DNA of 64,000 nt, filler included, from Sphacelaria rigidula (GCA_964200075.2; 6 parts of 6 records of this genome joined end to end with filler, not necessarily neighbours in it); one strand, 5' to 3'. Positions 1 through 64,000 are shown, numbered from the whole stretch's first letter. The notes: generated from the sequence alone by a model not told the origin. A program made the numbers and translations.

Positions 1-531
1 TTTGGTAGTGTTGTCGGGTGTTCCGGGATATATGTTGGTGGGTGGCTGCTTGGTTGCTGTGAGGGGCGGATGTATCCCCCATGTTACATTTGAAGAGAAA
101 AGCCGCTATGCACGAACGGGATATGTTCAAGGGCAAGGCCGGCAAGCAGGATGGGGGAGGTGGCAGGGGCGTACGGATTTGTGGCTTGCCTTAGTCGTTT
201 GGCCACTGGCCACGCATCGCGTTCGAGACGGAGCACCGTTCCTCCTCCTAATAGCTCGGGGGGGTGGGGGCAGGTTTGCACACATGAGGAGAAAACAACA
301 CATGATCAAGCAATGAAAGCCACCGGAGTAAGAACGAAAAGCTCCGAGGAAATTGAGGAGAGTAGTGAAAGACAAACAAACGCCACAGGTGAAAACACCA
401 CAAGGCACTGAGGCAGCTATTCAACCGTCTCCACCTCAACCGGAGTTGTGGTGGCTCTGCGTGCTTCCTCCTGTCGTCTCTCTCCTCTTTTGCCTCGTGT
501 GTGTGTATGTGTGTGCTTTCTTCTTGAATAG

Positions 532-3500
532 AGAAAAAATGTGCCGAAGTCACCAGAGAAAGACCAAGACTGCCGCGGCGGCGGCGGCAGCAGCAGCAGC
601 AGCGGGTTCCGCTGGAGGCGGTTCAGCGGGTTCGTCTACACGCACGGTAGGGGGGCTCTCCTTGAGGATCAGGGTTGCGTGGCTGCTCACGTCTTGCATA
701 TTATCTCGAATATATAAACACGGAGGGCCGTGAAAAACCAAACGATGAAGCGCTGAGAAGATGTTGCAATTAAGGGGCAGAAAAACCGAATGGCACGTGG
801 TTGCTGACGGTGCCTTCAGATCCGTTTTTTGTGTGCAGAAGCTTTTTTTTCTTCACGGGTGCGACATTTTCTGCACGCAGTTGGAAAGCGTGCCGAGCGC
901 TTCGTTTTTTTGTTGTACAAGGGCAGTCGTCCGTGCAAACAACAACACTTGCGTGCAGACGTTGAATATGAGAAGAATAGAATTGAAATAGGCGAAGAAG
1001 ATCTGGAAGCAAGGAAGGAAAGACACCGAAAGTCGGATGTGGAGGGCGTTGGGTTGCCGGCTGCTTCGCTCCGTTGTTATACGCAACTGCTTGAGTGCGT
1101 GCGGCAGATAATCGGATGTTTTTATATTCACTCAGTCCTTCTACCCTCCCCCCCTCCCCCCTCCGCCGCCGCCGCTTCTTTTTACTCATGCAGGCTGGTG
1201 GCGGGGACGTTGCTTCAAGCAGCGTCCCAGGCTCAATCGCCCGCTCCCCTTCATTTCCGACTCCCACGTTGCCCTCCCTCTCGGGGTCCCTGGTGGCGCA
1301 CGCCCCCGTCGCGGGCCTTTTGGATCTGTCGGGATCTGCCTCCAGGGGTGGGGATCGCGGAGGAACCCAAAAGAGCGGCAACAACCGCAAGCGCCCCGTG
1401 TCGGCGGTTTCCGGTGCGGACGAGGGGAAATTCGGCGCTGGAGCACGGCGGTACAGTAAGTTGGCGTCTATCGCCTCGTCTGGGTTCCCACCTAGCTAAG
1501 AACTAGCTGTCTGCCCTTCGAGACCCGATTTTGTTCATGAAGGAGGAAAAACTGTCGCAGGATGAATATCTAACTTGTCTGGCGTGCGAGGAGGCGAAGG
1601 GATGAAACGAACTGTGGTGGGGGGTGAAGGGAGGTCGTTCAATGGTGGAGATTGGTCGGAAGGGGCAATGGAGAATGGTAAACGCATGTATGTTCTGTCC
1701 CCCTTTCATTTCCCACCTCCCCCCGTCCCCTCCCGATTTTCGCTTTCTTGTGAGGTGGGTCTCTCGGAGGCGGGCGTTTTTTTTTCTTTCTCAATCTTTA
1801 TGAGTCAACGTGAGTCAGCTTATTGCGGAAATTTTGTGTCGATTTTTTTTCGCGTCTCGTTGCCACGCTACTGCTCACACGATGCTGTGGGTCGGGAAAC
1901 ATGGATTAACATTTAAGGGGGATTCGTTTTTTACACAAAGCACAGCTTGTTTGGGAGTGTTGGGTGTGGTGGGAACAGAGCGTCTTTGCTAGTGTACATA
2001 GGGCTGGTTGTCTCCCACCTTGCCCCTGATGGAATTATATCTCGGGCTCCATATGTGTACATCCGACGATGTTCAACTTACGGAGTTCCTATGCGGCGGG
2101 GCCAAGTCACACGCGCGAAGGGGGAAGGGTGGGGGGGCAGGGGGGAAGGCTTAATTGATGTAAAGTACGACGGACACACAACGCGGATGTATAATGATGG
2201 AAAAGCTGGGTGTTGGTGGCCAATTTTGGTTTCTTCTTCGTGTATTCCGTTACGGGAGGGCACATTGTTATGGGGGGGATATCAGATATCAGAGCAGAGG
2301 GCGCCGTACACGGTATGTAAGCACGTGTTTGTGTTTGAAGGTGTGTGCTTATGTTATGCTTGAGTAGGTGTTACGCTTGAGTATTCGTTAGGTATTTTGA
2401 CATTTGCTGGGGGGGGCGGGGGGGGAACCAAGCCGGGGAAGGCAAGAGGGGGGGATGGGAGGGAGGGTAGCGATGCTCGCTTTTTTATTGTTGGTTATCG
2501 ACACAGTCATGCATGCTGGATGTGCGGGTCGTCCGAAACTTGAGGCGAATTGAACGAGTGTAGAAAACCCCGCGTGTTCCACTTTGTTGGGAGGCGCAGG
2601 AAAAAAATATCGCGTCGTTGCCCTCCCTCCTGTCTATTTTCCCATCCCCCGCATTCCCTCCGTGGTTGATTGTTTTCGAGGGCGAGGAAGACCAGGTTCC
2701 TGGGAGGCGGCAGAGAGGCGGGGGGTTAGTCATTTGTTGATTGCCCCGGTCGTTTGACCGTTGAGCACGCATCGGTTTCGAGACGGAGCAGAGGGGAGGG
2801 AGTGTAGGACTGGGTAGTGTTGAGCCCTGCGACGAAGACGTACTATAGCGTGTAGTGTATCTGTTGTGTCGTTTGTGCTCAAGATCTGCGGCGGGCACAG
2901 AGGACGAAGGGTGAGCTCGGTGCCTCCAAGCCTCGGTTGCAAGTGTGTTTCCGAGTCTCCGCGTGTGCGTCGTACGTGTGCTCGTGCTCGTGCACGTGCT
3001 CGTGGATGTGCATGCTATGGGGGAGGATTTGGTTTACTGTTTTGTGGATGGGGGGCGAATTTCGGGACACCAAAAACACATACGCACGAAATCGAGCTGC
3101 CGGAGCAAAAAAGAACACACAAACACACATACAACACAAAAAACAGTCCGACCATGGCACATATCGTTGTTGTCTCGCGTGTCATATTTGTAGATGACCG
3201 AGTTTTTATCGCTGCCCTACCCACACGAGCGCGCGTAGGAGTGTACTGTCTGCTCTTCTCGACGGGCTGGGCTGGTCAAAATAATCAAAATATTTGGATA
3301 TCGTAGTTGGTTCGGGCACGAGAAATGTCCAGTTGCCTTGAACCATAGGATTGATTGGGAGGGCACCGGCCAAAAGGTGTACTTGTGTTTATTGTTGTGT
3401 CCTCCATGGCTCCTGGGCTGTTTTCGTTGTCTGTGAAAAAATGAGCACTTCGCTTGATGAACAACTCACCGACACGGTTAGCGAATATCCGCCTCCTAGC

Positions 3501-4000
3501 CGTCCGTCTTCCGGTAGCGGGTGTACATCTTTTGGTCGCAAGTGGAAGAAGGGCGGGGCGCGGCGGGCGGGGGGCAGGGGGGGCGGGTTGGAAATTGAGA
3601 AAGTTGGTTTCTGTCGGGTAAATGCTAAGGAACGAGTTTCTGTTTTCCGGCGAGAAATGAAAACCATCAAACGAAAAGAGGGGGGCAGGGTGTTGTGGCT
3701 CTCATCCGTCTATTCCTGGGCGTCCACTTGGCCGCATGAGGGCTCTACGGGAGGGGAGGGGGGGGGAGCGGAATAGGACAAGACTGGCCTGTTGGGTGAA
3801 AATGGATGGACGCTCAGCCGATGCATTTTTATCTTTTGCTGGTGTCGTATTCGTGTGATTTTATCCCCATCCGTCATCATGTGTTTCCAGTGCTTTGAGA
3901 TGGCCAAAGCGTTTTGCGGTGGTGTGGTATCACGGTATGTGTGGTGGGATCGTTTCTCCTCTCTTCACTCTTTTTTTTTTCTTCTTTTTAGTAGTTCAAG

Positions 4001-4035
<35 letters not shown>

Positions 4036-5725
4036 CCCCGCCCCTCCGCGCGCGGGGGGCGAGCCCAAAAACACATTATTACGCCCCCAAAACAAAAACN
4101 NNNNNNNNNTTTTTCCCTTGTTGTCCTCTCCCGGTGTTTGTGGTGGGTTCGTTCCCCCTCTCTCCCCTCTTTTTTTTTTCTTCTTTTTAGTAGTTCAAGC
4201 CCCCCCCCTCCCCCCCCGCCTCGCCGAGACTGCGTACGTACTACGGGCGTAAAAGTGCAAGCCAACATAATATTGTAGCTCCGCCAGAAAAACAGCCCGG
4301 GGCGATTTTCTTGTCGGTGTGAAGTATTGAAATCGGCAATTCGGTATGATCCCATCTCGTTTAGTTGTAGCATAAGTCACCGCTGTTTCGGACCTTGCTC
4401 GGTCGATATATTCCCCCCACTCACTTGGCGCAAACGTAGCTGTTGCAGCACCATGGGAGGTTCTCGCGAAGGCGGTCCAGCGCAACGTGGCAAGGAAGAT
4501 TGTACAGGACCGGACCTGTACCGACCGTCTTTTCCGCGCCCGTGGTGTTCGTGTTGAAAGTTTTATCCACCCAGGTATTTGTGCTTCTACACAAGAAAAC
4601 ATATTCGTTTCCTCTTTCTCTCCCCTCTCTTGTCTTTTTTCCTATTTTGGGATTCCGTCTCGGAAAATATCAAGAGAGGTACTGTGGTCGTGATGCTTTT
4701 CTTGTGCTTTTTTTTCGTCGTCTGCTTTTGCCAATGACAGGCGAAACGAAGCGGTAGATTGTTATGGTTTGTTCTGACCTGTGTTTCCGGGAAGGATCGG
4801 CGGAGGGGTGGGAGGGGGGGGGGGGAGGGGGGGGGCTGGAGGAAAATGAAGGATGTATGCCGATCGCAGTAGTGACGATGATCGGTGTAGGAAGGATTGG
4901 GGTTCTCGCACGGTTGTTTAGCGGCTATCCATGTTCGTAGGAGTCAACAATGAGCGTTTGCGAAGGTGGGGGATTGAGGGTAGGGGCATGCGAGCACACA
5001 TCGGCGCACGCATCCACAGCACTGAGTACCAAGGGGTGGCTTGTCGTGCCCCTTGGTGGGTAGGACAAAAGCGACACGGACTGTGCATTGCTTCCTCCGC
5101 CGCGCTGGCAAACAAGGGGGCATGCACCATGTGCACTAACGCCCACTGGATGCTTCCATCGATGGAATGCTCGCTGGATACTGAGCTGCACTGCGCAAAC
5201 ATGCGCGGGCGCCCGCGCTAACACGTACGTCGATGTGTCGGTATATTCGGTGGTGAGCAATATGTGATGTTTTTCCCTTTTTCTTGGCAGAACCTACCTG
5301 CCGTTGTCGTGACCGTTTGTCTGTTGCCGTGTGTTTCATGTGTGTGCGTTTTGCGTAGTGTATGGCCGATGGTCAGATGGTGGGGAATCGCATGGGGAGA
5401 TGATGGGGGCGAGAAGCCAAGGGTGTATGGGAGAAGATGTAATGACTTGCTGTGTGTAGTGGGAAACTTGAGCATTACGGGTTGTTCTTTTTTTATTTGT
5501 TGTTGCATTTTTTACTTGCGATGTTCGGGTTTTGTCTTTGGTGTTGATGTTTTTTTTTTAATGGTCTTGGTTTTGTCAGGAAAGTTTTCGGTGCTGATGT
5601 TTTTGCCACCAGTATTTGATTTGGTGCGCAGTGCTCTGGGCAAAGCTTTTCTCATTCCATTTTTCAGCGGATGCGGTGGTATCGGAACGTGTCCGTAGTA
5701 CACGAGTGGGGTCAACTTCCAAAAG
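532..5725 (+). CDS. Probable spliced gene of unknown function (partial, low-complexity Ala/Gly/Ser-rich protein)
   Basis: Candidate exons 532-646, 1194-1455, 4440-4574, 4941-4979 and 5668-5725 have pyrimidine-tract/AG acceptors and GT donors, with compatible junction phases (0,1,1,1). They read ...EKMCRSHQRKTKT(A)nGSAGG...AGGGDVASS...ARRYTVAAPWEVLAKAVQRNVARKIVQ...SFIHPGVNNERLRRWGIE... No family recognised. Confidence 0.55.
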
Positions 5726-7979
5726 GTAAGTGCAGCTACAAGCACACTGAAAATGCGTAGTTTATTCTCCCTCCCACACTCGTGCCGCTCTGCGCACGTT
5801 CACTTCACGGCCAGCGGCGTAGCCTACGATTTTTATGGTGTGACTTTGCACCTCCCTTTCGCCTCAAGGACAACAAGAGGGAGAGCCATGTAATTTAGTT
5901 TAGCGCGATCTGCCGCAAAAGTGCGTGGATTTGATATCATGTTTTCTGTTTCGTTTCTGCTTCGTTGTTGTTCATGTTGACTTTTTTGAGTGTTGGATCG
6001 TGTTCCTTCCTTCCGCGTGCCCCTTCGCCGTCGTGTACATTTTCGAGCTCCCCACCCCCACGACACTACAATACATGGCATGTACGAGAAACGTTTCTAA
6101 CGCATTTTTGGTACGCTGTGGGGAGTGTTGCAGAAGAAGAGGTGGTTGCGGTGCAGGCGGTGCGTGCGTGTGTGCGTTCGTCGGGGTTGCGTGGCGACAC
6201 ACGCGGTGGCGTGCGCGGGCGAGGTCTTGGATGAGAGGATGCGCCAAAACGTAGTCATTCCGTGTACAGGTTCGGCAGATTCGCGTGCAAAAGCCCAAAT
6301 AAGTTGATACGTAGCTCCTGTGGTGTTTTGGATATCGGGTGTGCGTCGGTAGTGAGGAATGGGGGGATCTCCGAGCTCATACACACTCGGCCTGAAATTT
6401 CATTTCAGTGAGGGTAGGATGGAGTCGCATGGATCACGAACTGCGTGAAACCACACCACACGCAACGGATAATTTTGTCTCGGAGTTTGTGGTGAAAATA
6501 AGTACGCACTGGGGCGTGTTTAGGCCGGCCGCCCTTGATGTCGCCATGTTATCACTCGTTTCTTTCTCTGGTGGTGCCTGTTTTCCCCGTTTCGTACCCG
6601 GCGTGATTTTGTCGTTGACGATTTCCGCGTTCCGTCGTGCGCTCCATTTTTGTTGCATACGTTTTTGTTGTTTGCCTAGTTCGGTTTTCGGCGAGCCGCC
6701 CTTCGGCCTGCCGCTGTATTGATCCTTTCCCGGTGTTGATTCTGTGCATTTCTCGAGTGTGTGTGTTTGTGTGTGTGTGTGTTTTTTTTTAATCTTTTGT
6801 AGTAGGTGATGTTGATCAAGTCGATTGTTACTTCACGGTTGGGGGGAAGGGGGAGCATATGTATGTATTCGAGTTTGCATGGTACATGAGATTCCAGTAG
6901 TAATATAGTGGTGCATTTTTAGTATAGTAATAAATACTGCAACGGTGGATAACGGTACAGATCCTTGCATTTATCAATGGCAAACCCATGGCTTGGGAAC
7001 CCTCTTAGTTTGATGTGTTTTTCATGCCCTGTATGACGGCACTTCGTTTGAGTTTTGCCCAGTCAACGGCTTCTCGCGCGGCATGCCCTCATGTCCCGTG
7101 AAAATGACAACGAACGGACCAATCGGCTCCCATCCTGCGTGATATGTTTTGAACCCTCTAGAGTATTTCGTAGTAATGCTTTGGTCGCTGTTCTCTCTCT
7201 CGCTTATTTCTTGAGGGTATTTGCAGTCCTCCGCAATCCTCTAAAGGGCTGGGTTTCCTACAGACGAACTACCTGCCCTCTCTAGGTTTCACACACCGTT
7301 AACTCTCGAGCAATCTTGACCCTCTTCGAATATTTTTTCTCTGGAAAACTCGTGACGTGAATGCCCTGGAGCCCGCCGTTTTAACGAGACGAGGAGAGTG
7401 AGCACGCGGGGTGTGAGTGAGAGTGATTCTGGCGTTCATTTTCTTGTTTTTTTTGCCCTTTCGAATAGTCGAGAGCTGATGGGCAACCAATTGGAAGGAC
7501 AAGAGCAAAACAATTCACATAGACCGCCAGAATCACTCCGCCTCTCGCGGCGCGTTCCTACTTTCTTTGTCTCGTTGAAACACGACCTCATGCCGAGTAA
7601 CTCCGGAGCAATACACTCTGGAACTTTCACACGCCGTATGCTCTCGAAGAATCTGGACCCTCTAAATGGAGTAGATACATCTCTTGGATATTATGTAATA
7701 TACTATGAAGTAATTTTGAGGGGTAACCGATTGACCACTTGTGGATCCGGTGTACCCACGACAGTAGTCCTAGGGGACATCACTGACCGCAAGCATTCAT
7801 TGATTTTCAACCGATCAGGTGGTTTTGCCTCGAAAAATGAGCAACAGACCAAGTGCGAAAGCGGCAGTCGCCTATTATTCGATAAATCACATGTAAAGGC
7901 GTCCAAGATTACGCATGTATGTGGATACAGCACCGAAGATACGCCGCGGACAACGTTTTCACAGTATAACCCATATATA

Positions 7980-9340
7980 TACGAGCTGGGCCAGCCGAGA
8001 AGTGATTCTGCAGTTTGAATGCCTTTTCATTATACGGCCAATACTTGGAGTTGGACCCTGAAATTTGGTATGGACAATGAGTAGGGCAAAATGAAAAAAA
8101 TGACTGGCGCACACAAGTTTTTTTCTTTGTTTTTCCATTAGTTGGGGACATTTTACCGATATCTGAGAACTGATTATTGGCCTTGACCCTTTTGGAACCC
8201 ATCGACGATTTTTGTTCTTGTGAATCCGCATCATTTTTAGTCATTTTCAAGTCAATATGATGCCCATTCATAAAAACAAAAATCGGCAATGGGTTCCGAA
8301 CGGGTTGACTAATGGGAAAATAAAGAAAAAACTGTGTGCGCCAGTGATTTTGTTTATTATGCCCATCTCATTGTCCATACCAAATTTCAGGGTCCAACTC
8401 CAAGTATTGGCCATATAATGGGCCGCTTCGTGACGGGTCAGAAGAAATTCGGGACATTATTTTGCAGACCATCCACCGGTGTTTGTGTATTGAAACTTTG
8501 TGTGGGGCGTGGCTAGGGCATAATCAACAAAACTAAGTGAGTGACATCGTTTATTTTCTTATTTTCTTCATTGGTTTAGGGCGTTGAAGTCTGGTAAAGA
8601 CCATTTTTTCACGAGAACGTCTGAACTTCCCCCCCCCCCCCAAAAAAAAAAAAAAAAGGCCCAATTTTTTTTTTTTATATCTTTTTTTATTTTCACACTT
8701 AATTTTAAATTGTATCTCTAAAAAATAAAATAAAAAANNNNNNNNNNGTGTTGGGGCGGTGTGGTGTGGTAAAGGAGATTTTTGAAAGAGAAGGTGGGTA
8801 AATCCAAAAAACACAAAAAAAAAAAAATGAAGGCCCAATTTTTTTTTTGCATAGCTCTGTGGTCCTCCACGCTGAGTTTCAAATTGCATCTCTAAAAATT
8901 GAGCTAAAAAAATTGAGATGAGGCCCAAAAGCAGTGTTCATTTCTCCTCGAAACTACCCCAAAAATCCGAAAAAAATGGAAAAAAAATCCGAAAAAATTG
9001 AAAAAGCTGTGTTTATAAGCTTTCTTATGCACTAGCGGTTCTCCATACGAAATTTTATAACATAACTCTAAAAAATTGAGACGCGATATCCAGGTTTAGC
9101 TAATCTAGCGCATCTGCTCGTAATATACTGATTTTAGTATGTAAACTTATGCGCGCCATATCTTGAGATAGCTTACGAATTAGGTGAAGGTGAGGGTATC
9201 TATCGTCTCCCCGTCCTCCAGGGAATGTCCACACCAAAATTCGTCATCCGCTAAATGCATCGATCGGGGGTTTTACATAGATTATAGTATAGATCCTATC
9301 TCCCTTAGGTAAAGGAATTACTAGACATAACAGCCGATCC
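7980..9340. mobile_element. Tc1/mariner-type MITE copy (right end missing)
   Basis: Colinear with 43065-43760. Internal inverted repeat at 8028-8115 / 8333-8421. Confidence 0.8.
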
Positions 9341-9458
9341 TAATTTTCGGGGTTGAAACAAAACATGAGGTTGAAGTCCCATTTCTCTATTGCAGGGAAG
9401 ATACGAAAGAGTAACACAGAGCGAAAGTATCTTCCCCCCCCAAACTCCGCAGGAAGGC

Positions 9459-9568
9459 TTAACCGTCAGACCGCGAGAGTAGGTCACCTGCTGAATCAGC
9501 ATCAATATTCACTTGAAAAAAGTACAAGTGGTCCAGATCGACTACCGGCACCGCGGTCCGAGGGTTAA
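9459..9568. mobile_element. Very short piggyBac-like MITE
   Basis: TTAA on both sides and ~13-bp TIR CC..RGACCGCG / CGCGGTC..GGG. Related copies at 18647-18734, 20852-20954, 52177-52286 and 53190-53295. Confidence 0.75.
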
Positions 9569-10599
9569 GCAACTCTGACTAGGTGCACCCAACGAATGCG
9601 GCGTACACGCGTGTCGACGACGATATCACCAGAGAGAGAAGCACCGACAGAGAGGAAGCTCCTCGCCCGTGTCCTTTGCGTGTTCTCGCTCGGCGATAAC
9701 CACCATCGCTCGAGACACTCGCATCATTGATGTTACGAGCATGCACCCAAGATTCAATGTTGTGCCACGACACAGAGTTGCGGAGAGATTTCGTCTCTTC
9801 TTGCTTGCTTGATGCGATGACCAGTTTTTCTCTGCCTCTCTTTTTGGACAAGAAGCGCGTCTGTGCGCTGAAAAACATGTCGTTGAAAAACAGAGCAATG
9901 TTCCCGTCACCGCTACTGCTGTTCTCTATCACACACGTGCCAGCAAGGACGGTGCTGCAGCAATAACAGATAGATCCAATATGAACTTACGGGGGGTTAT
10001 TCATCGTTGATTTTCCCCAATCTCCCCCTCCCCCCAACGGGGTGTCCGAGCACAGGCCATTTAGGGTGTGTGTGCGTGAGAGATCAAACACTTGTAGAGA
10101 CCTTCTTGACATGCGGAGTGAAAAAAGATACCTATGGTGGTGACCTAACTGTTGCTAGCGTGGCGTGTAGGAGTCCGCCCATGCCGCCATCTGCGGCGCA
10201 CGCTGGCCGCGTGAGCACCTGAGTAATAGGTACAACAGTACCACTAGTAGCTTCCAATAGTACTCTAATAATTATTCCGATGTCAGAAGGTCATGTATTA
10301 TTATTTTAACAAGCTGGGAGGAGAGACGAGAGTTCTCTACGATCAACCTAATCGATTTTACCCGCACCAATTTTCCCGCAGGTGTATGATGGTTGATTGT
10401 ACCCTGAATGTGACGGTCAAACAGGGGTACTATGGTCACGGGTAATTGTCGGATATTCCGGTGCTTTGTTTCACATAAGGGCATGATGAAACTGACAAGT
10501 TGGAAGGATGCCAAACCATGGAGTGTGGCTATGATTCGACGTATGAGGAAGCGATTGTGTGGTGGATTACTAGCCCGAGATGTGGACTGTGGATCAGGC

Positions 10600-10699
10600 N
10601 NNNNNNNNNNNNNNNNNNNNNNNNNNNNNNNNNNNNNNNNNNNTTAATTAATTAANNNNNNNNNNNNNNNNNNNNNNNNNNNNNNNNNNNNNNNNNNNN
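10600..10699. other. Artificial contig linker (N44-TTAATTAATTAA-N44)
   Basis: Stops in all six frames. Identical linkers at 21299-21398, 31998-32097, 42697-42796 and 53396-53495. Confidence 0.99.
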
Positions 10700-13600
10700 T
10701 GATGCACCCACATACACCGAAAGATGTAGACTGGTGCCCAGAATAAATGGGACGACAACACACGACAACACACATCCACTCAGATTCTCTGTCAACATTT
10801 GAAAAAGAATTTTGATCAAATGTGATAAAAATAAAGGTTATGCTATTGAAAGAGAATTGTGGTTGCTTTACTCGTAAGGTTCCTCTGGATACCTAGTATT
10901 ATTTGATCACGGGCCTGAATGCTGAAATACTGGGAATGTATACGGAAAAATCGACAAAAGCCAACTTGTCGGCTTGCCACGACTCTTCTGCCGACGAAAA
11001 GTTGTGCAGACAGAGGGTAGATCCTAATTATTCAATAAGTATTTCAATATTTAGCCTTAGCATATCAAAAGTGATCTGTTTACCGCATGCAAATGATGGG
11101 GAGCACGCTCGCTATTATATACTCGTTCGAAGAGCAATGGATAAATCTTGGATAAATGGCACAAAAAGTTTTACAGTAGCGGGTCTGAAAAATGGCGAAA
11201 ATATACATATGAAAAGCAAAACAAAAATATAATTTGTCACGATACCGGGCAGGGCAACAAAAAAATAGGTCTCACTGGAGTGTGGGGTACCGCGGCATCT
11301 GGCTCCACAAACCCAAAGGTGCGCGGTCGAATTTACTCTCATGTCTCAGTCTATCTGTGGGGGTAGGCTTCTCCCCCTGATGTATGGGCTTCCCCTCTCC
11401 CCCCCACCATCTGCGGCATGCACACACAGTCAGTAGAGTGAACGTTCGACCAACGCCCTTCCCGCGCGCTATATGGTACTATTTTATTTTTTATTTTTCG
11501 CGTCTCGACCTCCAACGACAGATCTACGATTCGTCACTGGAGGACACTGCTATCTAACGGAGCTCAGACAGTACAGTAACATAACAATAAAGTGGGGGCG
11601 TGGGTTGGTGCGGCCAAGATATAATGTCAACGCCAGTTGTAGGTGCTGCTGCCGCTTCCGCTGCTGCTTCGCCATCAGCATCTGGTGCTCAACAATTTTG
11701 TCAAGATCTCGTGACAAGGTTGATGCTCCAGGACGTGGGGGCGGGAGATGTTGGTGGAGAAGAGCCGCAGCAAATCGACGTGCGAACACGGGTCATGAGC
11801 TATCTTACTTATGTTGAAGGGCTTCAGGTACGATATGTATGAGAAATCCACATAGCTATATCGTGGCTGGTTTATGCAACGCAGTTGTGCGCCTGCCCTT
11901 TGTCTTCGCCCTGGTCCGAAGGTGTGTCGGGTTTTCATTGCACGCGGAGTTATGTATATTTATGCGGTTTTTACAATGGTGGGGGTACATGGTATGCACA
12001 GCACACGCCGTAACATTCAACTCTCTATGTTGTCTCGGCTTCAGTAAAGTCTGCGTCCCTCTAAGACGCCCCGTATTTTTTGGCGCCAAAAAGCCTTGCT
12101 GCCCTGCCTTCCTCGTACTGTATGTACCCTGGTTGACAAACAGCACATCAGCAAATGATACTGGTAGCGGATGGTCTTCGTGCACTAAAGCTGTCAACTG
12201 TTACATCGCCACGCGCACCCGCCGTGCGCAGCTGCTATGATACCGCCCGCCTGGTTTTTGCCTTACATGATCATGCACGGACGGCATGGCGTCTTTCTTC
12301 CCTTGATGAAGTTTACAGCATACCGTACTTGTAACGTACCACTGTACTCTCTGTACTCTTACTGTACCTTCTCCCTGTACGCCAGGGCAAAGCCAAGATG
12401 GTGAAGCCTAAAGATCCAGAGGTTGAGGGGTAAAAAGCAGAGGGTAAAAACACTGCACTTTTGAACCACTCGAACTGTTGCTGTAGTGTACCGTCGTGTA
12501 CTCGCGCTTCTACCTGGAACAGGGTTCTGTAGTGTGCAACATGTGCGATAACGCCCACTTGATACAGGGCAAATCACTTTTTTGTGTACTGTCTGTCGTG
12601 TACTTCTGGCCGGTCCACGACAGATGGAGGGTGGTTTTTGATTCCACACTCTCTGTGTTCAGGTGTGCTGTGTCGTGTACGGCATCAATGTAGCAGCTGT
12701 TGATTGTTGCTGTTCGTATGTGCTCGCCGTTGCCTCCATCGACCGCGGCAAACACTCCGAAAACAGATTGCTTTATTTCCTGTACCTCAGGAACTTTTGT
12801 TTCCGCACAGCCCGACTTCGGGATGGGGGCCGACCTGCGGATGGCGGGTGCAACACCCTGCGTGACTGAAGTAGGGGAGTTGTACGCAGACACTGACCGT
12901 AGGACGGCAATTGTCTCGCCATAACCTGAGGCAACCGCACTGCGTTCAGCGTTCACCACTACTGTTGTCTGTACACTTGTAAAACAGCTCTCAGCATTGT
13001 GTCGCGCAGAATTTCGATGTCTTTCGGTGGCTGAGAAGGGGGTCGCGAACGTCGATCCCTGCGAAGTCATACGCGTATCCCTGCCACCTGCGGGCACATA
13101 ACACGCTCTGTACGTTCACCTTTTCAACTGAGCTTACTGTACTGTACGGTTCTGTACCTCTAAACGGGCAGTAGAGCTCTCCCAATTCAAGCGGTCGCAA
13201 ATGATGGACCTCCCTCTCCCCCTTTTTTTTTGACACCCGCGGTAACGGCTAGAAATGCCGAGTTGCCATCACGACCGGGTCGGAAGGCAACCTTTCCGTG
13301 CATGCTGGGCTCTATCGTCATCTCTCAACTGTGCTGCACGGTACACCGCTGTCTGTCTTCTGCGAAGTTTTCGACTGCGTATCCACCGAGCACATTCCAG
13401 GGCAGTGCAGTTCACTCAAAGGCACCCGAGCCGCTGTGCACAACATCATGCAACACTGTTGTCATTCGGCGTATGCACAATTTTTTGTTCGATGATGTAC
13501 GCATGGGTGCCGCAGGGGTTACAGAAGACCGTATCACAAGAGACTGATGTCGGCATGGTTACATTTGATATACATGAGGCACCTACACTACAAAGGAATC

Positions 13601-15039
13601 GTGTTGTGAAGTAGTCGACTGACCTTTCAAGCTCCCAGCAAAAAATACCGTTGCGATTACTGACGGGTTGTCTGCGTGCTTACTGGGCGCTCGAACATGT
13701 TTACCGTCTTGTAGCACAGAATAATTGCTTGTTGAGGCCGGTTGTATCCTGTCATTTCGGGTGTGTTCATGCTGCTACGTGGCGTCCTTGCCGGTCTTGG
13801 TTCTACGTTTCTCTCCATCCTGTTACTTCTTTATTTTGGCTTGAATGATCTCGTCTCCCTCGTCTGCATCGTAGTATTTTGTCGTAGGGTGCCATAATGT
13901 TTGTTGCACAACAGCGCAACACACCCGGATTCCAACATGGAGCTACATGTAATTTTGTGTTGGCAAGTTTGAAACGTCACCAGCACCCGACACATGAACA
14001 ACGAACGGTTTCCCCTCTACACCGCAATGCATTCGTTCATGCAGTACGGTGTAGTACAACACAGCGTTGTAAAAAAGTGGGGGTAATGCCCGGGGCTGTT
14101 CTTTCGGTAACGCCCGAACGAACTGTCACAGAGAGATGAAGACTATCTGGCTTGTACATGAGCGAACTAGGGAGAGCTTGCGCCTTGGCCTGTCAACAGA
14201 GACGACACGCGGAGCAAATAGACGGGTCACAGCGGCAAAACTGTCTGTAACTGAAGCGTTTTCGATTTAAAAAATGACCCCCCCCCCCCCCAATCATGTC
14301 CAACTTCTCTGACTTGAGGCCACACCTCCACAACCCCTTGCAAGAGACGGAACAAGCCATTTCGCTTTATTAGGCCATTGAGACGGTCTGAAGGACGTGT
14401 ATAGGGGGCGACCGCCGATCACCAGCCCACCGGAGGGTGACTCGTTTCCGAACAAAGCTCTACTACAACGCTTGCATCCCTTTCGCTTCAATTCTGACGC
14501 GTTGGCGCGCGTCCCAAATTTGCACCTGAAAAGTCCCAGTGACGAATTCGGGGGCTCTCAACAGTTCGGTGGCTTTTGCAAATATATATTTTCGGCACTT
14601 CTCTTGGAAAATCTCAAAAGTACAGGCGCGCCGGCGTAGCGTTGCAGCTTCATTGTGGTATATTAGTACCTCCCGTAACCGCCGCAACCATGGAATCGAA
14701 TGAACGATAACAGGCGATAAATACGTCACATTTCACATGATGCATAGTCCGGCCAACCTAAATTATTCGTCGCGGTGTATTGTGTGCGTTCCCCTTTCCC
14801 CCCTCCTCCTCGCGCTTGTTCGCTTGCTTTACCTTTCGGTTCCCCCGCGTTTCCCCGCATAAAACGCACGGTTTCTCACCCGTTTTCCCATAACGTTCAC
14901 GACACCCCAACGGCAACGACAACAATCACACGGCCCGGCGTGACAACAGCTTTCAGGAGAGGGTGACGACAAGGCGACGTCGGAGCGACTGTCATCGGCA
15001 TCTGCCGTCTTCCTGGCCCTTTATGAACAACCACACACA

Positions 15040-15075
15040 CCAGTGGGCGGCGGCAGCGGCGGTTGCCGGTTAGGG
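15040..15075 (-). mobile_element. Helitron 3' terminus
   Basis: Minus-strand hairpin cggca...tgccg followed by CACTGG|T, inserted beside a (CA)n tract as at 28339. Confidence 0.5.
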
Positions 15076-16245
15076 GAGCTCTTGAGACAGGTGGGGTGAG
15101 GCAGGAGGTGGAGTTGGGGATGACCGTGGCGATTGTGTGGTGCCTTACGAGAATGAAATCCACTTGAACTCGTAGAACTCACTAGTTTTATGCCTGAATG
15201 GATATCTATTCAGCTATGCAGTGGTTTATCAACCCTTTTATCCGCGGGAGTGGGTTTTTCGGGCCCCGGTTTGTTTCACTAGTGCCCTAGATGTGTGCCC
15301 CCGTTCCTGTGAACGGCATTTGCATTTTGACAGATCTTGACACTTTGATCGCAGCGGGACTCACATTGACTGAACTCGGGAACATTCTGAAAAAAAACTT
15401 TCGTGGCGGGACGCGTGGACACAGGGATACGTGGGGGAATGTCTAGGCGTCACGGCCCGAGAAGAAAACGATGCCCTCTTTCCTTATGCCAATTTTTTGG
15501 CTTTGATATCCTTGCACGTTGTGACCACGGGTTCTACAGATCGGGCTAATGTGACGGATACAGTAATGGCAACGCTCTGTGCACACCATATCCATGTACT
15601 TCAAGTCGAGTAACCTCGGCTCCCCTTGCCCTAGTTCTACAAAAATGTAAGCGAACAAGCGCTCTCCAAATTATTGTCGAGGCCATCCCGGTGCCTTTTG
15701 AGGGAGTGCTCGGCGCTTCTTTGGAGCATTTGTCCGTGGTGCACTGTGAAGGACGTGTGTTCCCTCCTGTACACTTTGCGCAGGACAGTACGAAACAATG
15801 TTTGGGCCGTGCCTCGGCAAATTAATTTTCGAACGAAACGGTGGAAAAGGGGGGCGGGAAAAAAAATCGACCTGATGAGTTATCATTCATGTCGACACCA
15901 TTTGTGTTGAAATTATCACCCATCAGATCGGAATTTGTGAAATGACCAGCTTTCAAATCGTTCTTGATTTTTCCATCGCAGTTTTTTTATCGAAAAATAA
16001 TTTGCAAAGCCACGACCTCACCACCCTGTAATTGACGTCATCAACCCCTTTGATCGTCGAGGGCTGTATCATACATCTGTTGGGTCGGTATCGTTTTCAC
16101 CCGAAAAATGACTATTTTTATAATACCCAGGAGCCCATCGAGGGGATCCAAGGAAACGCTCGGTATTTTGTTCACCGATGGCTTAACATGAACACGTGGA
16201 ACAGTTGAGCCTCTTGTGGCTGTGGACGGCGCAGTCTCCCCCTGA

Positions 16246-16541
16246 CACTGTTTTCGTGAGATTGAGAGTAGAGCGCTGACTGAGAGTGGCTTTGATAATT
16301 CGCTTTAACTTAGCCGATTTCTTTTTCTGTGTGTCCTTTCCTTTGCCTTCATCACTAGCGTGTGCTTACAGCCACACGTCGATATCCTAGTCAGGGATAT
16401 CAAGGGCGTCAGTGGCAAGCTACTGCAGAAAGCATATCGAGCGTCGTGCAGGAGCATTTCGGAACTGAAACGATTTATTCCCTAATTGACCGCTTTTCAC
16501 TCTCAATAATATACTCTACTATCAATGTCACGAAAACATTG
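16246..16541. mobile_element. MITE of about 295 bp, TIR tgttttcgtgagattgagagtagag
   Basis: Inverted termini. Homologous copies at 29028-29317, 36173-36470 and 53496-53673 (partial). Confidence 0.85.
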
Positions 16542-18646
16542 TTCCCTGCCGATGTGCACCTAACGACCTAACGATATTGAGTACTCTACCTCATCGAGCA
16601 AAGCGGGGTAGGGCGCTGACAGCCCCACAATGGGCTCCTCCCCCGTGTATGTTCGTAGTAACCCAACTGTTGGATATTTTGAGCTGGTTTTTCCTGTACG
16701 TGGCCCGAAAGAGAAAAATAGGGGCGTAAGTAGCTTCATCTGCGGTTGGCGCTCAATGTGAGGCGGAAGTTGAGTAAGGAAGGGCGAAGTTGAGAAGAAA
16801 TGGCGAAGTTGAGTAAGGGTGGGAAGATCGATCGCATAGGGGAACTGAACAGGACCAGACGAAATTCGGAGATTGAGGTTGGGACACGAGTTTCAGTGCA
16901 GCGACTCGACTTTGTGATGATACAAAAGCAGGAAGCTAGTGTACAGACAAGAGCAGACTCGAACAGGCCCCGCCTATAAGTTGTCGGGAGCATATAATTG
17001 TTACGAAATAGGAGTATATTCCACATTCACGAGAGGAGCGACGCGTCAATGTTTCTCGACAACCTCGTGCTGGCATGAGTAATATCGTGCGCTATGTAGA
17101 TACGCGGTTACTCCGCTTGTATCTTGTACTCCATCACTGCTCCTCAAGCATGCTCATCCCCCCTTCCAATAATGTTCACATAATGCACACACTTGTTGAC
17201 CTACCGTACTTTTGGTGCAGCTACTGTTCCGAGACGACGCTCGCAGTCAAGGGGTTAAGATCAATGTTACGGCATTCCAAGAGAGGATGTCGGGGTGGGT
17301 TTGCAGACATGATGATCGTTGATCGTTGTGACAGCGGAGCCTCATTTCGGAACAGGGGTTTGTTACAGCCGCGTCTCCTTGCTCGTGGTGCTCTCCCACC
17401 GCGAGCGTAGTAGGGTAGGGTACGAGTGATTTTCTGTGCGATTTTTATTCGATCCACTAGTATTGACTACCAGGGGGGGGGATAGGGAGGCAGGTGGTGA
17501 CGACTGTGCAAAGAGAGGCCCTCCCTTGCCTGAATAGCCTGGTGGTCGCTACACGTGAATTGAATAATGGTCGCACATTATCTGATCCCCTATAATAGGT
17601 ATCCAGGCAAAGGTTACAAGATTGACATATCCAAGTTGGACAAGACGGAAAGATTCGCTGCGGAAACCGTGAGAAGAGTAGGGCAGACGACTAGATTGAT
17701 TGATTTGATTGGTTATCGCACTTTAACTGACCCCCCAGGGATCCAGCTCGTGGTGACATGATGGGCGTACCCAAAAATCCACAAGACTGAAAACACTCGC
17801 TGAAGAGAAAGAAGGAACAGAGAAAGTCGGAGAGAACGACATAGTAGACTAAGACGTGAACAAAAGGAGGAAATAAAAAGTCAACAAAAGCAAAATGCAA
17901 AAAGCATTTGCCGACTAAAACCAAAAAGGAAACAGAAGAGGGGAAAGAAGACGGGAAAAGCACGAAGAGTGTGGTAAACTGCGGCTTGGCCGCGAGATGA
18001 TTACCAACTGGCTGCTGTATGCTCGTGCAGGAGCATTATCCTCGTTTTGGTTGGTGCATAATCACTCCACTTGCGTGCACCGTAGGCTTGACTGCTTTAC
18101 TCAAACTATTGTTCTCAGTATGCCATGTTGTACAGCACATGACCACTTTTCGTCGTTTTCTTGTGTATCGTACCACCTATATCGTGGTTCTCTAAATCGT
18201 GTGCGGCCACCCACACTATCTCGGACGCACTCCCACCGATGCAGATATCGCAGATGCATCCCATCAACGCACGTAGAGGACGTGTACGCGCTACCGACGC
18301 TCCTAGCGTAGATATATGCTCTAACCAACGCACCTAGCCGAAATGTACACCGTACATACACACATAGCAGGAACCTACTCCCTTTTAAGCAGTATCCTAT
18401 ATGTCCACCCTACCAACGCACTCCGAAGACCTATGCTGTGAGTTCAGAGTCAAAGCTACCGGGAGTGTTTGGGTCAGGGTAAGAGTCACTGTCAGCTCCT
18501 TGTTGCCCATACTTGTTGGTGTACATTGACAAATGAGGTGGCGTAAGGAGTACAGTATAATGGTTGAGATGAATTAACGAAGGTGCCTCGGCGTGCACTG
18601 TATTTTCATCGGACTTATGTCAACTCTCTCTAAGATGTAGAGGACC

Positions 18647-18734
18647 TTAACCCTTAAACCGCGGTCCGGGTAGTCCACAGGTGAAAATTGGTGCCGATTC
18701 AGCAGGTGACCTACCCTCGCGGTCTAGGGGTTAA
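18647..18734. mobile_element. 80-bp piggyBac-like MITE
   Basis: TTAA|cccttaaaccgcg...cgcggtctagggg|TTAA. Confidence 0.8.
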
Positions 18735-21539
18735 CTGGTGCTTGTTTCCCGTCTTGGTGCAAGCCTAGACCGACAGGGGGGCAACGTAAACAAAATCGCT
18801 GGCAAGATCTGCCCTGCCTCCGCGCGGATTTCATATCACTTCCCTCTAGAATCGTCATCAGAAAGTAGTGATCACCGCAGCATCGTGCATAAAAATGCTT
18901 TCGAGCTTTGGAGCATACAGAATGCCCCGAGTCGCCGAAACTGCTTCGTCAGCACCCGCCTGCGGCTTCAAGCCGCACGTACGTCAAGTGTAAGCGCCAT
19001 CAGACCCCAGGTGTGCTGTATTCGGGCGGCTAATCTCCACCAATACCGCCTCCATGTTATTGAAAAGGAACAACAGTGTATATCCATGTTACTACCCGCT
19101 GCCTCACTCGTGATCGTTGGGGTGCGGATCAGACCCCGCTTCATCCCCGCGATCGAGACCCGTCACAGGAACGTATCGGTGCTTGCTCCGTCAGCTGTCG
19201 TGATGTGTACATGGCCAACCGAGTTTTCCAAACGGTAGGCAACTATGGTTGGGGTCAGAATCATGTGGTTAAACAATTACTCCATAATAGTATAAACACA
19301 CAGTACCAACCATAGTTTCCATCATTCGGTAAACAGCCCTCTTGGCGGCTGCGGAAGCGGGTACCTAAATCCGGAGATGAATTTTCAAGTATAGAAGACT
19401 TGCACCGCCGACACCACGTAGACCTCCCGCCAAATATGCCACGCCGTTTATGTATTCAGCAACAGCTTTGTGCTTATGAAATGACATGTTCCGTATTCGT
19501 GAATACGTACAGAACAGTGTAGTTAGTACATGGGACCTTTGTTGGCGCGATGAGCGCTGCAGTCCCTCAGGGCGTGTCTTGACGCATCATTTTTCGATCG
19601 AAACAGGGCAGTGGAAAACAAAAATTCCGATCTGATGGGTCGTAATTTCAACCATTTTTAGAATAAAGGACGATGGATAAAAGCACGACCTGTCATATCG
19701 GAGTTTACCTTTTCCACCGCAAATTTTTGATCGAAAAATAATGGGCGAAGACACGCCCTCATCCCTTGGAAAGTAATTCCTGTCCTAGCCGGCGGCAACG
19801 TGCCGTTTAACGTGGCGTCGGCAGAATAACTATGGTGCACGTTACATACATGACAACAGCCTTTTTTGCCACTCTTTGTTATCTTGAGGTTTGTTTCACC
19901 ACGTGGTAGGGTGAGGAACTTTTCCAGCAATAAATGATTTTGAATAGCTTCAACTATAACCCTAAACCTCACCCCAAAAAAGGCATACCGAGAATCATCG
20001 GGCAAGGGCGTTGCAAATTGCTCCCTGGGCACAGTGTGCGTTGCCAGACCTCAAATCGCCGCCGCAGGCGCCGCTTTAGACAGGAACGCGTCCGCGCACG
20101 CTTGGAACACAGCCCCCACTAAAGGTTCGAATTTCGGTGTTCACACTAGAACCAAGTGGGTCAACGTGAAGCCACCAAGTGGTGAACACCACCGGTTGTC
20201 CTTCCACTGACGGCAACAATTCGGGATTCCTTCGAGAACTCCGGCTAATTGGCGGCCAACTGACAGCTAGCTCATAGCTTATAACGTTACAGCTCTCTGA
20301 CAATCAGGATGGGCCATCTATTGAATCGGCATCTTTTCCCCGCGAAAAGTGAATGCCTGACCCAGGTGACCGTTTGACTGCGATGTCCTACTGATTGTTC
20401 AGTACTGTACTAACGTCGTTTTTGAGTCTGTATGTCAATGCAAACGAATGTTTTCAGCAGAAATATCCCAAAATATTTGTATAATACGAGTAGAGGTATC
20501 TCAGACTCGGTTCCCTGCTTCCTGGTTTGTTTTGTTCAATTTATTTAAGTGAAAGCGATTCACCAGAAGATGAAACCCTTTGACCGCCAGGTCAGGTCCT
20601 CGTATGGATCGCCATCACTTTCACTTGAAAAAAAATAGTGCAAAACACACAGCCGCGAATAAACCAGGAAACCAGGAACCGAGTTGGAGATAGCACTAAT
20701 AGGGGAGGAATAATTGATGACCCGTTGACAACAATGCGAGGAGTTTGGAATATTTCCGTCAGACGAGTGCTTTACAAAAATCAGTCGTGGTACCCAAAAT
20801 TCAGTACACTAAATTGGATTTAATGGTGAAAATGAATGAATGTTGGACATGAATCCTCTGACCGCAAGGGGGGGTCATCTTGTCATGCAGTCTTTTTTCA
20901 AGTGAGCTGATTCAGGTCAAACATTTGACCCCATGCTCGCGGTCAAGGGGTCAATTGGATCCAGCTTCCAGTTCAGTTTTTTCCTGTGTCAACGAATTCG
21001 TCGCAATCCGCGTACGTTTCTCTACTGAGCCCAAAATATCTGACATTCAGCCTCGACTCCTACACTGCAGATCCCGCTGCGCTCCGATCCTTCATCACAA
21101 AGCGACACTGCAGTCAAGATTCTGGAGAACTTCGCCGCCGAACGGTCAACTTGTTGAAAGTCGCTTGTTCGGTCGTGTAAAAACATTGAGGCAAAGAAAT
21201 CGCGATCGAAGAAATCGGTTTGATATCACGCCCCATGATCCGTCCCTGCGCCCCCCCCCCCCACCCCCCCCCACCCACACCAAGACCACGAAAGAAAANN
21301 NNNNNNNNNNNNNNNNNNNNNNNNNNNNNNNNNNNNNNNNNNTTAATTAATTAANNNNNNNNNNNNNNNNNNNNNNNNNNNNNNNNNNNNNNNNNNNNTC
21401 ACCTCCACAGGTTACTTCTTCCGAATAAGAGCTTGTCCTCGGTACTTCTGCTACAAACAATTCGCAAGTCGGGTTGCCCACTTCGGCCTCAATTCAGAGT
21501 TAAATCTCAATTCGCACAATCTGCTGTTTATTCATGACT

Positions 21540-23500
21540 ACTTGTACTTGATCAGCCAGCAGCGGTATCGTGCGATACGGGCGTGTGGCGATGGGGGGCG
21601 TTCCTCATGGCACGTTGATCGTAAACGAGGCCATTTTGCATCGACCCAAATCTAGAGGTGAGGTGGAAAATCGCGCGGCATAGCGAATCAGAACATTTAC
21701 AGGTTGGTCGATGATCGCTGCAGTCCAACCGCCACCGTCGAGATTCAAGGTGATGTGGCAAAGGTGTGGTGGAACGTCATTTGATATTCGCAAAAACTCG
21801 CTCGCTGCTCAGGCTGAAAAGAATTCAACAGTTTTTGAGGAATGTCGGTTTGCGCGTCGTCATCCGAGGCGGTCACAACCATTTCATCAGCTGAAACTGG
21901 TGCTTACAACCAGCATTTGCTCGACCTCAGTTGGGGAAGTAGTACTAATGCGGGGACGTATGTCAGACAGAGGTGTACGTGAAGCGGAGCCGAAGCGTAC
22001 CCCAACAACTGGTTGGGCTCTAAATCAATGCGGAGACGTCAGAAACATTAGCTAGCGTCCGTCCTTCACAAATACACATTCCTGTCCAAACATATGCATT
22101 TGTCGGAAAACGCAACCAGCTATTATCTGCCCAACAAAACATGGAATACCATGGCATTGTGTGGAACATTTAGAATCCCGACAGAAGGTTGTGCCACGGG
22201 ATGCGTATCATTGAAGAACTGAACAGTCAATCGCACTGTCAGGGCGGTACTCAAAGGTAGAACCTGATCCGAAGTCACCGAAGGTGCGGGGGGGGGCAGC
22301 GCGCAGACATTTGTCATCTGCCACGCCGGTGCGGAGTATTCTGCCAGCAACTGGCGGTGAGAAAGGTCTGAGGGGAGCCCGAGTGCGGTAACGCCAGCGC
22401 CATAAGCTGACGGCGCGCACAAGATCCACCATGAAGTCCAACTCTAGTTGTAAAAGACGCATCGTCCAAGGTGACAACGCTACTCGTACGATCCGGGCCG
22501 ATTTCTGACAACGATTCGACATGTGTTCGCTGTACCTCCTACTCTATAGTATTGAGACATACACTGGGGTGGTCTTGTGGGGCCTGGGGATGTGTGCACC
22601 GGTCTTGGGTGTTCTCCAATGTTAGGACATCAGGGCTACGTATCTCGTAAACCGCTATGGGCGTGCGACTATCAGGAGTGGCCGTCGCGGTGGAAGCGGG
22701 GCCGGCTGTGATGTCGGCAGGGGGGGGCATGCACTACCGGCTCGGTAGTGGATGTCCCAAATGCGAAGTCGGCAGAAATTACGACCCTGCACTGCCATGT
22801 GTCTGCCGAATCATCTTCAAGAGTGGACAAAGGGGTCGACGCGTTTTCGTCATCGGGCGTGGTTGCGGTGACTTCATCAGCGGAACTTACGTCCGATACA
22901 TCAGCACATGCATTGGAAATAGACATGGTCTCTACGGAGTTTTTGGGAGACACGTTGTCGGGGGCCAACATTGTAAACATAGGGGACGAATCGTCAGTTA
23001 CCCGTGTGAGGCTGTCGTGGTGTGAGGTCGCTAGTGGCGGATCCGCACGTGAACGCGGCAACGAACCGACAGTAGGTAGGGTAGACTCGTGGCTCAACAC
23101 GTCCCGCCTCGACCTCTTTGTTGGTGCTGGCTCAGGGGCAAGGGGGGGAGGCAGAGGGCGGTAGCGGCACATCCTATACCTGAGGCGTACCGTCATGACC
23201 TGGCGCTGTTGGGAGGTTCTCGAGAGTGGTCCATGACGGTGTCAGCTCGTGGCTTACCGACCGGTTCACTACGGGGGGTCCATCTCCAACCCGTGGAGCA
23301 ACGGAAAGTGCCGATTCCTGTGGTCATGATCCACAGTGGAATAACTATGTTCGACTAAAAAGGGGTCCGACGCCCTGTGGACGCCTGGGCTAACATGTAC
23401 CCTACGGTGGATTGCCGTAGGGGCAGCACACAACAACCGCGAGATAGCTTCTCCCTCGGCATGTGGATACCTGCAGAAGACGTGGCCTCTCACCCCGGTG
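21540..23500 (-). mobile_element. Ty3/Gypsy LTR retrotransposon remnant (gag-like region, aspartic protease, pre-RT linker)
   Basis: ALPHSGSPQTFL at 22359-22400 (degenerate protease active site), VFHVLLGR at 22123-22150, DLGRCKMASFTINVP*GTPPIATRPYRT at 21560-21660. The upstream boundary is approximate. Confidence 0.8.
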
Positions 23501-25290
23501 GACGGGGAGGAGTTTGCTGCTATGAGTTCGTACTATGAAGTGTTACACTAGAGCGATCAATTCCAATGACGGGACAACACAATTCTTCACCGTGAGAGCT
23601 ACATCCACGCATGGGTTCGCGGGATCTCGCCTGAATGGGATCCTCGACCCAGGACTGATCGGACCCGTTGTACCCACACCACAAGCCTGAGCTAGCGCGG
23701 GCCGACGTCAACTCGGTTTTGAGGTGTGGGGCTGCTGGCCGCGTCACAGGTACGTTTTGGTGTGTGGTCGGCAGCTGTGGTTGGCTTGAGTTCATTCTCG
23801 TGAAACGATTGATCACCGGAGGCTGACACTGCCTTGAGCCACAGCTCGAGACGCCTTCCCCACATGATCGCCGCAAGGCGGTCTAGCCGAGCCTTCGAGT
23901 AATCGGCACACGAACTCGCTCGCGATCGTTGCGATCGCCAGCGGGGTAAGTGTTGGGTTGGGTTTCCTCCTTCCATCAAGAAAAAAAACAAAAAACGGAG
24001 GCTGAGGGGAAAGTTCCTTCAGTTTGTGTGATTTTGTTTTTGTCGTGTATCAAACACCGGGCCTGCTATCAAGTACGGAGACAAACGCCGTAATTTGGGG
24101 TGTAGCCGTGAAAGCATGCGACCGCCATTTTGTACTCCGGACAGGTTTAGTGAAAATTGTCGGGTGGTACACGGGGTTGTCAGAAGAGCGTTTTTGGTGG
24201 TGGCCAGCGCGCGAAGTACTGGGCTGGCTACGGTGATACTTGATCCAGTCTGGTGTGTATAGGAGCACGTACTGCTGGTAAGGGCGTTTGAAACCTTGGC
24301 AAAACAACCTGTGTGGCCCTCACTTAGGATAGGCATCGCGGTGCAAGTTCATCGGTGCCAATTCTTTGATGGTCTCGATTTTGAAATACCGTAGTGGTTG
24401 TTCAAAAAACAATATCACTGCATTACTCACATGCGTTGGAGGAATGTTTGTCACGCTCGGCGGAAGTTCAATACAGTTCGAGCGGTATGTTGAGAAGTGT
24501 ATGCAATACATGCCTTGACAGACAGCTTCTAGTTCTTTGGGTAACAACCCGAAATTGAAAAACAACTGTCCTTACGCTGCATAGGTGCAGAGTCCTGATG
24601 CAAGCGGCTATCCGACGCGTTCGGTTCGGATAGTGTTCGTGCGCATGATGGTTTTAGTCAGTACCGAGCTTCCCATACTTCACCAGCGCCTCCTTTCGAA
24701 TTTGCGCTCACACCACGAAAGTGGGAGCGCTGGACATCCATATGCTGGTGTACTGTATGTGGGAACCGAGAGACTTCTAGCCAAAGAGCCGGTGGCTCGA
24801 ACATGGTATGGATCCAAGCACCACAACTTGTATGCGCTGCTGGAAATCGCAATTCTCGATTGGGATGAAGATGGTTGATGGACACACTACTCAACACACG
24901 TGGCTTCACATCCCCAGCAGGCTGGGCTGGGTGAAGGATGCTCCAAGGTGTACTGGTATCCAAAATCCACATGGAAAAAAACCACACACCCGGGAGACGG
25001 GGCGCACGCCTGCGGGGTCAATATAGTGTTGCAGCTGAACGGCTGTGTGTGTGGAACATTTCTTGTGAGGTGGAACCAGACGGAATTGACCCGCAAGCTT
25101 CGGCCGGCACCTGAAATGTTGCCCTGTTCGGTAGAGTCTAGAGTTATATGGCTTCAGCACTCACTGCTCAGCCAAAAACGTAGAAGACAATCTCGCACTG
25201 CGTCCGCTGTCGAAGATGACGTCACAGAAGCAGAAGTGTATAGTTGTATTTCATTGTCTCATTCATATCAGACCGCTCATGGGTAGGAAA

Positions 25291-25291
<1 letters not shown>

Positions 25292-25330
<39 letters not shown>

Positions 25331-25343
25331 CACACACACACAC
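25292..25343. repeat. (CA)n microsatellite
   Basis: Directly visible. Confidence 0.95.
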
Positions 25344-27361
25344 TGAACACGGTAGGGCGAGAGATGCGGAGGTGCATCGTCGTCGACTCCTTCTCGAGCC
25401 ACGGCAAATATCTCCTGTTTCATGTCGCAGAAACGTACGGTATACCAAAAGATAACTCCCCGTCGTTTCCGGATCATTCGAGAACAAAAGTGAGAACAAC
25501 GAACACTTTCAAGAACATTCCGAGAATCGATCCGAACCGTCGTTCTAGAGTACCATTCCTGGAAATCATCAGTACCGTTTCCCATCGGTTAACCGCCACG
25601 TTCTCCTCCGATAGTCTCGTCAGAGTATCCTGGATCTTACATTTACCATGATGAGTGAAATCACACGATTAACATGCCCCAACACGAGGGTTGCGCGGGA
25701 AAACGTGACGCGTGGTACTCAACCGGAAGCGCTGTGCTCGTGTGATGAACAGGAAAAAAGAAAGGAGGGGACCAAACACCGTGTAGTGCTACAAACCACT
25801 TGCGATGGAAGCATTTGTCCATCGGTGGTAGTCCGTTCGGAGACGGTGTTGCTACTGTAGTACTCGTGTACTATATAGTGCCGAGTAACCCTATCAATCG
25901 CTGATGCCCCGTATCGAAACGTTTTGACTACCAGCTGTGGGTCGGTTACGGTAGATTCGTAGCCTAGAACACGTGTATATATTCGAGAAGATGGGGCACT
26001 CGACTGCAGTCGTGCCACGTGCCTGCGACAACGCAAATCAAGCACTCCGGCGGAAAAGAAGGTATCGAGTGCATGGGAGGCAGACACGCCTATCGCTGTA
26101 CTGTACAGCTCGCGGTGCGGAGTAGTGGACCGTATCGGAACTATGACGACAATGCACTGTGACTCCAACACGACTCCAACTTACTGTACTGCAGTGCAGG
26201 GTGGTTCAAAACAAGAAAAACAAAAACACTTTTCCGTTCGTGCACGAAGTGCAGTGTTCCAAGTTACCCTGCGCACTACAGTAAATTCAGCGAGAGTTCA
26301 GTACTGAAGAGTACATGGAACCGAAGCAATCGTAACCACAACGCCGGTGTTTCGGCCAGGATGTTGGTTTGATCACCATCGCTGGCATGGACTATTAAAA
26401 CTAGCAGGCCATACTGAAGAGGTCACTCGCAAATACCGGTAGATCCACCAGTAGACGGAACTTGGTGACAGCGATGCCGGAAAGCAAAGTTTCCAACGCT
26501 GCCACAAAAAAACAAAACGAAATATATACCCGGCACAGGGTATCCTCCATGGGAGCAACGCATCTGCCGATCAAATGCTACATCATGCGTGGGCACATGG
26601 AAATAAAATACACTGTACTGTCCGGTTGACACATACAATTTGACGTCAGAACTGCGGGAGGGAACATTTTGGTATGTCTGTACTCCTGTACGGTGAAGGG
26701 TAGCTGTACTCGCAAAGGGCATGCACTAGACACCAGACGAAGGTGTGTTATGCATCACTTTTGGCTGATCGTTTGTCGACCCACCACCCCATGACACAAC
26801 ACAACAGTGTACACATATAACGGAAACGTATCGCTCAAAGACGTGCACACATGGATATCAGGATCAACTGTGTGTAGTTACTCCGCATGTCCTCATGAAA
26901 GAGTGTAGGGACGGACCAAAAGGACTACTGTACAAGTCCGATACATATATATATTGTATATATAGAATATTTCGAAGTCACGAGCGTGAAGCATACTTTG
27001 TAACGAGGCGTCCATGAGATCTAATGCTGATTTTAGTGTACAACTTCCTCCGCACCCGCCCCGGAAGATGACTGTTCGGGCCAATGCCACTGCTATAGGG
27101 GTCCGGTTCGCGGATTCGTGCTACAACTTGTTCAGGGCTACACAAGCGTTTGCGACCATTCGAACGGACGCATGATCACGGTGGTCCTGCAATGTTTCTG
27201 GCGATTTATACCGGAATGAGTGTGCAATGTCCGCACCCGCCCGCACCCAAGCTTCCCACAATGTATGTATATTGGGATTATAATGATGGTATATCTAAAG
27301 TTTAGCATATATATTTAAATGAAGTAAAATCTGGCCTCCCGGCCCCACGATGTGCGTCTGT

Positions 27362-27650
27362 ACCCTGTAGCTGGCAAGTGAAATGTTGGTGTCTAAGACG
27401 TCGGCACGGGTTCGAACTTCGTGTTGGCTACTTGTTTTTGCTCGTAGGGCGTGAGTAAAACTCTGTTCCTTCACACCGGGAGTCCTGAGTATGTGAGTGT
27501 ATTCTGTAGGCGAAATTTTACGTTATAGATGTGCAAGATGTCGGTATTGGTTCGAACCCTGTGTCGGCCACAGGTTTTTTGCTCGTAATGCGTAAGTGGG
27601 ACACTGTTTCTTCACACCGGGAGTCGAGTTCGAGTCCTGGGTTGGGGTTT
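27362..27650 (+). pseudogene. Tandem array of degenerate tRNA-like units (Leu-like plus Val-CAC-like, duplicated with about 140-bp period)
   Basis: Three GTTCGA B-boxes, two tt-CAC-ac loops and T-runs between units. 27395-27484 is homologous to 27535-27625. Confidence 0.55.
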
Positions 27651-28007
27651 GTTTTCCTGCCGGTGGTACCGTATAAGAACATAATTTTTTTACACCGGCA
27701 ATCGATTTTTCCCTTCCCTGCAATTTTGCACGTTGTCTCATCATTCATACCCGCGGTCCTAGTCCTCATCGTCTCGCAACATGTGTTCCCATAATCATAT
27801 TATCCCTTCTCACTTCCATCAACCAACATCGTCTTCTTCTCTGTAAACAAACACAATCACCTCTCAGGTATCGGTGCGCGCAGAGGGAATGCTACGACAT
27901 ATCGACCGTCGCCCTCTTTCTCAGTCGCGCTGCAATCTTTTTCCTATGCACCTTTCCTCATCGTTCCACCCGCAATCCAGTACTCCTTCTCATCTTATTT
28001 CTTTCGT

Positions 28008-28300
28008 ATGATTGATTGATTGATTGATTGATTGTCGCACTTAAACTGACCACCCATGGGTCCAGTCGTGGTCGCATGATAGACGTACCCAAGAAAAGCA
28101 AGACTGAAGCACTCGTTCAAGAAAACGAAGGAGCAGAAAAAAAATCGAACAGAACGACATCGTAGACTGAGACGTAAAATCAAACAATAATGAAGAAAGA
28201 ACACAATCAACAGAAGCAAAGCACCGAAAGAGATGGCCGGCCTAAAGAAAAAGGAGCAGAAAAAAAATGGCATCACATAATTAAAAAAAAGGGAAAAGCC
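28008..28300 (-). mobile_element. Retroposon (LINE/SINE) 3' end with (CAAT)n tail
   Basis: (gatt)n followed by gtcgcacttaaactgacc...gacgtaccc. Related copies at 17693-17960(-) and 34410-34555(+). Confidence 0.7.
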
Positions 28301-28338
28301 CAAGGGATTCGGGGTAGCAGACTTGATACAGACACACA

Positions 28339-28864
28339 CCAGTGGGCACCGCAGAGTCGCCGACTAAGGACATAATCAACAACCGATGCAACATGAAATT
28401 GTAACCGATAATTATTTCTCCCGAGAGCTTGACAAGGCAAGAGTACCGCGATCCTCCAAGAAGACGGGCGGGATCGGGGCGCTCTACTGTCTTACACAAC
28501 CACTTTTGCTCGACGTTCATACCCGCAATCCTGAAAGAGTTTACGTGTGCTCTTGTTTTATATGCAAGATAAACATTTAGAGAGAGAATATATTCTCACG
28601 CGGGCTTGGCAAGGCAAGAACATCGAGACCCTCGAAAAGACGGACGGGACCGGGGCGCAGCCCCGTGTTCCGTGCGGCTTGTTTATATATATATATATAA
28701 AAGGTTTCCCTCCGGGAGATTGTTACGGGACTGACGAGGGTGGCACAAGTCGAAAGTATAAAATATACTTCGTATGCCTTCTCAGTGCGCTGCAAAAGAA
28801 AGCGAGGGGAAAAATCTTTGCTGGCAGAGAAAACTCGGCAAAAGCGGTGAAAAATGCGAAATGA
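28339..28864 (-). mobile_element. Short non-autonomous Helitron (about 525 bp)
   Basis: Minus strand reads A|TCATTTCGCATTTTTCACC ... CCCACTGG|T with no TSD. The 5' ~85 bp is shared with 31385-31465 and the 3' end with 15040-15075. Confidence 0.6.
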
Positions 28865-29027
28865 TGTATATACATAATATACCTGGGTTAAATAAACAGA
28901 GAAAAAGCGCGCGAGTCATCGCTTAATTGTCCGCGACAATCGAGCAGGTGTTTATTGCCCTTCGCGAAAAATAAGAAGGCGTGGACAAGCAAAGACAGCT
29001 GATGAAGGAGCCTCCAAATACATCGGA

Positions 29028-29317
29028 CAATGTTTTCGTGAGATTGAGAGTAGAGGACACGATTGAGAGTGAGAAGCGATCAATGAGTGAATTAATCGCC
29101 TCAATTCCGAAATACCCCTCCGCGAGGCCCAATATGCTTTCTGTAGTAGCATGCCACTGACGCCCTCGATACCCCTGAGTAGAATATCGATGTGTAACTA
29201 TGACCACATGCCAGTGATGGAGGCAAAGAAAAGCACGCACGGAATGAAAAAAAGGTCAAGTTAGATCGAATGACCAAAGCCACTCTCAATCAGCGCACTA
29301 CTCTCAATCTCACGTTG
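29028..29317. mobile_element. MITE, same family as 16246-16541
   Basis: Reverse-orientation homologue with TIRs. Confidence 0.8.
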
Positions 29318-30396
29318 TTACAGGTCACGACTTCGAATGCACACCTTTGGTCACAATTCACCCGTCATATTATATATATATACCCGCATTTCCTAATGTG
29401 ATGATTAGTACTCGATTTTACTTATTATCAGAATGAAGAACGTTCTGAGAAAATCCATGATTTGGGGCAGGTGAGCAGTGATGAGCAGTAGACCCAGGTC
29501 GTCCAGAACGTGTTTTGGTCCGAAATCGGCCTGAAGGCGTCGATTTGAGCTCTCGAAAGGCGTCGATTTGAGCTCTCGCAACGCACGCTTTAGGTAGGGC
29601 CTTTATTATCGACAAATGAAAAAAATGAGAGAAGGTCTGAATCTCCGGTAATTGCCTAGGGCTCGTCATTATCTAAGTCTACTGTTGCTATTAGATATCT
29701 CATTGCAGATGGTGCTGATCTCGTCTTTTGCTTGCCTCGCCGGCAAAATAAAGGGCAGGGTTACGCTACCTGCCGTGTATGGCGTTCATAACTCTGGCAA
29801 ACATATTTCTCACAACCTCTCTGTGACACGGGGGGACAGTCGGATAGGCTAGGGCGTGATCGATCGGCTCTGTCGGGATGCTGCAGCAGCACAAATGAGT
29901 AAAAATACCGACACTAGAAAGCCCGTGCATAGATTGCAGGATGCTTGCTTTCTGTGAGTTGTATGCGCAGATACACCCAATTATACCACCAGCTATACAC
30001 TTTTCAGACGATGCAGTAGCGTACACTCGTAGCAGCACTGCAGGCAAGTAGGAAGCTACTGGATTGTTTCTGCTCTTCACTTCGAAAGTGCGTATGTCTG
30101 CGAACGACGACCACCGTGCTTGGCCCCAACAGCTCCAACACCGCTGCCGGGGCACACACGGACTGAGAAAATAGACACCGCCAACCCGCGGTGCTTTTTA
30201 CTCTACGACATAGCCCAGGGTGTCACTAGCAAGGTTCCTGATGATTCTTGCATGTTTGCGAGTGCTACGGCGTCCGTATAATGCGTGAGAGGACCGCGTG
30301 CTTAGAGAACCGCGCCGTAGTCCAAAACACCTCAGGACTGCCGTTTTTCAAAACCAATCGGACCAGTCCCTGCAAGTACCACGCCCCTGACCACAA

Positions 30397-30442
30397 CCCT
30401 AACACTAACACTAACCCTAACCCTAACCCTAGCCCTAACCCC
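30397..30442. repeat. Interstitial telomeric-like (CCCTAA)n
   Basis: ccctaacactaacactaaccctaaccctaaccctagccctaaccc, with an inverse motif at 30737-30755. Confidence 0.85.
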
Positions 30443-31059
30443 AGGGATGTTCAAATTCCGATGCGGTCCTCTAAGCACGCGGTCCTCTCGCGCATTACAG
30501 TCCACCAAGAGCAGCTCTGCGGAATGTTGCGCTGCGGTCTGAAATACTTGGCGTTCGCCAAACGTGAAGGCTTGGCGGGAAAATCTAGTCGCTTCATTTT
30601 CGGAGAAGGCCAAGCGCCAGGTGCGAAAACACCTAAAATCTTGGCGATCTCCCAAAACGCGGTGTCGATAACAAGGGCCCTTAAGAAACACTCTGCACCC
30701 CCCTTGCCCGAGAGTTCTCAGTATGCCTTAGTCGATGTTAGGATTAGGGTTAGCGTGGGGTTTCGTGGCATCTCCATAGTACCAACCATTGTTTACGTAC
30801 ATTTCTTCAGGTCCCCTCTGTCAAGTACTTGTGTAGGGATGCATCCTTGTCACGAGGACATATCTGCCATCCCTGCCACAAGGGCATCCCTGTGCCGGTA
30901 CTTCACAGGTGCATCCTTTGAGGGAACCCTCTCTTGCGTGTTGCATGATCACAGGGATTTCGTCACCCCCCTGCACTGATCCTCCACAGCTGACCAACAG
31001 TGAGGACGTTTGCCCACGTCTGTGCCTTGTTCAACTCGCCAACGGCTCATTGTGCGGTC

Positions 31060-31465
31060 TTGTGTTTGGTACTGACTAAGACGAATGCAATGTTCAATTG
31101 TTTTCAACTCCTTTGCTCTCATGTTCTCGTGACATTCGCTGCATAACTGCTGTCTTTGTGCTCTCGAATCAACGAGACCGCAAAGAAATACCCCGCCGTG
31201 AACAGGCTTTTGTTGTTTTGGTTCCTGTTTGAACTTTTCCATCATCTTCAAGAGGCTTTGGTGGTTCGAGATCGACAACCCGCGAAAAAAAGCCAGTGTG
31301 GGCGACTTTCGATGGCCAGAACACGCGCCACAGGTATCAGATGACACCCAAACCCAAAGTGTAATGTACCGCTGCGCTTTCTTCGTGCACTGCAAGAGAA
31401 AGCGCGTGATACGATGCCCTGCCACCAGAGAAAACTCGGCAAAAGTGGTGAAAAATGCGAAATGA
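31060..31465 (-). mobile_element. Helitron 5' fragment
   Basis: A|TC 5' terminus at 31465, nearly identical to that at 28864. The body is homologous to 49360-49745. Confidence 0.6.
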
Positions 31466-32407
31466 TACATGTTAATATTAGCGCAGCATCAGTTCGATGC
31501 CGCTGAAGAGTGCCGTACACAAGCGATACCTCGACGTTCTCGGCGTAGTGGTCAGAGTGTGGATTCCTCAGACCACGAACCACCATCAAGGCGAAGCGAT
31601 ATTCTGGTGCCGGGGCATCACCAAAACAGGCACGCATTAGTGTACTACTTCCTCTGTCCCATAAGTAAAGTCCGTTTTGTTTTATACGAGCCCTTAACGG
31701 TGTCCGATTTCATTTTCGATTCTTTTAGTGCATTCGTTGGCGTTTTTGAGCTAAACACAACACTCTTTCCACAATGTGGGCGCTCAACGCGTGCAGTCTC
31801 ACGATCGAGAAAAAGTAGGTCAGCCAAAAAACGGCGATTTTTCGCTCTTTTTCCCAGTAAGCATGGGGGATCCGGGAACACGAAAAATCGCGAAAAACCG
31901 TGAAAAAAACGTGAAAATCGCAAAAAAACAGTGAGGTTGGATACCCCCGTGACATGAACCTACGCACGCCCCATCAAACATATTTTCAGCATGGAATNNN
32001 NNNNNNNNNNNNNNNNNNNNNNNNNNNNNNNNNNNNNNNNNTTAATTAATTAANNNNNNNNNNNNNNNNNNNNNNNNNNNNNNNNNNNNNNNNNNNNTGT
32101 TGTTGTTGTTTTTGTTGTTGTTTTTGTTGTTGTTGTTTTTGTTGCTGTTTTTTTTTTTTTTTTTTTTTTCGCCTCGTTTTTTTTTTCAACATCATCGTCA
32201 TCGTCGTCGTCGTCGTCATCATCATCATCATTATCATGGTGATCCATCATCACCATCATTATCATTATCCATACTTTCTTTTCAACCCCCTCTTCATCGG
32301 GGCGAGTTCGTCGTCTGGAGAGATATATCGATCCATCTCCCTCTAAGTACTGCACTGTACCTGCTTTGCCTTGCCTTGCCTTGCCTTGCCTTTACGTTTT
32401 GGTGCAG

Positions 32408-32661
32408 GCAATGCTACGGTAGGGGTACACTTTTTTCGCGAAATATTGTCTAGTCCAGGGGCTCCTAACGATTCTAGATGCACAAGAATATGGATCAGCG
32501 CATCCCCGGTTGCTAATCCATTCGAGATATCCCCAGCACATTGGAGTAGTAATCCTGACGTACTTTTACATGTTCCCATAGGTGATGTTTTGCATGAGAT
32601 CAAGGGCTCCTGACAATTCTAACCCCAGAAAATATTTGTGCACCCCTACCGTAGCATCACT
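32408..32661. mobile_element. MITE (TIR atgctacggtaggggtRcac)
   Basis: ~20-bp inverted termini. A related TIR family lies at 50486-50731. Confidence 0.7.
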
Positions 32662-33141
32662 CGTGACGCAATTTTGACCAGCACCCCTTCCGCACCGCGT
32701 CGACCCTCGCCAAGTTTCCTTGCGACTCGCGTCCTCATGCTGTCGATCGGTGGAAAACGTTTTGTTCTCAGAAATACCATATTTTGTGCGTCGGTTTGCG
32801 AATCTGCGACGTGCTGCCCTAGTTTTGACCATCGGTGAGGGGCAGCGATGTGTTCACTTAGGTAGCGCTGTCTCTAAATTGTTCTAGGATAGGCAAAATA
32901 GTATGTTCAGGAAGCGAACAGTTTACCCATTGAACCAGTAAGCGCGTTGTACGTGCGTAAGTGAGCACGTAAGTGAGTAAGTCCTGCATGATCGTTTTGC
33001 CATGTTGCCATGTTTTCTTGCCGAACAACAGGTTGAGTAGCGATTTGACATTTCCTAGCACAGGCACACAAGGGTGTTGACCTTTTGCGACAAGAGTGCC
33101 GTGGTTTCGTGTGCTAGGCACTTTACGTCGATGATTCTTGA

Positions 33142-40063
<6,922 letters not shown>

Positions 40064-40751
40064 GTAAGGAGGAGTCGTTGTTGGTTCAACCTTGTCTTTT
40101 TCCTGCCTGTCTTTAGATCCTTTCACGAAATTGTGATGGCATCGTGAGGATATTTTTCTCATGAGCTCGCCATCTTCCCCCCTGTTGGTGACAATCTTGA
40201 GCCGAAACACCTTTTGGAGAATGACGATGTGTATATATGGGACCAGTTTTACACAACGTTTGTCACGAAATTTGACCGACCCATATGGAGCATGAATAGC
40301 CCTCCACGAAATGTATGTCGGATCAGGATTTCGAAGCACTGTACCGAAGTGACTCCACCAACAAAGACATAACCATGAGAGACCGAGAAACACAGCAGAG
40401 CTACAACCAATGGTGAAACAAAATAATCAGCTGAGCCTTTAGCAGCCGCTAACCTCGGCGTTACGGTTGAGCAGCTATTCTCTGTGTCTGAGGATCACTG
40501 CCCGTGTGTGTTAGTATTTTTGTTACACTTTGAACCCCTCCCCTTCCCGGGGACGAGTCGGTGGTCTCAAAGGAATCGACTCATTCCTTCCTCGGGGATA
40601 AGATATGGGCAACTTTTTTTGTGTAATGCATGGAAGAAATGTAATGAGCTCACACATGTTGGAGGTGTCTCGATTAGGAGTAAGAAGGGTGCTCCGTCTC
40701 GAAAGGGGTGCGTGGTCCATTGTCACATGACGGAGGCAAGCAACAAATTAG

Positions 40752-40801
<50 letters not shown>

Positions 40802-43064
40802 CCCCCCGGTCGCCCGCCGCCGCACCCCACGCGACACACACCCCCCCACACACCCCCCCCCCCCCACCACCNNNNNNNNNNGCGGGAGGGAGGGGGGGGC
40901 GTGGTCCATGCACCGGGGCGGGAGAAAAAAAACAAGCCCCCCCCCCCCCCCCCCCCCCTTTGCTCCGTCTCGAAAGGGATGCGTGGTCGATGGTCAGACG
41001 ACTAAGGCAAGCAACATATGAGAACGCCCTCCCTCCTTGGTCCACGCCATGCATCATGGCCTCGCGGATTGGATAATGACCAACACTTTCGTAACGCGTG
41101 GATACTCGTCATGCAGACCTCATTTTGTTACTCACACCCTAATGTTTTCAACGACACAAAGCAGGTAAAGAACTTGTAAGGAAAACTCCCGTTTCACCCG
41201 CCGCCGGGCGAACTCGCATTGTTCCGACCCCTTTGGTATTCTTTGTACCCCTTAGACCACGGGGCCAAGGCGACATACATGCCGTGTAAATCGTGATGGA
41301 CCAACACCTGGCTTGTTCGATATTTTTCAAGCCAAATCATTAGTTTTTCACCTATGAAATGGTCACACGGTAGGGGTGATTTTTTTTTTTTTCCTCTGAG
41401 GCTCTGCACTTCGGGAGCCTTTTCATGAAAGAATATCTGGGCCTTAGTGTGAAGCCCCAGAAATCGTTTCGACTAAAAAGTTCACCCCCACCGTAGAATT
41501 ACAATATGGTCATTGCTCATTGCTACAGCGCCTGCAAGAGTCAAGAGTGTCACAATCATTGTCGAAGGGCGTGATCAAGGACTACGCCGTTATACATCAG
41601 CTGCGAGGTGGCGAGATAGCAGTGGGATGGTGCACGACTACACGAGTGTTGACCTCACGTATGTACGAAAGCACATCATGCCAGGAGCATAAGGCTTGGG
41701 TGCCTCCATTAGTATCATGCGGATGAAGCACAATGCCAATGATTCGGCCTTTGCTTTTTCTTATTGGTGAGCCTCGTGATTACTACTGTGCTCGTGAGCG
41801 GTTCTTGACTACAGTTTCACAATGAGCCCGGTTTGGCGCATATTTTGTGAAGAGAGTGTTTGTAATGAGGATGGTTGGCACCGAATCGGTGTTCTTGTTC
41901 TGTATTGGTGTACAGTATGCTTTGTGCTGTTTTAAACCCTGCGGTCCATATAGTAGAATATAAGCCGAATAAGATAAACCTCGTTTTTTTTTTGAGGGTG
42001 ATGCCATGACTTTATTTGTCTTACTTGTACAGTGGGCGCTCGCTGACAAGACACGTAAAATATGGGTCGAGCCTCAATTTTGAAATTCGTCGCCACCGTC
42101 GAGCGTAGGATATTGGGCTATGTTTCTTGGCCTTGTTTTCTTATGGAACTTTTTCTTGTCAGCGAGCGCCCACTATATCGGGATGCCCAAGCTGGGGTAC
42201 AAGTCTAGAATTAGTCGTTGGTCGAAGACTGGAACCGGGTATGGTCGTGTCATCAATAGGGCCCAGGCTCGAGCGGCTTCCCCCCCCTGCGTGTTTGCTT
42301 TTCCAATTTGGCATATATTCACACATTTTTTTTTCTTGACGCATGCCCTCGCTCGTGATTCATGAATATGAACAGCTTATTTTTATTCTGTCGAACGTGT
42401 GTTTCCCGAGGCTCGGCGTCATGATTCGCCGTGTTTCATGTACTGTAACCCAGTGTTGTTGATTCTCAGCAGATATTTTTGACAGAGCACTCTATTTTCA
42501 TATTTTGCTTCGACCATACGTCCTGATCGAGTGTTTTGTTCCAAAACATGGATGATATCATTATCAGTATGTTTTCTTATGGAACTTTTTCTTGTCAGCG
42601 AGCGCCCACTATATCGGGATGCCCAAGCTGGGGTACAAGTCTAGAATTAGTCGTTGGTCGAAGACTGGAACCGGGTATGGTCGTGTCATCAATAGGNNNN
42701 NNNNNNNNNNNNNNNNNNNNNNNNNNNNNNNNNNNNNNNNTTAATTAATTAANNNNNNNNNNNNNNNNNNNNNNNNNNNNNNNNNNNNNNNNNNNNCTCC
42801 GGGTTCTCATCCTCAATCAAAAGCACCATCCTCAACATAGATGATTGGCTGTTTTTAGTCGAATCTATCGCTTCGATAGTCAGTACGAGTAGCTTCTAAA
42901 AGCTTCTGCCCCGTGTGTCCCTCGGTAAAGAGTGTTCGTGCCCTGCTACTTGCAACCTGCTGTAGTACTTGACTGCACATTTTGTGCTACGTGGGGTCAA
43001 CGCGCACTACTTGCTATTCTTGCCATGCTCTCAATTTTAACATCACCTGCACAAGGCCGCACGG

Positions 43065-43930
43065 TACGAGCTGGGCCAGCCGAGAAGCGATTCTGCAGTT
43101 TGCAGGCCGATTATACGGCCAATACTTAGAGCTGAACCCTGAAATTTGGTATGTATGGACAATGAGTAGGGCAAAAAAATGAGAAAACATTACGGGCGTA
43201 CACAACTTTTTTTTTCATGAGTTAGGAGCATTTTACCGATATCTGAAAACTGGTTATTGCCCTTAACTCATAAAAAAAAAAAACTTGTGTACGACAGTAA
43301 GGTTTTTTTTATTTTGCCCTACTCATTGTCCATACCAAAGTTCAGGATCCAACTCCAAGTATTGGCCGTATAATGGGCCGTTTAGCTACAGGGTCAGAAT
43401 AAAATCGGAACAGTATTTTACAGGCCATTTACCGGCCCACGTTTGGTGTTTGTGTATTGAAAGCTGGTGTGGGGCGTGGCTAGGGCGTAACCAACAAAAC
43501 AAAGTGGGCCAGGTTGATTTTTCTCAATTTTTCCCACTGGTTTAGGGCGTTCTACTATGGTAAAGACCATATTTCACGAGAACGCCCTAACCTCTATGAA
43601 AAGAAAAGAAAAATGGAAGGTCCATTTTTTATTTTATTCGGCACTCTTTTGTGGTTCTCCACACCAAAATTCGTCGCCATCCGCTAAATGCATCGATTGG
43701 GAGTTTCATAGAGAATTTTTAGCATTGGTGCTATCTCCCTTAGGTAAAGGAATTACTAGAGACATGGGGTTTAATCAACGAGAAAATATGGGCCCAAAAT
43801 TTTGAGCAGATGGGCACCTTCCCCTTGAGTAGACGACTAATACGATATGCGGATCACGGCTCAACTCGTCTGTGTCGATGAGATATTGCGTTTAGAGCTT
43901 GAATCCGTTGTTAGGCTGACCCAGCTCGTA
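43065..43930. mobile_element. Tc1/mariner-type MITE
   Basis: TA|cgagctgggccagcc ... ggctgacccagctcg|TA, with a ~90-bp internal inverted repeat. A second, right-truncated copy lies at 7980 to ~9340. Confidence 0.85.
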
Positions 43931-44382
43931 TAAATTGGGGAAAACATATTAAAATCAAGTATCATACGTTAGATTCAGTTTATGATTCACAATTTTACAG
44001 ACTTTCCAATTATTTAACAAATCGTCTGCAGGTTGGGGCGTTTTTGTTTCAGAAATGAAGCCAAATTACTCCAATTTTTTCGCCTCCGGCGGCTCCTCCA
44101 GCGGGCCCCCCCCACCAGCCGGGGGGGGGCGTTGGGGGCTCGCTGCGCTCTCCAATATCGATATCGATATCGATCGCGCTCGATATCGCATCGATTCGAT
44201 TATTGGTTCGATATGCAACACTACCACAGGGGTACCAAAAGGCGCATATCGACCCGCATTTTCTGTCATCGTGATGTTTAGCCAAGATATGCTAAATACA
44301 TGCTGTGAATGGGATGGGCGGCCCAGCACCGGTGCCCAGGTAGGTATCGGGAGGAATATATACCGGTTCGCCTCTAACACTT

Positions 44383-44820
44383 TAATCGTGAGATTCAGAG
44401 GGTAGTTTCAGATTCAGAGTTAGACTCGAAACAATTGACTTTCCCGTCGATTTTGACATCGCCACAGTTCGAGGAGTAATGCGCCCAGCTGGTGAAGCGG
44501 TGGCTTCAATGAAAGCTGTCACCTGCACGATCAATTTGACGCATCACTTGATCGAAACGACGTAGTCCATTGCAACAAAAGATCCCCTCTTTCAGGAAAA
44601 ACCGATTTGTGCCTGAAACAGTTTCAGTACTGAAATACCCCCCAGGCGTAAAAATGCTTCGTGCGGTATCTCACCAACCAGACCGCCGAATTCCTCGAAT
44701 GGGGTATTGTACGGTAGCTGCATGCACAGCACGTGTGCTCAAGCAAAAAAAAAAGTTGCCTGTTAGGAACGCTAGACCATCCACTCTGAATCTGAAACTA
44801 CCCTCTGAATCTTACGAGTA
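44383..44820. mobile_element. Tc1/mariner-type MITE
   Basis: Perfect 30-bp inverted repeat agattcagagggtagtttcagattcagagt, extended imperfectly to TA at both ends. Confidence 0.85.
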
Positions 44821-46289
44821 TAGTGCTCTCTTCTGTCACCATATTTTCTGACCGATGTATATATACATATATATATATGTTAAACGCATTCGACATCTCT
44901 TCGTAGCAATGCACGCGAACTTCTGCAGCTCCCTTTGAAGCTTTTTCCAATCCGCACGGGCTCCGGCATTGATCGCGTCTGGATCTTTGTTAGAGCGCAC
45001 TCCACACACGCGGTCATTCCGCTACCTCGTGGGGTAATTTCCAAACGTCATTCTCGGTTCCGTCCGTTTTGAACTCCCCCCATAAAGGATCTTGGGTATT
45101 CGTAATCCTCCAAGGGATTTTCAATGTTGGGACCCTCGAAGGTCTGTGTCGATATTCAAATCCCCTGGATTGTTTTTGGAGGCACAGGTGCTATGGAAAT
45201 CTGGAATTTTTACAGCCTTTGATGTTCGAAATAAACCCTAATTGCAAATTATTGGAATCGGGCAAAACTGATTTATTTCGAACAGCAGAGGCTGTGCAAA
45301 TCCCATCTACACTCGTAGATGGGGTTTGTACACCAGAAGCTGTTCGAAATAAATCCTTATTTTTCCCGCAAATACTTATTTGCGAGTAGCTTCTGCTGTT
45401 CAAGTCCCACATACTGCACCGTATCAGTGGATGAGAATCGAGAGACAGCAGAAAGTGTTGATAACTTATCCTCTTGCCCCCCGTTTCATATGTCAATTGG
45501 ACAAGGGGATCGAAGTCTTCAACAGCCTCGGCTGGTTACAAATCTCATACACTGTGAGTGTACGTCCACATGGCCGCGCTGTACAGGTTTGACTGGTGGT
45601 TGTGGTGTACGAACTGCATGAACCTCACATATCTGTACCTACAGATTTTGAAAACCCGTCGTCCCGCATCTAGCATTTCAACACCAAAGTGAAGAAGTTT
45701 TTCGAGTAAACACGCGAAAAATTGTGATCGCGGTTTATTCCGTACGCTGATGACGACATAACGATCACAACAATAACCATGGTTTGGTGCTGTACTGAAC
45801 TGTACGATACCGTGCAGGACAGTACCATACCATGCTTATGTACGTGCAGAGCAATATACTGCAGAGTTAGCGCGGCATATGCGCCACGTATGGCTTCACA
45901 AAGTGGATGCCTGTAACTGTGGGTGCGTCGGGATGTTACATACCGTCAGCTACTGAGTATTCATCACGACGCCCGTTCTTTCAGCATGCTCACATGCTCA
46001 CCGCGCTGCAGTCAGTTGAACGTGAAGGGGAAGCGGGCAAAGTACAGTACAGAGCGCAGGACAATATGTATGTTTTCTGCTTACGGAGCGACGTGAAAAG
46101 GACTTAAACAGTGCGCAGCTTTGTCTGCCTGCACTGTCCATGGGTATATGTATGCAGTTAACCGCCGGTTATTGCCCGCACCCTACCCCGCGCATGGTTC
46201 CGGCACCGCGTGACTCCGCGACCATGGAAGAAGATGCTCAAGTTTAAACTTCCACCAACAAGACATACATCACACCCCACTACTGCAGT

Positions 46290-46825
46290 GGGTTTCTATA
46301 TCCCTGCATCCAACTCGTGCTCTTTGCTGCAGGGTTATTGTGGTGGTATTTTAGATGGGAATAAGTGTTGTTGGGTTTGCAATTCAATCTGTGAACGGCG
46401 GGTGGTACATAAATTGTATCTGGCGTGATGGTCCCGAAGCTGGCCTGGAAGCAGTTAGGACACAAGTGCAAAAGTGTAAATGTACACGCTGGAGGATACT
46501 GCACGGCTATGTCCTCCAGAGTCGCAACAAATGCCTTAGAAGCCATAGGTGGTCCCTCCTCCAGAGGAATGATGCTCATATTTCCCTCTGCTGTTCACAT
46601 TTCCCTCTAAGGATGTTCACCATATTTTTGGTACTCTGGAGGGATTCAGACCTCAGAAGTCACTGGAGCATCAGATGCTCTCCAGAGGATTCGTTTTATG
46701 ATCGGAACTGAGTATGAAATACCATCTAGAGGGCATTATCATCCTCCGGAGGGTCACGTTACCCTCGAGGGGATGAAAAACGCGGTAGAGGATTTTAAGG
46801 GGGTAGCCGAATGGCCGCGTGTGCA
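46290..46825 (+). pseudogene. Frameshifted coding fragment, possibly glycosyltransferase family 92 (GALS-like)
   Basis: LLQGYCGGILDG/ISVVGFAIQSVNGGWYINCIW.../HAGGYCTAM...IGG.../TLEGMKNAVEDFKGVAEWPRV. A paralogous fragment lies on the minus strand at 44880-45620. Confidence 0.3.
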
Positions 46826-46829
46826 TACT

Positions 46830-47220
46830 TATAATATCCAATACATATTGATCGGCCAATATATTTGCACTCAGGTAGACCCAATATATATTGACCGGTC
46901 AATATGTTCTCAACAATGCGACCCTAATATATATTGGTCGTGCAATATGCTGTCGCCCACGCTGCTATAGTATATATTGATGGGACAATATGCGCTCAAC
47001 TCCACAGTACCAATATATATATATATATATTGGGCGAGCAATATGTATATAAATCCCACAATATATATATATATATATATTGGGCGAGCAATTCGTTTGC
47101 AGTACGAGGGTGCCAATATATACTACGCCGGCAATATATCGCAAAATTCCAATATGACCGACTTATATGTATTGAACACATATTGTATTGTCTAGGGTGA
47201 TATATATATAATATATATAT
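46830..47220. repeat. Cluster of caatatatattg-type palindromic motifs (subterminal repeats of a DNA transposon relic) and (TA)n
   Basis: Recurrent caatat/atattg motifs and a hAT-like terminus ...gtcgcccacgctg at 46964. Confidence 0.55.
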
Positions 47221-47221
47221 A

Positions 47222-49745
47222 CTAGGTTCCCTTTCGGGAGGTTGCTACTGGCCTCCCGGGGGTGACGCAGATCAAAAATATATCAGTGTCATTCCTTTTT
47301 CATACTATGGAGGCATTTTTGTGGGAGAATATGTACCTTCCAGTAGATACTGCCATATTCCGCAGTTTCAGTTATCTCAGACCAAGAGTGGAGATCATCA
47401 AAAGAAGAAAGGTGGGCACTTCTAGCATGAAGAGCTCGCTTCACGGGCGGTGTGCTGAGGTGGAAAAGGCACGACCACGCACGAGATCCGCGACTGGAAA
47501 AAGGTCGCGTCTCGGCAGTACACCGTGACCTTGTGCAGGGTTCTTTACATGCCGGCCCCACCCCGCGCGCACGGATCCCAAATGACACTTGTATACAGTA
47601 TATATGTATGGTACTGCTTTCTGTCTGTGTGTACTTGGTGTACCACCCCTCGCTCCGCCACATCTAGTACTGTGATGTGATAAGGGTGAGGCACCCTGAG
47701 AAGGGTGTAATGGTGTTCACCACGATTGTTCCAGGTTCAGACCTCAGTGTACGTTGTTTGTTCACTCAGCTCAGCAGCACGGGCTGACCACAGTCGCTCT
47801 CATGTATTTCACATAAGGAGACAACAAGCAAATACAAACCAGAATGGCACCATTTTATCACGCAATTGATTGCATCCAACATCATCTACAGAACAGGGTA
47901 ATACAACACAAACCGAACAGGGTAATAAAACACACCAGACAAAACAGCATCCCGACTACTGCTCTTATCTCTGGGAATCACTTTCTCGCAGTTTGTAGAC
48001 ACTCCAATGGGGAACTGTTGAATCGCAGCCAAACACCGGGAATAAAAAGAGAGTGACGCTCGTTGGGGCTGCTTACAGCTTCAAACGTGTTTCGCCGCCC
48101 CCTAATCATCATAAACTGAGGTCATACCACAAAATCCAATAGCCGAGCTCTGCAATACATGCCATGGTTGGGTCACTACCTTTTTTTTTCGAAGTCAAAT
48201 ACATGCTCTCCGTAAAACGTCAACTCAAGGGGCAGCCAATTCTCCGCGATTTGAATATGAAAATGTCCATCATTCAATATCACCTTCGCCCCAAATCATG
48301 GCTACGTCCTGCAGTCACATCATATCACAGTACAGCGGTCGGTGATGCAACTAAGCGTGCATTTGCCCTAGGTGGCGCACGCAGGAGTAATAGGCGGCTT
48401 CTGCCGCCTCAATTCCCGCCTGTATCTTGAGCGGAGCTGTACGGTAACACAGCCGCTATGGCGCGGAAGCCGGCTGTAACAATTCACACCGCGTGGAGAT
48501 TTCTACACTGTTTTGAAGTGATACTGCGCGCAGGTTCCACTTCGAGTATTGCGCACATCGCAGTAGGCGAAAGCTTCCATACTGTGCACAGTACATTTTT
48601 TCAAATTGAATATTGACCGTAGAAAGCTCTTGTCCAGGGTGTAATGCATTTTCACACAAATATTAGGCGGTAAGATCGTGACATAATCCACAGCACATGG
48701 CCGAAGTGGAAGTGAGGCAATCACCGATATCTTCACATGCAAAGCCTGTGCGGCCGTACTCTAAGTTGATAACGCTAGAAGAACATCAGTGTAACGGCCA
48801 TCCTCGCTGCCGGCCTGTTTGCACAGCCGTCCCGGTAGTGATGAGACTGTCTGCAACGTGATGTCACCCCTAGTACCAGGTACGTCGGCAAGGGTCGGTG
48901 GCACTACCCACTGGTCGCCCGACAGGAGCTCAACCTTCGACTGTTGAAAACTTTGAAGCGGAGATGTTCAGCTCCCAACCCTCATATATATAGTGGATCA
49001 TCAAAGATGCTTGTTTGCTTGGTGTCTTCGAGCGTTCATCCATAATTGGGCGAAGATTGATGATGAGGCCAACAGGATCCGTCTCAGCCTGCGTGCTCAA
49101 CTGCCACTGTACCCACTATAGCCGTCATCAGACAGCAGGGTGTTGAAAAATAAGAACCCACTATAGCCGTCATCAGACCGGGCCATCAGCGGCTTCCCCT
49201 GCTGCAGCTGTGACTGTGACACCTTCCTCTAATACCAATCTACACAATCTCCAGTGAGCTTCAACATGCTTTTGTGGACTGTTGGGTTCGCATAACTGGG
49301 ATCCACATTACGCAGATATGACGGTGTTAGAGGCTTCACGTCAAAACTAAATAATGAGGGATCATAGATATTCGGCTTGTGTTTGCTGCTGACTAAGGCG
49401 AAGGCAATGATCAATTGTTTTCAACTGCTTTGCTCTCATGTTCTCGTGACATTCGTTGCATAACCGCTGTCTTCGTGCTCCCAAATCAACGAGAATGCAA
49501 AGAAAATCAGGGTGAAAGAATACCCCGCCATGAACAGGCTCTTGTGGTTCGGGTTCCTGTTTGAATTTTTCCACGATCTTGGAAAGGCTTTTGTGGTTCG
49601 GGATCGATACCCCGCGGAAAAAAGCCAGTTTGGGCGACTTTTGGTGGCCAGAATACGCGCCACAGGTATCAGATGACACCCGAACCTGAACGGTGATGTA
49701 CCGCTGCGCCTTCTTCGTGCACGGCATAAGAAAGCGCGGGATACA
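47222..49745 (-). mobile_element. Degenerate/non-autonomous Helitron
   Basis: Canonical 3' end on the minus strand: hairpin cgggagg...cctcccg (47235-47258), then CTAG|T at 47222. Segment 49360-49745 is homologous to 31060-31413, which continues to a Helitron-type A|TC 5' end. It encodes TCG...LCNECHENM. Confidence 0.6.
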
Positions 49746-50485
49746 ACTTTATGGATCGCGGCATACATGGAAGAAGGGCAGTACAATGATGAGTCCAGCT
49801 ATTCGACTGATGGGCTCGGAGAGCTAGTTGATGTGACCTACGGGTATTCCGACTAGAGGAGAGGGAGTGGTGTCCGTTGTAACGGTTACAGACACGCCTC
49901 CGTGCGCACCGTGGTTTTCATGATCCTTTGCGACCCTTGGTTTTACTCTCTCTTGACGAGCAAACAACGAGCGAAGAGCTCATGTGAATCTGATTGATGA
50001 GGCTATCAAACCCACCACCATGAAAGAAAAACTGAATCGCTTCTGGAGCTGTGATCACTGTACTGCGTTGGACGTATTTCCTCTTGCTATGCTTTCGAAG
50101 GTTGGTCGCTGAACACGGTGAAACAATACAGTACGGATCCCTGAAGCATACTCGGTACGTCAGTATTTGAAATATGGTCGTCACGATAGTATAATGATAG
50201 AAGAATTCAGTGCACAAACAGATGTGTAGTTGAGGCATGTTCCGGCATAGTCAACATGGTGTATTAGTCATCATGTATTTGCATGCGCATGAAATGACTC
50301 AAATGGATGCTTGCTCGAGACCACGAGACATGTTGCCTGTCTGTAAGCCAGTTGCGGCGCCCAATGCCGATAACCCCACACTATACAGATTATGTTTGTA
50401 ACATGGCGCTTCTACAACCGGAACTCTCGTTTCGACCGTTGTCATCCGTGACGTATGATCACTCCTTTTGGGATTTTCCGAAATG

Positions 50486-50731
50486 AGTGATGCTGCGATA
50501 GGGTCTGCACTTTTGCGGCCTGAGAGGAAATCGGGATTTAGGCCTGTCGAATCACCTTTGACTCTCACCACAGTTCTTAGAGCCTCAGGTTGGAACATGC
50601 ATTCATGACCCATGAGATAATTCCAGTTTATTATGGCACATGCAGTCGCATTCAGGTAGGCGACATTCAGATATTGAATTTTCTCAGGCCGGTTTTGGCC
50701 CCAAAAGTGCAGACCCTATCGCAGCATCACT
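50486..50731. mobile_element. MITE (TIR agtgatgctgcgatagggtctgcactttt)
   Basis: Perfect ~29-bp inverted repeat. Confidence 0.75.
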
Positions 50732-53689
50732 AAAATGCTCTTTTTCAACGAAGCGTCAGCCACCATGATGCTTCGGTCCCCATACATGGAAAATCTTTGT
50801 TCACCTCACACGATAACCCCGCATCATGTGATGACAAATTCTGCTGTCTGAGAGTGTGAAGTAGAACAAACTGGTTCTCGGTCAATCCCGTATGTCCTTG
50901 AAGTCGCTGCCTGCTGCGTTTATCCTACGTCACCTGAAGATACGTGTCCACGCCGTTGGTGCAGCGGTTATCGCTAAACGACTGAGTTTGATGTCAGAGG
51001 TGCAGCTATAATCGCCCTGCCTTTATGTGGATTTTTCAGTACTGTAATACGGGTAATTAAGTACAATTGTCCGCCGTGAGCAGCCACGTCCCTGCATGAT
51101 CAATATCTTTCGGTTGACGAGGTCCTCTAACAGTTTGAAATGATGTTTCCACGCGAAGGCAAGGCACCCGTTCTACTCTGTTATGCTACAGTTGTGAACA
51201 GTAGCTATGGCTGTGATGCGAGTTGGCTCATGTAATGTTTGTAGACTATGTCTTCACGAGGAAACTCAACAAAAGGCAGCCATGCCGACGGTGACGCATG
51301 TCGAATACAGACAACAAATATCCGTATACATTTCATAGTATAAGTGGGGATGATTCGAAATTTTTCAAATTCAACTGACCGAGTCAAGCTACCGCATGCA
51401 TGCATTGATCTCGCGAAGCCGCATTTCTACAGCATCTGTGCACGATCACAACGCGTCTATAACAAGCTGTAATCTATGGAGGGAAAGGAAATGATGGCGT
51501 GTCTGCAATAAGCGCACATATGTATATCTATATCCTGGGGTGCAGGGTTGCCGTTGCAATGCTGCCCGCTTAATTTGGAGCTTGCTGTGCCCTGTTCAAA
51601 ATCGGAGATACTCTACACCATGTTCCCCGAATCAAACGTCCATGTATTGTACTGTCTGTTGCTGTTGAATTGGCATGAAAGCGGCCCATCTGCTCTGTGT
51701 GCGTCCCGTCACTAAACATGAGTTTTACTCAACGCTTGCACAGTGCACGACTCAGGCTGATACCCCACCTTCCTATAACCTGATGCGGCGCACTGTTGTC
51801 ATCTGATTGCTACCAGTTATCCCTCATCATTATCCTACATCAATCGTGCCTTACTGTTCGAAGAGATATTACCTCATGTCGCTAAAACCCGACCCACTTG
51901 AGCCAAATTTTCGGTCACCATGCATTCAGTACGCCCTATACACATTGCCATATAAATGCGGCAGGTTTTGAGATGTGATAGATGGTCTCCCGTACGCCTT
52001 GAAATAAAAACTTGCTCTCACGGGTGAGTGCACCGGATCGAAATGTGAAACTCGCACACAGCAATGAAAACGTTGAGGTGATGACCCTTGACACCCAGGG
52101 ATGTGAGTGAAACAAACAATGCTGCTCTATACACCGCGCAGAGGGGGGGCTGTAAGCCACCCTATCGTTGTGAGTATTAACCCTTTGACCACGAGGGTAA
52201 GTCACCTGCTGAATTGGCATCAGTATCCATTGGGGAAAAGTATACATAACGCAGATGGATTACCCGCACCACCGTCGAGGGTTCAAGCAACTGTACTGTG
52301 TTGTACTGTACTGTACTACTGCTGGATTTCGTATTGCACAAACGTTTGCATCGATGCTTGCGTTCTTCTGTTAGTCGTCCGGCATTTGCTTGCTCCCAAC
52401 GTGATCATTCATGTGCTGCGGAAAAAAATCTAACATACAGTACGATGGCCGAGAAACTACAATGTGGGTACCGATTTATTGCGCGACGCTGAATATATAT
52501 ATATCGTTCACTACAGTTGTCACGCGGTTCGATACTGTTGTGGTTGTTCCTAACCAGCACAGCTTCACCACCCCCCCGCCGTTACTCGATTCAAGAACCA
52601 ATCCTGTGATATTTTTGCGGCATACACCAAATATGTCATGTTACTAGCTGCATTTTCCACTCCCGCCTCCGAGGGCGGCTCGAATGGGAAAGAGAAGAAG
52701 CGATACAAAAATTTGAGTATCAACGGCGATGATATGTGCGCGGTAATACGATTTGATACTGTTACTATATAAGGGTCAAATCTTGTCGTGTAGACCTGAA
52801 TGAGTGGAGTCACGGTGGATGCTAGGATTGCATGACTCTCTGCACTGCTTTACTAAATCTTTCCATGCAACAGCTGTTGTGTTGCTTTTTCCAGCTTTGC
52901 TATATTCTTCGATGCAACACCTGCTGTAAGCCCGATTTCTGCTGTGCAATGCATCGGAAAGGAGCGATTTGCACTGCACAACTCAAAATGAAGTGAAACC
53001 TCTGTACCCGTTTCGCCCCGTTTACCGATACCAGCTGGACTTGAAGTTTTAAGTTGTTCACCTCAAGCCTGCGCAATGATACTCCTGCAGCTCCGTCGGT
53101 ATACGCTGAGATGAAATGATTATCTACACCGCTTTGATGTATTCTTGGATGACATAGCTGTACGACGCCATTTCGTTGTGAATATTGATCATGTTGACCA
53201 CGAGGGTAGGTCACCTGCTGAGTTAGCATCAGTATTCACTTGAAAAAGAGATATGCATGACGCAGAGGGACTACCCGCACCGCGGTCTAGAATTCACGAC
53301 GCCGTACTGTGTTGCACTGTCCGAACTGCTGCTTACAATCAACAGGGTTGCCAGAAAAATGAGAACGTATTTTGAAATGAGAATCCACCGCTCCCNNNNN
53401 NNNNNNNNNNNNNNNNNNNNNNNNNNNNNNNNNNNNNNNTTAATTAATTAANNNNNNNNNNNNNNNNNNNNNNNNNNNNNNNNNNNNNNNNNNNNTTTCT
53501 GCAATAGCTGGCCACTGAGGCCCTTGATATCCCTGAGTAGGATGTCGACGTGTAGCTGTAAGCACACGCAAGTGATGGAGGTAAAGAAAAACACACGTGG
53601 AATAAAAAAATGACTCGAATGATCAAAGCCACTCTCAATCGTATCATCTACTCTCAATCTCACGAAAACACTGTTAAAAGCGGGTCTTA

Positions 53690-54190
53690 GGCCGCTTCTT
53701 ATAACAGCCAAAAATAAAAATCTGAAAAAGTGCCTTTTTGGAGCTCTCACGTCGTCTTACGCCCCAAAAGAGAGCTAGGCGGATTTTAACACATCGGAAT
53801 AACTTGCTTTACTAATTGAGCCAGTTCCAGGACATCTCCCGTTTTCCGGTGACCGCAGTTTTCGTTTTGGCCAAACAAGAATTCTTGTCCAAGAACGGTA
53901 AAAAACAGTGAAAATCGCCACTTTTCTGTGGACTTGACTGTTCATGAAAATCGCCACTTTTCTGTGGACTCGACTGTTTATTACCGTTCGTGGACAATAA
54001 TTCTTGGTTGGCCAAAACGAAAACTGCGGTCACCGGAAAACGGGAAGATGTCCTGGAACCGCCTCAATTAGTAGAGCAAGTCATTTGGTGTCAAACTCCG
54101 CCCAGCTCTCTTTTGGGGCGTAAAATGACGTGGAAGGTCCAAAAAGGTACTTTTCCAGATTTTTATTTTTGTCTGTTGTAAGGAGCGGCC
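53690..54190. mobile_element. PIF/Harbinger (Tourist-like) MITE with long TIRs
   Basis: TTA|GGCCGC...GCGGCC|TTA with ~100-bp imperfect TIRs. Second copy at 39014-39489. Confidence 0.85.
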
Positions 54191-56299
54191 TTAGACCGTA
54201 TCTTATTAAAGAAAAATCGGCTCGAAAACATGCAGTCGAATCGAACTGGTCGTTACGAGGACGATTCTGATACGTCCACGGCATATTTATGTTCCTAGAT
54301 GACTTCAAATCCATTTTATAATTCGTTGCACGCAACGGGCAGGGTCAAAAACAGAAAAGCTCAGTTTTTTCGAGCGAAACGAGCGGCGGAATGAACGAAG
54401 CGGCACGTAACTCTCATGTTGCAGACAACTGTGCCAGATACTACCCTTTGACAGAGGTACCCAGAACCCAAATGGTTCATTCGCAGCTACCTACTCAACC
54501 TTGTGGCACAGGTCACGAACTGAGCGCAGGGAAACATACATCACAGTGATAGAAACTGACACCACTGTTGGGGCATGATGTGTTCCTTTTTGTTGGCGAA
54601 CACTTGGGCATCTAATTTTTTAGCAGGGTCCACCGACGGAGTTGCGTGTCGGGGTGGGCGATCGAATTGCCGACGCGCTCATGGACAGTAGAGGCGGTGC
54701 AAAACTGCACGTGGTTCGAATCTGCTTCGCATCCTCGTGTGTGCAGAGAGTCAGAAAGCTGTGCTGTTTGTCAAATCTGCTGTGTGTCGGGTTGCCCGCT
54801 TCTTTTCCACATCGCGCCCGCATGCTGTGCGAAACACACACAATCTGGACAGTACAGCACAGGTCCCCACTGTTGTACAGCCTGTACCGTCTATTGAATG
54901 TAGGTAAAGAAGTACCGCTTCACGAATTTCGCTTAGCCTTTTCGATTCAAATCGTGCAAATTCGCTCGGACCCAAACATAGCAAAGCAAAGTGAATCTAT
55001 TCCGCCGCACGAACTCGTTCGAAAATGTTTCAAGACACAGCCTCAGCCCGTGGTGCGTTTTGAAAAGAGGCCTACAGGTAGCGACAGAAGGCCTGAATCC
55101 TTTTCAACAGTAACAGCTAATTGAGTGTCGGAGGGTGGGGGGTGTACTCCTGATCTTGCATGCCGTAGTCACATGAACTTTGAACTCCTATCCCTACAAA
55201 GCTGTGGCGGAGCACGCCGGATTTTCGCCGGACCAAGGCTCATGGAGCGGGGGGGGGAAGGTGAGTAGGGGGGGGTCACCTGTTGAATCGGCATCATGTT
55301 GAGGGGATAAATGAAATCACACACGGTTATCCAGTGGGCAATCGAAGGATGTTAGATGTTGCAAACACTTCACGAGAGGTAGGGTTCATGCACGGAGGAT
55401 GTCGGTGCTGACAAGGCGAAGGTCCTGACCTTTGTTCACAGTGCTGGACTCCAGGCCCGGCGCAAATCAGTGCCGTGGACTCTCTTGTTGCATGGGGTGC
55501 GAGTGCGTTCTACCGGCGCTGTACTGTAGTTACTACTATTATAGCTAGTTGCTGCTGTACAGTAGTACAGTACAGTACACAAAGAGCAAATTGCACATGT
55601 TTTTCGTAGGCACCACTCCTGACTGTGTACTGCCCACCGTTGTGATAAGGCAGCAAAAAGGCGTCGATGGACCAACCGATTACTCGCCTCAAGCACCCGC
55701 ACCCTATCTAGTGCCTCAGGTGTAGATAAACCGAGTTGTGCTGTAGTGTGGAACTGTGAGAGAAAAGCCAAAGTCGGACCAGGAAGCTTTCTTTCGCCTC
55801 CTGCCGCCCGTCTCCTTTTTTTTTTTCTGCCCTTGTGATCGCACATCATAGATGCCAAGGACACGAATGAGCTCGTGTACAAGAGCACATGCTACATACA
55901 GCATTACTCACCGCTGAGCAAGGCTCTTCTTCTGTGCTTCCCTATCTCGGGCACGTCATGGTATGCTTCTTTGGGAGTTCCATCAACACTCATTACACAG
56001 GATGGTACGAACACGCGGGTTGTCGTGGAATCCATGACTGGTGATCCGGTTTCAAATGTCAGGTGATCATTTTCTGTGTTTTTTTCAGGGTTCTTTTTTA
56101 ATAGTCTTTCAAACGCCTCCGCGAAAAACGGTGAAAAGCGTTGGATGATGGCAAAAAACCCGATTCAGCAAGCACGGTCAGCACCTGCTGTGCATTCAAG
56201 AGCGGCCCAGACAGCATCCAAGAGCGGCCCAGACAGCATCGCCCAGGAGGAAGGAGGAGACGCATGAACAATCAAGGTGCGTTCATATATTGACAGAAA

Positions 56300-57560
56300 G
56301 TTCCTCTCGAAAATTTCAATGGCAACAGTGCTGTATGCAAGGAGTTAGGGCAGAATCCGTGCAGCTCAGGGTGAACATCACCCCCCTCGCTGAAACCTGA
56401 CCTCCGGTGTCATGGGAGAAGATGGCGCTCGACCTACACGATCAGGAGAGATACAGAGGAATGCTTCACCATGTGGGCAACGCAAACTTTCTGTTGCAAA
56501 AGATTTCGCTGAAATCCATCGCTGTCTAAAAATTCATGACTCGACTGAAGTTGAAGAAAGTTCAAATTTTGCTCCGCACCAGCACATGCGTGTAGTAGAG
56601 AGTCCCCTTCCTGCTCTACAAGCAGTTCACCCCAGTACAGTACAAGCGCGTGCAGCACAACACCATGCACCCTAGTGCAGCACACAACCACATAACTTCG
56701 TTGAGTGAAGTGTAGTGCAGCACAGAGTGTTGTACAGCCTGTGAAGTGCATTGTTCAGGTATGACCAGCGCCGAGTGCGGGAAGAAACAGTATGTACAGT
56801 ACCGCTGTAGTCGTGTCACGGTCTGGTCGAAGCCATCCGCATTCACGATGAGCGACATGCGGCCGTGGACCATGTGTAATTCTGCGGGTTAGGTACTCCA
56901 TGAAGGCAGGTATTCATCCCACCTGGTGCCTTTTTATTGTGCATGTATTGTACAGCCTGTGAAGTGCAATATTCGGGTATGACCAGCACCGAGTGCGGGA
57001 AGAAACAGTATGTACAGTACTACATGGCGGCCTTGTCGAAGCCATCCACAATCACGATGAGCGACATGCGGCCGTGGGTCATTTGTAATTCTTCGGGTTG
57101 AGTACTCCATGAAGAAAAGTATTGATCCCACCTGGCGCCTTTTCATTGCGCGTCGATAGCATGTTGGGAACCTGCACTCGGGTTCAGACGACCCCCTACG
57201 TGGAGCGAGAATGTCCGACTCATAAACGACACAGATTTCGAGTTGTGAACTTGGACAGTACATCAGTACGACGATCACATGCAGGATCATGAGATTAGAT
57301 GATGCGGCAACCAAAACTCCGTTATCGCTGGACAGTACAGTATTATAACCGCACGATTGAAGACATCTGTAATAAAAATAATTGACGTATGATCCCACAC
57401 GCATCCGCTCCCCCGCACATTCGCTTACCGTAGATGTGGAAGATCCCCAAGACTCACAGTTGGGGTGTAACGTCTGGAGCACTTTTGAGACGCCGGCCGG
57501 GGCAGACCGAACGTGAGATACGGCACCGCAATCTGTCTCAAGGTAAGAGCACACAATACT
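56300..57560 (-). mobile_element. Degraded CACTA/EnSpm-like (Transposase_21-type) transposase remnant
   Basis: The minus strand gives Cys-rich QKCSRRY...RCLQSCG, then DAQ*KGARWD...GRMSLIVNADGFD (resembles D-x3-G-x2-W ... L-x-x-N-x-DGF around the first catalytic Asp), and later IFERNF. Multiple stops. Confidence 0.4.
56730..57143. repeat. Tandem duplication of about 200 bp (period about 218 bp)
   Basis: tgtacagcctgtgaagtgca...cccacctggYgccttttt occurs at ~56730-56932 and ~56948-57143 as diverged copies. Confidence 0.9.
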
Positions 57561-57787
57561 CCTCGTACACTATTACCGTGCGAAATTGAAGTGCTGAAGA
57601 TCCAGCTCATCCGACTGCTTTCCTCTTGTTCCCGCTGATGACTGATATTTGAACTAAATTGAGGATGCCTACGTTTCGGGATATCATCATTGCACACGAA
57701 CCCGTGTCTTTTACAATCTAAAAATACAGAAGACTGCACGATTGATACGTTGTGTCAATCTATCATTTTCTCGTCTATTCCGGGCAG

Positions 57788-60700
57788 GTAATGAAGTGTC
57801 TACACCACTGTCGCCTCCATCCCGACCCACACATGCCACAACCGCGGTTGAAAGCAGATCTCCCCTGACGCACTCCGGATGTGCAGCACCGGTCGAAAAT
57901 GTGAGGGACATCGCCGAGGGTCACACCGGCGAACGAGCCAAACCGCAAAAGTGGCTGAGTCCCCGTTCCTACGGGAAAGATACGGCGACTGTGCTGTTCA
58001 GTGCGCCGGAGGCGTCCTTCGCGTCCAGTGATGGCGCATCTGTAAAAAAGCAGGGGTTGGACGGGTGCAATGACCATCCGAGTGCAGAAGGTGGTAACTT
58101 CAAATTTCGATCGGCCGGGGAAGGTGCGACTTGTGAAATCTCCATCACCTCGGCGTCAGAAAACAATGTACGGGAGGTGTTACCACGGAATCCGCCGACA
58201 GTATCTCTCAAGGAAGTGGGTAACACCCCCCGCAAAATCGGGAGAGCTGCCGGTGGTAAAGTCCCGGAGGTACAAGCTTGAACTCCATCGGCCAAGTCCG
58301 GCAGAGGCACACCACCACATGCTGGCATACGTGCATCGAGGCGGAAGAGAACCGCGACGAATAAGCCGGAGGTTAACAGCATATGGGGAGCGTGGCATGA
58401 ACAACAGCAGGGGGTGTTGCAGCACAGAAACGGCGTGAGGAAAGATCACCTGCTGGCAATACAATTTCCCGAGGAAGTGCCGATATCCGTATCCCCATAC
58501 AACTCAAGACGGGATCCTACTCGGGGCTCACCGGGGAGTTTTCCACGTCGGGACACCGTAACAAGTGACCAGGCTCACCATGCACCTCGCGACTAACTCC
58601 TGCAGGCGCGCCGGCGTCAAAATCGAAGCGGAAAAAGAAGGCTACATATGCTGCCGCCACTGAGGTCGACCAATGCAGAGTTGAAGGTGTCAGCAGCTCA
58701 TATTTCGCGGGTTCGGAACAAGAGCAGGTAGCGCCGGCACCTACGAACGGGGCTGCCAGCGAGCTAATGACGCATCCCGACCGCCGGGCAACACCCCCCG
58801 ATACTGATCGTAGTGAACATCGCGCGCGCGGTGAAAGAGGGAAATTGGCGACGTGACGCAGTAGTTCTCAAGGTCTCCCTGGGGAATCGTGATAGCTGCA
58901 GGGTGCGTGCTGTGCCGGCAGGGTCTACCCCTGTTAGTGGTATGAGGAGGGGGAAAGGACGTAAGCGGGTTTGCAGTCGTGATGTGTGTGGCATGCAGTG
59001 CCCCGTCTTCGACGACGAATGCAACACGTGCTCGTCTTACGGCCAGATACACGACCCGGCATCGCGGCTGTGCTTTGCCTGCCATCGACCAGGGCCCGGG
59101 GAAGGCAATGCCTGGCGTCATCTTGGCGCGGCGCGAATCACGGAGGCTCGGCAATTTCTAGAGTCGTGTGCGCATGATGATGGTGTACGCCCGACTGCGC
59201 TTGTGAAAAACTATCAACCGAGTTCAGATTGCTTGTGCAACCGGCATGATTCTTTTTGGCGCTCCATCGAGCGACACAGGATAACGAGTACTAGACGGAA
59301 GGCAAATTCTCTCCCTCCGGTTAGCTGCACACCCTTGACTGTTGGTTTAACATTCCCCCCCCTACCCCTGCCGAGCCGGACTTTGTTGCAGAGGTACACC
59401 AAAAAGTGATTGCGGCCGTTGGGGAGGGGCGTCTAGTGGGACTGGAGGATGTTTAATCCTGGCTGACCGAAGCCAGAACTGCAGTGAACGCCCGGGCTGT
59501 TCTAGACAAGCGCACCAGGGAGCAAGCGCTGAGAATTGTCGATGCGGTGGCCGCGGACGGCGCAGTCGACACCAAGCTTGAGAAGATAAGCGGGGTTGAT
59601 GCGGCTGTATGCGATGGGCGACGCAAGTTCATCTATCTCGTTCCTTCCGTGGTGGCGCCCGAGGTGTCCATTGCGGCCGGCGTTGAACTTCGTAACATGC
59701 GTACGAGGGTGAGAGACTTGGAGCGTTCTGTCTCCCGCCTCACCGCCGAGATGAAGACTGGTCAGCCTATTGAATACGCACTCCAGCGGGTGACAGCTGC
59801 CGGTTTGCAGAAGGATCAACGGGCCGTGGTCATAGCGGCTGGGTCTATCGTCAGGGTGGACATCGAAAGTGCACACGAACTGAGGAACGTATCGGGGGAT
59901 AGGGACCAGAAATACGCCGCCGGCACTGTTGGCATTGCTGAGCAGTCTATGCCATTTGCAAGTGTCGAGTGATGATCCGGACTTGCTTTTTACGACAGTG
60001 GATGAAGCAAGGAGCGGTAGGCAAGGGGATTCTGTTCATGCGTCTCGCACCGCTGGGGCGGATGATGTCGACATGTCGGCGGCGCGGGATGGCGGGGCGG
60101 GTTTGATGGGCACCGCAAGCAGGTGTGGTGGTGGAACGGCGCAACACGAACACAGGGGCGCAGCTCAAGGGGGATCGGCGATGTTCCTCGCCAGCGCAAG
60201 GACACACGGATCGACCCTGCGGGGAAAGGCGCTGCGCAAGAAGATGAGGAAGAGGAAGAGGCGGATTAGGAGACTGTACATCCTCGTGCAAAACCTCGTC
60301 GAAACTGTTTCAGGCCGAGGTTTTCGCACAATGCACGACTTCCATCTAGCGCAGGTGTCGAAAACGCACGGCACACCCGTGACTTGTCATCGACTACGTC
60401 GCCGCCCATGGATTCTGCATGTCAGAGTCGATGCGGTACAAGCGGAAACAGTTCTACGTGAAGTGGAGGATGGACAGACATGCCATGGCCCTCGCATTAC
60501 GGGTTGCTGCGATTCCTTGGGACAACTGCGATTTTTGGCCGACGACGAGTGTCACGGGGGTCGGGGCACATGTCAATACTACAGCGGCCACCTGCGTGGC
60601 CGTGGAGAATCTGCCCGGGCATCTATCGCTCATGCACGCGCACCGCTGGCAAGGTGATCTGGTGGCCGCGGATTTCACGACGGGACCCTCCTGGCACAGG

Positions 60701-62370
60701 GACGGTCAGTAATGGAAGTGTTTCCTCTCCGTATTCGACGATGCAGCATTCTGTTGCGCGGTGGCGAGGATCGCAGGTGAAGGTGGCCACATCGAAACGT
60801 GCTTGGAGATCGAACTCAGACAGATGAACAGAGTTGGCAATTTTTGGGTGCTCAGTAGTTGGTCGGGATATTAGTGTCGAAAGATGGCGAGATCACGCAC
60901 CTGTGCGTGGGGCGCCGTGTTGCGTCTGACATGATAATATTTAGATATTGGAGCCGAGCTCGCATCAACATCAGGCTGTTTACACTTGAGCTAGGGTTAG
61001 GGTTAGGTGATGACATAATTTCGCGTGGACGCCGCGCACGGGTAATCCAACTGTATTTGCTCTTACCGAGTAGGTTGTCAAGATGCGGATTCGAAATCCC
61101 TAGATATGCCGTTTCTGCGTTTTCTACCCGGTACCGGGATTTCGAATCCGCACCTTGCAAGAGATTAGGAGAAGGATCTGTGGAAACATTTCAGGGAATG
61201 CACGAGTGCTTCTCCTATTCCCGACGCATGCTTTAAAGTCGCGCGCAGCGGAAGGTATTCCATGGTGCGACGTGCGCACCTCGGAGAATGGCATGGATTC
61301 AAGGTGTGGGGGTGGACAAATGCCTAACGGAGTGTATACCCTGCATCATCCGCGCTCGTGTGATCTCATCGTCGACTTCCCCCACTAGGCGATACCGATG
61401 ATGCAGAGGGAGCCGCAGGTGTTCGAGTACCTCTTCATGCAATTGGGCACCACGAAGAGTTGGTCTGACTTGAAGGCCGCCATCGACCGTCTTGCTGATA
61501 TACGCCACGTGGACGAGAGGGCGCGGCGGCGGCATGCATGGTAGCCGGCGATGAGGAGACATGTCGCTTCATGTATCACCTGATTCGGAGTAACCCCGGC
61601 CACTATCACCGGCTCAAAGTATACGTGGGTGATTGGCACCTTCTGTACCACATGGCGAAGGCCATCATGAACCGGTTTTGAGGGGCAGGGATAGACTTCA
61701 TCGCTGAGGCACTTGGCGTGGACGGAACCAAAGGATCGGAGGCTAGCAACGATCGGGTGGCACACCATACCATCAGCGTGTTCTTCGAAGCAATATGGGG
61801 GAAAATCGTGGCCATGTACGACCCCTAACCCTAATGGTCCGAACCCTGAGATGCGCGTGCAAGCCCGAAAGGGCGGCGCAAAGAAATCACCAGTGCCGCG
61901 GTTGCAAGGGCCGCTGCGTTTTACCCCCACCCCCTTCCCCAGCGACTGACGCTACTTCTACAGGTGGTTCCGCCGGAGGATATGTCGATACATGCCGCCG
62001 ACGTCGTAAGAGGAGGGGCGGATCCACGGCGAGCCGTGGAAGGGACGGGTCAGCAGCGTTGTGTGGCGGGGGGCAGGCGAATCGAGCGAGGAAGGCCGCG
62101 GGGGCAGGTGGTGATAGAAGTCGTCGTGGGGAGTGCTTCCGACGAGATGGTGGGAGGATGGCGACGGTAGCGGGAGGGGAATCGGATCCGGGACCACATC
62201 CTACCAGTCGCAGTTGTTGCGACGGCGGTCTAGATGGTCCCACAGAGCGCGAATCGAAGCATTCAGCCGGGATCCGGCTTGGGGATTCAGACTCCGAGAG
62301 TAGCGACTCAGAGGTAGAGGATTCGGCATCGGAAGCAGGCAAAGACGACGACGACGAATTCGCGTTTTGA
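57788..62370 (+). mobile_element. Degraded Academ-like DNA transposase gene (pseudogenised, internally deleted)
   Basis: Colinear motifs across stops and frameshifts: Cys-rich N-terminus (58970-59270), AAGSIVRVDI, HGT..LVIDYVAAHGFCMS (~60370-60425), WDNCDF...GAHVNT (60518-), VAGDEETC (61541-), VGDWHLLYHMAKAI...GAGI (61625-), a C-terminal CACK...CRGCKGRC and an acidic tail ending at 62370. The family match is from recalled consensus, not a search. Confidence 0.7.
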
Positions 62371-64000
62371 TTGCATCTATAGCGAAAGTCGTGGACATGT
62401 TTCTTGCAGATGAGTTTCGTAGGTATATAGGTAACCGTGGGAGTTATCTTCTGCAGACGGAAGTCATGATCCATGCGTAGGGTTGATGGGGAAGTTGTAG
62501 AGTGCTTGATGCAGTGCGCCCTTGTGTGCAAACGTTTACGGCGGGTCGTCCGGCGACACCCTTGGGCGAATCGCCGGTTGTATCTCAAGATAATGCGTGA
62601 TACTAATGGAACGAACGACTAATAAAGCGAAAATGATGATCAAGACGTGGTGTTGTAGAGAACCTTATGGAATACTGTGCAACACGACCACCACACGTTC
62701 GTGGAGTCGTGAGACGGCGTTCATAGCGCTCTGCACAGCGGGCGAACCGCCACAAACATTTGGTGTGATTGATAACAATCGATCGTGAAAATTGAGGACA
62801 GCGGTTTTCATTGACGATTATAAGTAGGTTTATTACAATCTTCATATGTGTGGACCATTTTTTAAAATATGCCTGCATTCATGCACGTACTGGTAGCTAT
62901 TACTAATTTCTGCATGCCATACAAAATTGAAATCCGTTAACAGATTTTTTGGGGTCCCATGTATATATGTTGTGTGGTGATGGGGGGGGGTACGTGATGT
63001 AAATGGAACACGTAAATCCATCCTCCATGTCGCAGAACAGTGGTTCCACGTAAATCCATCCTCCACGTCGCAGAACAGTGGTTCCAAGTGCTGCACGCTG
63101 GAGGAACATCAGATGATGTTCTCCGTCCCTAACCCTTCATTATTGCCCACCAAACTTCGGTCCCCATCACACCGGACAGTCGATGTGAATACCTATGCTT
63201 CGAAGCAAACCCTGACGCCGTTTCCGTGGTATCTCTATTTTGTTTCCGACAGCTTACAGTATTACTGACGACACCAGGAATCGGCAGACCGTGAGTGTGC
63301 GTTTATACCTTGCGCGGCGATCCCGTAAGCACGCTTCATGCGCCGTCCCGGTGACTATGACGAGCACATGTCTGGAACGTCTTTCCCACTGGCGGGCAAT
63401 ATTAATTGTTGCATGCATGCTTGGGGGAGAAAATAATCCCCACGCAACAAACCAGGAGGACGCGTCGCATTTACTACCTGCTCAATGTGGATATCACATG
63501 TGACCCGATGGGTTTTCACGCCGCACCTCACACAATGCAACACCCCTCACCGAGATAGCAATATCTCAATGCACACGGCAGCTATCGACACAAATCAAAT
63601 TGCTCTGTGTGGATAAAACGTGTACCTACCAGTCCTCCACTTCTTGGCGGCCAACACTCTTGTCTAAAAATTGAAGTGAAGATCATCTACTGCAGATATT
63701 GCACTGTTTCGACACTCAATTGAAGTCTGCCAGGGCTTGAACGACGGCTAGTGTCTTGTAGTACCTGTCTGTAGAGTTTCGGCTTCGTGAAGTTCGTCAG
63801 TAGTGAGTAATCTTCTGTCGCGTGAAGGACGGGCATGTTGGAAAATGACTTTTTTGCTTGTACATATAGTTACAACTTTCTTTAGGGGTATCCATCGCTG
63901 GTTTGTGAGCTGTACTGGGTGGAATCAAGCCAGACTACAATCAGAAGGTAGCTTCAGACATCTACTACAGCTGTGTATCGCCTTAGTTGCGATATAACCT

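Follow-up and report, generated by a model that had tools for sequence, protein, structure and literature searches.

A dead, internally deleted copy of an Academ-type DNA transposon family with a predicted fused 5' nuclease in a likely brown alga

Separate open reading frames lie between 57.7 and 62.4 kb of the stretch of DNA that was analyzed (the window, 64,000 nt), and the question raised by this locus is whether they are the remains of a single gene and, if so, of what kind. The window consists of joined contigs of ~10.6 kb, and the locus is on contig G000:C6374, whose end is window position 64000. An earlier note had read the frames as one decayed gene for an Academ-type transposase; the decay was evident, but the gene was not complete, as the catalytic Glu and a nuclease domain had been deleted. 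A 95-residue piece (61541-61825) gave 94 matches in its own 244-Mb genome, with identities from 100% down to ~32%, and the locus therefore belongs to a repeat family and is not a single-copy gene. The locus is one copy, now dead and internally deleted, of a cut-and-paste DNA transposon of the Academ group that occurs many times in the genome, and it represents the left 7.9 kb of a ~8-kb non-autonomous derivative, not a whole gene. Academ elements have been described in animals, in fungi and in one red alga, and the group is among the least studied cut-and-paste superfamilies. We hold it to be highly probable that the reading as a whole is correct, namely that a dead deleted copy belongs to a family whose inverted ends are short and whose target duplications are mostly 4 bp long, that the undeleted members encode an Academ-type transposase with a predicted 5' nuclease domain, and that the host is likely a brown alga.

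The anatomy of the window copy is given in Table 1. The peptides quoted in the earlier note were all found on the plus strand at their places, and the damage was more extensive than the single frameshifts described there. The first of these was present at ~60383 (+1), the second was located at ~61518 (-1) instead of 61540, and four further breaks were found at ~58532, ~58880, ~59352 and ~59913. The isolated stops were also present, and the copy contained, in total, six frame breaks, six in-frame stops, an AT splice donor and an unrecognisable left repeat, with no recognisable repeat before 56091. Five of the breaks and five of the stops were in exon 3, which was a single open frame of 1059 residues in C8481. 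An intact DDE gene with both ends, as in an autonomous element, was not found in the window copy. The right terminal inverted repeat (TIR) was placed 83-84 bp past the contig end by two other copies (C3920 and C10406), both of which match to 64000. The coding region begins one exon earlier than the stretch described in the earlier note, at the ATG at 57434.

The suggestion that the gene contained introns was borne out by GT..AG joints in run contigs and by the intron layout across copies. Exon 2 was joined to 57788 by loose ends in all four runs, intron 3 was spanned by joints and was absent from family C, and a further GT..AG joint of C7946 was found in three runs and was absent from the fourth, a large run that behaved like DNA. 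The run contigs came from public runs, some of them guessed to be RNA, and mixed many copies, so that they show splicing of the family and not expression of the window copy. The reading frame of exon 1 showed no conservation among copies. The Cys/His-rich region of exon 3 had a dN/dS of 0.28-0.38 between subfamilies, and none of its Pfam zinc-ribbon matches was significant. The piece carrying the first catalytic Asp was recognized with an E-value of 1.3e-9 by a profile built without family A (reversed control, 0.34), and direct BLAST of the window piece against the Ectocarpus protein gave an E-value of 0.61.

Table 1. Features of the window copy (positions counted from the first letter of the window).
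Feature	Position	Strand	Remark
Deleted Academ-type element body	56091..64000	+	homology to left ends of other copies begins at 56091
Exon 1, likely 5' untranslated	56091..56276	+	GT..AG joint 56274>57432 seen in contigs from three of the four runs
Intron 1 (GT..AG)	56277..57433	+	contains 209-bp tandem duplication
Exon 2, 109 nt	57434..57542	+	likely start ATG (57434) first; frame MWKIPK.. open
Intron 2 (GT..AG)	57543..57787	+	
Exon 3	57788..60823	+	long low-complexity N-terminus, Cys-rich region, helical region, first catalytic Asp
Cys/His-rich region, predicted zinc-binding	58970..59260	+	pattern shared by families A, B and C
GFCMSE	60410	+	translation
WDNCD motif	60518..60532	+	first catalytic Asp 60521-60523; aligns with DNxD of Ectocarpus and animal proteins
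Intron 3, 565 nt	60824..61388	+	donor AT in window copy, GT in C7946 and C10900
Exon 4 remnant	61389..61819	+	second catalytic Asp 61550-61552, GDWH 61628-61639; one frame break, one stop
AGDEE	61544	+	translation
F*GA	61676	+	translation
Deletion junction	61820..61834	+	13-15 nt filler containing CCCTAACCCTAA; ~4.5 kb missing
Last-exon remnant	61835..62370	+	C-terminal Cys cluster, acidic tail; stop 62368-62370
Cys-rich tail	from 61852; acidic tail ends 62370	+	translation
3' untranslated and right subterminal region	62371..64000	+	
Empty site for nested insertion of C747	63811-63818	+	comparison with C747

Upon comparison with longer copies, the region equivalent to C7946 3918-8444 was found to be absent from the window copy and replaced by the CCCTAA-containing filler. 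The Cys-rich/acidic tail described in the earlier note does follow the core in this copy, but only because of this deletion. The missing 4.5 kb was present in C7946, C3961, C5246 and C4632 and partly present in C10900, C10716 and C17007. In 11 of the 20 best matches, and hence in at least 11 copies, the junction was the same; these deleted copies were 91-96% alike and formed one group in the tree (FastTree support, 0.945). The telomere repeat of brown algae is TTAGGG, and the filler may be a captured telomere-type repeat or a copy of a nearby AACCCT. One deleted copy (C13000) retained the left TIR and another (C3920) the right TIR, which fits spread in trans; no deleted copy with both ends was seen. 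As simple pooled counts over pairs that are not independent, the dN/dS values were 0.73-0.78 among the deleted copies (intron control, 0.68-0.88), compared with 0.10-0.22 for the core and 0.11-0.19 for the nuclease between subfamilies. Both enzyme domains of the parent are under purifying selection, and the deleted subfamily is in near-neutral drift.

The longer copies show a parent gene of five exons, whose inferred protein of ~2,800 residues has a Cys-rich N-terminus, continues with a DDE transposase and a nuclease of the FEN/XPG/Xrn fold, and ends in a Cys-rich tail. This protein length and that of the ~12.5-kb element would follow from exon lengths summed across several copies, and no complete unbroken family-A copy was present among the contigs examined. 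In the undeleted copies, GDWH was followed by a low-complexity insert, RxGNF, GLDERQE with the catalytic Glu, a GEGE/DTD/GCDF domain, the Cys cluster and the acidic tail. Families B (C16536 and C20591) and C (C12991, C9893 and C4986) were more distant and had the same layout, and some of their frames were unbroken over 500-925 residues. The N-terminus, which the earlier note had called unusually long, was modestly so: the first Asp was at residue ~940-975, compared with 435-794 in the seven proteins from outside the algal clade in which the motif was found. The insert within the transposase, of ~270 residues, was confined to family A and carried an EsV-1-7-like Cys motif, for which the best E-value in undeleted family-A copies was 1.4e-4, under the cut-off. 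This motif could speak for an element that is part of, or was brought by, an integrated giant virus (phaeovirus). However, the copies are dispersed with their own ends and spliceosomal introns, and PMC12477816 describes EsV-1-7 as common in brown algal genomes and as having also been acquired by a Mariner transposase; we give a viral origin almost no credence.

The earlier note reported no TIR pair, which is true of the contig but not of the family. We found the element ends CAGTGTTACGCC at both ends of 13 copies, and two exact TIR patterns gave 85 and 48 matches, compared with none for the reversed controls. Terminal inverted repeats of Academ are ends of the YAG..CTR type, with which the ends found here agree. 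Among the 13 two-ended copies, the target-site duplications (TSDs) were an exact 4 bp in six, 4 bp with one mismatch in two, an exact 5 bp in one, 5 bp with one mismatch in two and absent in two, a count that omits a second, non-matching pairing on C747 with the end of the host copy. In C747, one copy was nested in another and added exactly 4 bp relative to the empty site in the window and in other copies. No target-site preference was seen in 69 flanks. The terminal core was repeated at +19/20 in 41 of the 43 right ends and in none of the 26 left ends. One hexamer was also shared at a median of +44 (left) and +54 (right); two ends of 95 nt would share about two such hexamers by chance, and the spacer on the left is not constant.

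These ends bear on the idea that the locus is a pseudogene of a domesticated, transposase-derived host gene. Such a gene could account for a family that is spliced and apparently transcribed, with purifying selection between subfamilies. It is contradicted by the TIR and TSD data, by the dispersal of dozens of copies among unrelated flanks, one of them nested in another, and by the near absence of selection within the subfamily of the window copy, and we regard it as extremely unlikely.

Regarding the superfamily, none of 12 window pieces gave a Pfam match below an E-value of 0.05, and the family assignment therefore rests on longer paralogs. For DUF6589, which we take to denote Academ, 2 of 10 paralog frames exceeded the Pfam cut-off, with 28.1 and 27.3 bits, and the matches in 2 of 9 family-A and other frames stayed below it. 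The Academ motif order (DNxD, GD, GxWH/GxFH and DExxE) was complete in the undeleted copies, and the last motif was missing in the window copy. A HMMER scan with the core exon of C10900 revealed 467 matches at E<=0.001. The named relatives among the matches looked up were from Ectocarpus, followed by Branchiostoma, Lytechinus, Sycon and one Prasinocladus record, and an Undaria protein was found in a separate search. DUF6589 was matched by 24 of the 25 matches scanned, three of which also matched the TCR Cys domain, and the animal homologs end in a TCR-like Cys domain. The animal matches with both DUF6589 and a nuclease are presumably AcademX. In the atlas, the core had DUF6589 clusters as neighbours, and the nuclease had clusters that were either unnamed or TCR. 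The algal and animal proteins were 25-30% identical and could be aligned at both Asp motifs, at GDWH, at the Glu and in the nuclease motifs. Together with the TIRs, the 4-bp TSDs and an RNase H/DDE-type fold in a homolog model, the DUF6589 matches of the paralogs and the homology to animal proteins with DUF6589, nuclease and TCR domains agree with the earlier identification of an Academ-type transposase.

In a tree of 49 cores, the families of this genome and the proteins of Ectocarpus and Undaria interleaved within one clade, which was separated from the animal proteins at 100/99; the tree was rooted at its midpoint, with no outgroup and no labelled Academ, and its matches were chosen by an algal query. 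Five proteins lacking a motif were left out, and four first-Asp exon pieces were misplaced in the alignment (A1; 4 of 59 rows). The separate clade is in line with the divergent stramenopile Academ lineage proposed previously, and the interleaving suggests a long residence in brown algae and is the ground on which the host is called a likely brown alga. The same separation, with the low identity, the marginal DUF6589 scores and a nuclease motif that reads GEGE in algae and HEESD/EEAD in animal proteins, could also point to a distinct superfamily-level lineage that shares a DUF6589-type core and should not be filed under Academ. We consider this very unlikely, however, given that the domain order is that of the animal proteins, to which both Asp motifs, GDWH, the Glu, the nuclease and the Cys tail can be aligned, and that the TSD length fits AcademX.

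Fold predictions were obtained for two brown algal homologs outside family A. The core model of homolog P0173 (pLDDT 79) resembled P element transposase with a Z-score of 8.9 (rmsd 6.8, 354 aligned residues), followed by integrases and Hermes; Foldseek with the transposase model gave no match at E<=0.001, with Hermes and RAG1 on top. The model of the C-terminal domain from an Ectocarpus homolog (pLDDT 73) matched XRN1/2 in Foldseek with an E-value of 2e-4, along with Exo1 and FEN1. In VIA, this model matched Xrn1 with a Z-score of 14.3 (rmsd 4.7, 314 residues), Exo1 with 10.5 and XPG with 9.3, and GEN1 also matched. Family-A pieces matched the Ectocarpus nuclease homolog with E-values of 1e-13 and 1e-34. 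As modelled, the C-terminal domain clearly falls in the FEN/XPG/Xrn fold family. A word-indexed search of the nuclease half against longer proteins gave no matches, and PDB sequence searches gave only Exo1 at an E-value of 0.07 and otherwise nothing useful. The GEGE and GxDFLP motifs of the nuclease recall Xrn1/Xrn2, and 5'-3' exoribonucleases were the best model matches. An old, uncatalogued brown algal Academ lineage with a fused nuclease that is Xrn-like rather than XPG-like nevertheless seems rather unlikely to us; if true, the domain would act on RNA or RNA-DNA hybrids in transposition or its regulation and not on DNA flaps, and the reading of the whole AcademX group would change.

The search for copies, ends, TSDs and a nuclease or helicase that the earlier note had proposed thus returned the 94 matches, the TIRs, mostly 4-bp TSDs and, in the longer copies, an XPG/FEN-fold nuclease, and no helicase family was found in the 19 long frames scanned. 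AcademX is reportedly the nuclease-bearing lineage of the Academ superfamily. As in AcademX, the family combines a DDE core, a FEN/XPG-fold nuclease and a Cys tail in one protein with short TIRs and a mainly 4-bp TSD, and its motif order is that of the Branchiostoma and Lytechinus proteins found here. It differs in its likely brown algal host, its separate clade and its four introns, in the position of the first Asp (near residue 950), and in the family-A insert, the GEGE motif and some 5-bp duplications, and the window copy differs in missing the Glu and the nuclease. The AcademX type is supported by the nuclease and the TSD length, with DUF6589 taken to denote Academ and the animal proteins taken to be AcademX. 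AcademH, a helicase-bearing group of fungi and animals, shares a DUF6589-type transposase core; in contrast to it, the family here lacks a helicase in the frames scanned and has a TSD of 4-5 bp, with 9-10 bp in 0 of 13 copies. According to PMC10045372, AcademX has TSDs of 3-4 bp and AcademH has TSDs of 9-10 bp.

Ectocarpus siliculosus CBJ31386.1 ("similar to solute carrier family 35 member F4") and other Ectocarpus and Undaria proteins share the core, nuclease and clade; they are ~30-40% identical to family A and are filed as unknown or as mislabelled host proteins. Drosophila P element transposase (6p5a), Hermes and RAG1/Transib share an RNase H fold in which a large helical insertion separates the second Asp from the Glu, but at 7-11% identity and Z-scores of at most 8.9 this is a fold-level likeness only. 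In the literature searched, with Repbase beyond its scope, there was no report of Academ in brown algae, and the consulted parts of PMC5751038, PMC12973397 and bioRxiv 2021.09.26.461848 place none there. The 2025 curated Ectocarpus transposon catalogue (PMC12477816), which curated mainly abundant families, contains no "Academ" in the accessible text or five supplements and no matching family in section 5 and parts 2-3 of the family table. The family is therefore likely an uncatalogued brown algal family of the AcademX type and a new host lineage of a known superfamily. It would extend the nuclease-bearing Academ type to a further eukaryotic supergroup, in which its ends and target duplication would now be defined; several Ectocarpus proteins filed as unknown or under a wrong label would be transposases, which aids brown algal repeat annotation. 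In family B, the young copies C16536 and C20591 have long open frames and offer a way to probe the fused nuclease, and the copy in the window is a dead derivative of an ordinary kind.

In the mechanism that we propose, the ~2,800-residue protein would bind the inverted ends, likely via its Cys-rich regions, and the D-D-E triad would cut and join, leaving a 4-bp stagger as known DDE enzymes suggest. More tentatively, the modelled FEN/XPG-fold domain might trim 5' flaps or overhangs of an excision or insertion intermediate, a role that has been proposed for the fused nuclease of AcademX. One copy would have lost 4.5 kb, with the break patched by the short filler, and this derivative, having kept both ends, would likely have been mobilised in trans into at least 11 sites. 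The window copy would then have decayed and lost its left end, and therefore would now be immobile; it supplies no enzyme and likely cannot move.

Nuclease-only helper elements were considered and rejected: in 20 contigs of this kind that were examined, the whole N-terminal half was kept in only three and part of it in two, and close pairs had a dN/dS of 0.53. The C-terminal half of the nuclease was the commonest part of the family, with at least 149 matches (150 of 192 candidates scored), compared with 94 for the second-Asp piece and 59 for the region before the Glu.

The two ends of the Academ-type family were found to be unequal: the terminal core AGTGTYACG was repeated at +19/20 in 41 of 43 right ends (e.g. 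those of copies L055 and L050), versus 0 of 26 left ends. One two-ended member of 7.5 kb (L073/L072) was nested in a second member, within its right subterminal region, and a TTGT duplication accompanied the insertion.

The family B copies L092 and L094 contained three unbroken coding exons in succession (296, 508 and 925 aa), with the 5' part lying beyond the contig, and are the strongest candidates for an element that was active recently. Families A and B have an intron separating the first from the second catalytic Asp, whereas family C (L091) lacks it; this intron was gained or lost within the clade. In the window copy, the corresponding intron 3 contained a short TAGGGT tandem that was common to six close copies.

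Among the homologous proteins, P0175 (CBJ31386.1) from Ectocarpus siliculosus is a transposase-nuclease of the Academ type that carries a solute carrier label. In the midpoint-rooted tree of 49 transposase cores, P0025 (CAB1112218.1) and P0065 formed a second, deeply split algal branch that was sister to the remaining 20 rows of the algal clade. An OTU-like protease domain adjoined the core in P0121 and P0144, two unnamed animal-clade homologs.

Separately, the window contained an inverted repeat whose 110-nt arms are 87% complementary and enclose a second arm pair; it was also matched by other contigs and looks like a MITE of ~515 bp.

Coordinates of the family copies and window features
Feature	Sequence	Position
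Nested two-ended copy (L073/L072)	G000:C747	3914-11395
Family B copy (L092)	G000:C16536	1123-7089
Family B copy (L094)	C20591	
Family C copy (L091)	G000:C12991	2106-3509
TAGGGT tandem	window	60992-61007
Inverted repeat	window	53683-54197
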